DNA of 63,024 bases, filler included, from Atractiella rhizophila (lineage: Eukaryota), in the NCBI GenBank assembly GCA_021432655.1. It is 14 parts of 13 records of this genome, joined end to end, with 100 filler letters (N's around TTAATTAATTAA, not from the genome) between each part and the next. Parts side by side here need not be neighbours in the genome. Positions count along the whole stretch, not along the records: positions 22,903 to 28,160 come from MU272388.1; 13 more parts are not named here. The stretch is one strand, 5' to 3'. This document shows, one piece after another, positions 1-63,024 of the stretch; the stretch's first letter is position 1; the number at the start of each line of letters is the position of its first letter. The notes below the pieces were generated by a model. That model was given only the letters and a program-made list of their open reading frames with translations, did not search any database and was not told the origin of the DNA. Both the position numbers and the translations under genes were made by a program.

Positions 1-124
1 TTCGTAGTGTTCCTCCTCAGCATTCGCATCAGTTGCTCGCGTATAGAGTGGAGAGTATAAAACGCCTGCTTCACGGAAAGGAAGATCGTAACTGTCTATC
101 CTCCTCAATCCCTCCAACGTCCAG

Positions 125-853
125 ATGACGCGTCGTGCACCACAATCACAACACGGTTCCTTCACCTCGTTCCTCTCCGTCCACCCCAGCACCCAGTTCA
201 TTTGGTACAACTGGGTCTCTCCCTCCGGTTTGCTTTACTGTCGGACCTCATGGTTCAGCAGGCTCTTTTCCTCGTTCCATCGGGGAAGAGTTCAAAGTTT
301 CCGCCATCGCCCCACGTCCAGTGTGCGAGCAAATCTGATCCCTGTTTCGAGACTTCCCAATCACCGGTACCGATTACCTCTATCCACACTTTGTGTCTCT
401 CAGGATGGTACCATAGACCAGGAATGCAGAGGGAAAGCTGACGGAAGTGTGGTGCGATGTATTTAAAGGAGACAGATGCCGTTTGAATGGTGTGGCAGAA
501 GGGTACTTGAGAGATTTCTGGCCACCGCGAAAGAGAAGGAGATGATCTTCCAGTTGGGATTCGAAATCGAGTTTACTCCTATAATCCGTTTGCATATCGT
601 CCTGAAGTACTCTCCTATCTTCAAGAGATCTCGCGCAGTCTACTCGAAGCAGGAATTCAAGTGTACCAATTCCACAAGGAAGGTAGACAGGCTTTTTTCG
701 ACATCTCCACTGGCCTACGGCGCATATTCAATGTATTTATGCTCTCTATTTCTTGAGAGAATGTATCAAGCAATGGCCATGAAATATAGATGGATTGCAA
801 ACTTCTGTCCATACTCAAGCGTTGGATTGTCATCTTTCGATCGACGGACCTAA
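125..853 (+). pseudogene. Degenerate glutamine synthetase-like (FluG C-terminal type) gene
   Basis: GS-like motifs appear in order but in different frames: FIWYNWVSPSG, PFEWCGRRVLERFL..FQLGFEIEF, LQEISRSLLEAGIQVYQFHKE..FFDISTG (from 601), AMAMKYRWIANFCP. Spacing is shortened and the C-terminal half is not seen. Confidence 0.65.
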
Positions 854-1284
854 AAAAACAGTTTGCACTTGAATAGATTGGATAACGGCGATTTCTGACG
901 CCGAGAGAGCGAAGTACTAGATCACGAAGAAACTTCCTACAACGCTCACGCAATCGCTTGATGGAGGACAGCTTAGCTAAGCAGGAAAAGTGGATGTGAG
1001 GAGACGGTGCACAGGTATTCGAAGCTGAAGGGAGGAAGTCGCGCAATTGGAAGTGCTAGAAGGAGAAGAGAGGATAGCAAGGCTGGTCCATTGATATGCA
1101 TCGATACTGAAGGCCGAAGCGATATCTGATAGAAGGTTCATGCATCAATACATTGTATCATTCTTATGTAACGCATACTTGACATCCGTAGCATTCTCAC
1201 AGCAAGATAACACACAGACGGAAGCGTCCTTGGGGTATCCTTTGTTATATACACTCCCTAAATCGGCATCCCAACTCGGAGTCT

Positions 1285-2426
1285 TCAGACTTCCTCCTGT
1301 CCCATTCTTCCTCTGCTGTTCCTCATCCTCCTCAAACGACCAGTTGGAGCGTGCAGAGAGTGACCGTACAACTCGTCCTTTGAATCATCCGAAGGCGGCA
1401 GAGGCGTCCAAATATTCCCTAGACCTTTTGGCGCAGCATTGACGTATATCGCTTCTGAACCTTTCTCTTTTATCTGTAGCAGACTTATCAGGGAAGAGCC
1501 TGTGCGCGCCAAAGCTACGCACTGTAAACATCTCATGCCATATCTCAATCTCGCGATTCTGTTCTGCATTCTCGTAGTATACCTTCTCGGCTAGAGTGTG
1601 TATTTTGCTATACGACATAAGTCAGAAACTTTTCAGTAGCGAAGGAGTTGGATATGCACCCTTTTATGAAGGCATAGACCTTCTCAGGACTTTCAAAGTA
1701 GAACATTGTCATGATCGTGTTGCTCGTGTTGCGCTCCAGTGAAAGCCAAGATTCGTGACTGTCATTTGCACTGCGCTTTAGCAGCGGCAAGGAAGTCAAG
1801 GATAAGACGTACTTCCAGCATCCAAGGCTAGGGTCGTTATCCAGCTCCTCAATCATCTGAAGAACATCAGGCGAATTGCTTCTCAGACCTGTAAAAGAAG
1901 CTTACCGCTCTGAATTGTTCACCAATGAGTTTGAATCGACGATCGAAACTGCCCATCGGACCGTTTGAACGAGCTCCTAAGAGGATCACACAGTATTCTG
2001 GAGGCACTCGAGCTCCATCTTCTCTCCACTCCGAGCCAGGCACGACGGCAACAGCGGGGTCTGCCACCACTCGCCTACACGTGGTAAAATCAGAATGAAA
2101 GCACGCGGAGGAAAGACAGCGCACCTCATATATTTGTTTTCCATCCAACCGTAACTGACGAGAATAACAACCGCGAGAGGCTTGAAAAGGAGGTAACATG
2201 GGACTAGAGAGGCTAAGACGAGAGTTGGGATAGCCATTCCGAAGACAGAGATGAAGGGAATGTATCTGGAAAGAAGTGTAAGAGCGACTTGGAGCAATCC
2301 GCCAATACCGATCCAAGTGGATAGCGGTAGACCATCCCTCAAGAACACGAGAACAGAGAAACGATTTGGCTTTGGCTTCTTCGCCCTGGGAGGAAGGATA
2401 GCGTCCTGATCTAGCTTGCGAGTCAT
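1285..2426 (-). CDS. DUF4188 / Af470-like monooxygenase (multi-exon)
   Basis: N-terminal hydrophobic segments, then YCVILLGARSNGPMG..FKLIGEQF, MIEELD, SNTIMTMFYFESPE, IEIWHEMF, EAIYVNAAPKGLG and a terminal RGRMG, separated by short introns. Confidence 0.75.
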
Positions 2427-3915
2427 AACTGATGTAGTATATAGCACGAGGAGACGATCTTTGTGTGGCGCGCATGGTGCTTTTATAGCGTTCAACGTTC
2501 GCACGTCGGCAGCGTCAACAATACATCAATCGCCTCTGAGAAGAACGATTTCCTCAATCGGAGAGGAGATCCCGTCTGCCGACGCGCGAACAGACGACTG
2601 CACTGATTCCGCCTGTCAAGGCAAGTGATTCAATTCTCCGAGACCCACTTTTTGAGCATTTGAGGAACAAAGTGAGCAGAGGTCCAGCTACAACTACGGG
2701 AGTGGCAAAACGGACTGTGCTAGAAATGCTTAGGCCGAAGGCAGCGAGGGGAGGAAGACGACTCCTTCCATGTATCAACGCAGTCTTCCGTGCGATAATC
2801 AGCCGTCAATGATTCCCTGACTGCCAAAAAGAACGGAGCGTGGATTAATACGCTGTGATTTGGTTGGGATCTTGCTTTTCGCAGGCTTCAATATCCAAGA
2901 CAATATCTAGACTGCATTACTGCACCGAGAAATGGCGGTTTCTGTATGAACAATCAACATGCTTATAGATATCACCAGTCAGCTGTAGTAGCTGGCGGCT
3001 CGAATAGGAAGAATGACGGGGAATCGAAACATTTCCCCCTGAAAAACGACATCCACCAGTATTGTGTCTTAAAGTTAGCTGTCAAATTAACGCCCTTCCT
3101 TTGACATTGCAGAACCTGGAATAATAAATCCTGTAATGAATGAGAACCTTCAGTTCAGAAAACAGCTGGGTATGGTGTGGGCCAGCTCTGTCCACCTGGA
3201 ATCTGCTGTTGTTTGAGAATAGTCTGTTGTGCTGAGCTTGTTGCTCTTGCGCAAGCATTTGATTTCGAAGAGCATATCTGCTCTTCAGAAAACCGCAGCG
3301 GGAAATTAAGCAACGAGCTAACACCCCATGTGGCTTTCTACAAGTATGGCTGAATAAAGGAAGAGGGCAGACCGCGTTTCGCCACCATCCGCCAACTCGC
3401 GCGGGGGACAGTGGCTTTCCTGCACCCAGCCTCTGCAACAACCTGCTCTCCATAATGCAAGCTGTCGGGGAATATCCTCCAAATCGATCCATCATGATTG
3501 TGGCCGTGCGCGTTGAACTCCTCGCACCTTCTCGCGGTGTTGTTTCGGGACAAAAAAAGAGCAGCCTCGCCTTGAGCTGAGACGTCACACTTTCACATCT
3601 CGATCCCAACTCATCCAGCAGCGCTCAGCAGCATGATCTAGAGCACGCCGTGATTCACTCTGCGGTCGGTCGAACGTCAGGAAACCCAGGAAACAAGCGC
3701 GCATTCACCGAAAGATGCTTGTTCCCGCATGGCTTGCACGCAAGAAATGACATGTGCGGGGTAGAAATTATTCATGATGAAGATCCGCCTGCTTCTGCTT
3801 CCGACCCACATCTAATAAAAGGCTTGAGCGTCGGTGATGGCCCTTTCCTTGCCTTCGTCCTGCTCTTGTCGTTGGGTTTCTGCTGGAACACGCGACAGTC
3901 AAGACTTTCGACAGA

Positions 3916-5328
3916 ATGCGACGTATCCTGCTTCTTTCCCTAGTCGTTGGGTCGCTAGCCAGCGCTCTCCCTCCATTCGACGTGCTTGGCGTGCAAAAGG
4001 ACTTCGCGCCTTCAGCAACCGCCAATCCTTCTGGTGTCCTCTCCTCTCTAGCACCCGCTGCGTCCTACTCCCCGTCTATCGCTCTCCCTTCGACGACGGC
4101 CTCTGCAAGCGCGATTATTCCATATCCTCGCAAGCCAATCCCAAAGAAGCAGCCGACTTGTAAGAGCGAGATATTCTGCCCTGGATCGCCAATTCTTCAT
4201 GCTGTTCAGCTCGCGCAAGTGTTGGTGGACTCAAAGACATTTGTGGATAAGGTGGGCTTCTGCTCCTCACTTTAAGGCAGTGGGAAGGCTGAGCTTTGTT
4301 GTCGGGTGGAATAGCCGACGAAGGGAAGCTCACAGCAGGTCCTGAACAACTGGAAAGCTCTTGTTGGAGAGGACTCTGGCGTTGGAAGTGATGGAACGTT
4401 GAATATCAGCATCACATATGCACAGCTTGAGCAATTCATCGACGACAACTTCCAGGGAGAAGGTATGTCAACACTCCCATGTTTACTATTCACCACATCT
4501 GCTGAGTGTTCACTGTTGGACAGGTCTGGACCTTCAAAGCACGACCATTCCTGATTTCAACCCTAACCCATCCTTCCTCATCCACGTCAAGGACAAATTC
4601 CTTCGCGGCTGGGGTCAGATCGTCCATGGAATCTGGAGGGATCTAGCGCGGGAGAACATTCAGAATACCAATGGAGGTTTCGAGACGACGAGCATTCCGC
4701 TCAACCGGAGCTTCATCATTGCTGGTGGACGTTTCAGAGAGGCTTATTACTGGTTCGTTTTAACGCACTTAAACCTGGTTGGCAGCCGACTGACAGAGGA
4801 ACGTAGGGATTCGAGGTGGATTTTAGAGGGATTGTTGACTTCTGAGATTTACAGCATGTCCAAAAACATGATTGAGAACTTCTTGTTTGTCTTTCATTTC
4901 ACGTCGATTGGATCGTTCTCACTCGGTTAACAGAGATGTGATGGACCAAGTCGGATTCCTGCCCAACGGGATGCGAATCTACTACTTGAACCGTTCTCAA
5001 CCTCCTCTGATGACGCAGATGGTCTACAACTATATTCAGCATACGAACGACGTTGACATCTTGAAGAGAGCCCTTCCGATCCTAGAGAAGGAGATGGCGT
5101 TCTTCCAGAACAATAGGACGATCACCTACACGAACCCGAAGTCTGGACAGGTGCACAATATCTCCCACTACAAGGTCGCCAGCACTGGTTCGTCCTTACA
5201 GCCTTCTCACCTCATTCGAGTTCACTAATCCACGGATAACAGCTCCGAGACCTGAAGGATACCTTCCTGATTGGCTCACAATCTGGGGAGACGATGTGAA
5301 GAACCCTACGTTTGACCTGTCGGAGGAA
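3916..5328 (+). CDS. Secreted GH37 alpha,alpha-trehalase, 3' truncated by contig end
   Basis: Signal peptide MRRILLLSLVVGSLASA; motifs IFCPG, DSKTFVDK|P, GGRFREAYYW|DS, GFLPNGMRIYYLNRSQPP, PRPEGY. Confidence 0.93.
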
Positions 5329-5428
5329 NNNNNNNNNNNNNNNNNNNNNNNNNNNNNNNNNNNNNNNNNNNNTTAATTAATTAANNNNNNNNNNNNNNNN
5401 NNNNNNNNNNNNNNNNNNNNNNNNNNNN
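5329..5428. other. Artificial contig spacer N44-TTAATTAATTAA-N44 (first of 13)
   Basis: Identical 100-nt spacers start at 5329, 10729, 16119, 21495, 22803, 28161, 33516, 38839, 44146, 49449, 54739, 60025 and 61397. The 12-mer has stops in all six frames. The long contigs shrink steadily from 5300 to 5186 nt, as in a size-sorted concatenation. Confidence 0.98.
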
Positions 5429-7626
5429 ATTGCTGGTAATGCCGCCAATGGGAAGACAGTGGGAACAATGGCTGACGCTCTGAAGGGCGTACCGAGAAAG
5501 AATAGTCAGGAGTGGAACGTTAACGCCAATTTCAAAGTCGTGACGCCAAAGCAAAAGAAGGGGAAGCGATGAAATGGGGAGAAGCAAGAGAGATCATCCA
5601 CATCGCTGTGGAGTTCTGAAATGAATAATGTTGTCCTCATGCATCACTGATCTGATCAAAACGTTGCCCTGTTGCAAACCCCTCGTTTTATTATTGAACT
5701 AGTCCGTTCTACATGATATTTGTCGATTTAAGTGGGAAGGAAGGATCATAACGCAAAAAATTCCTACTCTCATCGTAATTCTCCATGACAAGTTCAGTTT
5801 AGGAGTCAACGGTCGTCTTAGACTCTGAAAATGGAGACTATTAAGTCTATCAGACGACCTGTTCCCACTCCCACAGCTTCATCCGTTTCCCTGGAGCCTT
5901 CCTGAGAGCGATGATCATGCTGCTCCCCCCGAAGACCCTCGTTTGGCATTGGAGTTGCTCCATGTGATCCCCTCAGCGTTTATTGGAAAACTCAACAGGA
6001 TATGTCTCACCTGCACATTATTACAGAATTCTGCCGTGTCTCCACTCCGATTGTGCATCAGTCTCACCTACAGTACTTCGCTTTTCTCTGACTAAATTAT
6101 CAGCGTCAGCATGGCAGCTAAAATTCTCAAACCTCACAACCTCACGGAAATACAACGTCTGGGGCATTCCCAAGTTGAAAAGCAGCGATCGTTTTCTCCA
6201 TCCTTGATTTCGATGAATAAGAAATAAGATCCACGACGTTACTCTGAGGTTAACGCGAAGCTGGTGGTTAAGTGGTGGCCAAGAACGGCGAGAGGCGAGG
6301 CAAGATAGCAAAGGAGCGTGAATAGACACGGACAAGGACAATGACGAGCACGAGGAGAAGGGAGGTGTCCGACTTGTTCCCCATCTTCTTGTCCACTCTG
6401 CTCTCCTGTTTTGTTTTAAGGTATTCCTGTCGCGCCGCCTTGTCGATTTCTGATGGATCGGAGGGCATGGAAGGTGGAAGGCATTGGTGGACAGTGCAAC
6501 AGGTTATGAGAGGTTCGGTGAGAGGGTGGGACAGGACGGAGACAAGCCGGGAGAATGTGGGTTGTCCTCCGACAGCGTTACTGCCCTTGTTTATTTCTTT
6601 AACTCATTCTCGCACTCGTCTCTCGCTCGGAACGACCATGTTGTGAACGAGCCGCGAGGGTGCGTACGGTCACGCTAGGACAACGGGCAGAGGGTCAAGC
6701 AGGCGAGTTAAAGGCGAGAGAGCACTGTGACTGCCCAGCCAGCTGGATCTCTCCCTCAGTGTCCCTCAGCTCCAAACTCACTTACTGACCAACGGGACAC
6801 AGGAGGTGTCCTCTCGCCCTTGATTCCCCTTGCCAGCAGCGCTGTCCTTCCTTCCGTCTTGTCTCCGGGTCTGACTTCTTCTGTAACCCTTCCTACCATT
6901 ATAGCAGACCTATCGCCCAAGGAGTTGGAGTTGGTCAACGTTAACACTAGCCCAAAAGTGTAAAATAGTTTTGAATGAACTCGTTTCGTTGGTGGAACAA
7001 TATCTCGCGCGCTTTCTAGTCGATCGTGTGGCCGCCATCCAACTTGGTTTGCACCTCGCAATCTCATCATTCTTTAACCCTTCTTCCCTCTTCCTCATCC
7101 CCTTTGCACATCGTGATCTATGGATGTGCTCCGCAAATCGTCGCATCTTTTGCCTTCCTTTGCTTGGCTCTGGTCTGAAAGAGGTTCTTGACCTGCCTCT
7201 GGGCCGTAAATCTTCACGAATTGAAGCTCATAACCATCCCTAACCCACAAGTTTGGCCTCGTATGCTTGTCTTTGTCCTAATGAGTGCAACTAATAGGCA
7301 ACTTTTGATCTTTTAAAGGCACTAGAGTAATGCCAACAGCAATGTGTGATTGAAGAACGGAGATGTTGTGTAGAAACCAGCGATATGACTGAGCAGTCAC
7401 GCCACACAAACAACTAGAAGATGAGGAGCGGGTCCCTCTCACGTCGATACCATGCAGGTGCAATGTCAATACCGTACACATTCTTTGCTCTATCGATATA
7501 ATCGGGTGTCGAAGCGAGGTTAAGAGATTCTTGCGTCGAGCTGTTTCCGATCTGCAAAATGACTTTCTGTTCCGTCGCGAAGGAATAGTAGTAGAGCTCC
7601 ACGCAGTGGCTGCAGGAGGCTGAGGT

Positions 7627-7687
7627 CCAAGGAGCGAAGCCCCTGGCGGGCGGGGATGCCCGAGGGACGAGGGCACTGACACACTTG
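7627..7687 (+). mobile_element. Helitron-type 3' terminus (hairpins plus CTTG)
   Basis: Hairpin TGCCC-GAGGGACGA-GGGCA (7657-7675), then CTGACACACTTG|T. The same loop and tail recur at 18527-18558 beside a Helitron RepHel remnant. Confidence 0.65.
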
Positions 7688-8076
7688 TCTAAGTTATCTG
7701 ATGATCAAAAAAATGAATGATTGCATCCTGTTGGGTCGTTATGAAAGTCTCTGCAGATGTTATGTGCGGTGGGAACTCAGCGGAGCAGTAGCTATTGTTA
7801 GAGCGCATTTTGTTCTGGTACCTGCACAAACAAACGCATTGCGTTTGTCCCCGCCACACTGGAAACCTATAAAGAGCATCGTCAAGCTTTTGGTGAAAGA
7901 ATACTCATCACTGATCTCTAGTGAAGCTTCCTACTTCTCGACCTCGTAATTGAAAAATTACGAGGTCAAAGGGGACAGTCCTTTTCGACGGTTTGGGCTT
8001 GGTAGTATCCAGTCTATTTCCTACTTGCTGATCCAGGGTTCACGCCAAACAAGCGAGCGCTCGACTTTACCAAAGC

Positions 8077-8856
8077 ATGGATTTGGACGATGTCAACCCA
8101 TTCCGCGCTAAATCGCAGGAGGTTCTCACTCCATCAGCTTGTCCATCCACCGTCTCCTCCCACGCTCAAACTGTCAAAACCTTTAACGTGCCGGTGCATG
8201 TCAAAAATACGAACGAACAAGGACTCCGAATCCTCGGCATCGACAACGGTGGCATCTGTGCCTTCTCCACCCCTTACATGCTCGAAGGCATCATGCTCCA
8301 AGTTGGAGATCTCCTCCAAGTTCCAGAGGGAGAAGACGTCCGGCCGTGCGATGTTTTCGATCTCATCTGTGGCACTTCCACGGGCGGGTGGATCGCTCTC
8401 ATGCTCGGACGGCTGGGGATGACCGTTCGAGAATCAATCCGCGCCGACGAACAGATCGTGCAGCACCTCTTTTCCAAAGAAGCACCACTCTCGATAGAAG
8501 GCCATGCCTACTCTGCAGAGAGGCCCGAGATCATTGCGCGACAGATTCTATCGTTTGCATCGTCCTCCCAAATTCCTATCAAGGATGCGGCAATCGGAGA
8601 TAGATGTAGGACATTTAGCGCTCTCAGGCTCGGACGTTTGGGGATGACCTTTCCAGAATGCCTTAACGCGTATGAGGAGATCATACAGAAGGTCCTTTCT
8701 GAAGAGGCTCCGTTTCTGCAAAAACGGCATGTGAACACAGCGGAGATGTTCGAAGCCCTACCCCCCGATATCATTGCAAAACATACTCCGTCGTCTGGAC
8801 CGTCCCGTGCCCTTATCAATAATCCTGGCACCAGAGAGAAGGGGAGGGTTCGGTAA
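8077..8856 (+). CDS. Patatin-like phospholipase domain, partial and probably degenerate, with internal duplication
   Basis: LRILGIDNGGI (altered DGGGxR), RPCDVFDLICGTSTGG (GxSxG) and ALMLGRLGMT. The LGRLGMT segment repeats 75 codons later. No catalytic DGG motif was found. Confidence 0.8.
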   Translation: MDLDDVNPFRAKSQEVLTPSACPSTVSSHAQTVKTFNVPVHVKNTNEQGLRILGIDNGGICAFSTPYMLEGIMLQVGDLLQVPEGEDVRPCDVFDLICGTSTGGWIALMLGRLGMTVRESIRADEQIVQHLFSKEAPLSIEGHAYSAERPEIIARQILSFASSSQIPIKDAAIGDRCRTFSALRLGRLGMTFPECLNAYEEIIQKVLSEEAPFLQKRHVNTAEMFEALPPDIIAKHTPSSGPSRALINNPGTREKGRVR

Positions 8857-9545
8857 ATCACTCCCTGTGGAATGTTATCAGAACTAATCATGAAAACTGG
8901 CAGATCCTATCTCAGCCAAGATTCTAACCCAAGCTGACAATCCATCACATTGACCTACCTCCCTTCTGATTTCTCAAACTAAGTATCAACAACATAAAAC
9001 CCGCCAAAACTGGTGAAGAACTAAATATGGAAACTTTTCGGCTTCCCAGCCCCTCTTTAGATCCAATTGCCTTTCAGCTCTGCTGGCTTCACATTTTTGG
9101 TCCGTTAAACCCTTTCTATTCAAATGCCCTAAAGAAGATCTAGATGTGGAGCGATATAACAAAATAATCGACCAAATAGCCTCCTGCGACACATTGAATC
9201 CCGGTGATTATTGTCTTACCCGTCCATTCATTCACCCTAAATGACGAATTCTCACGGCAGAAACTGTTTGCTTCATCCTTTCTCAACTTCCTCAGCAGCT
9301 AGCCAGTTCCACCCCATCATGTGGCACCAACTTGAACTCTGTCCCTCCTGCCAGCTCTAACGAACTTACAAGCTGCGCTGACACGAGTGGGAACAACCTC
9401 ACGGCTTCGACTACTCATCAGGACCGACACGGTTCTGCTTCTTCCTTAGCGTCAGAAATATTCTCTCAAAGGAACGAAGAGGAACAAGGTAATCGTTCGC
9501 TACTCAGTAGGCCAACAGCTCCACAGTTCTGATTTCTGGTAAATA

Positions 9546-10316
9546 GTGATGACACTCGATTTACCCGACGAACTCTTCCTTTCAAACCCCGCTGAAGACC
9601 TTGCCGCGACAAACCCGTGCGACATATCAAGTGGTGACCCCGTTACCAACTTTTCAGACCCTCGTATTTCTCTAAATCCACTGGGACATGAAGAAAAAGA
9701 CGCAGTCAATCCGCCCTCAGAGTCTATGGACTACGATTCCACCGCGCTGGGAGGATCTACTTCTCTGCTTCGAAGCCTGGTCCCTCCCGACGTTTCTCCT
9801 GCTTCCTTAGTGCCAGAAATATTCTCTCACAAAATACGAGCTTTTCCAAACGAGCCAGGCTACATTCGCTTGCGGCAAGGGACTGACCTCTATGTTCAAA
9901 CTGATGGCGTTAAGGTAAAAGAAATCACACAGGATAAGTTCCAAGATCAGAATCCAACCCATATCTTCCTCCCAGCCCATCTCTATCCCACTGTTCTCTT
10001 TCGCGGTGATAAAGTCTTCCCGTGGTCCACAGGAAATCTACGGACCGCTTGGGTATACGGTATCGTCTTCGCCCATGAGGGAAGCTGTCGCTGTCAAAGG
10101 TTTATGTGGTTCCGAGATGAGCAGAAGAAGCATGAGGAAGAGGAAGAGAACAATGGCCCCCTCCTTTCCTCCCCTTTCCCGAAGAGTCCCGCAGAGATAA
10201 GGGAGCACACGAGGAGGTGCAAATTGGGAGAGATTCTGACAGGATTTCTGAGACTCTTGGAAGTTATCACTCGTCGGCATTCGTCTTCAGCTGCATCACA
10301 TCTATGTCCTCAATAG
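9546..10316 (+). CDS. Hypothetical protein, family not recognised
   Basis: 256-codon ORF with a low-complexity N-half and a globular-looking C-half. SLA/VxEIFS is repeated at about 9445 and 9805. Confidence 0.3.
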   Translation: MMTLDLPDELFLSNPAEDLAATNPCDISSGDPVTNFSDPRISLNPLGHEEKDAVNPPSESMDYDSTALGGSTSLLRSLVPPDVSPASLVPEIFSHKIRAFPNEPGYIRLRQGTDLYVQTDGVKVKEITQDKFQDQNPTHIFLPAHLYPTVLFRGDKVFPWSTGNLRTAWVYGIVFAHEGSCRCQRFMWFRDEQKKHEEEEENNGPLLSSPFPKSPAEIREHTRRCKLGEILTGFLRLLEVITRRHSSSAASHLCPQ

Positions 10317-10485
10317 GCAGTTGATTTTCCATTTAGTTCTTACTTCAGTATTGTTTGGAATTGGATTTCTGTGATATCGTTGTACTAGCTTTCTGTATGG
10401 CCTCCTTGTTGTTGAAATATGATTGGGCTTCGTCAAGAAAGGTGATTCACCTAACTCGTCCATGCTCTCTACTACTATTCCTTCA

Positions 10486-10645
10486 CGACGGAACTGTTCC
10501 GTCAGTCAAATTTGGCTGGGGAACGGAGTTAGGGTCAGGGCCAGGATGAGTCCCGTCAGCCTAGTTGCGAGGCTCTGACTGACGGAACTAACCTGACGGG
10601 ACGGAACGCACCGTTGAGTCCCGTCAGCTCTGACGCGACGGCCAA
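10486..10645. repeat. Cluster of GACGG/CCGTCAG motifs, possible DNA transposon (hAT-like) subterminal region
   Basis: Repeated (CT)GACGG and CCGTCAG in both orientations, TGAGTCCCGTCAGC twice, close to the contig end. Confidence 0.45.
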
Positions 10646-10828
10646 ATTGTCTTGCGAGGTGGGGATCAGCGCCAAAGCGAAGCTGAAACATGCGAGGTTC
10701 ATCGCGAGGGCGCCAAGTTCGCTACCAGNNNNNNNNNNNNNNNNNNNNNNNNNNNNNNNNNNNNNNNNNNNNTTAATTAATTAANNNNNNNNNNNNNNNN
10801 NNNNNNNNNNNNNNNNNNNNNNNNNNNN

Positions 10829-13800
10829 AGACGAAGATCATTCCAGTCCTTGATGCCGGGATGAAATTTGACGTTATCGGGGCAGATGTAGGACAACTTC
10901 CAAAAGGGTCGAAGGAGAAGAAACATTGGGGTGACAGACATGAGATGGAGGAAGCCTACATGCTCGTTGGAAATTTTCACAATGTAAACTACTGCACGAA
11001 CCTGCTTGCGGATTTGAATTTTCTGGTCCGTTAAACTGCAGTTCCGGGGGGATATTGCGATCCCAACTGCCCCTTCATTAACACTGTAGTTTGTTTATCA
11101 AGAGAAATTCCATACGCTCCCAATTCAGCTTGCAACTGCTCAGCCTCTCCATCTTTAAGATTGAGAATCCCAGTTGGACTATACAATGATCGCTGAATCT
11201 TGCCCAGGATGATGCTAAGTTGTATCATGACAGTATTGAAAAGATAAGGTCGACTGCCGCGGTCGACTTGATGAGGTTCTTGCCCAGGAACAATGTCATG
11301 GACTGAGGGGAAGAGCCGATCACAATCAGCCAGGTCTATCACCATCGGAAGCCCGAACTGCAAGCTCTTGTTAGACTGGCGAGGGCGGAAGGTGAGAAAG
11401 ACTTACACAGGCAGAAATCCATCGATCTGCAACCAAACAGCCTCCCCACACTCTCCTTCTTACTTCAATGTGGTCCGCCATCGTCTGTCGCTCTTTTTCA
11501 GCGGCTGTTTCTCGATGAAGCCCTAAACTTTGAGCCATTCTGATCGCCTGCTCACGCGTTCAGCCTCATACTTCCTGGTGAAGTTGGAGGACCATCTACC
11601 AGACTGAGAACATTCCAATTTTTGTTGCCTGAAGCTCGTCCCTGACTGAACTCCAAACTAAAGCTGTAGATTAGGAGCGATTGTACAGTAGCCAGGTTCC
11701 CCCAATCCAACACATCTTCCTCTCTGAACATCTGATGGATATTGTTTTTGATGGTATCACAGATGTGTGCTGGTACGGTGGAAGCTTGCGCCGAAATGCC
11801 ACAGATACACTGGAGGAGCATAGGATGGGGTTTTGGTGCTGGCGTGGACGAAGACGGATCGGGCTGATAGGAAAAAAGAAACTCCTTTTTTGAGACTGTA
11901 TAGATTTGTCCGTGCTCCGCATCGACTAAATGTAAAGAAAAGGACTCACCGATGGGAAAATGTTGAGAATGATGTTGAAAGAAAAAGTTGATCAAATGAC
12001 TAGCAACATCTGGCGCGATGGTTGAACCCCTTAAATCTTTCCCTTCTCCTTCCCAGTCGGCACCATTAGCTGCAGTCTCGTCGATCCCAATAGTATCCGA
12101 AACTTTGATGAGTCCATCCCCGTCCTCCTTCACTTCCCAGGTGAAGCCATGCTTCCAATCGTACGCTCCCATGTGTTCTGCAGGAAATGTCGCCATGGAA
12201 TGCATGATGTGGGTAATAGGTGTCGGGCCATGGATTCGAGGGTCGTGCGAGGCGGCACCGCTTCCAATGCCAGACGTGGTCACAGATGACGATGATGGGC
12301 GAGAAGGGTCGATGCTCATTTGTGGGGGACGCGCAGAGGTGAGGGAAGGAGAGGAGGCAGAGGCAGCGACAGGAGCTGGTGAACCGCTCTCTCCAGCTTC
12401 TTTATTCTTCCGCTTGAAGCGTGTTTCGGTGATTGGCAAAAACTGCAGTGACCGTCAGCTAAAGTTATTTTTGCGGTTGCAACTTACCCAGGTGCATTCG
12501 AGACTATGCGTCTTGCAATGAACGCAGACGGGTGGATCTACGTCTGGAACCTCATCGCACCTTCAGTTGCTTTAAATTAGTGTTCATTTCGATCCGAAGC
12601 CTGCAGGTAGAAGATAGTGGCATTGGTAAGCCCTCTCAAAGAAATGCAGTACGATCGTCATTCCAGCACTCTTTTTAAATGGCCTTGGCTGAGCATCGCA
12701 ACCTACTCGCTCCACTGAAGCTACCCAATCCTGATAACGGGAAGTTTTCAAATGAAAATATCAGTAGCAATGAAACGAAGGAAGAAACAGGTAAAAAAGC
12801 AATGGTCTCTCATAACGACATATCCAGAAGGGACGAGGGAGAGAACTGGGGGGTTAAGCCAAAAATCTACGTGTTTGGACGGAAGATAAGAGGGTACTAC
12901 TGGTCTGTTACGTGGGATATATGTCTCCCATCTGTCCGACGTCGACGAAACTGCAGATGTGCCCTGAAAGCAGGAGCATGTGACAACGAACCCCAAATTT
13001 CACACACACACCAGCCGACAATACATCGATAAAATGAACGCCCTGAGATTCAACTCCCGCCTCTTTCCTGTACCTTCTTTCATCTTTTTCCAAATGGCCA
13101 TGGCCATATTCATACAGGTGAGGCAAGAGGTCAGGTACAACAGCGACGACAGGACAACTTTGGGTAATCAATTGGCAGCGTCCTTCAACTCTCGAATACT
13201 CATTTCTCACCCGATTGATCCTTCGAACATCCTGTTGAGCAAGAGGAAGAGCAATGGAAGAAGCCGATTATGCCTCCTGTGATGCGGACGCAGCACAGCT
13301 TTGATTTTCGAGAATCCACTGCTGCTGGGTTCTTGAAACAATGGACGAAAACACAGAAAACGATCGTAAGAATATGGACTGAGTCCTTGGGCATTGATCC
13401 ACCAAGTGCGGACCAACCGACCCTCTCGACTTGACAACATTCAACGTTATGGTCGAACATTGCACCTGCGTTGAACATGTTGCACACTTGAGACATTTAC
13501 GCCTAACACCAGTTGGTCGAAACTCTGACCTTAAACTGACCATGACGGCTTGGAGGATGTAACACAAAACAATAGAGAAGTGGAAGTGTCACAAGCTATC
13601 CGGCGACAGCTTATGAGGTCACAACACGGCAAGTCCATTGACGATTTCTAACAAAGACGAGAAACATCCACCTGTGAAGTAGGATTCCGCAACAACAGAA
13701 GGGATGCTTGCAAAACATGTCATGCAGCAAGACAGACGATTAGCGTCCTGTTGATCGCTTCCTTCGCTTCGAACAATCATGCTCTTTTGAAGCTCTCCAA

Positions 13801-14187
13801 CCGTGGATCAAACAACGCTCTTTCCATAATGGCGCAATGGGAGGCTCCTCCCACATCTTCCGTGTTATTGGAAGAAGAAACGAACCTGATTTTCTTCCTC
13901 CTACAACTATCACAAGCTCTAGGCGTCTTGGTCCTCTTCTTCCCTCCGTCATCATCCGCATCCCCACCCGCCTTTCTCTTCTTCCCCCCCGCTCCTCCGC
14001 CACCTCCACTACCGCCACCGCCACCTGCTCCTGCTCCTCCCTTGCTTCCAGGAGCATTTGAATTTTGAGCAGGTGCGGTATGTTGGGTTGGCGTTTGCGG
14101 TGGAATTGAGATTGGCAGGATGTTCGGATTCGACGCTGTTGCGTGATGCAACACAGAGGAAAGCAGTGGCGTGCCTGGCCCCGACAT
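10829..14187 (-). CDS. Zn(II)2Cys6 transcription factor with Fungal_trans middle homology domain, 3' truncated
   Basis: Spliced product [49 protein letters not shown], later [41 protein letters not shown]. Introns include 12561-13885. Confidence 0.93.
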
Positions 14188-14705
14188 GGTGCCTGTACTG
14201 AGACCTCTTTCCGCGTTATCGAAGCGTATGAAGGGCGATGACGGCAACGAAAGAATCAAATCGTCGTTTGAAGGCCTGACGGAAGCGACGGGCGGATTAT
14301 GACGACTCACCATAAAAAGGCCAGCATGCCAGTCCTCTCTCGTTTTCGTCAACTCCCACCATTAAAGCTCTCATTGAGGCAATCCCTGCGTGCCCGCCAG
14401 TTCCATTTCTCGCGGCGTGCAAGGGATGGCGAAGGGAGTGCCTTCAGACACGCTCCCTGGCTCCGTTGAGCAGTGTGGAGGAGTTGGCAAGAGAGATTGG
14501 TCCAAGCTCCGGTATCAACCTGAGACGGTCCTCTATGAGCGAAACACCGACCTCGTATACCTTGGATTGATATATTTCTGGATTATGGGCATTCCTCTCA
14601 CCCGGTGCGTGCAGCATTTTCCCTTTTTCTTTTTTTGACGGTTTATGCTCACGCAGATAAATGGAAATAAGGTCTACCTCGCAGCTTCTGTTTTTCAGTA
14701 CTACA

Positions 14706-15415
14706 ATGAACCGAATCCGTTTGTTTCAAAACTCGTTGAGGAGAAAGGATGCTAATAATGTGGAATGGTATCGTAGAGACCGACCGGGTGAATTTCGTCT
14801 GGCCCCGAAGGCGAAGAGGCTCGCTTTGGCACTTGGAGTTGGAGGAGTGACCTGTGTTGCGTTCGGATATCTCTCCCAATTCCCTCGCCGGTTAGTCTTC
14901 ACTTCACTTCATTCTCTTTCACATCACCGCCGAACAGCATGAAACTCACATAACCTGTGTGCAGGATCATCAAACGCATAGGTAGCCATTATCCCTTAGG
15001 CTACGTCCCTCCGCGACGCGTCCACATCGGACCCAAACGATGCCCTCCCACCGCCACCTCCTCCAACAGCGCTCCTAAAATTCTACCCTCTCGTCTTCCG
15101 CACCGCCAGCATCGGGATCTTCCAAGTGAGCCACGTCAAGCTTCTCAAACCGCTCTCTCCAACCTATCAGTTCTACCACAACCGGCAGTTTCCGAAGACG
15201 GATAAGGTGTGGAAGGAACAACCGTGAAGGGTTTGGAAGCCGATGGGGGTGCAGGGTAAATGGGGAAAGTGGTTCTTGATCGATGGGAAGGATTCGGCTT
15301 CGGTTGGAGACTCGTACTTGGGAACTTCTCATTGGTCGGTCGATAAAAGGTCGTTGGAGCTGGCTTTCCTTGGTTTTACGCCGAAAACAGAACAGCAACA
15401 GTCGGAGTCGGCTTA
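14706..15415 (+). CDS. Possible small membrane protein gene, divergent from the TF; exon structure unresolved
   Basis: MNRIRLFQ.. followed by hydrophobic LALALGVGGVTCVAFGYL, a plausible GTTAGT..GTGCAG intron and protein-like downstream frames containing one stop. Confidence 0.3.
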
Positions 15416-16218
15416 GTAGCGGTTTGAAAAAGTATTTTATGTAAGCAGGGCAATCACTACTCTAATTCATCTATTCAATTATCGATACATGGTCCGTTCA
15501 TGATGCATTATCGTCCAATCATTTTGTGGCTCCTCCAATGCTGAAAGTCACGCATCTACCTCCGATGCTTGCATCTCCCATGAAGGAGATGTACGGGTAC
15601 CTATTCTTGTCCTCAAAAATAAGACATTTGTTGAGCAACACAACATAGCCGAGCTTATGGCATGAAGGCGTATCAAGTAGAGGCAGGCTGAGATCGATGA
15701 TTTATCCAACTAAAGTGGATGTTAAACTTAACCAGGACCTCTGAGCTGGTGACTGAAAAACCGTTTGAGTTAATATTTCAGTTGTAGGTGCAAGGGGGCG
15801 TTAAAAGCTTATTTCTGCGTGTCGACGTCTTAAGGTTTAAAGTGACGGAGGGACAGCTGGAGGGACATTTAGCGTCGAAAAAATTTTTAATCCGTCATTT
15901 CCCGTTAACTCAAGGGGGTTTAAGAATGGATTGGCAGGAAATGAGTATGACTACGACTACAAGTTATCTGTGTAAGAAGTCAGACCAAACAAGAAGTGTC
16001 TGATAGGCTATGGAGGAGAAAGAACTATTTCTATGACCAATGATAGCATCTAAGAGAGAGGAGTTGGGAATAGAGGGAAGAGGCACTTTGGAAAAGAAAG
16101 AGAGATCCGTGAAGGGAGNNNNNNNNNNNNNNNNNNNNNNNNNNNNNNNNNNNNNNNNNNNNTTAATTAATTAANNNNNNNNNNNNNNNNNNNNNNNNNN
16201 NNNNNNNNNNNNNNNNNN

Positions 16219-17229
16219 TCTCTGCCCAGTGTGGGTTGCAAGTGAAGGTTGTAAAGATATTTGGGGGTCCTTTGGCACCAACTATACCCATTGCATCCTG
16301 GAACAGCTGATTCATTGAACGTGGACCGCCAGTGAAACTTGATGGTAAGATAGTCCGCCTCCCGATATCTTCTAAAGAATAGCCTTCTGTAAGGGCATCT
16401 GTAAGACCTTGATACACCTCGGCTCAAAGAATAGACTGATTGAACCGCAGATAGCGGAGTCGATTCGCCTCAATTTGAGCATAAGCATCGACTACCAATT
16501 CTTGCAGTAGCTGACCACCGTAGAGAGGGTGTGAGAATATATTATTTCGTTGATGCAACATGTAAGAATAGAACTCCATTTGGCTGACACGTTGTCAAAC
16601 CCAAGAATTACCAACTTACATGCCGTCATCATTGAAGTGCTCTCGCTCGCGAGGAGGAAGATCTGCAGCCACGTCTCGATACGGAATCTGGGATGCCATC
16701 CTTGGTCCCCATATAGAAACAGAAGAGGAAAACGAAGTGGAAGATAATTTGAGTTGAGCTCATTGACACACTGTAAGTTGCTACCAGTCGTGATTGCCCT
16801 GAGCTGGATGATAATATCTCTGGCCACTCCATATTCTTCTCTGTTACTGACTCCTACTATCACTACAGCAACTTCACTGGCTAAAGGAATATTGTAGCGT
16901 CTTGGGTCCCTATCTCGTGGAGCGACTGTGCAAAGATGTAGTGTTGTAGTGGGATCCTGTTCCATTCTTTCTTTTGCAAATTTGTAGATCCTGGGATATG
17001 GGTTGACATGGAAGAACATAACCTGAAGGTCTTCAAGTGTACTACAATTCAGTGAGATTGAAGTGTTGCAAATTTCTTCGTTCAGTCTATACAGCTGAAT
17101 CTGTAATGTAGACCTGTGCAAATGTTTCACACCGCTGCAGAGATTGATGCCGTTTGGATCGGCGCTCTCAATTTCTTGATTTCTCTGAATTGCACGTGGC
17201 ATGAGAGTGTAGCTTGCTGCACATAACAA
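16219..17229 (-). mobile_element. Helitron RepHel N-terminal region, pseudogenised and truncated by contig end
   Basis: RYNIPLASEVAVVI, YLPLRFPLLFLYGDQGW, VDAYAQIEANRLRYLRFNQSIL*AEVYQGLTDA, GRRTILPSSFTGGPRSMNQLFQDAM..GPPNIFTTFTCNPHW. An in-frame stop and frame changes are present. Confidence 0.93.
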
Positions 17230-17496
17230 AATGATATGAGTGCAGAATATATAAGCCAGAGTCCTATGCTTTTTTTGCTTGATTTGATTTGATACTAAAG
17301 GGCTCAGAGATACTATGGTAGACTGTTAGGAAGCATATTTGTGGTGAAAAACTGTTTCACTTGCATGAATGCTTGCCCACTTTCCCTCATAGTTGGCAAA
17401 CAACAGTTTTGGCACATGACCTGAGAAATCACAGAAAGCCCTGAAGAAATATATGCACGCAGTTTGCGGACAACAGGATTTGGCAGTGACAAAAGG

Positions 17497-17652
17497 TGAC
17501 ATGACTGAGACTCGAACCCACGCCAGCACCAATCAGTCAAGGCTCAAATACCAACCCTACACCAACTACACCATCACACGACTCGAACCCACGCCAGCAC
17601 CAATCAGTCAAGGCTCAAATACCAACCCTACACCAACTACACCATCACACGA
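17497..17652 (-). repeat. Exact 71-bp tandem duplication of a tRNA-like sequence
   Basis: Units at 17509-17579 and 17580-17650. The minus strand has A-box TGGTGTAGTTGG and B-box GGGTTCGAGTC, but stems pair poorly, so it is not called a functional tRNA. Confidence 0.7.
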
Positions 17653-17707
17653 ACTCTTCGCTTTGTGGGCTTATTTGAGTAGGTAAGGAAATTTTTGTCA
17701 AAGTGCG

Positions 17708-17972
17708 AAGTCACTTGACTCAGTCAGGGAAGACAACTATTTTTTATCCTTTAAATAAGCTTTATTGTATACGGTTGGAAAGGTGCTGACACGCGTATTC
17801 TGGTGGTATGCTCAGAATTTTGATGGGTTGTTGTGGACCAAGAAGTCAATTGAGTCAGTAAGGAAAACAATTTTTTTTTCGTCTTTCAAATAGGCTTTGT
17901 TGTATACTGTTCGAAAGGCGCCGACACGCGTATTCTGATGGTATGCTCAGATTACTGGCAGGGTTGTTGTGG
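17708..17972. repeat. Diverged tandem repeat, 2 x about 135 bp
   Basis: AAGTCA..TTGTATAC..GAAAGG..GACACGCGTATTCTG.TGGTATGCTCAGA..GGGTTGTTGTGG starting at 17708 and 17843. Confidence 0.85.
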
Positions 17973-18254
17973 GCGGTGAGAGAAGTGCTCAAAAGTACAT
18001 GCGTGAGTCATGCTAAAAACCCGTCGTGCTTTATATATAAGGATGAATGGGATAATGACGAGATACAGATCTGTAAGCACTGCAAATGTGAGCCACAAAA
18101 GCGATTAGAATACATTTCATTGGTACTTAAGAGAAATAACTTCACCTGCAAATGCGAGCCACAAAAGCAATGGGACTCGCACTGCAGGGGTCTAGCATAG
18201 GCCATGCCCCTTAAGAGTGGGTTGGGGGGCCTGAGGGACTCGTTGACACACTTG

Positions 18255-18558
18255 TCCTATACTCTATCCTATACTCTAAGATTCATCAGTTCTTGGCATG
18301 AGTCATAAGACACACTTTTGAGCCCTCACACCTCCCTCACCATACACAATAGAATGAAATATATTATACCATCATATCCCATATGCTTGCCCCTTTCTCA
18401 ACCTGGAAGGAAATTTTATTCTGAAAGGGTTGAAAAATGTGTTTTGTACTGGACTCGAACCCTTACAACGGTCAGGGTAGGGTTCAAGGGGCAATGCCCC
18501 TTGCAAGTGGGGTGAGGGGCCTGAGGGGCCTGAGGGACGAAGGCCGTTGACACACTTG
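18255..18558 (+). mobile_element. Putative complete non-autonomous mini-Helitron (304 bp), head-to-tail behind another Helitron end at 18254
   Basis: Starts TCCTATACTCTAT; hairpins CAAGGGGC-AAT-GCCCCTTG (18485-18503) and GGCCT-GAGGGACGA-AGGCC; ends ACACACTTG|T. Confidence 0.6.
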
Positions 18559-18581
18559 TCAGATAAAAGATCAAACAACAT

Positions 18582-19063
18582 CGTGAGAAAACCCGTAATA
18601 CACGAGTAGATAGAACTATGGAATGATCTGAAAGTGTGGAACGAAGAGGAAGCTGAAGGGAACCAACGAGTCTCGCCAGGGAATCGACGGATCTCGCCTT
18701 CCAGCTTCTAAATAAGGCTAAAATACCATGCAGTTATCTCTCCCTTTTCTCCCGATCGTACGCGCTCGGAGCCGACAGGAGAGGTATAGAGAGACGGGGG
18801 AGTTGTGAGGTACTCAGTGGTCAATGTCACTTCCAAGTTAGGCAGGAGCCGCTTCCAGAATAGGTGTTGGAGGTATCCAGTGTGGTCCGATCACCGCACA
18901 CGGGTGTACGTACGAACGGTCAATGACCTGCTCTCCCTAGGTGCTTACCACCAGGGATGAGCAGGTAGGAGTCTCGGATAATAGTCATGCTAGGTGCTTA
19001 CCACCAGGGATGAGCAGATCCACAATAGGAAGGTATTGCCGCATTTGACCATTGTGTCTCACA
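18582..19063. mobile_element. Candidate solo LTR
   Basis: Bounded by CGTGAGA..TCTCACA, like the Copia LTR termini at 33153-33410. Internal exact 28-bp direct repeat at 18937 and 18990. No target-site duplication is visible. Confidence 0.45.
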
Positions 19064-19789
19064 AGTCCATTGGGATTTGAGGGGCTGAGTTATTGGCAGG
19101 AGTGACAGGATGACAATGAGAAAGCTTGCCAACGTCGAACGGATCTCAGCATCCTCCCCATCTGCCGCCACTTGAATTGAGGTCCTTCAAATATGCTGTC
19201 ATGCATGCTTTTCACTCCCATGTTGCTCAGATTCCTTTCAACCTTCCAAAAACGGCGAATTTTTGTCCGTTTCTACGTTCCAATTCAAGGAGGTCTCCCA
19301 GATCACGCTCTTTCATTCAATATCTATTGCAGCTAGTCCACTCCACTGTTCGATCCAAAACCTGCTCCTCAACCCTCCAGCTTCAGAGCTCTTTGACTGA
19401 AGATTGCCATCGTGGATGTGAATGAAGATTGAGGCAACGAAGTGCATATCGAAAAAGCGAACGACCGGTCAAATGGGCAAAGCTATTTGCAGCTGCCGTG
19501 CAAGCTGCGGAACATGTTGTATTCTGCTATTCACGGTACAGAGGACTTCATTTGCATTTTGGCGTGTACAAATATGTAACGTGGATTAGAACCTCTGACT
19601 TTGTTCCTCGCCTTCTATCTTGCCACCTTCCCGTCTGTCAATTCCGGGACTCGGCTTCGTAATGATCACACAAAGTCGTGTTTTTATTCACGCTGTCAAA
19701 ATCGGATTGTTCTATTGTACCAGTCGTCATCCCTTTCGAGGCTAGTGGAAAACTCGCACCGGAGGACAAGGAAGGAAGTGGGGATCACG

Positions 19790-20586
19790 TGAATATGGAG
19801 AAGCAATAGGATGTTTGATGTACATCATGATTGCAACCCGTCCCAATATTGCTTTCGCTGTCACTCAAGTTGCACAGTTTTGCGAAAATCCTCTTACGGA
19901 CCATTGGCAAGCCGCAAAAAAGACTATTTCGTTACCTTCGGGGAACTAGCAATGCAAAACTCACATACCAAACGGGGGTGAAAGACCTTGTTGGCTATTC
20001 CGATTCCGATTTTGCTGCCAGCCACGATCGAAGGTCCATTTCAGGAACGCTCTTCACGCGCGCTGGAGGAGCGGTAATTTGGAACAGTAAGAAACAATAT
20101 CTAGTTACGTTGTCATCATCAACGGAGGCCGAATATGTTGCATTGTCGTCAGCCGCAAGAGAAGCATCATGGATCAGGAATCTCTTCAAGGATCTCCAAA
20201 TCCCTCTCACTTTTCCCATCACTATCTACGGCGACAACCTTTGTTCCATCAACTTGCCAACAACCTCATCTGCAGACAACGAACCAAACATATTGATGTC
20301 CCCATTTCACTATACACGCGATTGTGTCTCTAATCGAAAAATCGAGCTTCAATATATGGATACGAAGGAACTTCCAGCAGATATCCTTACAAAGGGAGTA
20401 AGCAAGATGAAGTTGGGAAAAGGAGCAATGAGTAAATTTGGGATGATGAATGAGTGAAAGATGCATGAAATATGAATGTGAGGCGGAGTTTGATGGACTT
20501 TTGCGCATTCTCATTTCTCTTTCTTCTTCTATTGCTTGATAATTGGCTCAAGGAACGGTGACGGGCTACGGTGATATTTTCTCACA
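19790..20586 (+). mobile_element. Ty1/Copia RT-RNase H remnant with possible short 3' LTR (20477-20586)
   Basis: LFRYLRGT, VGYSDSDFA..DRRSISG, WNSKKQ..LSSSTEAEYVAL, IYGDN, LPADILTK, with frameshifts. Followed by TGTGAG..CTCACA. Confidence 0.9.
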
Positions 20587-22514
20587 AATATGCAAGACCC
20601 CTGCAGTGAGAGTCCCATCGCTTTTTGGCTCGCATTTGCAGTGCTTACAGCTCCGTATCTCATCAAAGCTGACTAGCGCAGTGGCTCCTTAAGAAAGCAA
20701 CCAACAATTTATCATTGTGTCAAGAAGCAGTTCACAACGAAATCTCAACGAAACTAAAGATAACAACATTGACCGGAAAGCAATCACAGCTTATTAAAAC
20801 CATGAGTCATTGAGGAAACGGGATTGCCTGCGGGAATGACGAAAATTAGGCATTTCAAAGTTGGAAAAAAGTTGGAAACGTGCCGTCTTGGTTCTGATCT
20901 TCCATTTCACGGAGAATTTCTGCCGTCCTCTTAACAATGTCACCATCAGGTAACGCTTCAGTGCTGTTCAGGTCAAGGAAAAAGGCTTTCAGATTGTCCC
21001 ACGTCAATAGCTGGATTCTTCCACCCGGCGTCCTCGGATAGACATAGACGCCTTCAGGAGCAATGGAGATGCTGGAGTTCCCTATTAAAGTATGTCAGCA
21101 GATGAACCATCCAGGAGGCCAGACCTGCTTCTATTCTGTTCTGGTGGAGAGCTGGATAATCGTGCTTTCGAGATATTTAGTGATATCCTTTCTCAGGTTT
21201 CCAATTTGGTTTGGTTAATGTGCTTGTGAACAATCGACGATATCCGTTTTATTGACCGCTCGAGATGAAAAATGCATCTGGGAGGCGGTCTGTTTCGCTC
21301 GTTCAGCTCGTCCAGACGAGACAGGCTGTACAGCCGAGTCTCCTTCTCGCGCGAGTGAACTCTCCTCCCTCTCGCGCGCAACCCCTCACCCCATTGCCAG
21401 AATCAACCTTGTTACTCGCGAATCAACTGTTCCTTGCGCGAATCAGCCTTTTAATCCTCAAAATCTGTCCTCGCCTCTCTTCGGTAAAGACACTNNNNNN
21501 NNNNNNNNNNNNNNNNNNNNNNNNNNNNNNNNNNNNNNTTAATTAATTAANNNNNNNNNNNNNNNNNNNNNNNNNNNNNNNNNNNNNNNNNNNNCTATAC
21601 TGTCAGCCTGTTTGAACCGTTTATCTTGCAACACACCGGAGCCGACTGTCGACAAGGCTCCGAAATTTCGCTGTGACAACCAAAAACAAAACAAGTTAAC
21701 CAGTTTCTATTGAGATCCGATTTCTGCAGGGTTTCTGTGACAGTCTCGACTCAGAGCTGGGATGGCGCTTGTTTTAAACACCTCCGTTGATATCAAATAT
21801 TACGCTATGGAACCAGCATCATTTCACAGTAGATTAGATTGTTCAAATCCCTCATGACAACATTGCATCAATACAGTTGCCACTCTCGTTCCTATCTTCT
21901 GAGGGGCTACTAGCGGTACACAACTACTGCTAATCCTGTTTATATCGTGTTGAGTCGGCTGCCGTGACTGGAGTTTCGGACAAAAACTCCTGAATCTATT
22001 ATAGGAGGATCAACAAGACTGCCATTCTCTATAATATTAGAGCTCCTCCAAGCTTTCTCTCGTGGAGTTTTCGCGAATGTCTCACAAATGTCTCAGATCC
22101 AATTCACACATTCCCGATCTAGAATCGACCTGAGTCGAAGCTAAAAGTTGTTGTGATCACGGAAAGGGGCGTCCATGGGATATAAAAGTTTCTTTCCTCT
22201 CGAAGTCTTTTTCTCTTTTCCCCAGCCTGGTGCAACCATCAAAAAGTTCTCTCGATTTCCCCCTTCTCTTCGACAGAGTAGAAAGCTCCTTTGTGTCCTC
22301 CTTCAAGGCTTATTGGTCTTTTGGTCCGTCTCACTGCCTGTTTGCCGCCATAGATGATAAACTGATGGCCTCGATGTCTAACAGCTCTTGGGCTTGCCCT
22401 TTTTATTTCTTGTGACCTCGATTCCTCCTTTATCCGCCGAGCGGATCGACGAAATCACGATCCTTTTACGCATCAAATCGAGACTTTCGAAGTGGTTGAC
22501 TTGCTAATACCACC

Positions 22515-22802
22515 ATGGCTGGAACTATTCAGAACCTCCTCCTCCTCTCCCTCTTCGCTTCTTCTTCAATTGGAGCGGCTCTGCCAACTTCTTCCGCCTC
22601 CGACGAGCAAGGATCTCCTGTCGAAGCGAAGCCTCTGAATTTGATACCGCAGAATCAGAACCGCAAGTTAGGCTCCATTCCGAAGGCCCGACTTGGCTAC
22701 ACCTCGAATCAGAAACCGATGATGCCAGCTGTCGTACCTGCAGATCAGTTGAAGAAGTTTGTCTTCCATGTTCCTTACTACGCTGGGTTTCCTCACTAAG
22801 CA
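22515..22802 (+). CDS. Secreted protein, N-terminal exon, truncated by contig end
   Basis: Signal peptide MAGTIQNLLLLSLFASSSIGAA, then a probable intron (GTTTGT donor) running into the gap. Confidence 0.65.
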
Positions 22803-22902
22803 NNNNNNNNNNNNNNNNNNNNNNNNNNNNNNNNNNNNNNNNNNNNTTAATTAATTAANNNNNNNNNNNNNNNNNNNNNNNNNNNNNNNNNNNNNNNNNN
22901 NN

Positions 22903-23348
22903 TCGTCATCGGTTCTCTTAAAGGCAAGAAAGTCCAATATGCGGAATGGCACGAGTTCATCGATTACAACACGCTTTCCATTCGCGTTTGTCCACCCCCC
23001 ATGTCCGCTTTTGCGCTGTTAAGCTGACAAGGCATGAATGGATAGGTGTGCATTCCCGGAACTGGCAGAGAGAAGGCTTACTGTCCTCACATCTACGACG
23101 AGCTGGGCAGTGAATGGAACGACCCCGGAAACTACGACGTCGGCTACTTCGACAAGTGCCAGGGTTCTGATCCTCTCACTCCCGGTGTTTATGGAACGTC
23201 AACCTTCCACCAGGGTGACAAAACCACTCCTGCTGCCCACCCGACCACTAAGACGTACAGCTGCACCACGACAACTTCCATCGCTGGATCCGCTTATCCC
23301 AAGAAGAGGGAATATAGGATCGACCCCAGCCCCTTCGCTGAGGAGTAA
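22903..23348 (+). CDS. MP88-like / macrophage-activating glycoprotein family, C-terminal part
   Basis: VQYAEWHEFIDYNTLSIR|VCIPG..AYCPHIYDELGSEWNDPGNYDVGYFDKCQG..PGVYGTSTFHQGD.TTPAAHP. Confidence 0.75.
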
Positions 23349-23604
23349 TATTGTGAATTGTGGATGGACAATGGACTCGATTTAATTTCGTTCTTTACTT
23401 CAATGTTTGTTGATTGTCCAATTTCAGCCTGTGATGTAAAGTCACTTATGACGCATTACAACACAGTCGAGGAATCTGGTAAATACATAACAAGAATGTT
23501 GTTCGACATCGATGGAGTAGTGAAGAAAGGGAACCAATCATGAGGGTGCCCACTTGTATCCACGAAGGAGGAAACGAGGACAGAAGACCATATGAACTGA
23601 ACGA

Positions 23605-25260
23605 TTACAGACTCTTGTATGCATTATGAAGCACACGCATGTTTTGTCTCGCTTTGGGCGATCTATGGTAACACAAAAGCTTGGTTAGATAATAGAAAGC
23701 ATCAGCGCGCTCCCCTGGGTCTAGAATATCTAGTTCTTTGCTCTGGAAATCGTCTCGATAGAGATCTTCAAGGTCTTGCTTTCTCACCAGAGCAGCGAGG
23801 TAGTCTGCTGTGAAGATAGTCTTCACGAAGTGCATGTGTAAACCTCGAAAGGAAATTAGCCAAGCCTAAGACAATACATCGGCTTAGATTTTTTTGAGAC
23901 GAAGGTTAATCCGTCACTCACTTCGTCTTGGGGATAAAAGTCGGTACACTTGCTCAAATCGATGTATTTCTGGTCCTTTAATGGCTTCAGTGCCCTGGCG
24001 ATTAGTTCTGCATCTTGTTGAGGCAACATCTGATATGGAGTATGTTTACTCGTTTTGGTCTGTCGAGCGTCAACGGAGATACCAGAATCAGTGAGAACGT
24101 ACTTCGATTTGGATGACAGGTTGCGACTCTGCAGCCACCACCAACCGTTCCTTGCCTTGATGGTGAACGACCCTTTCCTCTGGAGTCGCATCTCTTAATG
24201 GTGCAAGGGCATCTTTAACCGTGATTTCCTTGTTGTCCTCCGTTTCAGCTTCGACTTCTGCTTCTTCCCCTTTCGGAATAACTGGGCTTGGTTGCGCCCT
24301 GGAAGAACTTTCCGGCGCAAGCAGCATGACTACGATGGCTCCATCAGTCCTGGAAACGTATAGTTGGTCTGGTTTGCCGTGACCACCCTTCCTTTGGCCC
24401 CCCATCACCCAATTAGTGGCCTGACGATGTCGACTGCAGCAGCGATTGGGCTGCATCAGCTGCTGCACCTCATAGTTAGGACAGCACCTACCTCAGTCCT
24501 AGCCAAACAAATTCTTCGGGACTTTTTGTCCCCAGCGGAAGCCTTGCCACTCTGGAAGACCTTCTCGCCCTCCTCTCCTCCCTGGTCCTCAGATTAGGCC
24601 AAGCCAGGATGTTCTTCTTCGTTGCTTCCTCTCCAGGGACGGCTCCACACGCTAATAAGGCAAGGCGGATGAACGCGTATGCGACTTCCTCATACGAAGT
24701 TTCCTGCTCTGGAACCTTGACCTGGGTGATTTTTTTGGGCGGTTTAGTAGACGAGCCAGCTCGGACTGAGGAAGTGGAGGGCACGATTGTTTTCTTGCGT
24801 TCGAGGACAAGCGGCTTTTCCAAGTCCACTTCGAGAACTGCAAAAAGAGATGTCTCTTCTCCCGCTCCTTCCGGAACAGGAGGGGGGGAACCCTGGGTGC
24901 TTGGCTCGGACTGCAGATCGGGATCCTCAGCTGGAGGTCGAGATTTGTCGTAGCGAACTGCAGGAATACGGAAACCTTTTCGCGTAGCGAAAATTAAAGC
25001 CTTTCGAAAATCTTTCAAGTATTCGCTTGATGAGTCTTCTTCCGCAATCGCGGCTGTAATCTCCTTGAACACTACATCGCACTCAGTAGCTACTTTATGC
25101 TGTCAATGATATGATACTAACAGTCTGACCCTCTAGCCGCGTCAAACTCTTCAGAATCTGGCACCATCGCAGACATATCCTGTCCACAGTATGGAATAAC
25201 GTGCAACGCTCGAAGGTTCAGCTGAGTCCAGTTACTTCCACTCCGGACGACTTTCTCGTT
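23605..25260 (-). CDS. Fungal PD-(D/E)xK restriction-endonuclease-fold protein; start codon unresolved
   Basis: Introns 25072-25121, 24463-24508, 24060-24102 and 23866-23921 join the ORFs in frame, giving RSGSNWTQLNLRALHV..VSRTDGAIVV..PVIQIE|TK..PQQDAELIA..E|AWLISFRGLHMHF..DPGERADAFYYL. The gene model is seen in the sequence; the fold is inferred from D..ExK..QxxxE spacing. Confidence 0.65.
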
Positions 25261-25331
25261 GAGGAGGACTCTGCGATCCCCTCCACGGTACGCTGTGATC
25301 CAAGCCTCCGCGCCGTCCTTGACCTCTGGCC

Positions 25332-26628
25332 ATGGCTTGTATACTGCTTCGCCAGCAGTCTCATTTGAGAGGACCGCACCTATCCAACGTGTATTGGGTT
25401 GTGCCCTTGACAGCACTACCGATACGGCGGGTGATTCCAGCGGAATTCTTTGATCATCTGTCAGGTGTGTTTCATGGCAGAAAGGGAAAATAGCTAAATC
25501 AGTAGGGGTGCAGAGATCGAGAACCAGATTATAGAAGATTTTGAACGACCCTCTTTGGAAGAGCTAGAATACGGCTATGAGGCAACACTTCCAACGGGCA
25601 CGTTGATGGCCGCCCCTTTGGTGACTCTGAAGTCCATATTGCGTTCCGAGTCGATGTCTGGTGTGCGCCTTGCGCAATCACTGATCGGCCAAATTATTTG
25701 GGGTCTCTGTAATGAGTGTGAGTTAGAAGTGGGAGAGAAAAAGTTTAAACTTCGCTTGAGGTAAGCATTATACTCAACAAACTCACCACTCACGCTTCCA
25801 GCAGCACCAAGGAACATGTGGAAAAAAGCGTTACCCTGGGAGGCAAAACGAATTGGAAGCTATCGAGTTATGCCTCAGTTATATTCCAAAATCTGACTGA
25901 ATATGAAAGTGTTCTTTTCGACAAAGAAGAACATGTGCCAGTGATTGGATTTTACTTCCAAGTAAGAGCATTTATGTCGCACGCTCCAGTTGAACTGAAT
26001 GTCCTTTAGCATCGTCGGTCCTTTGCTGAAGGGCGGCGTTGGTCGGAGGAGATGGCAGATCGTCATCATTTTCACGAAGAAAACGAAGAGAAACGCGAAC
26101 ACCAGCGCCAGCACCCTGACTCGGATGTCAGTTCGATCATATCAACACCAACACCTCCCCCCCGGCCGTCAGAATCTCTACATTTGAAGGGAAAAGATGT
26201 TCCGAGTCCTCCTTCCCATGCGCAAGAGCTTGGCATGATGTTGGGGCAGCTCACGGCGAACGGCAAAGTTTATGGAGTTGGTGATCATGAGGTATGCTTG
26301 TTCGCCGATTAGATACGGATTCACTCAACCCTGCTAAGGCATTCATCATTGGCATGAATCACACTCGGATGCACATCTCTTCGGCTTTCTTCCCTTCAGA
26401 ACCATTCTAGGAGCAATGAAGAATCCCGTCCTCCCAACAGACTCGTTGGTCTACTTTCTTCAGAGTGAGGAGTTTGACCTTGCGCTGCCAGAGGGAAGAA
26501 GGGATGGCCTAAAGGCGCTTATAGCACTATTCAAATATGTGCTTTCAGGTGAAGCGAAGATTGGGAGGATGAAGAAATTTGCGAAGGAATTGAAAGCTCG
26601 TCATCATGATAGCGAGCAGAGGCGATAA
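25332..26628 (+). CDS. Distant paralogue of the 23605-25260 gene lacking the D/ExK residues; 1-nt frameshift near 26400
   Basis: Introns 25465-25513, 25762-25801, 25962-26009 and 26292-26338 keep frame: PVIGFYFQ|HR..SHAQELGMMLGQL..E|AFIIGMNHTRMHI..QSEEFDLALPEGRRDGLKALIALFKY. One extra A in CAGAACC restores the last exon. Confidence 0.6.
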
Positions 26629-27099
26629 CATACGCAGTTATCCACTTGAGGTCTTTCGTCTTTCTCTGTGTATACTTTGCGGCGCAATTATGTTCAGTTG
26701 GATATCACAAAGGAAGGCATAACTAGAATTATAGTAACTCCAGGCAACTGAGGGGCAACTTGGAATAAAAGAGCGGGAAGGGTTGCTTAAACCTTTGGGT
26801 TTTCAACCCGTTTCAACCTAAGCTTTGCTCCTGTCTCGTTCACAGAAATCGACAAGGTTTCGCGCACCTGCACTGTATCATTCCCGCACTATTTTCTTCA
26901 AGCCATTTCCAATATTCCAGCGATCGACTGAGAAGTGCACCGTGTGCTGTCATGTTCGAGTAATAAATGTAGGTACGGCTTGAATGTTTCGTTTCTACTT
27001 TCTTCCGTTCCACCTCCTGTTAGGATGCTCGTAGCCCGTCCAATTACAGTGGTCACGAACAACAAAAATATCCTAATAAGAACACAGTTCGAAAGGTAA

Positions 27100-27850
27100 C
27101 ATCATGATGATCCTACGACACAGACAGCGACGACCCATACCTCCGTCGACAGTTTTTCCTCGCCAGCAAACACGCCATTGAAGCTGAGCGGCCCTCGTAC
27201 CTCGAATAGGGCCAATGGAAAGCGCAAAGCACGCCGTAACGCTGCAAGAGCACGCCAAGTGTCTCCCCGCCACCTCATCACTCGACAGCCTCGTTCCATT
27301 CGCAAACCAGAACTTTTCGAGAACAGGTTTTATCGCAGATATATCGGTGACGCATCAACACTGCCTGCGCTTACACGGCGCAATCTCACCTCACCGTACG
27401 GCAAAGAATTTCGAAGTAGATTTGTCAGGTTGGAGTGATGAACACGTTCTTGCTTGCCGCGTTGTCATACAGTGCGTCATCCCAAAGGAATACTTGAGGA
27501 TGTGTCAGGTAGGATAGGGCTGTGCGATTGTAGTCCCGCTGACCGGAAACTTTTCGAGCTTGAACAAGCCCTCATTCTCGACTTCGAGCAATTGTCTGCA
27601 TAAGATCTGGAGTACAGTTATGCGGAGGATATCCCTGAGGCAAACTTGATGGCCAGCCCATTACAATTACTGAGGATTCTAGCAAGGGACTCGATGATCG
27701 GTGTGGCTCAGCCCCAACATTTGATGCAAAAGGTTCTTTCGCCACTCTTGAAAACTTCTACTTTAGCGGTAAAGAACAAGATATTCAAACTTCTGTTGGA
27801 GTAAGCGTTGATACAGGCAGAATGATCAGGACTGATCCTGGCTAGCACGA
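27100..27850 (+). pseudogene. Decayed tandem copy of the 25332-26628 gene (N-half)
   Basis: ELEQALILDFEQLSA*DLEYSYAEDIPEANLMASPL..DSMIGV..KIFKLLL aligns with EIENQIIEDFERPSLEELEYGYEATLPTGTLMAAPL..ESMSGV..KKFKLRL. Same phase-2 GTAAGC donor (27801); TAA at 27601. Confidence 0.7.
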
Positions 27851-28260
27851 GCTGAAGCGGTAGCTCATATTCTTCTCATTTCGTGCTGCCTCATCTTTTT
27901 GTTTATATATTATCAGATGTACCGCTGCGTTGTGAAACAAACTGTAACAAAAACCGCTTGAAGTGAATTGAATCCAAGACTGAAAGAGATCAAAGGAGCG
28001 CTGGCCAATAAACGAATTCCCTTGTGTGCACAAATCCGACCATACCAGCCGTGAAAGCAACGATGCCGGCGATGTAAGAGCAGATAATGGCTATGACTTT
28101 GATTAACGATAGCCCTGTGTGAGAGGGGGGACAGACATTGTTTCTTCTCCGGATAGCGATNNNNNNNNNNNNNNNNNNNNNNNNNNNNNNNNNNNNNNNN
28201 NNNNTTAATTAATTAANNNNNNNNNNNNNNNNNNNNNNNNNNNNNNNNNNNNNNNNNNNN

Positions 28261-31200
28261 ACCTCTTCGTCCAGCGTACCGTTCAGGAATGCGTTTCCGA
28301 TGTCGAACTGTGCAAGTTTAAGTCGTTCCGTGGCTGCTATCGATAACGTGCTCCGTAATGAGGACATTCGGACCGTAGGGGCAAATGTCTCGGTGAAATC
28401 TATACCCTCCCTCTGCCGGTCACCTCTGGCTACAAGTCTAGCCTTGTATTTTATCACATTACCATCCAAATCGCGTTTGATGAGAAGGACCCATTTGCAG
28501 TCAATCGCACGCTTGCCCACAGGCAACTCTACCAAGCGTTCTTCCCACGTCCCCATCGCTTGCAGCGCAGATATCTCAGCCAATATCGCCGCCCACCATT
28601 TATCGGCGTCTGGACCTTGGAGAGCTTGACGGAAGGATGGTTCGTCTATATTCCCATTCCAGTTAACCCCAACGGCATATACTTCCCATTTCCTCTGGGG
28701 TTCAGGGTACCCCACGCTCACAGCCTGCCCAGATCTACACATCTCACGATTCATAGTGGCAGCAGCCACAGAAGGAATGTAGTCCTTTGGTCCTACCCAA
28801 ATATGAGAGTTGGCGTATAAAGATGATGTCTGAGCCTGTAGAGTAGTCGAGGAGTGTTCTGTGGGATCAGGAAACGCTTGCGTGCGTAGAATCGGTGGTG
28901 ACGGAATGCGTAAGTTTCCTCGTTGCTTACCTGTATGTAGCACCTTGTAATCACGTCTAGGAACATTACGTCGAGGTCTTGCAGAAGGAGGAGGATAGGG
29001 GCGAGGAACGAAATCATTTACCACTTGTCTGCGGTAGCGGCTCTGTATCATTTCAGATGCGCTGCCATCGCCCTCCAGACCATTCTCCTTTCCAGTAACA
29101 TCACCCCCAATGTCAGGGTTGACCGCGTCAAAAGGAGGCGTAGTAGTATCGGTAGTAGAGGTCGGTTCAGGAAAGGATATATCTGGTGGTTGTAGGATAG
29201 CGGAAGGTTCTGGTATGCTCACAGTCACATTATCAGCCAAGGCATCAAACTCAGAGGGCATAAAATCGTTCGTGGTCCACTTAGCCAAAACCCGTGTCTC
29301 CTCCTCCGTCCTATCCTTGTAAAACTGATCCTCAAACCAGCGTACCTCCTTTGATTGGACGAAACGACGCTCCTTCGGCAACCAAAACAGCCAGCCCTTC
29401 GATCCTTCGAGGTATCCAACGAAGTAACCAATGGCGCCACGTGGGTCTAGCTTTGACCTTTGCCTTTCGACAGGGATATGGATGACAGCCAGGCAACCAA
29501 AAGTACGTAGGTGTGAGATATCCGGCATCGATCCCGACCACAATGCCTCCGGGCATTTCCAAGTCCCATGAGAAAATGTAGGTAAACGATTCAAAGTGTA
29601 AACTGCAAATTGGACTGCTTTTTCCCAGAAAGATAATGGTAAACCAGATTCAAAGAGGATAGTGCGTGCCACGTCAAAAAGAGTATACCAACGACGTTCA
29701 ATGAAACCCATTTGGTTGTGAATATAAGGAATGGATGTTTGATGTGTAATACCATGCGAACGAACAAAATCCTGAAAATGAACAGATTTGAACTCACCCC
29801 CATTGTCGCTTCGAATAACCTTCACTTTAATGCCTACACGTCGCTCAGACTGGCGTATCCATTCCTTCAGCGCCCCAGCTGCATCTGACTTCGCATGCAG
29901 GGGAATCCACCACATCTTAGCGGTGGCATCATCGATAATCCCAAGTCCGTATCTCTCACCGGTCTGCAACGCAGAGACCGGGGCAGGACCCCACAGGTCA
30001 CAATCAACTCGTTCACCCTTGGTGTTCGAGGAAGACATTGTGGTTACACGATTCGGTCGAGCTTTCGATTTTCCGGCGGCACAGGCAACACACGGAGGTA
30101 ACGAGGTCGCATTGCAATCGAAACCCGACACCCAATCCCCGTTACAAAGCTCTTTCCACCTCTTCGAACCTATATGGCCCAAACGTGCGTGCCAGGTTTG
30201 AGGAGTCGTAACTGCAAAGGCAGACGTGTGAGACAGAGCATTGGAAGCCTTCGCAGGCCGGGAAGGGGCACTCGCCTCCAATTCAATTTGTCCTACGCCA
30301 AAAACCGCTCTTCCAAAGTGCGCGCCAGCCTCGCGACGGAAGAACATGTTGCGGCGGTCATTGGTGAACTTGATCCCACGTTTCATGAGGTCGAGTTGGG
30401 AGATCAAGTTGACACCGAGACCTGGTACGTAGAATCCCGTTCCAAAATCCGCTTCAGATATGACCCTGCCGGACCGGTCTTCAAATAATGGTTTGACCCG
30501 TCCGACGTGCGTTGCGAATCCGCCGCTGCCAAAAGCACCACCAACAAATATCGGAGGAGTGAGAGGTTGCATGTCGGTAAATAACTCTGGGGAACCGGAC
30601 ATGTGGACGGATGCGGCAGAGTCAAGGAATGTTGATACGGGGACGGTTTCCATTCCGGGGATATCACGGGAGAGGAAGCGGAAGGCGCCATCAGGGATAA
30701 TAGCGTCATAAGTTGTGAACGGTGAGTTGGAGGAAGTCGAATGTGAATTGGGAAGAGTATGAAAAGCCGAAGGAGGAGTGGACATCGCAGCTTGAGCATT
30801 TGTGGCGACATGAACAGGAAGGTTCAGGTCAACAACGCAAGAAGGAGATTGTAAAGCTATGAGTAGATCAGAAGTCAAAGAAAAAGGCTGAAACGTTTGA
30901 GAATATAAAGCCACATCAAATTGAGGGAGAGACAGAAGATAATCGATATTAGAAAGATGGTCAAGAGAAGATTTCGAAATTTTCTGATTTGAGCAAGTAA
31001 ATGGTGAAGTAACGAATGCAGAAGGTCGATGAGAAGGGGATAAAACTGAATCGGAGGGCATAGGGTCGTCGTGAGGATGTTCATTGTCGGAAACAGATTC
31101 AAAAGCGAGATATTGTGCGTCAGTAATTGTATGGAGAGCTTCATCAAAAGATGTAGGGCTGCCAGTGGAGTAGGTCGTGTGAGTAAGGTAATGAGAATTC

Positions 31201-33050
31201 GCTTCAGGAACACGTCTATGCCGAGTGAATTCTGGGAGATAAAGCGGGTGGCATTCCAGGTCCATATGCGTGGTAGGGTGAGGAACATCCCATCCACGCT
31301 GTTCGTATGCTGCTTGAACGAAAGAGGGCCAGTAAGTCACGTCCCCATTCACGATCAACCTGCCATCTCCACCACCATCCCATCTGCCATCCGGTCCAGG
31401 GTTCTCCTGATCCCGTTGCGATGGAGGGATACGAGTATCAGAAAGAACTGAAGTGGATGTAGTGGTGGGACTAGCTATCAGAGCTGTTGACGGGGTCCTA
31501 TAAAAATACGGCTGTCGATCCGTCTTGATAGTGATCCCAAGGTCACGAAAAGCTTGAAATCGAGCTCTGGGGCGGTCATCCGGGGGAACTGTGCATTGGT
31601 TCGCAATGTGGCCTTCCCGTAAGCAATATACGCATTGCTGAGGGCCAACAACAAAAAGTCCTGAAGGAGATATGGCCCCTGGCCAGAATTTCAAACCGTC
31701 GTAATCCCATGCCCGAGATCCAAAGGCATGTCGTTCGGGATGCGAGAATACACGTCGAGTAAAACCCGGCCAGGCCTGGGAGACAATGCCCTTTTGTGGG
31801 CTACGGACGTTGTAGACATCGCGAACGCGGGATTCCGGTGGAGGAAGATCTCTCTGAATCCAACGGCGACGTGGTGTAACAACGGAAGGTGGAGCAGGCG
31901 GAGTCTGAGGAGAAGGTGTACGTGATCGATGATCAGTAGTAGGAGGTAATAGAGTTTCAGAAGATTGGCGGGTAGGTGTAACAAAATCAGGTGCGGCCGG
32001 TGTTGGAGAGTAGGAAAAACGTTGACGGGTTGGAAATGGAGCCAAAGAGGGTGACGGGGAAAAACGAGGAGGAGTAGACGTGTATCGAGGAGACGACCAG
32101 TTTCGGGGATTCCCGGTGCGTGTGGCATACACACCAATGCTTGACTCCTTGGAGTAAACATCATTCCCCATTTTAGCCTCCATAGCACCATGCATCTCCC
32201 TTTGTCGGGCCACTTCCCGAAGGTGTTCAAAGCACTTGGTGAGGTTCTTCCTAGGTACCTTGGTGGTGTCTAAAGCGTGGGCTCGCCAATCCGGATCAAG
32301 AGAGTTAACGAACATCACAAAACGAGTGGCTTCTGGTACCGTAAAGTCTTTGTCCGTCGCCACAAGGTCAGAATAAAGGCGAGACCAATGTGTAATGTAC
32401 TCCTGGATTGAATACGTTCCGGAAGTTGAAAAAGAGCATCGGCTAAACGCATCCCAAGCAGTATGGCCACCGAGAGTGTGGGCGTCACCATACACTTCTC
32501 GAAGCTTCGCAATCATTTCTGAGGCAATTCGAATGGTGGTGGGTATTTCGTTGTTGGATACGTGGTCCAAATTCGCTCGAATAACAGCGATCGCGCTCGC
32601 ATTTCCCGCATTCCATTCAATCATCGCGTTTTCCCACGCCTTCCTCGTCGGCTCAGGAGCATTTTCAGGGGGACGCACGGGTTTCTCCTTAACGAAGTCC
32701 TCCCCATCCGGTCGGTCAATGCAGTACTGGTGGATCTTCATCTGCATCAGTCCACTGGACATCGCTTCCCACCAAGGATCAAAACCCCCTTGAACAGGAG
32801 GTACTCCCTCTATTTTCATGCTCATGCCGCCAATGTTAGGGTTGGATATGCGTATATCCATCGCAGGAAGAGGTTCGAAAGAATTAGATGGTGATGGAGG
32901 ATCGGAATGGAGAAGCGGTTCAGTGGTGGCAGGGGATGGAGCCCGAGTTGATAGTGGGTTCGTGGTAGGAGTGGGAAAAAGACGATTGTTTGATTGCGTA
33001 AAATGAGGTGGCGGTTCACATTCGATAGGTGGTGTCGGATATCGAGACAT
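28261..33050 (-). CDS. Ty1/Copia gag-pol polyprotein, single uninterrupted ORF, truncated in RT
   Basis: Gag capsid, CVYCLREGHIANQC knuckle, protease FLDSAASVHM, WHARLGH..CVAC, integrase DLWGP/IIDD/RSDNGGEF/ERR, RT KYKARLVARG and QFDIGNAFLNG, in PR-IN-RT order. Confidence 0.97.
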
Positions 33051-33139
33051 ATAACGGAAAACAAAGTGGTGTTACAAAAATGTTGCAGAGGGGGCAGTCG
33101 CCCTCGTGCTGATGCTTGGAATACGTTCAGTCGCAAGCA

Positions 33140-33410
33140 GCTCTCGCTACCATGTGAGCTGGATCCCAGCGAAGTGTAAGATGGTGGAAAAACCGCTCTT
33201 GGAATGCAATGGAAAGACGTACCTGGATCCCAGCGAAGTGTAAGATGGTGGAAAAACCGCTGGGGATCCAGGTGTCCGAGGGACAAACAAAAACACACCA
33301 GTCACGTGCTAGTCACGTGACTGTGGCTAACATGGAAGAAGGAAAGAAAGACAGGGAGAGACTAGGATATGCGAAGTGGGCTGAGGGACAATGAGCGTCC
33401 AGCTCTCACA
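33140..33410 (-). mobile_element. Copia 5' LTR (33153-33410, 258 bp) and primer-binding site (33140-33152)
   Basis: Minus strand reads TGTGAGAGCTGGA..TCCAGCTCACA followed at once by TGGTAGCGAGAGC. TGGTA fits an initiator tRNA-Met 3' end (inference). The gag ATG is about 90 nt downstream. Confidence 0.88.
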
Positions 33411-33615
33411 GTGAATGGCACATCATATTCACTGTAAAGGGACGGGATGGTACACTTGGACGGCGCGTCTTTGACAGTTGTTCTGCTTCCACCGAAGGCC
33501 ATCTCTTTCATTGGCNNNNNNNNNNNNNNNNNNNNNNNNNNNNNNNNNNNNNNNNNNNNTTAATTAATTAANNNNNNNNNNNNNNNNNNNNNNNNNNNNN
33601 NNNNNNNNNNNNNNN

Positions 33616-35133
33616 ATTGACATGATCAAACCTGTCATTCAAGGGAAAGTCGATGTTCGAACTGGCGATGGGTTCAAAGCCAAGTACCAGAGCACATACG
33701 CGGCGACTGAAGCGCCGACTTACGAAAAGATTGTTCAATGCAAGACCTATTCCTCTCTCCCGGTTGAGAATGAGGGGTACGACTTGGCCGATAAGGCTTC
33801 GAATACTCTATCGTACGCTAATAACCCCAGCCACGCCTCCATCCCCTCCAGCGATTACAAATCTGCGACTCAGGCCGCCACTAAAGGGTACAAGACGGCG
33901 GATGACGCATCGAAGGTTCCATCCTATGCTCAAAGTCCCATCTATGCTGCCGTCCCCTCGAGTGATTACAAGGTGGCGACTGAAGCTACCCGCGAAGGTT
34001 ACAAGGTTGCCAGTGAAGTTTAGAAAGCTCCATCCTATGCCAAGAACCCGACCTACGCCTCACTTTCTTCAAGCGATTACAAGCTGGCGACTGAAGCAGC
34101 GAAGGAGGGATACCAGGCGGCGAACGCTGTGAGTGAAGGGTACAAACTGGCCGATAAAGCGTCGAAGGCTCCATCCTATGATCAAAACCCCAGCTACACC
34201 TCTCTCCCTTCGAACGACTACAAGCTCGCGAATGCTGCGAGCTAGGGGTACAAACTGGCTGACAAGACTGCAAGCTCCCCATCTTACTCTCATAACCCCA
34301 GCTACGCTGCCCTCCCTTCGAGTGACTACAAGTTGGCGACTGAAGCTGCGAGCGAGGGATACAAGTCCGCTAACGTTGCGAGCGAAGGGTACAATCTAGC
34401 GGATAAAGCTTCGAAGGCTCCATCCTACCTCCAGAATCCCGGTTACGCTGCCCTTCCTTCGGGCGACTACAAACTTGCGACTCAAGCTGCAGGCGAGGAG
34501 GGATACAAGCTAGCGGATAAAGCGTCGACTGCTCCGTCCTATGCTCAGAACCCCAGCTATAGTTCCCTCCCCACTGCCAACAAGGGGTACGAAGCTATCA
34601 CAACCGTTGTAGATAAGAGTCCTTCCAGCTACGACTAAGCTTTGAAGGCGGGTTCTCCCTCATATTCTTCGGTGAAGCTTGTCGCGGAGAATATTCCGGG
34701 TAGTTATGACAAGGCAGTGAAAGCCAGTTACCAGTCTGCCACTGAGGCATCAAAGGAAGCACCGTCTTACTCGTCCTATAAAACCGCGACGGAAGCTACG
34801 AAGGAAGTTCCCAACTACGCTCAGACTGGCTATGCGTCTGCAACGGACGCAGCGAAGGGATATCAGCTCGCTCAATCCGCTGCTGACGCGCCGTTCTATT
34901 CCTCGTACAAAGATGCGACGGAAGCTGTGACGGAAGCCCCAGGATACAAAAAGGTCAACTCTTACGGTTCCGTCCCTGCTGGGCCAGTTTACGAAAACTA
35001 TAAACTGGCGACTGACGTTGCGAAGCCAAATCCTTTGAGCCATAGAGACGCGAAAAAGGCTACATACGAGACTCCTCGTCAACTGGGATACTCCGATGCT
35101 CCTTCTTATAAGGATATGGGGCTGGATAAATAA
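33616..35133 (+). pseudogene. Tyr/Lys/Ala/Ser-rich tandem-repeat protein with three in-frame stops; 5' end missing
   Basis: Repeats of YKLATEAA.EGYKLADKASKAPSYAQNPSYAALPSSD in one frame, with stops at 34021, 34243 and 34636. Confidence 0.7.
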
Positions 35134-37173
35134 ATCGCCGGATCCATCGGACTTTCTTACTGTGCGTCCTTCACGTCTTGAACTCTGTTCTTCGTTGCCA
35201 GCTGATCAATGACGCTTATAGCTGTTTTCATGGATAAGAAGTTCTCTGACGATTTTGGAGACAAGTTAAAGGCAGAGCAAGAAATCCCAGGGTGCGTCTA
35301 ACAATTCTATCTTTTTTTCATGTGTTGAGAGTCTGGCGTGCAGACGCCTGAAGCAATCCATCGACGACTATGTCAAGGACTCTATCGAAGGATTCTCTGT
35401 CCGCCTCCAGCCTGGCAACTTGGGATTGATTGCGATTGTCGCTTGAAAAAGAACTCTGCCTTGAGTCGAAATCGAGAAACGAAGGCAGAATCGAAGTTTG
35501 GTTGTCCTCTCTCTTCATATTCATATACTCTTATGCTTTTCTTTCTTAACGAGTCAATGCTTGGTCGAAGCGAGTTTCTTTCTCTGACCGATTGATCAGG
35601 GATGTACTACTTGAATACATGATATGTAGAATGTTTGTTGACGAAGATAAGTGCAATGAATGTGATGTTTTTGTAGTAAGCAACTTGCTCGTTCGCTGGA
35701 CTCTGCTCTGCACGCGCTGTTGTTGTGGTTGTTATCATATTAAAGAGCTGTCAGACTATAGTCAACGTAGCTCTGGGAAGTCAATGTTTAACTACCTGAC
35801 TGAAAGTCAGCGTCGCTTCGCCCTTACGAAACGGAGAAGGTAGCACAGCATGATTGCTGTGAAGGGTTGGCTGACGTCGCGATGGCTAAAGGAGAAAGGC
35901 AGGGAAGGGAAGCAAATTGTAATACAAATAACATAAATGGGCATTCTTCGTTACCTTTATGAGTCACTTCTCTTTCATCGCAGTGTTGCTTCTGTGACCC
36001 TTTTTCTTTCCCTCACACACAACCACCATCTTTTTGAGCTTGCCTGTACTGAGGTATAGCTAGTGCTGTGTGCGAGGTGAGTACCTTCTTTCAGTAGTTG
36101 TGCTGTGCTCATTCAAGTGCACTTTGAAGGTCCCCCTGTCTTCTCTGTCAGTTCAGCGTACCCCTCGTTTCTAAAACACTCGAAGAGGGCTGTACTCTTC
36201 TTTTGACCCTCTTCTCCACTTACTTAGTCCATGCTATTTTAGGGCTTTGCCAAAGCCTTCTCCACTGTCCCCAGCTCTGTAGACTCTTCGAGTGTTTTAG
36301 ATATGCTTGTCTCGCTTACACTTATGCCTTCATGCTCTTGTTCTTATATTGTGCAACTCATGTTTTAGACAATCATATTTTGAACTCCCACCACTATCTG
36401 GAACCTTGCCAACTTCTTGTAGTTGCGTTATACAAATCAAACTCTCAAGAAGAGGTACAACTTCAATGTAAAGCAGAGCATCAAAATGAAATAAGGATAC
36501 AGGTGGCACCTTACTAGGGAGCAGAAGGACTATCACATGTGAAAATTAAAGCTATATCTAGGTGCAAAGAAATCTCCATCAGAAATGTGAAAGTGGGCTG
36601 TGGTTCAGTGTTGTTCCATAAGGCCTTAAAAAGGGAGGATTTTCAAATAAAGGCCTTGAACTTAACTAAGCCTTTTAATAATGGCTTGAGTCTTAATAAC
36701 CCCTTGAGCTATGGTGTTTGTTTTTTGAGCATTTCTGACCTTTGTAGAGCTTTCAAATGTTGGGTTTCTTGGCACATAGTTCTCAATAATGCATAGAAGT
36801 TCAAAGTAATGTGCTTAAACTCTTTATCAGATCCCACCTCCACATTCCTTACAGTAGGCTTTACAATGGATGCTGTTCAGCTTCTCTCCCGGAAAAAGAA
36901 ATCACAAATCGGATGTTTCCAACACATGAAGCCAATTGATACTTGGGCAAGAACTTTGGGAGAAAAACTGCTCTTAAAGGCTTTTGCTGTGATGGAAATC
37001 CGGACATATGATCTCGAAAAAATTTCTTGAAAAGTTCTACATACATATAGAGCCAGTTAAGCCTTATAAAGGAAGGCATGACATTGTCGATTTTGCAAAG
37101 GTCTTAAGGTAAACCTTATTAACCCTTAAAGAATTTAAGGCCTTTACCCTTCAGGCTAACACTTCTGTAGTTT

Positions 37174-37390
37174 CTAATTCCTTCTTCCAAATATGGCAAT
37201 CTTTTCACTGGTAAAACAGTGTGCTCCAGAGCAGAGTGCACACTTTAGGTTGATGTCTGAGCACTTTGATCGATCTTGACATGGTGAGAGGCGGTCACAA
37301 TGTTGATTGTACTCAGAGGTACGGTGGGTTTCCATACAAACAGCACATGTGCGAGTTGGTTTCTTGCAGGAATGCACGAGATGTCTAAGA
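37174..37390 (-). mobile_element. Non-LTR (Tad/I-like) ORF1 zinc-knuckle remnant
   Basis: HLVHSCKKPTRTCAVCMETHRT..C..C..C..LKCALCSGAH, in CpG-poor degenerate sequence. Confidence 0.55.
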
Positions 37391-37787
37391 TGTTGATTCC
37401 AAGGGTCTAAAGGAATGCATTACAATGAAGTTATAATGGGCCTTTTATACCTTGAGGAACTCGGCAAAAAGAGAGAAACGGCAAAGGGGAAAGAAAACTA
37501 GAGCCACAATGACAGTGGTACGAATGTAGCTTAAAACGGTGCCAAACTCTGATAAACTCCCCCTTGAGCAAATGAGGTGCCACGATGGAACTAAAGGTAC
37601 CGACCAAAGAAACAAACTTTTGAAAGAAAGAACACACTCCAATATCAATTTAAAGCTCCTCACTCCCCCTTATTCCAGCAATTCTCTTTACCCCAGATGC
37701 CACAACGTCGAAGGATCCAAGCCACACTTTTGCAATTGATTCCCAGCCGCCTTTTGCACCAAACTTCGGATCTTGGCTCTCCTAAAA

Positions 37788-38535
37788 TTAAAATGCCTCA
37801 GTAATGCGCGCTTCCGACCTATCCTTCTTTGCTAGTGCCTTCTCGGAACAATCTCGTGCCAAATGTCCGGAGTCCCCGCAGACCCAGCAATTGATTTGTC
37901 GATCGGAATTTGAATGATCACGCCTTCTGAACCTTCTCGTGTTCATGAGCAGTGCCTCCCCGGTTCCTCCTCTTGACTCCCCTGAATGTCCTCTTCTCCT
38001 TTTCTCATCTCTGAGAGCACCAATAACATCTTGAATGGACAACTCTTCCTTAGTCACCATTAATGTTCCAGCAAGGTTCCCCCAGTCCTATGTGAGGTTG
38101 AAAATGAGGACATCCATAATATCGGTGTCGGAGATCTGGAGCCCGATTGATTTGAGATTCGATGCATTAGTAGCAATTTCTTGAACGTAGGACTCAATTG
38201 GCTTTGAGGGGTCATGTTTCGCTTTATAGAAACGGTGTTTAAGCGTGATACGGTTTACGCGGCTGTTCTTCTCATACTTGTCTTTCAAAGCCTTCCATGC
38301 CGGCTGCCCCGGTAGCTGAATCTCGGATATAGATGAATTGCGATGGATCCACACTTAATCCGACGATTGTCAGCCTAACCTCTTTTGCATCTTTCCAGTT
38401 CTTCAGTTTCTTCGTCTCCTCTGCCGAACGCTCCTCCACCACTCCACCCACTTCTTCCAGCAACCACCTCTCTTCAACACCAACAAGACAGCAAATTTCC
38501 AGTCATAATAATTGGTTTCCGTAAGCTTGGGAACT
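37788..38535 (-). mobile_element. Copia gag remnant (UBN2-type capsid plus CCHC knuckle)
   Basis: AWKALKDKYEKNSRVNRITLKHRF..IESYVQEI..LKSIG..MDVLIFNLT*, CWVCGDSGHLARDC, with frameshifts and a stop. Confidence 0.85.
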
Positions 38536-38938
38536 GACTGAATCAGAGAGCTAAGGTTGGAGTTGGACAAGGTTGTAATACACGCCCAATTTGCAAGCAG
38601 TTGGATTTTTGCTGAAATCAGAACATATGAGTGACACCAAATTTCCGACAGACATCAGACCTATATTCCTGCCTATCGTCATCCGCTTCCTAGGTAAACT
38701 TTGACAATAGCAGGATGTTCCCTGAACAACTCGAAGACTCCTACTATGCTGAAATCAACAAACAATTTATCTTGAATTCGGAACAGATTGCAAGCTTCCT
38801 GGAGCGGGGTAGTAGCTGGAGTGGGAGGTTTCTGATCANNNNNNNNNNNNNNNNNNNNNNNNNNNNNNNNNNNNNNNNNNNNTTAATTAATTAANNNNNN
38901 NNNNNNNNNNNNNNNNNNNNNNNNNNNNNNNNNNNNNN

Positions 38939-41277
38939 TCATCCAACTTCCTTTTCTTCTCTCCACCAATCTTCACCTCGGTGACAACATCTCCGTCTGA
39001 CATGTCTGCTGAGTCTTCCTTTATGGGAGCGGGTTTGCGAGCGAGAGGAGGGATGGAACTTTCTATTACGATAGGATCTGTGGCACTGTCAGACCTGTGA
39101 TGAAGTATAAGTCGCGCCCACAACAGAAAAAGAGAAAACTTTACTTTTGAATTATAAATACAAGCGGCATGCAGCCAACGTCCTCTTCATCGTTGATGGT
39201 AATCATCCCACCCTCCTGTACGTCTAGTTCCGTCAGCGTCTTCTCCAGAAAGTCATCGAAATCTGGGTCGTAAACAAGGTTCGTCCCAATGGTGACGTTA
39301 AACTCTCCGTGCTCCAATTCTTTCACCTTCTCCTTCACCAAGTCTACCACATTCCCCAAGGTCGCTTCGTTTGACACATTAACAGGTACATAGACGCTCC
39401 TGCAGACCGTACAAGTTCCATTCGGTGCCGTCAGTCTCTCGTTTTGCAACACTCTTCCGGGACGCTGGCCGAACCAGACGAAATGGCAGCGATCCAACTT
39501 GTGCGAGGCGTTAAGGATCTTTTTCGGCGAGGAGAGGGAGGAGGGAGGGAACTGAGTACGAGGAGTAGACCAGATTGTACGCAGCATGGACGCCGCTTGC
39601 ATGACGAGAAGACCTGCAACAGCTGCATTCGTGGTTGCGATAGCAGCTATGATGTTTCCCGCCATTTCTGCACATATATCAATTAGAATTACATCGAAAA
39701 ATGGAACAAGGAAACAAGCCTTTCACTTCCCACTTCGACTTCTGCTGAATGCCAAAGATGTGCGCTCGTAGATTTGAAGTCGCAACAACAAAGTCAAGGG
39801 TATCTTCATCGTCCTTATCAAAACTGATGGGGGAGCTAGGATCGGCTTTGAACCTCCTTGCTAGTCGCTGAAAGCTGCTCCATCCAACACCGATCAGATG
39901 TCTCCTTCCACCACTAGCTCTATCTGCCTCGATGGGAAGAGCTAGTAGTGAAGTACGACGTAGCTCAGCGGCTTCATTGAAGAACGGCGCACCTATCCGC
40001 ATAAAGCTTTACATTATCCGTCAATGACAGCACCTGCTGATCCTTTAGGTGCGACGCTGCGCTTGTAGAAGATGATGGGCCGTTCATCTCCTCTTGTGCA
40101 TCCTCAAACGCGAGAGGTTTTGGAGGTATTCGTGACTTCCACATATCTTCCATCTTCAGTAAGCGCTCAATGTCACTTTTAAACACCTAATCACTCCTCA
40201 TCAATTCACAATCTGTGAGAATGGAGCTGACAAACTTTGTTGAAAACACGCCCTGCCACAGATTCGCCGTCCTCAGACACGATCGAACGGCGTATCTGCG
40301 ACATTTCTTGCGTTTCAGCTTTCAGAGCAGCAATCTCAGATGCTACAGCGCTGATTTCAATGCTGCACTCGAACTGCAAATGAGGACGACGAACCATTCT
40401 CTCCATTTTCCAACGCCTTGTTCAACTCTTCCTCGGTTTCTACCTCGTCTTCGGGCCCAAACAGCTGACTGTCACCGCAACTTACTCTAGATCAACCAGA
40501 GATAGGGGAAACACATACGCAAGAAGGTAGCTCTTGCCCCAAACGATGCAATGAATCGGCGCAGAGGGAGTGCTGCGTATGGTGCAGACTGGATAACTTT
40601 TGGCGACAGGTTTAGGGTTGCAGTCATAGCACTCCGTTTGATCCTGTCACCAATGTAAGCTCGGTTTGAGCAGCATAAGACATCAAGTACCTTCAGAATC
40701 GGTTGGACTTGACCGGAATAACCAGCCGTGCCGCTCTCAATCAAAGGTACATTGGCTGCTAGGCACATTTTGTTCACATGCCGTCGAGCATCTATGTCGT
40801 TCCGTTGAGTGACGGTGCACATTCGAGCCGCGTCGGTTACGTACCGAGGTTGTCCAGCGCGTTGAGGACGATATCGAATTGTGCGAACCACTTCACATTG
40901 AAAGTTGTGTCCTTGATGTTTCCATGGATAGCTTCGATCTCAGCGTGTGGATTGAACTCAAGGGCTGTCTGTTTCGCGACGAGCGCTTTGGATTTTTTGA
41001 CGTGCTGCTTTTGAAAGAGGAATTGGCGATTGAGATTGCTCAAATCAATGGTATCGAGATCGATCTAGTGTTCTACCGTGCGTCTCTGCCCTGGTAAGAA
41101 GCATATGGGTTGACGCACCACCGTGACCTTCCCAAAGCCAGTCATGACCAAATTTTTTAACAATTCGCATCCAATTCCCCCAGCCCCAACACACAACACT
41201 TTAGATGACTTGAGCCTCCCATAGATTGTGGCCCCAATCACTTTCTCAGCTCCCAAAAAGCGTTTTCCTGCCGTCAT
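38939..41277 (-). CDS. UBA2: SUMO-activating enzyme E1 subunit 2, 3' truncated
   Basis: [101 protein letters not shown]. Confidence 0.96.
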
Positions 41278-41609
41278 GGTCGTTTCTTGACGGTTCAGAA
41301 ATGCGACACGTACATCTGCCAAACTCATTTTGTGTACGTTGCGTACGTTGCGAAGCTTTGAATGCACTTTTTGCTCTGACTTTTTGCTGCAATGAACAGA
41401 CTCAACGAGCCTTCCTCCTGTGAGGCTGCCCTCTAACAATGTAATATGAACATCAAACTCAAGCATAAACGCAATGCAACCTCAAAGTTAAACGATTCTG
41501 CGTGGTAAGGAGGGCAATTTTATCAAAACATTGCGAGTATTTGATATTTAAGGTTTCCGCTTCCAGAAAAGGAAGTGCTGCGGGCACCAACGAAGCAGTG
41601 AGAACCTTC

Positions 41610-44145
41610 ATGTCTTCACTATCACCTACTCTTACTGCCTCCTCAATCGGGCCGTCTCCCAGCTCGTCGCCACGACTGGGACAACTATCTGATATAGGCT
41701 ACGCGTCAGCTTCGTCGTCTTTTAACAGCGGCACAACTTACCTCACCTACACACCTTACTTCACACTTCCGTCGTACCCAAACTTCGAAGATATTCTTGA
41801 TGGGTTACTGAATTCAGCGAAAGGGGCGGATGACCAAATTGCGGTTCAACAGCTTATGGGATATCTTACCACTTCATATCTGCATTATTCTCCATCAACA
41901 TTCGAAACTTTCTACAGTTCCAAGTTTTTAGGCTCTGTCCGCCCGCTCCTCAGCGCACCGAGGGCTACGGCTCGTCTCGTGGGGTTGAAATGCCTAGAAC
42001 TCTTGCTCGACATTCTTAGCAGCGCTTCCGATTACAGCCCTATGAGAGGGTAGAATCACTTAAAATTGAAAGCTGGGTCAAAAAGACTTTGACTTTTCGA
42101 TGAGAAGATTGCTATTGCGAAGACTGCATCGAGGACGATGGGCTACGCGATTTATTTCTGGCGCTTCCAGAGAGAGGGAGCGGGAATCATCAATTGATGA
42201 GGAAGGATGGAAAGTGACAGAGGAAGCAGGCAAGGTTTATGGTCAGTACAGATCATTGACAAGCGACATATGTCTGAAATAGAACAAAGCCAAACTATGC
42301 CGTCTTGGCGGGACCTCGATGATTGAGCAAGCAAAGGCTCAACTCAAGACTTCGATCGAATGGCTGCAGGATTTCTCGACAAGAAGTGCGCTACTATGCC
42401 GCCACCGTCATCATCAAACTGTTCACCGTAGAAGTGCCTAACGTCGTCTGGTCTGAAGCGACTGAACTCGTCGACAACCTTTGGATCGCTTTGGTCGACC
42501 CTCTTGTATGCAGACGGTTTTGATAATCGAGAGCGAAGCACTGAAAAAAGCCTGCAGGTGGCCTATTCGAGTTTCTGCCGCAAAAGCTATGAGAGCTGTG
42601 CTATCTTTGGCGAACGAGAGAGAAAAGAAGCAGCCGATTTTGAAGGAAATGGTCCTCAAGCAAGCGACGGAAATCATCTCAACTGCCTCTCCCTCATGGA
42701 CGGCGAGTCTAACCCGTGCAAGGACGAGAACAAAAATGAAGGATCCTTCAGAGGTACATGGAGGTGTTTTGGCCATTGAGCAGCTCTGGAAAACTTGTGC
42801 TGGGGTCAGCCTTTCCCTTTTCTTTTCCTCTATTGTAACATTGGATGGGAAAGTTTATGACGCAACATTATACGTCGACCATGACCATCCTCCTCGACCT
42901 TCGAGAATCTACCGACGCCGTCATCCGACGAACTGTGCTAGACGTCGTTCCTATATTAGTTGAACATAACGCGCAGGAGTTCTGCAAGAATCCCCCTGAC
43001 AGCACTTGGTTGCACAAATGGATGGTGTGGTTCCTTGGCCAAATCAGCAGGGGCGTAGATCGAGGCGCATGTAAAGCGATTCCTCGTTATATTGGAGGAT
43101 TTGCTGATTTTGTCTGCCCAGGCTTCAAAACTGTTGGCATCATAGCCGATATTGTTGGAGATGAGATGTCGGAATGGCTAGACAGAATCTTGGAACAAAT
43201 GAATCTTCGTCTTAGACCGCCGGAAACTGGGTAAGCATCCCAATACATCCCTTCAAACAAGCAGATTAAAAGGAACACAGGCCGACAAGCAGAACATTGA
43301 CGACGCCATCCAAAGAGGAAGAGTGCATTTTCAACTGCATCACCGGAATCACCCTATCCCTGGCTCATCACCCTCAATTATGCGGCCAGCTTCCAACTTT
43401 GATCGATCTCATGGGGACATATGAGCTAAGCCCTGGCCTTCAACAAGCATACCTTTTTCTTTGCAATATGCAACTGAAGGAGCCTTTTGGGGACTTGCAA
43501 CGCATTGTCACCCTAGTCCGAGGTAAGCTTTGCGTACTCCCTACGGTATTCGCTGACGGGGCACGTTTTGTAGCGAGAACATTGGACGCTATCTCTCTGA
43601 TCCTGACTGGTGACCGCTTTGAGTACCCTGGTGCACCGCAGGATTGGTTTGATTCAACCGACTTCCCCATATCCTACACTTTAATTTCGAGGCTCCCGAC
43701 GCCGACATACTCCCCTCAGAAACGGATAGAAATTATTACTCTTGCGCTTGATACTCTACTGTCCTGCGATTTCGGCGAGGACGTTTCGTTACAACAGTTT
43801 CTCCACGAGTGGATCACACTTTATTTAGACGATGAGGACCCCCAGATTAGAACTGCAGCGGCCGAGTGCTGTTGCGAACTGCTGGTCTCGGATCAGGTAG
43901 TCAACAGGAAGAGCAAGAACAGCATTCAAGTGTGTAAAGATGTCGGAGATAAAGTCGTGTATCTCGCTGTACGGGACGGTGGTAAGTCCTAGTTTGGTGG
44001 TTTCAATCACTACTCATCGTCATTTTGGCATAGACCCCACTGTGCGCTTGAAAGCAATGAATGCTATTCGCCCAGAACTAGACCGAACTCTCGCCCAAGC
44101 GGATGTTGTAGGACTAATTCTCCTTACGCTTGAAGATGAAATATT
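41610..44145 (+). CDS. TOR-like kinase, N-terminal HEAT region, divergent; 1-nt frameshift at about 42373; 3' truncated
   Basis: IEWLQ..RQEVRYYAA, LWIALVDP|.IRVSAA, VHGGVLAI, LALDTL..DF..LYLDDEDPQIRTAAAECC, DPTVR, LAQAD..LLTLEDE occur in TOR order. The kinase domain is outside the contig. Confidence 0.8.
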
Positions 44146-44710
44146 NNNNNNNNNNNNNNNNNNNNNNNNNNNNNNNNNNNNNNNNNNNNTTAATTAATTA
44201 ANNNNNNNNNNNNNNNNNNNNNNNNNNNNNNNNNNNNNNNNNNNNCGGATATGGAGGGCCGATCCGTGGGTTGTTAAAGGGGAGAAAAGGGAAGGATTCT
44301 CGTATGCGGAAGAGGAAGAGGAAATGCTTTGATTGGTTGGTTGGAGGCACAATTCGCTTTTCACCTTGCAGTAGTACTTTCGCACGTTCTTCTTTCGTGT
44401 TTTCGTTGCATTTGTGGATTCTGAACAGACAGACCACAACGTCATCATTTCATCCAACCTTACAAAAACCATCTCAAAAAGCCTTTTTGAGGAGGCTTCA
44501 TATATTCGTGCAACTCGCATTTGTCTTCTGGATCCATCATCTCGGCTTGATAATACAGACCACATTAACAAATTTGGTATTGAAATATACAACTTTTCAC
44601 AGGAGTCCATCGATACACAAGACAGTTTCACAAAGCTTTACAGCGATCCATCGTCCAGATACGTGCATTCGAGAGAATGGGTCATTTCGTCCATTATCGA
44701 GTGAGAAAGT

Positions 44711-45350
44711 TCAGACTTTGGCAGCGGCTGGGGGAGGAGAAGCGGGCGGCGGAGCGTAAGGTGCGTACTGTTCCTGAGGTCTGTACCCAAACCAGAAACA
44801 AAAGTCAACAGACAGTTCATCCCACCCAAATCTCGTACTTCAAAGTAGAGGAAGACTCACGGGTACTGTCCAGTCGTGTATTGGGGAGGACCCTGCTGCC
44901 ATCCTCCCTGCCCATATCCTTGCTGAGGATACGCTCCATACTGTTGACCGTAGTAGGACCCTTGAGGTTGAGGTTGGGAAGCCCATGCCGCTTGAGCAGC
45001 CTTGTACCGTGCCAGCCGTCGTTTGCGGACGATGATCCCAAGTGTGACGAGGATGATAAAGACGGCAATGGAGACTAGAAGAGCATCAAAGGTCAATCCC
45101 GCTTTTACTTGGCCAGCTTGGCCTAAGAGCAGAGGCACGAACCTCCTACTGTGATGCCCACACGAGCGCCATACGAAAGACCATCGCAAACAACTGTCGC
45201 GCCAGAAGCATGAATACTTTATATTTTTGTCGGAGGAGAACACGCACTATCGCCGTTAGAGTTGCGCCAACAGTCTCCCCAAATGGCGAAGGCTGGAGAA
45301 GCGAAGGTGAGTGTGAGTAGGAGAAGTTGCGTTGTCATTTGCGGGAGCAT
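44711..45350 (-). CDS. Small single-pass membrane protein, RCR/WBP1-like
   Basis: Signal peptide, CWRNSNGD..C, GLSYGARVGI, TM helix, RKRR stop-transfer, then a Q/P/Y/G-rich tail ending YAPPPASPPPAAAKV; three introns. Confidence 0.75.
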
Positions 45351-46439
45351 GATAGATGGATGGTTAGATTGTTGGCTGGATTGTTGGTGGCGTGTGGGAG
45401 TGAGGTCGTTGTTTTGAGGAGCAAAGTAAAGGCGATAGATGACGTAAATTCGAAGGCAGCCGCTTGGCACTAAGCTCCTAGTTTCCGAGGGTCTTTGGTC
45501 AGATCACATGACACTCACCAAAAGGAATCGATGATGATAGAAATTGTGATTCGGCCTTATTCTTGAGCTTGTGGAGGTCCTTTCGCTCGTTGAAGGTGCG
45601 AGGGTACTAGTAGGAGATGTGCGATACTTAAATCGATAAAAATAATACGTCTCAGATGGGCTTTGACGCTGCGTAGACCTAAAGATATCAAAGTGGGTTG
45701 CAGTTTGTGGGCAGGACTCGGAATGACCGTCTTATCCTTCATTGGGTGATTTACAGTTAACACAGTGCGAGAGCGCCTTCAGCAGTCAGCTCAGTACGCA
45801 GTTTACAGTTGTCACCCTTGAACCATTTCTTAGGGTCCATAAAAAACCGCTTGAAAGAGTCACCCCAGTCCACCCTCTGTCTTGGCTGAACCAGGACTTT
45901 CTATGTTGAACATGCAGTCATCCGACCGTCTTAGTAGTGCCCTACCCATTCTATGAAGGTTGGGTTCCTCGCCTGAACACTTGGGCTAAGATTGTGGATG
46001 AAACCATGTATTTCAGCAGGACAAAATCGTTTCTTCAGGCCATAAACATTAGAAGACCATGCCTTCATTTCATTTCGCCCAACTTCCATGAGAATATTCC
46101 TGATAACTTCCATCACCAGTGGTCACGAGGTCGTGGAGACTCATTTCAAGACCTATGATCTTTGAGCCAAGTAGCTCGCCGCTCGTTCACAATTATTCCA
46201 TCCTTCAAGGTGGAACAAGAGCACTCCTCAAACACTCATCAAGCTACTATTGCCACCTAGATTGATTTTGATAGGAAATACTGTCGTAGCGATTGCCTTT
46301 TGCTGAATCTTGACCTTCAACATGACGGTCCAATTTTCGAACAGTAAGGCTCTCGACATCGCTGATCCACATTTAAGTTGCGCTTGGATTTCGATACTGC
46401 GACAGTTCAGTTGATGATTCTGACAGGACCACAACAGTC

Positions 46440-46540
46440 GTCTATCTGTTCGTATGTTGAAGACTTGCCAACAGAGTTATTAATCTACATGATTATTGAA
46501 TATTGTCCGACTGCAACCCTTCGAAATGTGTGCAAGGGTG
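46440..46540 (+). pseudogene. Possible F-box motif remnant
   Basis: EDLPTELLIYMIIEYC..TLRNVCK resembles an F-box. No coherent gene surrounds it. Confidence 0.3.
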
Positions 46541-47289
46541 GCGGCGCTTTAACTTTCGCGCTCCAAATGGACTATGGGACAGAAAATGCCAAAGTCAAGC
46601 TCGGGCTTCTCAAAGGAAACTCTTCTTCTTGGGCCGAGATGGAACTGTTTATATCACTCTGTGGAGGATAAAAGTATGACCTGCACCGGTCTTCTTGATC
46701 CGAGCCTGGCAGTTCTGGCAGCCAATCATCTCCTGTGACCCTTAACTGCGCTCCTAACAAACAAGCAGCAACATCAGTATTCGAGCATATTCAGATGTGA
46801 GGGATTTAAAGTTGAAAGGATGTTTTGGGAACTCCTTATCTCAAAATACATCGACTTCTCATCGGGGGACCAATACTCTTCCGAGCATTGTTTACCTCTG
46901 ACTGTCTCGAACTTCCAGAACCCCTTTCATTCTTGTTGTACGACTTTCAGCCACGTCCTTGAAACTTCCACTATCATCATCATGATGACGAAAACTCTTG
47001 ACTTTCCAGGATTTACAGTAGAGACTTAGAAATTCTCATCATCATTGATAATGTTCATGGACGAAACATGAGGATTTCGCCCGATTTCTGTACTAGTTTC
47101 AAGCGTCCATCCCGTCCATCTCTGCAAAGTCCTTCCCTCTCCCATTGCCATGTAAAGATATAAACAGTCACGATTTCCAGAGCTTCCGGGATGGACTTGC
47201 CAATTCTGCGCAGCCCAGTCTGAGGAAGAGATGCTACAGGTGACCGTGATTGGCAAGGAGGTGGCTTCTCAGCGAACAACAGCCTCAAT

Positions 47290-47412
47290 TAGCCATGCAC
47301 GGGATCTATTGACAAGTCTTGCTGGTTGCTCCAACCATGCATTTGTCCTTCGAGAAAAGCTGAAGGTTTGGTGCAACTAGCAAGACTTGTCAATAGATCC
47401 TGTACACGGCTA
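47290..47412. repeat. MITE-like inverted repeat, arms of about 45 bp
   Basis: TAGCCATGCACGGGATCTATTGACAAGTCTTGCTGGTTGCTCCAA pairs with 47368-47412 with 5 mismatches; TA at both ends. Confidence 0.85.
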
Positions 47413-48225
47413 TCATGATTGATGTATCTCTGATGCATTCAATGCTGCTCCCAGCAGTTTGAAGTGAAACAAGACTATCAGGAAAGCGGAGAAACTCAAG
47501 TATAAAGTCAGATGCACGAATTCCTACTGAGGCGGTTCTAGCAAGTCCGAGAGCTCGAGCTGAATAAAAAAGTCAATGACACACATCGCGATATCGACAG
47601 AAGCATACCACTGGTAAACGCTATCACTTTACGTCCATTCTGATTTCTACATGGATTGCAATCCTGTTGCCTTTTTTTGGTGCGAAAAGAGGCTTCCTCA
47701 TTCAACCAGTTACAACAAGCATGTTGCGCATCTCTTTCCAAATCCCCAGTTCCCTTGCAACGCGAAAAGCGGCACCTTTACGCATCCGATGTTGGCTGTA
47801 CATTCTCCTTTCATAGACTCATGCCCTCTGCCGCCTTATGCCTTCTCAACAACATCACGTACTCCGTAAAGATTTCAGGTTCATTCGGTTCCATTATATC
47901 CCCCGATCCATCCGTTATTGTGGGAGAATCTTGCCTTGATGACTGCGGCTGCCCAGTCCATAACTCTTGAGAACTCTCATTCCTCCCTTGCTATGCCACC
48001 ACCAGAGGAGATCACTGGAAGCAGTTCACAGATACAGCAGAACATTGGACTGTACAAGCCCGCCGCGACCTCGGGCTTTCTCCCCACCTGCCCTTGGCGA
48101 ACTAAAACAGGTCATGCATACATCCACATCCCGCTTTCCCAGAGCCGCCATATAAAAGCGACATGCTTCTTCTCAATGCCCCATCAGTGCACGATATCTT
48201 GCTCTGAATCGTTTCTGTGGTAGTC

Positions 48226-49067
48226 ATGAAATTCTCCCTAATCTTCTCTTCCGCCTCTCTCTTCGCTTCTCTCGCCACTGCTTCTCCCGCGGCTTCGCCT
48301 GTGGAATTAGCAAAGAGGGCAGCCGCATCAATCACTGTGTACGTCTTTTCTATTCTAAGTGTCAACGTTTGGAAGAATGTTGTATTCATGGATGGAACAG
48401 GCATGTAACGAGCAAGACGGACTACTGCCTCATCCTCCCCAAGGACAAACACACCGACATTGGCGACTCTGAATACGATGGCGGCATGAGGTCCTACTGC
48501 ACCTCCCCAGTCTCTGGACAAGGAACCCTCAACAAGTCATTCTTCACCAAGAGCACATTGAAGAAGGGTACTGGAAAGGGAGCCTGGATTCAGCGTGCGT
48601 TCCTTCCTTCCTTCCCTTTCTTCGCCTACTCTTGGTACTTGAGGTTAAAATTGACATGTACGGGTGGAACAGTGACTGGCTGCATCGACCCCTCCAAATC
48701 CGACCGTTTGAACGCAAACGATGGTGGTGGTTCGTCTCCTTTGCTATTCCCACCAGTCCTCGCAGATCAGTGACGAATGTGATAGGACAATACGACTCCT
48801 CCGGAGGGGACGGCGGCCAGGGAAATCCCAAAGGCTCAGTCTGTACTGGCTACAACCACTACGTCGAGCTCGTGGAGCCAGACGTGAAGAGGGCTTGCAT
48901 TCGATGCTGCAAGGAATCCTCTGATTGTCCCTTGAACAAGGATACGCAAGGCTGCCCAGCCGTACGTCTCCGTTATTTCTTTCTTCTCCCACTGCAGCTT
49001 CATGGAACGCTGAGCTTTGCTTGTTGTGGAATAGGTTATCCCTGGAAACTACGACGGATGCGAGTAA
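48226..49067 (+). CDS. Small secreted cysteine-rich protein
   Basis: TATAAAA at about 48151, signal peptide plus KR site, DYCLILP..IGDSE..YC, TGCID, GQYDS, YVELVEPD..ACIRCC..DCPLNKDTQGCPA|VIPGNY; four introns. Confidence 0.9.
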
Positions 49068-49548
49068 CGATGAATGAAAGTTGACGTACCAATGTGAACG
49101 ATGGACAGAAATTAGTACTTAATTCGCTCAATCCAAGGACTCTTCATTCTTTTCAATTCACGTATGCCTTGCATTGCGCAAAAGGGTAGTTTGTGTGCAT
49201 TGGACCGTTCTCTTCTCTTTCAGCTTCGACTCGGAACAGTCGATTTGTTGTGGAGGAAGACGGATGAGCATCGTCTCTTACTATATTAGCTGACTTCCAA
49301 TTGTTTTCAATGCATCGTTCACACGCATCTTTAAGGTCCCGACTGTAAAGATGGCACTACAGGAATATATGGACTGGGACGATGTGGGAGCGCATGAAAC
49401 GATACCTATGCACAATGCGACCGAAGAACGTCCACGATAATTTACACTNNNNNNNNNNNNNNNNNNNNNNNNNNNNNNNNNNNNNNNNNNNNTTAATTAA
49501 TTAANNNNNNNNNNNNNNNNNNNNNNNNNNNNNNNNNNNNNNNNNNNN

Positions 49549-52116
49549 CAACGAACTTCAGCATCCTCCATGGTAGCTACACCAGCCTCATCTTCGGCCT
49601 CAAACTCGGGGTGACTTCTTGTATGAGAACCGACAACAAACTGGGCTAATCTCTCATCAGCGGCTGGGTCGACTGTGTCTCTGACGACGCAAAGAACATC
49701 AAAACGCGAAAGGATAGGTTCTGTAAGCTCGACGTTCTGCGAGAATGGTATAGCAGGGTTGTATCGCCCTCGTATCGGATTGGCAGCTGCTACGACGGCG
49801 CATCGAGCTTGCAGAGAAGTGACGATTCCGGCCTTTGAAATAGAAATAGACTGTTGCTCCATGGCTTCATGGATTGACGTTCTTCGCCACATTTCAGTTC
49901 AGATAGCGCACAAGGCGTAAACGTACCTATCCGCATCGTTCATCTTATCGAACTCATCGATGAGGCAAACACCCCGATCAGCTAACACGAGAGCACCACC
50001 TTCCAACGTCCACTCCCTCGTCACCGGATCCTTCCTCACGCTCGCCGTCAAACCGACAGCACTCGCTCCTTGACCTGTAGCGAAAACGGCACGCATAGCA
50101 GTCTTTTCCGTAAACTTCAAGAACTGAGACTTCGCGGTCCCGGGATCCCCAAGAAGAAGAACATTAATATCTCCCCTAATTCTATGTTTACGGTTAATGT
50201 CCTTCGACACACCACCGAATAGTGAGAGAGCGATAGCAGTTTTGATGTCTTCGTGACCATAGATACTAGGAGCAATGCTCTTGATGATCCTCTTCTGAAT
50301 ACGCTCATCTTTGGCTAGCTGGCGAATTTGGCGTTCATCCTCTTCGGTGAGACGGAAGGATGCAAAAAGATCAGTCTTCTTATTGATGTGATTGGCTTCG
50401 AGAACAGTGGAGAAGACAGGGAAACCATTCTTGATATTCAAGGAGGAGTCGAAGAGGTTTCGGTAGATGCCAGTGATCTCGACTTCCTCTCCTGGTTTTG
50501 CAGTATCGATCAAATCCCAGAGCAAGAAGACCTCGCGATGTCGAGGGAGACGACCCGGAGGGACCGTGCCTGGGGACTCTTGTAAGGTCATCTTCTGAAA
50601 GTTTCGGTAGATCGTCTGCGCACACTGTCATTCTTGATCATAACAAGAGAAGTGGAGCAGATACCTGTTCGGAATTGACAGTAAATGGGCCCTTGCCTCC
50701 ACAGGACTGACAAAACTTGATCTTGATCTCCTCCACCCCATCCTGATAGAAAGGACCAAGGGTTTCGCCGCACTTGCCGCAATCAAACTTCACGTATTTG
50801 AGCTGAGGGAAGACACCCGTTCTTCTCGTCACTACGCCAGCAACTCGAACAAGGGCATCTAGGTGGACCTGCCTGAGATCTCTAAGGGTATACGAAGTAG
50901 GAAGCTCGGTAATCCTAACGTGCACCTCCGAATGGATGCGCTCATAAGATGGATAGTAAAGGAGAATTGCGTCTAGTGCCACTTCGTCGAATAATGGCAA
51001 GATCGAAGAAGGAGCGTTGGAAAGAAAATATGACAGGATAGGTTTAGTATCCATCAAGTGCGTAAAAGAGACTTCCAAGCTTTCGGAATTGGCTGTTATC
51101 CCGAAGTTAAGTCAACTCGCCTTTGGAGGGAGAGGGCTCACCTTCTCCTAAAGCTAAGATTCTTTGACCGTATACTGATTTACCAGCTTCATCGAGATAA
51201 GTCTGCAGAAAGTGCTTGAACTCCTTTTGAATCGTCCTAGCGACTACAGGTGTCTCAACCCATTCTCGCAATGAATTAGCCTTGATATCCGCCAGCTGTT
51301 CCACCGGCAGCTCCTGTTTTGTTCAGAGTGTCAGGCTGGCGCTGACCATTCCCCGACGGTAAGAGACACTGACATCTTCCCCTCCAACCTCGTCCATAGT
51401 CTCTGGGGCTTCGTCGTATCCCCGTCTCCTCCTCCTTCTCGTGAACAGCTCCTCCTCCTCTCCATCCGCCGCATCATCGTCACTCATCAGAAACGCTGGA
51501 GCGCGATTTCTTCGCCTCCGGCCAGCCGCGCTGCCTTCCCGCACATATCTCCCCTCCCTGCGATCTCGACGGTCCATCTTAGCATCCGCCAAAGCTCGCA
51601 TTGCTGGATCGAGAGCATCGAGGTCCGACGCGTCATCTATATTATCTTTCTCGTACGTGTCCAGACGACGGTTTGCAACATAATCGCTGTGTTGGGGGAC
51701 ATGTCAGTTTTTGGTCTTTGCTTGGTTTTTCTGAAGTGTCAATAGGGGTAAATCTCAAGTGCAGCAGTAGAGGTTGTAGTGACGGGCAAATGAACATCTT
51801 CTCAAACCCTCCCACGTTGCTCGAAGGGAAGAAAGAGAACGTACTCCATCATCTGGTCACCAAACAGATCTTCTCCTTCACCTTCGCTTCCATCGCTTAC
51901 AGCACCCTCATCACCTGTTATGACGCCATCACTCTGTACTTGCTCATCCTCAGAGCGCATAGAAGGAGGCGGAGAAGACGGTGGAAGGCCAGAGCTGGAC
52001 GGAAGTTGGTCCTCTGGCTCTTCTTCAGATGAGGAGTCCGGTCGCCGCCTTTTTCCTGTACTTAATCCAGCCAAAGGGTGAGTAGGCGATCTCCTGGCGC
52101 GTGGAGAGGTGGCCAT
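49549..52116 (-). CDS. MCM2: DNA replication licensing factor MCM2, 3' truncated
   Basis: Acidic N-terminus, [65 protein letters not shown]. Confidence 0.98.
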
Positions 52117-52171
52117 GCTGAAGTTATTGAGTAGGTGAAGGGTGGTGAGGGCTAAAGTGGTCGTTTATGAG

Positions 52172-52187
52172 ACGCGTTCCGACGCGA
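52172..52187. promoter_or_regulatory. Tandem MCB (MluI cell-cycle box) elements
   Basis: ACGCGT and ACGCGA about 55-70 nt upstream of the MCM2 ATG, as expected for a G1/S gene. Confidence 0.7.
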
Positions 52188-52276
52188 CTGTAGCTTCGGT
52201 GCCGCACAAAATGACAGATTCACTGTTTTTCAACTCAGAGCACCCATAATCATAATACGTTTCAAAAAAAAAAAAT

Positions 52277-54178
52277 CTATTCTGGATTCCGAGGTTCAGT
52301 GGCTACTCCCCCCACGCTCTTTCTTGGAGAATCTCCTCCCACCCATTCCCAAACAGCAACATTCTCCCCTTTGTGCGTCCTCCTGGTTGCCCTCACGTTA
52401 CTGTTCGCAGCGACCTTTTTCTCCACCTTAGCCCATACTCGCTTCCGCTCCACTGGAGGATATTCGTCCATCAGACTATCCCTTAAATAGACAGGGACAA
52501 CATAATCGTAGGGGTGAGAAACAGGGTCTATTCGGTTCATCAAGGCCTGTTTGTCTCATTAGCTATCTCGTTGGTGGAGGGGAGGATTGCGTACATTGTC
52601 TCGCACCGTATCAATGGCTTGTTGGTATAGCTCCCTGGCAAGAAGTGGTTCGGAGCGCCAGCTCTTCCATAAGCCGCGCAATTTGAAGAGTTGGTACGCG
52701 GCAGTTGCGATAACTAGGATACAAACTCAGTCTCTAGCTCTAGCACGATCGAATACAGCAGCATATAGAGGGACTGAAAGCAAAGAGAAGACAAACCAAT
52801 GATCCATATCTTGTTTCTCCAAAGCCACTCAAAAGTCCTCAAGCGAATCCAGCACTTCCATCCCAACTCCTCAGTCGTGCTCGCAATCCAATCCCCCTTT
52901 ACGATACACTGTGGATCTGCCTCCAGCTCTCTACGAATCATACTCCAGAGTGTGGCCTCATCGTCCACTTCCCCCACCCATTCTCGAACGGTGTTCCAGT
53001 CAACCCCCATCTCCCTCTCGCGATCTTTATCACCCCACCACCTCCTCTGATTGCAAAGAACCTCGCCTCGTTTTCTCCTCAACCTCCCTTTAATCTCAGC
53101 CACCAACTCCACCACAAACTGAAGCGCCTCCGTATCTGCTATGCATGCAGGAACTATGCCCAACGGCGGAATAGGAGGTAAAAAACCGCCAAATTGCAAG
53201 GCGTGCGGTAGTAGGACGAAAGCATCGGCTGACGCAGACGTATTACAACCTGTGATCTCTCCTCCTGTACATGTTGCGCGTGGAGGACAAGGATAGCATC
53301 CTGGTCGGGGAAAGAGGGTGGAAGGTGGTCGATGGTGCATAAGCAAATTGTAAGAAGATGACGGGTCGCAGAATCCAATCCGTTGTTTCTCCCAAGTCCA
53401 GAGGATAGTCCACACGATCAGGATGAGAGCTGCGACTGATAGCAGAGCAGAACGAACGCGCATCCCCAAGGTCTCCTCTTCAGTGCTCTTCAAAATGGAC
53501 AGAACGGGAGGCTTTGAAGGAGGACCGTTCCAGCCTTCCTCGCTGAGGGAGGGAGAAGCTTGAGGGGATGCAAATGCGCGTTGAAATCTTGCCGGCGTAG
53601 AAGCTTGCATTCGCGCTTTCTTGACACTATAAAAGAAGATTTCGTCCAGATTCGACTGTTCTTCTTTTTCTCTAGAGGGGGGAGTTCTTCTCCGGCGACT
53701 CTCAGACCTGGGCAAAGAAAAATAGCTAGGAGTGCGAGGAGTGGACGGTTCAGCAGATGTAACAGTTGGGGACCAAGTTGCATGTCCCGGAAAGGTTTGA
53801 ACTCTGCTAGATCCTACGGGTGACGTCGTAGCAGGAGATTGTTTGGACCAAGACGAGGGAAGTTTTGATGGTGAGGACGCTCGAGGGCGCTTCTTAGCTC
53901 CCGTCTTACTCTCTGATGTTCGAGGGGGCGATTGGAAGGGATTGTAAGAGCTGAAAGAGCTTTCGCCGTCATCCTCCAACGAGAGGTAATCTGACTGATT
54001 CCGACGTCAGTATAAACTATTGATATCTCAACTCTTACTGCATGTCCAGCTCCTCTAGAAGAACGTGAGACATCTTCTTCTTGCGATGGGGCATGTATTG
54101 ACTGCATGACTGAGGTTAGCAAGCGCAATACATGATTATAATTCAAACACATACTGATCGTGCCTTTCTTGGAGGCAT
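52277..54178 (-). CDS. Man1/Src1/Heh1-family inner nuclear membrane protein; start uncertain
   Basis: Ser/Pro-rich N-region, TM, IGFCD, CYPCPPRATC, CIAD, second TM, C-terminal LRD..VWAKVEKKVAANSNVR..GENVAVWEWVG. Confidence 0.85.
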
Positions 54179-54838
54179 TCCACTTTGTCTAGTGTAAGGA
54201 AATAGGTCGGGGTACACTAGATGTATTTTATCAGAAGGGCAATCATGCAATGCCTGCAAAGAAGTGAATGGAGAGTGCTGAGGGTTCAAGTTGTTTTGGC
54301 AGACAAAGTAGAAGCAAGCAGAGCGTATGGACCACAAAACGCGACTTAGACGACCAGCCATGCTCGGCACTTTGACTCTGCCATGGAAGTACAATATGAC
54401 AATAAGGACTCCGCGTTAGGACTAAAGCAAAACTCTTTGTGCATCCATTTTGAGAATGAAAGAGTCATCCGTTATCGCTAAAGCATGAGCAGAAGCTCAA
54501 CCTCGCGCAACATGAGCAATATCGAGAAGAAAATGGCATACCTTAACTCGTACGTGAAGAAAGATACGGTGATACCTTCGGTTCTCGCTGGAAGCTCCTT
54601 TGTGAAGTGTCAAGTCAGGGTTCAAACCTTAAACAAAGGGTAACAAGGTGCTCGATTAAAGTTAGTCACTGGACTTGAATAGCGAATGTTAGTCATACAT
54701 TTTAGTCATGCATTAATCAATAATGTAGAGCTACGTTGNNNNNNNNNNNNNNNNNNNNNNNNNNNNNNNNNNNNNNNNNNNNTTAATTAATTAANNNNNN
54801 NNNNNNNNNNNNNNNNNNNNNNNNNNNNNNNNNNNNNN

Positions 54839-56117
54839 TCCCGTTCATGTGGTCCGGCGCGCAGGTATGGAGGTTTCAGCGTGTCCCTTACGCCTGCATT
54901 CTCAGTGCCGCGACTTCTTTACATACAGCATTATGGAGGATATCTCGCGATTGCAAATATCAGAGGAGGGGATGAATTCGGAGAAGAGTGGGTCCTGGCC
55001 TTCTTCATCCTCTCGGGAGCGACTAAAAGTAGAACAGGTGGCATGAAGCAGGTATGAAGAACAAGTGCGTTCCGTCTTTGATCTACGATCTATACCATTC
55101 ATCGTAGGAAATAGGAAGCAAAATGTGTTTGACGACTTTATGGCCTGTGCTGAATTCTTGCAAAAGGAATATAACGTCTCCCCTTCTCGAACTGCTATTC
55201 ATGGGGGTAAGCTCCATCTCAGCTTAACCTGCAACTGCCAGAATGAAACATAACGTGCGAATGAGTACAGGGTCGAATGGCGGTTCGCTCACTTTCGCTG
55301 AATATGAGGAAAGATGAGAGAATCGCAATGCAGGACTGCTGACTATGGCTTGCGCCAATCAACGTCCGGAGCTCTATGGATCCGTCTTGTCAGAAGTACA
55401 CCTCCTCTTCTCACACTCAAATCTATCGTTGATGCAATGGCTGAGCTATAGGTCGGCGTGCATGACATGCTTAAAGTAATTTGCCTCCGCTCACTTGCAT
55501 CTTATTGTTAGAACTAATACGACGCAATAGTTTCACAAATTTACAATTGGGCATTTCTGGAGAGATGAATACGGCTGTTCTGAGGACCCAGACGATTTCG
55601 ACAATCTGATCAAGTCAGATTTTTCTCTCTTCATATTATTTTCACCTGAAAGGTTTATTGGGAAGGTATTCCCCACTTCACAACGTGAATAAAGAGCAGG
55701 TTTACCCCTCCATCCTCATAACGACCGCAGACCATGATGACCGGGTGGTCCCTGCACATTCCCTCAAAATGGTTGGTCCTATTTCCTTCAGCAGACGATG
55801 GTTGATTACATTGGATGCAGATATCGACGCTTCAGCACGACCGTGCTGCGAATCCGGTAACATTTCACCGTTGCAGCTCTTATTTTCACCATCACTCATT
55901 GACTCTTCATAATAAATTAGAATCCCCTCCTCGTTCGACTCGAATTGTCGGCGGGGCACGGTGCTGGAAAGCCCACAGAAAAGGTTATACAAGAAGCTTT
56001 GGACAAGTATACCTTCTTGGTTCGTCTTATCCTCTGCGACTTCTCTCACTAATCTGAAATGTGAAGGCTCACACTCTCCAGAGGAAGTGGATAGAAGTAT
56101 CTTCTAACAAGCAATAA
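54839..56117 (+). CDS. Prolyl oligopeptidase (S9A) catalytic domain, 5' truncated
   Basis: [30 protein letters not shown] split by introns, [41 protein letters not shown]. Confidence 0.95.
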
Positions 56118-56298
56118 CAACTTGCTTTTACCTTATAGAAATGTCAGGCAATTATTTACTGTGACAAACGAAGGTCAAAAGACATGTTAAATTGTCACAT
56201 CAAACCCGCATCTACTGAACGTGTTTGATAACTTGGTGCAGCATTTCCTCAGAATATCACATAAGACCATGTACAATTTCCCAAACGTCGTAAATTCA

Positions 56299-58831
56299 TC
56301 ATAGCTCCAATACATCAACATCCTGCAGGTCGTTTACACCACAACGGCCTCGCCGGTCCTCCTCAGAGCAACCTTGCGCTTCTGCTTGGACGCTTTCACC
56401 GGATTAGGCGCGCTGAACACCTAGACCGCAACACCAATTAACAATTACACTGTTTGAGTTAACTAGTCCTACCTCGTCGAGCTCTTCAAGCGTGCGTCCT
56501 ACAGTCTCAACGGCAATGAAGTACCAAATGGTCGCTGCAATGCAATCCCTACAATCATGTTCAGACAGGTGGCAAAGAAGGCGGAACACGCACCATCCAA
56601 CGTAGACAATGACGTATCTCCAACCTAATGGAATAGTTAGCACTATCGTCATGAAATGGGAGGAACTATGTACCGATATTTTCCAACCCGATAGGTGTGC
56701 AATACAAGCTGATGAAAGCAACGCAAGAGACGACGACAATCTAATGCAACAATTAGCCTGTCCAAAACAAACCTTCTCACACACCTTCGCAGCGACACCC
56801 TTCGCTCTGATTCCATTTTCCAAGCATTCGGCTGGATAGAGAGACTGAAGTGGCGTGTAGGTGAACGCATATGAGATCTGGAAGAAGTAGAAGAAGGCAG
56901 CTCCCAGTGAGCCAAGCGGTTTACTCGTTGAGTGGGACGCTTCGAATCGAGCTCCTGCAGCAACATATGCTGCGAGACAAACCGCACAAGCAAAGGTACC
57001 AAGAGGTAACACTCTTCTGCGAGGCATTCGATCTGCGAGGAGGGAGCCGGTAACGGAGGCAAGGGCAGAGAGGCAGCTGCCTCCCAAGTTCATGGCAAAG
57101 CGCTCAGTGTAACCATACCTGTATAGCTGTACCATAAGCGAGCGGCGGATGAAAATGAAGATTTCAGGACGAACCCAAGTGTTTCGTAAATATTCAATTG
57201 GAAGTAGCCCACTATCCTTTTATTAGTCAAGTTTCGACAGATCACAAGCAGCAACCTGTTGTGGACCTCATCACCTTCCATCTGACATGAAGCCTGCCAT
57301 CGACTTACCATTGCGAATCTCCATCTTGCATTCTTTGTTGCGACCAATGGACGAACATCCCACCATCTCTTATCAGCAGCATCTTGCTTGATGTTCTCGT
57401 GGAACTCTTCAATCTCAAGCTTCACAAGAGGGTGGTTAGGGTCTCCATTGCCGTGATACTTGACAAGGAAATCAATCGCTTCTTGCTGCCGACCGTTCGC
57501 GTAGAGCCATCGCGGAGACTGTCACCGACATTATTGAGCTAGGTTTGCGAGAAACGAAGGGAAACGGACCTCGGGTAGGAGTAAACAAGTGCATATCACT
57601 AAATATGCCGTCGTCACCACCGGCTCAAATCTGAGGTGAAGGTACATACCCAATGTAGCTGGCACTGCTTGTAAAATCAACGGGACCCTCCAGCTCCAGG
57701 TGGAATTGACGAAGGATGTCCCAAAAGTGATCTTGAATTATCCGGCATCCATCAGTTTGAACTTTCTGTTAAAATAAAGTGTTAACTTACAGCAGCAGCC
57801 TAGGTCCGGTCGAGTTAATATCTTCTCAGCGTGAAAGAGTTCGAAGACTTACAGGGATGGCTCCTCCATTCCATCCACTGTTATACAAGCCTGTTATTTT
57901 TCCTCGCCAATGTGGTGGTGAGACCTACAAGAGTTCTCGTGTGTGAATACATCTACGGAGAACAGAACAAACAGTATTACCTCAATGCAAAAGGTAGGGG
58001 CAGCGACAATAGCGAGAGCGATTCCGAAACCGAGAACAAATCTGCCAGCGATAAATTGCTCCTTGCTATGGGAGGAAGAGATGATAGCTGCTCCGACAAT
58101 GATGGTCTATGCACAGGTCACATGTTTAGTTCTTCAAGCAAAGCTTGATCAGGAAATACACATACACAAGCACCCGCCAACATTCCGTATCGGCGCCCCC
58201 AACGATCAGATATGGGACCAGCAAGAGTCAGAGCGCCAGAAAGTTGTCCACTTTACCATTAGCTTGATTTAGAAGGAGAACAAGTAGAAAAAAGAGAACA
58301 ACGGACATTGTGTAAATGCTGAAGATGATGCCAGTCGACTTGTTTAAAGAGCCTCCACCAGGTGTAATTTCTGTGTGCTCAAGGTGAGAGAGTTTACGTG
58401 GTTAAGATGCGTGGAAAACGAACCTTGTTGATAATGCTTCATACCGTTGATGGCCGTCATAAGGGAACCTGGTCATACTTCTCAGAGTAGGGTGAAGAAG
58501 CCAAATGACAACTCACCGTCATATCCGCTGGTGCACGAGCAGAGAAAGGAGACAGCAGAGCAGGCATAGATAGTGAAAGCTGCTTTGCTCCATCGCGGAA
58601 GCTTTGCGCCTTCGAGCAAGGCCTGAGCATAGGCAGCTAAAAGCAACAAACGACTTAATCCACGCTCAAAGGAGTTAATGGAAGCTGCGCACCATTTCCT
58701 GCTTCTTCGACCCTTACAACTTCAGCTTCCGGAAGCACAGCGTCGTCATATTTCAGATCTTGCGAGAATTTCTCGTCGGATCCAGAGCTGAGAGAGGCGT
58801 GGCTGGAAACAGGTGTCTTGACGGTCGCCAT
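56299..58831 (-). CDS. MFS sugar porter, lactose permease / cellodextrin transporter-like
   Basis: SCTSGYDG, AGPISDRWGRR, GRFVLGFG, PPHWRG..GLYN, SWRVPLILQ, PE|SPRWL, YTPLQSLYPAECL..RAKG, VETVGRTLEELDE; many short introns. Confidence 0.93.
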
Positions 58832-61800
58832 GTCTGAAGATCTCAAGCGGGCGAGCAACCTTCAAAAGCTGCCCCAGCACTTCGCTCTTTTTATACCTCC
58901 AAATGATTCCCTGCTGATGTCGATGTGGACACCTATTGGGGTAATTTCAAAGAGCAGGTTTGAAACCTTGGATAAATTCCCCCCCCACGCCAAGTCGGAG
59001 TCTGCGATCCAGAAATTGGATTGCGGGGAGGAGCTTGCCAAGAATGCTTGCTCTCCCATGAAGCTGGGACAAGGTACGGCGTCTGTGCCGATTTGAAAGT
59101 GTGCACTGACCTGTCATCTCGTCCGAACGAGTAGAAGTGAAAGACACAGGACGCCGGGAGCACGTAAGACGTTGAGCTAAGCTCGCGAAATGCGAACAAA
59201 CTCCTAACTAATGCGAAGAAGTCGGAGCACGATCACACAAGCAAAGGTGTGGCGCGGCTAGCGGTCCGAAGCAATATTAAGTGATCAAGAGACTTGTGAG
59301 GCATAAATTTTCTGCAAATAGGGGAGATACGAGATACAGCGTGGACGAGTGGAGGGCAAGGTGTATTGCATCGATAGTTAACGACAGCCTGAGGTGGGGA
59401 GCGACCAGAGGAACGTGAAATGAAAAGGAGGTTGTTCGTAGAGAAAGGAAGTGCGAGGGCAGATGCGGTGGAGGCAAGCAACAGTCGAGAAAGGCAGCAC
59501 TGGGCGGATTGTTTCATGGGGATGATTGTACTATGGTAAACTTTCGCTGTTTGTTAGAGCTTTCGCCGCTAGAAAGAAGAATACTAACTGTGCAATCCGT
59601 TTCAGTATAATTGCATAAACTCCACAGTAAGAAGGGCTCATAATCGTCACTCAATACATACGCTGAATAATTCTTGACAAGATTTGACTCGGGTTTCCAC
59701 ATCGAAGGTCTAGCCACTTCTTCTAATCGCAACCTTCCTCTTCATCTTGGATGCCTTGACAGGATTTGGAGCGTTGAAGACCTAGACAAAGTTTCATGAG
59801 CAAGCAGTCTTCAGTGCAACCTTCAAAGCCGAAGCACTCACCTCCTCGAGTTCCTCTAAAGTCCTTCCAACCTGAGACAACGCATAGTGTGAGACAAGTC
59901 CACAACATTAGAACTGAAGGCTTCACCGTCTGGCAACTCTGTCAGTCATTTGCCGTGACAATGAAAACTGAGAACATACCTCAACCGCAATCAAGTACCA
60001 TACAGCCGCTTCAAATACGTCCCTNNNNNNNNNNNNNNNNNNNNNNNNNNNNNNNNNNNNNNNNNNNNTTAATTAATTAANNNNNNNNNNNNNNNNNNNN
60101 NNNNNNNNNNNNNNNNNNNNNNNNGAGTGCCTCGAGAAACACGCTAGAAAGCGGGTGATTAGGAGAGTCTTGTTCATACCGGCGTACGAAAGCACTTGGA
60201 GACTGTCTGCACTGTGCAGGTGCCTTGGACATTATATTGATGTTGAATCCTCTTAGGAAGCAATCATATCGATACGAAAGATGTAGACCAAATACTTTAC
60301 AAACATGAATGCCCAACAGGGCCAAATGGAACCCAACCTACTAGTAATTTGTAAGGATTATTTTATGAATCCACGTCGATTGTCACAGCTGTCTATAAAA
60401 TGTGTCCTCCAGCCCACTTCTTTTGACTGTACGCGCGCCAACACTTAGGTTCAAGCTATTTATCACTGTTTTATCGTTAAAAGTGCCATTTTACTCAGCG
60501 TCGATTCCCTCTCTTCGTGGTCAAACAATGGCAGTCTGACAGGAACAGGCAAGGGGTTGCAAAAAGGGATGTATTCACTCTAGCACCCTAATTATATGAT
60601 GTAAATTGAACGTATTGTTTACCCTCCCATCCAACCTGCTGTGTGGGCGGAGTTGACGGAAGCAACTCTTCCCATTTTTGATTGACATCTAGGTTATAAG
60701 TGAGAGAGTTGTCTAATTACTTCCTCTAGATTCATTAATATCCGCATATGAGCGCTAAACCGACATTTGGATATATCCAGCGACGAAGATATCAACCACT
60801 TATGTCACTTTAAGTAGCATCTTACCTACTGCTTGGCGACAGTTCCCTTTCATGCCTCAATACCTAGTTAACATCTTTCAAACACTTCCTATCCTTGTCT
60901 GCGTTTACGGACGCTTCCTCGTGCATCCCTAGAGGTGAGGGCGCTCATATTGTTTCTTTCACACCACGTATGATGCTCATTTGGGACGTTTTAGGTACCT
61001 CCCCAACGATAAGAGCATGAGGATGAAAGAAATGCAGCCTGTGTTCAGTCGCAAAGCGTTTAGATGGAATGGTACAGCAACTGGGAGGAATAGACATTTG
61101 GTGGACGTTTCATACTCTCGATATGCTTGACATCGGACAATGCATGTCAATTCTGATCAGCATCTCTGAAAACTTTCGGTGGCTCTTTCAGATGCGTAAT
61201 TCTCCCGGATTGTGCATAGGGCAAGGCAGACCTACAGGTTCGCGTCTAGTAGTTTATGATTTTTGTGCACTATCGCTGTTACAACATTTGGGTTGTGAAT
61301 GAAATCGAGAAGGAGCGTACTGACGAAAGTACTAATTGCAAGATGAACGAAAGACTTCTGCAACAAAAAAGTTGACAACTTAGGTTTCCTTCAACANNNN
61401 NNNNNNNNNNNNNNNNNNNNNNNNNNNNNNNNNNNNNNNNTTAATTAATTAANNNNNNNNNNNNNNNNNNNNNNNNNNNNNNNNNNNNNNNNNNNNTCGG
61501 AGAACGAGCCGAGGCCTACTGTCGTGACCCTGTTAGATCGGTGCTCTCGTGAGATGAACAAAAACATGAACTGCAGTTGACCTGGAAGAAGGCGGGACGT
61601 GACACTCTCGTGCGACATAACAAGCATCACAGCTTCCCAAGTAAGACGGAGTCTCATTCAAGCAGCGGTATCACGAATGCTAGGCTGAACACATCTGAAA
61701 TGAATGTTGAAAGCATTTAATGACTCTACCGCGACAAGTCTATTACGAGGCTACGTTTGCATCAGCCTGCAGACTTTGGATGGGTTGGGCTGTGGAACGC

Positions 61801-63024
61801 CTGGTTTTTGCGCCGGCCGAATCTACATAGACATAGACGTGCTCACACTCACACAGGCCACTGGATGACAAACCAAGGCAAAGGGGAGTTCCCATGAAGG
61901 ACAACACACGTGAGTACCCAGAAAATGAAGATGGACTTCTGAAGACTGTTTCACTCTGCCTACCTCATGCTTCCTCTCGGATCCAGCCCAACTCTTCCTC
62001 AAAGGCAGTCTCTTCTCTTCTACAATCGGAATGCCCGAAAGTTTGGTTCAGGTCTCTCACAGCGAGGTTTAGTTACTAAAGGCTAACTAGAGAACGCTAC
62101 AACTAGCGCGCTTTTGCCAGACTTCTGATCAGTGGAAGACTGGGTCAAAGATTTGTCGCAAGGGTATTGGAGGTAGAAGCTTGGGTACTTACTGTAAGCT
62201 TTTTTCTTTTTGGAGATTGCGCAGGGCTCGTCTAAACTCAGAGTTGTAAAACCAACTTGGACTCGAGCGATTGATTTTAGCCGTGAGCTCTTAGAGCATC
62301 TGTAGGTAAATACAGTAGCTAAGGGAGAAAGCAAAATCCACAGCAGCAGACCGGACCGGGATGACGGAATGAAATATTTCTCGGATTACTGGTGGCACCG
62401 AAAAATGCCATCCAACCGACAAGCGACATTCCTCTGCGTGGTTGACTGCGCTGATGCGTGAAGTTAAACTGTTCTGACAATAATCAGACACCGGCGTGAA
62501 AATAGGAACAGCTCGAAGAGCACGAATTAACACTCGGATTCAGAGACAGGGTTGAAAGTAGCAATGCTGATTCGGTGGACACTGTGTCTTCCCAGATTTC
62601 ATTCTGGTCTTCCTGATACATAAAGATACCATCCAGAATATCTGGATAAACCTGCCCTTTCGAATTTGAATTTGAGGGTTGAGCGTTTCTCTTCCAAGCC
62701 CAAGTTTGCAGCCAGAGGCCAAACCTTATTTCGCTCCGTGGCACGGGATGTTGAGTCGGTTTGAACAACCTCAAAATCTTCCTTTTATTCCTTTCATTTC
62801 ATTCAAACCGTAGTGTCATGATATCGACATCCTTGCAGGTGAAGAATGTTCAGGAGTTGTTGGAAATTGGGGTTACACCAAGGCATCCGCTGACAAAAGT
62901 GAGCATTGTTGTTTGGAATGTGCAGGATCTCGCAGGCTCTGGTGTGCGCAAGGGGATGACAACAGTATTAGCCGGCGGCAAGACACTCTTTCTCCGAAGG
63001 GGGACAAGGGGGACAATTGAGTCG

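Follow-up and report, generated by a model that had tools for sequence, protein, structure and literature searches.

The divergent gene pair at positions 23,605 to 26,628 of the stretch analysed here (63,024 nucleotides from Atractiella rhizophila, hereafter the window) is best explained, with slightly better than even confidence on our part, as a cluster, rearranged and in part decayed, whose genes belong to a family found by sequence only in this species. The family would have two old branches, a PD-(D/E)xK A type and a non-catalytic B type, and its head-to-head layout would come from rearrangement within segmentally duplicated DNA, not from a co-regulated two-gene module. At this locus, A is spliced and weakly transcribed and has lost its own start codon, probably at a rearrangement junction; B is a pseudogene; and a further piece, C, is a second dead fragment. 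The pair had been proposed, from the DNA alone, to be an active nuclease-like gene with a catalytically dead partner.

Gene structures at the locus

The window consists of 14 contigs chained by N44-TTAATTAATTAA-N44 spacers, and the A/B locus occupies the short contig at 22903-28160. As the sequence-only reading had stated, this one contig carries two divergently oriented spliced genes, A on the minus and B on the plus strand (Table 1), and the gene structures and splicing bear this out. The joined exons of gene A are identical, letter for letter, to the database protein P0001. For its 5' intron, a 40-nt version with a GTCAGA donor was set aside, because it is the 50-nt intron that reproduces P0001. 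It had also been claimed that the ExK motif appears only after the 43-nt intron is spliced, and this was correct, since removal of the intron joins ...PVIQIE to TK... and RNA contigs bridge it. The read-derived contigs used here come from runs X1, X2, X3 and X5; X4 and X6-X17 contained small shares of the words.

Table 1. Positions of features in the window.
Feature	Position	Strand	Basis
Gene A (P0001 = KAH8914330.1, hypothetical protein, Atractiella rhizophila)	23605..25379	-	exon joining, tblastn, RNA contigs
Gene A exons	25379-25122, 25071-24492, 24433-24103, 24059-23922, 23865-23608	-	rebuild of P0001
Gene A stop codon	23605-23607	-	rebuild of P0001
Gene A intron, 50 nt	25072-25121	-	GTTAGT donor; reproduces P0001
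Gene A intron, 58 nt, phase 2 within Ser codon	24434-24491	-	exact X3 RNA contig bridges
Gene A intron, 43 nt, phase 0, splits IQIE/TK	24060-24102	-	bridged by X5 RNA contig and X3 paralogue transcript
Gene A intron, 56 nt, phase 0	23866-23921	-	bridged by paralogue transcript
Gene A exon with D320-G321 turn (YVSRTDGAIVVM), acidic insertion of ~50 residues and strand ending at E400	24103..24433	-	family alignment, AF2 DSSP
First exon of A in the database model (MFLGAAGSVSG)	25787..25817	-	P0001 rebuild
A/B interval, 18 bp	25380..25397	.	tblastn of P0001, P0003, P0005
Gene B, P0005-type copy, begins at P0005 residue 60	25398..26628	+	77% identity, 251/327 aligned residues
Gene B exons	25398-25464, 25514-25760, 25802-25961, 26010-26291, 26339-26628	+	P0005 comparison
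Gene B introns: 49 nt, 41 nt (phase 2 in Ser), 48 nt (phase 0), 47 nt (phase 0)		+	
Fragment C, P0005-type residues 2-161, 33% identity	27265..27792	+	tblastn; X3 contig
1248-bp segment holding C, missing in other genomic copies	26601..27848	.	DNA/RNA-run contigs

In the database model A gains a further first exon by way of an intron of 407 nt (25380-25786) that crosses B on the antisense strand, whereas the remaining introns at the locus are 40-60 nt long. Because no in-frame ATG is present near the start of the A homology, this exon is probably an annotation device that supplies one. No RNA contigs lay over the exon, where missing cover is not evidence, and no X3 contigs lay over 24839-26422, where a missing contig is not evidence of silence. 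A close unannotated paralogue of A, with 89-96% nucleotide identity and the same downstream flank, was seen as RNA at a depth of 605, compared with ~4 for A.

As placed by tblastn, A-type homology starts at 25379 on the minus strand and B-type homology at 25398 on the plus strand. The two homology blocks are therefore so close that there is no promoter space between them, and hhalign placed P0001 residue 12 opposite P0005 residue 5. Judged from where the homologies begin, the interval is likely to be a rearrangement junction and not a shared promoter. A very highly expressed gene, unrelated to A and B, lies at 22903-23348 inside the duplicated unit.

Gene B is truncated and frameshifted

We compared gene B with its intact paralogue P0005 (404 aa). 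B is without the first 59 codons of P0005, and a 1-nt deletion near 26401-26403 shifts the frame into a premature TAG at 26408-26410, the old frame ending at TAA 26626-26628. Because of this deletion, AFIIGMNHTRMHI and QSEEFDL, which the sequence-only reading had taken together, are in different frames. An X1 DNA-read contig over 24143-26478 showed 0 differences and 0 gaps relative to the window. A second copy of B in the DNA-read contigs, with 9 differences in 878 nt, likewise had no gap, indicating that the deletion predates that duplication. The frameshift is confirmed not to be a consensus error, with the proviso that X1 and X2 may be the assembly's own reads and not those of an independent strain. 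An intron that would bypass the frameshift was also considered by eye, and no GT..AG pair restores the frame without losing a conserved strand. No X3 RNA contigs were found over B exons 1-3, which is not evidence of silence; RNA contigs do carry the characteristic 3' end of P0005 (loose end at 26604, X3). B at this locus is thus a pseudogene, 5'-truncated and frameshifted, and the B type comprises P0005, B, further near-identical copies and fragment C.

Paralogy between A and B

By sequence comparison, B is a true but distant paralogue of the A family. The last ~110 residues of B match the family at E 1e-5 to 1e-7, whether A is in or out of the profile. The match of the last exons extends from EAWLISF.. 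/ EAFIIGM.. through QSKELD / QSEEFD, and its Smith-Waterman score of 60 was reached by 1/300 shuffles with full A and 0/300 with the C-half. When the A-family HMM was run against 2005 sequences, B was found at E 9e-7; with an HMM built without A, the values were 7.5e-6 for B and 2.5e-7 for P0005, and hhalign gave the last-exon match a probability of 88% (E 3e-6). Identity between A and B is 21-25% in the best region, and A is no nearer to B than the other A-type proteins are, so that the pair is not a recent duplicate retained together by function.

The C-halves had been described as alignable. This holds for the last exon, but at the strands that would hold the dead D and ExK positions the alignment is no better than chance. 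Neither the match of VMGG..VSRTDGAIV with TLGG..LSSYASVIF nor that of PVIQIE with PVIGFYFQ was individually above chance or top in a block scan, and hhalign and MAFFT preferred to place LHLKGK on IETK. Compared with B and P0005 by hmmalign and in a block scan, the D and ExK strands allow both the PVIQIE/PVIGFYFQ placement and the IETK/LHLK or HLKGK placement. Two phase-0 introns had likewise been called equivalent; the one before A(W/F)(L/I)I is identical in position, but the second is offset by two codons in the very alignment on which the call was based. A third intron (phase 2, within a Ser codon) is near-equivalent in A and B.

The B type has an N-terminal region, the Q-helix and a C-terminal subdomain in common with the A type. 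No intact D..ExK was found in its collinear region under any alignment tried (hhalign, MAFFT, block scan), and for this reason the B type would be a non-catalytic paralogue. The description of B as catalytically dead is therefore right as to paralogy and the missing motif. It goes too far in two respects: the core strands of B are not significantly aligned, so that a "dead site" follows from motif absence and collinearity, and the local copy is a pseudogene in any case.

The A-type family and its predicted fold

A phmmer search with P0001 against 1,835,955,588 representatives returned 4 proteins at E<=0.001, all from Atractiella rhizophila, and no relatives by sequence in any other organism among these representatives; word-index searches found 1/30, 1/8000 and 1/144 candidates. 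We define the A type as P0001-P0004 together with the unannotated, highly expressed paralogue seen as RNA. The family is not described in titles and abstracts of the papers listed on the Atractiella rhizophila genome, PDDEXK_12, DUF7924 and FunK1/nuclease/Spok.

The A type keeps D-G ... E-x-K ... Q-x-x-A-E, from which it would form a restriction-endonuclease-like domain that binds Mg2+ and cuts nucleic acid. D320, G321, E400, K402, Q414, A417, E418, G454 and H458 are invariant in 4/4 family members, four sequences being a weak statistic. P0004, a compact member, has 26 residues between D and E, giving the pattern D-26-ExK-12-Q, and A-type proteins stop directly after the nuclease-like domain. 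DSSP assignment of the AF2 model, at low confidence, gave strands at 312-317, 322-328 and 384-395 and a helix at 408-427. The predicted order (helix / strand-hairpin / strand / helix / strand) agrees between two AF2 models with mean pLDDT of 35-36. As is characteristic of the superfamily, the A type has a conserved acidic residue where one strand starts and (D/E)xK in the core strand after it.

ESM Atlas neighbours of both P0004 and P0005 included HSDR_N, PDDEXK_12, DUF7924, mL37 and Pkinase_fungal clusters, the named clusters having feature scores of 0.76-0.79, which is under the tool's bar of 0.9. Restriction-endonuclease-type clusters were 2 of the 3 nearest named feature neighbours in two separate Atlas queries, and 3/9 (P0004) and 2/9 (P0005) of the structure rows. 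TM reached 0.75 by cluster row (an HSDR_N cluster) and 0.37-0.48 by query. The top neighbours (0.95-0.96) were unnamed clusters from fungi and molluscs. Hmmscan of Pfam, NCBIfam and PADLOC and phmmer/hmmsearch against PDB sequences gave no relevant family match, and hence no significant profile match to a curated PD-(D/E)xK member family in these collections; weak matches to DBC1, LPD7, DUF1684, Ribosomal_60s, ParA and a gas vesicle protein were all far under cut-offs. The earlier assignment of D..ExK plus a Q-helix to the PD-(D/E)xK fold thus gains an invariant motif and a fitting strand/helix order, but no fold search establishes a nuclease fold for the family. With the motif, the strand order and the Atlas neighbours as leads, we regard this fold as plausible for the A type.

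Fragment C and duplicated flanks

Fragment C contains in-frame stops (TGATGA at 27436-27441 and TAA at 27601-27603). It is transcribed and spliced, as an X3 contig with 0 differences crosses a 46-nt intron (27472-27517), and the spliced frame runs into a stop. Contigs in which 26600 is followed, after 7 other letters, by 27849, and which so skip the segment holding C, were present at ~3x local depth (352.7 in X1, 157.3 in X2 and 12.2 in X3). Variant copies exist of the flanks and of the 3' part of B, whose depth is about 2-3x. The A-type protein P0002 and the B-type protein P0005 are each on a 42,137-bp contig, with accessions 7 apart; linkage of the two types may thus recur and may be meaningful. 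Copy number and pairing are judged here from read-derived contigs and accession numbers.

Alternative explanations

The sequence-only reading had joined an active and a dead copy into a toxin/antidote or allorecognition module, a step that is not supported, given the truncation and frameshift of B, the 18-bp gap, the 21-25% identity and fold searches that establish no nuclease fold. A broader version, in which the family is a two-component selfish or conflict system with a toxic A-type nuclease and a neutralising inactive B-type paralogue spreading as linked pairs, is in our estimation very unlikely. A- and B-type genes are adjacent here, the 42,137-bp contig of P0002 and P0005 with its nearby accessions would provide a second pairing, and the family is multi-copy, rearranged and species-restricted; intact B-type copies elsewhere, such as P0005, could protect in trans, so that a broken B beside A would be tolerated. 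Further, PMC6660238 reports that SPOK3 needs its PD-(D/E)XK domain (best match HsdR) to kill and that K240A loses killing. Against this, the two genes are not both intact and expressed from the locus, local B being a pseudogene and local A being without its own start codon; the gap between the homology blocks is 18 bp; A is as far from B as any two members of the family are from one another; and the paralogue at depth 605 argues against strong toxicity of A-type proteins when made. At the far end of what we would credit is a split Spok-like selfish system, with A-type DNA-cutting killers and B-type antidotes copied through the Atractiella genome as linked units that decay after fixation. The locus studied here would then be the fossil of such a unit and the P0002/P0005 contig one of more recent origin; if true, a nuclease-based toxin/antidote pair of this kind would be without precedent in a basidiomycete. 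An obligate heteromer, in which the B type would serve an A-type nuclease as its non-catalytic structural partner in the manner of known nuclease pairs, is also unlikely. Both types share their N- and C-terminal regions and differ in the motif region, and the genome retains at least one intact B-type gene, P0005, whose characteristic 3' end is present in RNA contigs. However, copy numbers and decay are those of a fast-turnover family that can be dispensed with, unlike a conserved repair enzyme, and by sequence the family is absent outside one species.

More serious, though still doubtful, is that the family is real but not a nuclease, in which case D..ExK..Q would mark the structure or a binding site of a lineage-specific fold and A and B would differ through ordinary divergence. 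This would agree with profile and fold searches that tie the family to no PD-(D/E)xK family, with the unnamed fungal and mollusc clusters at the top of the Atlas neighbours and with an invariance taken from four sequences. However, the superfamily is matched in the kind, order and spacing of the residues and in the predicted succession of strands and helices, and restriction-endonuclease-type clusters occur among the named feature neighbours and structure rows. Cargo of a mobile element, a remnant of one or the element's own nuclease would account for copy number, rearrangements and truncated copies, as well as for the depth and variant copies of the flanks and the 3' part of B, the 1248-bp segment present or absent between copies and the downstream flank shared with the close A paralogue. 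We nevertheless hold this to be improbable to about the same degree as the heteromer. Blastn matched the A/B contig neither to the other contigs of the window nor a second time to itself; a scan of 43 ORFs revealed housekeeping domains in 10/43 and no transposase, integrase or reverse-transcriptase domain; and the duplicated unit includes the unrelated, very highly expressed gene, which plain segmental duplication fits better. A rearranged, partly decayed cluster of a species-restricted family therefore continues to be our preferred explanation.

Implications

If the predicted fold is right, the family would be a new species-restricted restriction-endonuclease-like family in an early-diverging basidiomycete, with motif-bearing and motif-less branches, that has clearly been duplicating and decaying rapidly. 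Earlier finds of fungal conflict systems (spore killers, allorecognition) were made in fast-turnover nuclease families, so that the A/B family is a reasonable place to look for them, although the locus described here is a poor candidate for a working module. Two lessons can be drawn for annotation: when a "dead paralogue" is met beside an active gene, the first check should be whether it is a pseudogene, and annotated start exons reached through atypically long introns (here 407 nt versus 40-60 nt) are suspect.

Comparison with known systems

In the nucleases XPF-ERCC1 and Mus81-Eme1 an active subunit is joined by a paralogue without catalytic activity, the pairs being conserved across eukaryotes and unlinked. 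The A/B family resembles them in having motif-bearing and motif-less paralogues within one genome, but unlike them it is species-restricted, multi-copy and decaying. Crinkler-type REase effector domains are lineage-specific expansions of REase-like domains in eukaryotes, and the A/B family, likened to them by description only, shares the lineage-specific expansion.

The N-terminal nuclease domain of HsdR (HSDR_N, PF04313/PF13588) and SPOK domain 2 share with the A type D ... ExK and, after it, a helix that bears a conserved Q, although the A-type helix reads Q-x-x-A-E versus QxxxY. HSDR_N clusters were among the nearest named Atlas neighbours of P0004 and P0005 (TM by cluster row up to 0.72-0.75), and no sequence-level match was obtained by hmmscan of Pfam at E up to 10, which covers PF04313 and PF13588, or by hmmsearch of PDB sequences. 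In PMC6660238, Spok is described as a single protein with a PD-(D/E)XK domain, a Cys cluster and a C-terminal kinase domain, and the SPOK3 nuclease domain as having HsdR as its best HHpred match and requiring motif K240 for killing. Unlike SPOK, none of P0001-P0005 combines these three parts in one protein, the family having no kinase domain (Pfam), Cys cluster or coiled coil. PDDEXK_12 (PF20516), for which no literature was found, and DUF7924 (PF25545) comprise fungal proteins of like size that are Atlas neighbours of P0004 and P0005; neither gave an hmmscan match at E<=10, and their scores are under the Atlas bar for naming a family. According to PMC13412767, DUF7924 is among the most copy-number-variable families in the Neurospora crassa pangenome, and the A/B family is multi-copy too.

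Structure and Expression of Gene A

Gene A is a spliced minus-strand gene, as the sequence-only reading had proposed. The protein P0001 (532 aa, KAH8914330.1, "hypothetical protein"), of the basidiomycete Atractiella rhizophila (Pucciniomycotina), was found at 100% identity to its last exon, which identifies the organism; joining the exons by their coordinates gave P0001 at every letter, and RNA contigs assembled from public reads bridged three introns. Specifically, the 58-nt intron (24434-24491) was skipped by an exact contig of the RNA run X3 (634 nt without a difference, at depth 4.3), and the 43-nt intron (24060-24102) by a contig of the root metatranscriptome X5 (4 differences over 317 nt). 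The 56-nt intron was skipped by a 739-nt X3 contig of a close A paralogue (29 differences over 262 nt and 6 over 136 nt, depth 605), which also skipped the position of the 43-nt intron, where it carries 3 different letters. E400 is the final codon of one exon and T401-K402 start the next, so that ExK is present only in the spliced message; the RNA contigs confirmed this junction, and with it the claim that ExK is made only by splicing out the 43-nt intron.

The first exon of the database model of P0001 is antisense, within the second intron and third exon of gene B, and is reached via an intron of 407 nt (exon and intron together 25380-25817), versus 40-60 nt for the other introns here, among them every verified intron of the contig. 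There was no in-frame ATG upstream of M79 in the homologous part of A. We regard this 11-codon exon as an annotation device. The close A paralogue in X3 RNA had 89-96% nucleotide identity to A over 23331-24056 (minus strand), at a depth of 605 versus about 4 for A, and has the same intron sites and downstream flank. Protein searches returned no protein corresponding to it, suggesting that it may be unannotated.

Coordinates of features in the stretch
Feature	Position	Strand	Details
Gene A exons	25379-25122, 25071-24492, 24433-24103, 24059-23922, 23865-23608	minus	
Gene A stop	23605-23607	minus	
Gene A introns (5' to 3')		minus	50, 58, 43, 56 nt
First exon of P0001 database model	25817-25787	minus	11 codons, reached via 407-nt intron
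Gene B exons	25398-25464, 25514-25760, 25802-25961, 26010-26291, 26339-26628	plus	tblastn with P0005
Gene B introns (5' to 3')		plus	49, 41, 48, 47 nt
Fragment C	27265-27792	plus	matches P0005 residues 2-161, 33% identity
Unrelated gene, 3' part	22903-23348	plus	..YDELGSEWNDPGNYDVGYFDKCQG.., Thr/Pro-rich tail
Spacers	5329-5428, 10729-10828, 22803-22902, 28161-28260 and 9 more		N44-TTAATTAATTAA-N44
Spliced housekeeping genes on another contig	49902-51111	minus	
Spliced housekeeping genes on another contig	39144-41481	minus	
Spliced housekeeping genes on another contig	4403-4927	plus	

Damage in Gene B and Fragment C

Using the first large exon of gene B, we matched P0005 (404 aa, KAH8917301.1), to which B was 77% identical (251/327 aligned residues). 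In tblastn the homology began at P0005 residue 60, and no counterpart of residues 1-59 was found upstream of B. Furthermore, near 26401-26403 B lacks one base of a codon for which P0005 has His; this shifts the frame and leads to a TAG at 26408-26410; because of this loss, AFIIGMNHTRMHI and QSEEFDL, both cited in the sequence-only reading, are in different frames. A contig of the DNA-read run X1 across 24143-26478 showed 0 differences and no gap, and a second genomic copy of the 3' part of B (9 differences over 878 nt) was likewise gap-free, indicating that the deletion predates that duplication and is real in the reads, although X1 and the second DNA run X2 may be the assembly's own source data and thus not an independent strain. 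A working pair of an active gene and a dead paralogue, as had been suggested, therefore fails at this locus, B being 5'-truncated and frameshifted. Fragment C, a B-like piece, is interrupted by stops at 27436-27441 and 27601-27603. Its transcripts are spliced, with a 46-nt intron (27472-27517) removed, but the frame is closed even then.

Homology between the A and B Types

For the last exon of A and B, the Smith-Waterman score was 60, which was reached by 1 of 300 shuffles with full A and by 0 of 300 with its C-half. An HMM of the A family, run against 2005 sequences, recovered spliced B with E 9e-7, and an HMM built without A found P0005 at E 2.5e-7 and B at E 7.5e-6. P0005 aligned to the A family in hhalign with 88% probability (E 3e-6, 111 columns including the Q helix), and BLASTP of P0005 against P0003, an A-type protein, gave a match over the C-terminal 108 residues (E 3e-4) and a second, collinear one in the N-terminal region (E 0.004). 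These matches indicate that the two types are homologous over their full length. A and B are therefore paralogues, with the weight borne by only parts of the alignment originally put forward for their C-halves: the last exon was significant, but the D and ExK strands stayed at chance level, the proposed segments ranking below the top in a block scan.

Of the two phase-0 introns said to be equivalent, the one preceding A(W/F)(L/I)I occupies an identical aligned residue and phase in A and B. For the D and ExK strands, hhalign and MAFFT favoured B's LHLKGK opposite A's IETK, a placement under which the 43-nt (A) and 48-nt (B) introns would be non-equivalent. A phase-2 intron splits a Ser codon 11 residues (A) or 13 residues (B) ahead of the ..GG.. 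motif. From A to B type, D becomes Y or A, E becomes Y or Q, and K becomes Q or R in the original alignment; in the alternative one, D becomes E, E becomes H or K, and K is retained. The B type is without D..ExK under both. In the best-aligned region, B was 24% identical to A, 21-25% to other A-type proteins and 89% to P0005; the low A/B identity indicates that the split is old and that the two genes did not become neighbours by a recent tandem duplication.

At 25443-25470, the ..FFDHLS.. of B (plus strand) overlaps the bases of ..HLTDDQ.. in an open minus-strand frame upstream of A, and (Y)FDHLTE is found in P0003 and P0005 at non-collinear positions. This overlap is probably a coincidence.

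Junction and Surroundings

A-type homology stops at 25379 and B-type homology starts at 25398, with 18 bp between. Residue 12 of P0001 faces residue 5 of P0005 in hhalign, indicating that A lost hardly more than its start codon; B lost 59 codons. The interval looks like a breakpoint, not a bidirectional promoter. In read-derived contigs, both flanks had about 2-3x the depth of the A/B core, with variant copies. The unrelated gene in the left flank (22903-23348), which had no Pfam match, showed this DNA depth (about 2-3x, variant copies) and very high expression (summed RNA-contig depth about 45,000 in X3); its 60-nt GT..AG intron (22986-23045) was bridged in X3 and X5. In both DNA runs and an RNA run, contigs at about 3x depth joined 26600 to 27849 through 7 different letters, so the 1248 bp carrying fragment C were either inserted here or deleted from the other copies. 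DNA and RNA alike yielded a contig ending in a P0005-type C-terminus. The right flank (27842-28160) had about 3x DNA depth. Its open minus-strand frames, at the contig end, resemble a hydrophobic C-terminal region from a membrane protein, and a 56-aa piece of them had no Pfam match.

The pair is on contig 22903-28160, one of 14 short contigs (1.2-5.3 kb) that make up the 63-kb window, are joined by spacers and roughly ordered by decreasing size (5328 ... 5186 nt; three pieces of 1.2-1.5 kb), so that linkage across spacers is not to be assumed. We scanned 43 ORFs, namely 41 of the 59 of at least 130 aa and two shorter ones adjoining the pair, omitting ORFs that overlapped or belonged to gene A. 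Domains were found in 10 of them, on other contigs (trehalase, patatin, ThiF/UBA, MCM, MSC and sugar-transporter), and a transposase domain in 0 of 43. Spliced housekeeping genes (MCM helicase, ThiF/ubiquitin-activating enzyme, trehalase, Man1/Src1 C-terminal domain and sugar transporter) are present on other contigs, indicating that the short contigs are not repeats alone.

The A-Type Family and Its Fold

Searching 1.84 billion cluster representatives with P0001 (phmmer) gave four proteins at E<=0.001, P0001 itself, P0002 (241 aa, 55% identity), P0003 (610 aa) and P0004 (279 aa), all hypothetical proteins of A. rhizophila; word-index protein searches added no A-type members. D320, G321, E400, K402, Q414, A417, E418, G454 and H458 were unchanged in the four-member alignment, and the compact P0004 has D118, 26 residues, E144-x-K146, 12 residues and Q158. 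Two low-confidence AF2 models (pLDDT 35 and 36) agreed on the order of elements (helix, strand hairpin whose turn carries D, long strand to ExK, Q helix, further hairpin), which is that of the PD-(D/E)xK core.

The PD-(D/E)xK assignment made from the sequence thus agrees with motif and predicted element order, but sequence libraries (Pfam, NCBIfam, PADLOC, PDB sequences) gave no relevant match and fold searches with the poor AF2 model only noise. The ESM Atlas's own models had pTM 0.65 (P0004) and 0.69 (P0005), and their closest clusters were of fungal or mollusc proteins and bore no name (0.95-0.96). Among the nearest clusters with a name are HSDR_N, PDDEXK_12, DUF7924, mitoribosomal L37 and Pkinase_fungal-bearing ones, with feature scores of 0.76-0.79 and TM of 0.37-0.48 by query and at most 0.75 by cluster row; by the tool's own calibration, such neighbours may serve as leads, not proof. 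On balance, we lean towards a PD-(D/E)xK fold for the A type.

Discussion

Most likely, the locus is a single decayed copy of a region that underwent segmental duplication, with genes from a species-restricted family of two branches. A-type proteins are probably metal-dependent nucleases with a restriction-endonuclease-like fold, and B-type proteins, given the absent motif, probably non-catalytic paralogues; elsewhere in the genome, the B type has at least one intact gene (P0005) and the A type at least one that is well expressed. Our literature search found no publications describing this family. It is a previously undescribed, sequence-orphan family, probably part of a known and very large superfamily, and a motif-less branch like the one it contains is a common evolutionary outcome.

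Two other readings are less likely. Some nucleases consist of an active and an inactive paralogue, and the B type could be a structural partner of the A type. About as likely as this, the two types could form a toxin/antidote pair; P0002 (A type) and P0005 (B type) are each on a contig of 42,137 bp, with accessions seven apart. Nothing at this locus speaks for a toxin/antidote pair, however, and the strongly expressed A-type paralogue argues against strong toxicity. A comparison in favour of such a pair is with the Spok meiotic driver SPOK3, in which killing requires a nuclease domain that matches HsdR best (PMC6660238).
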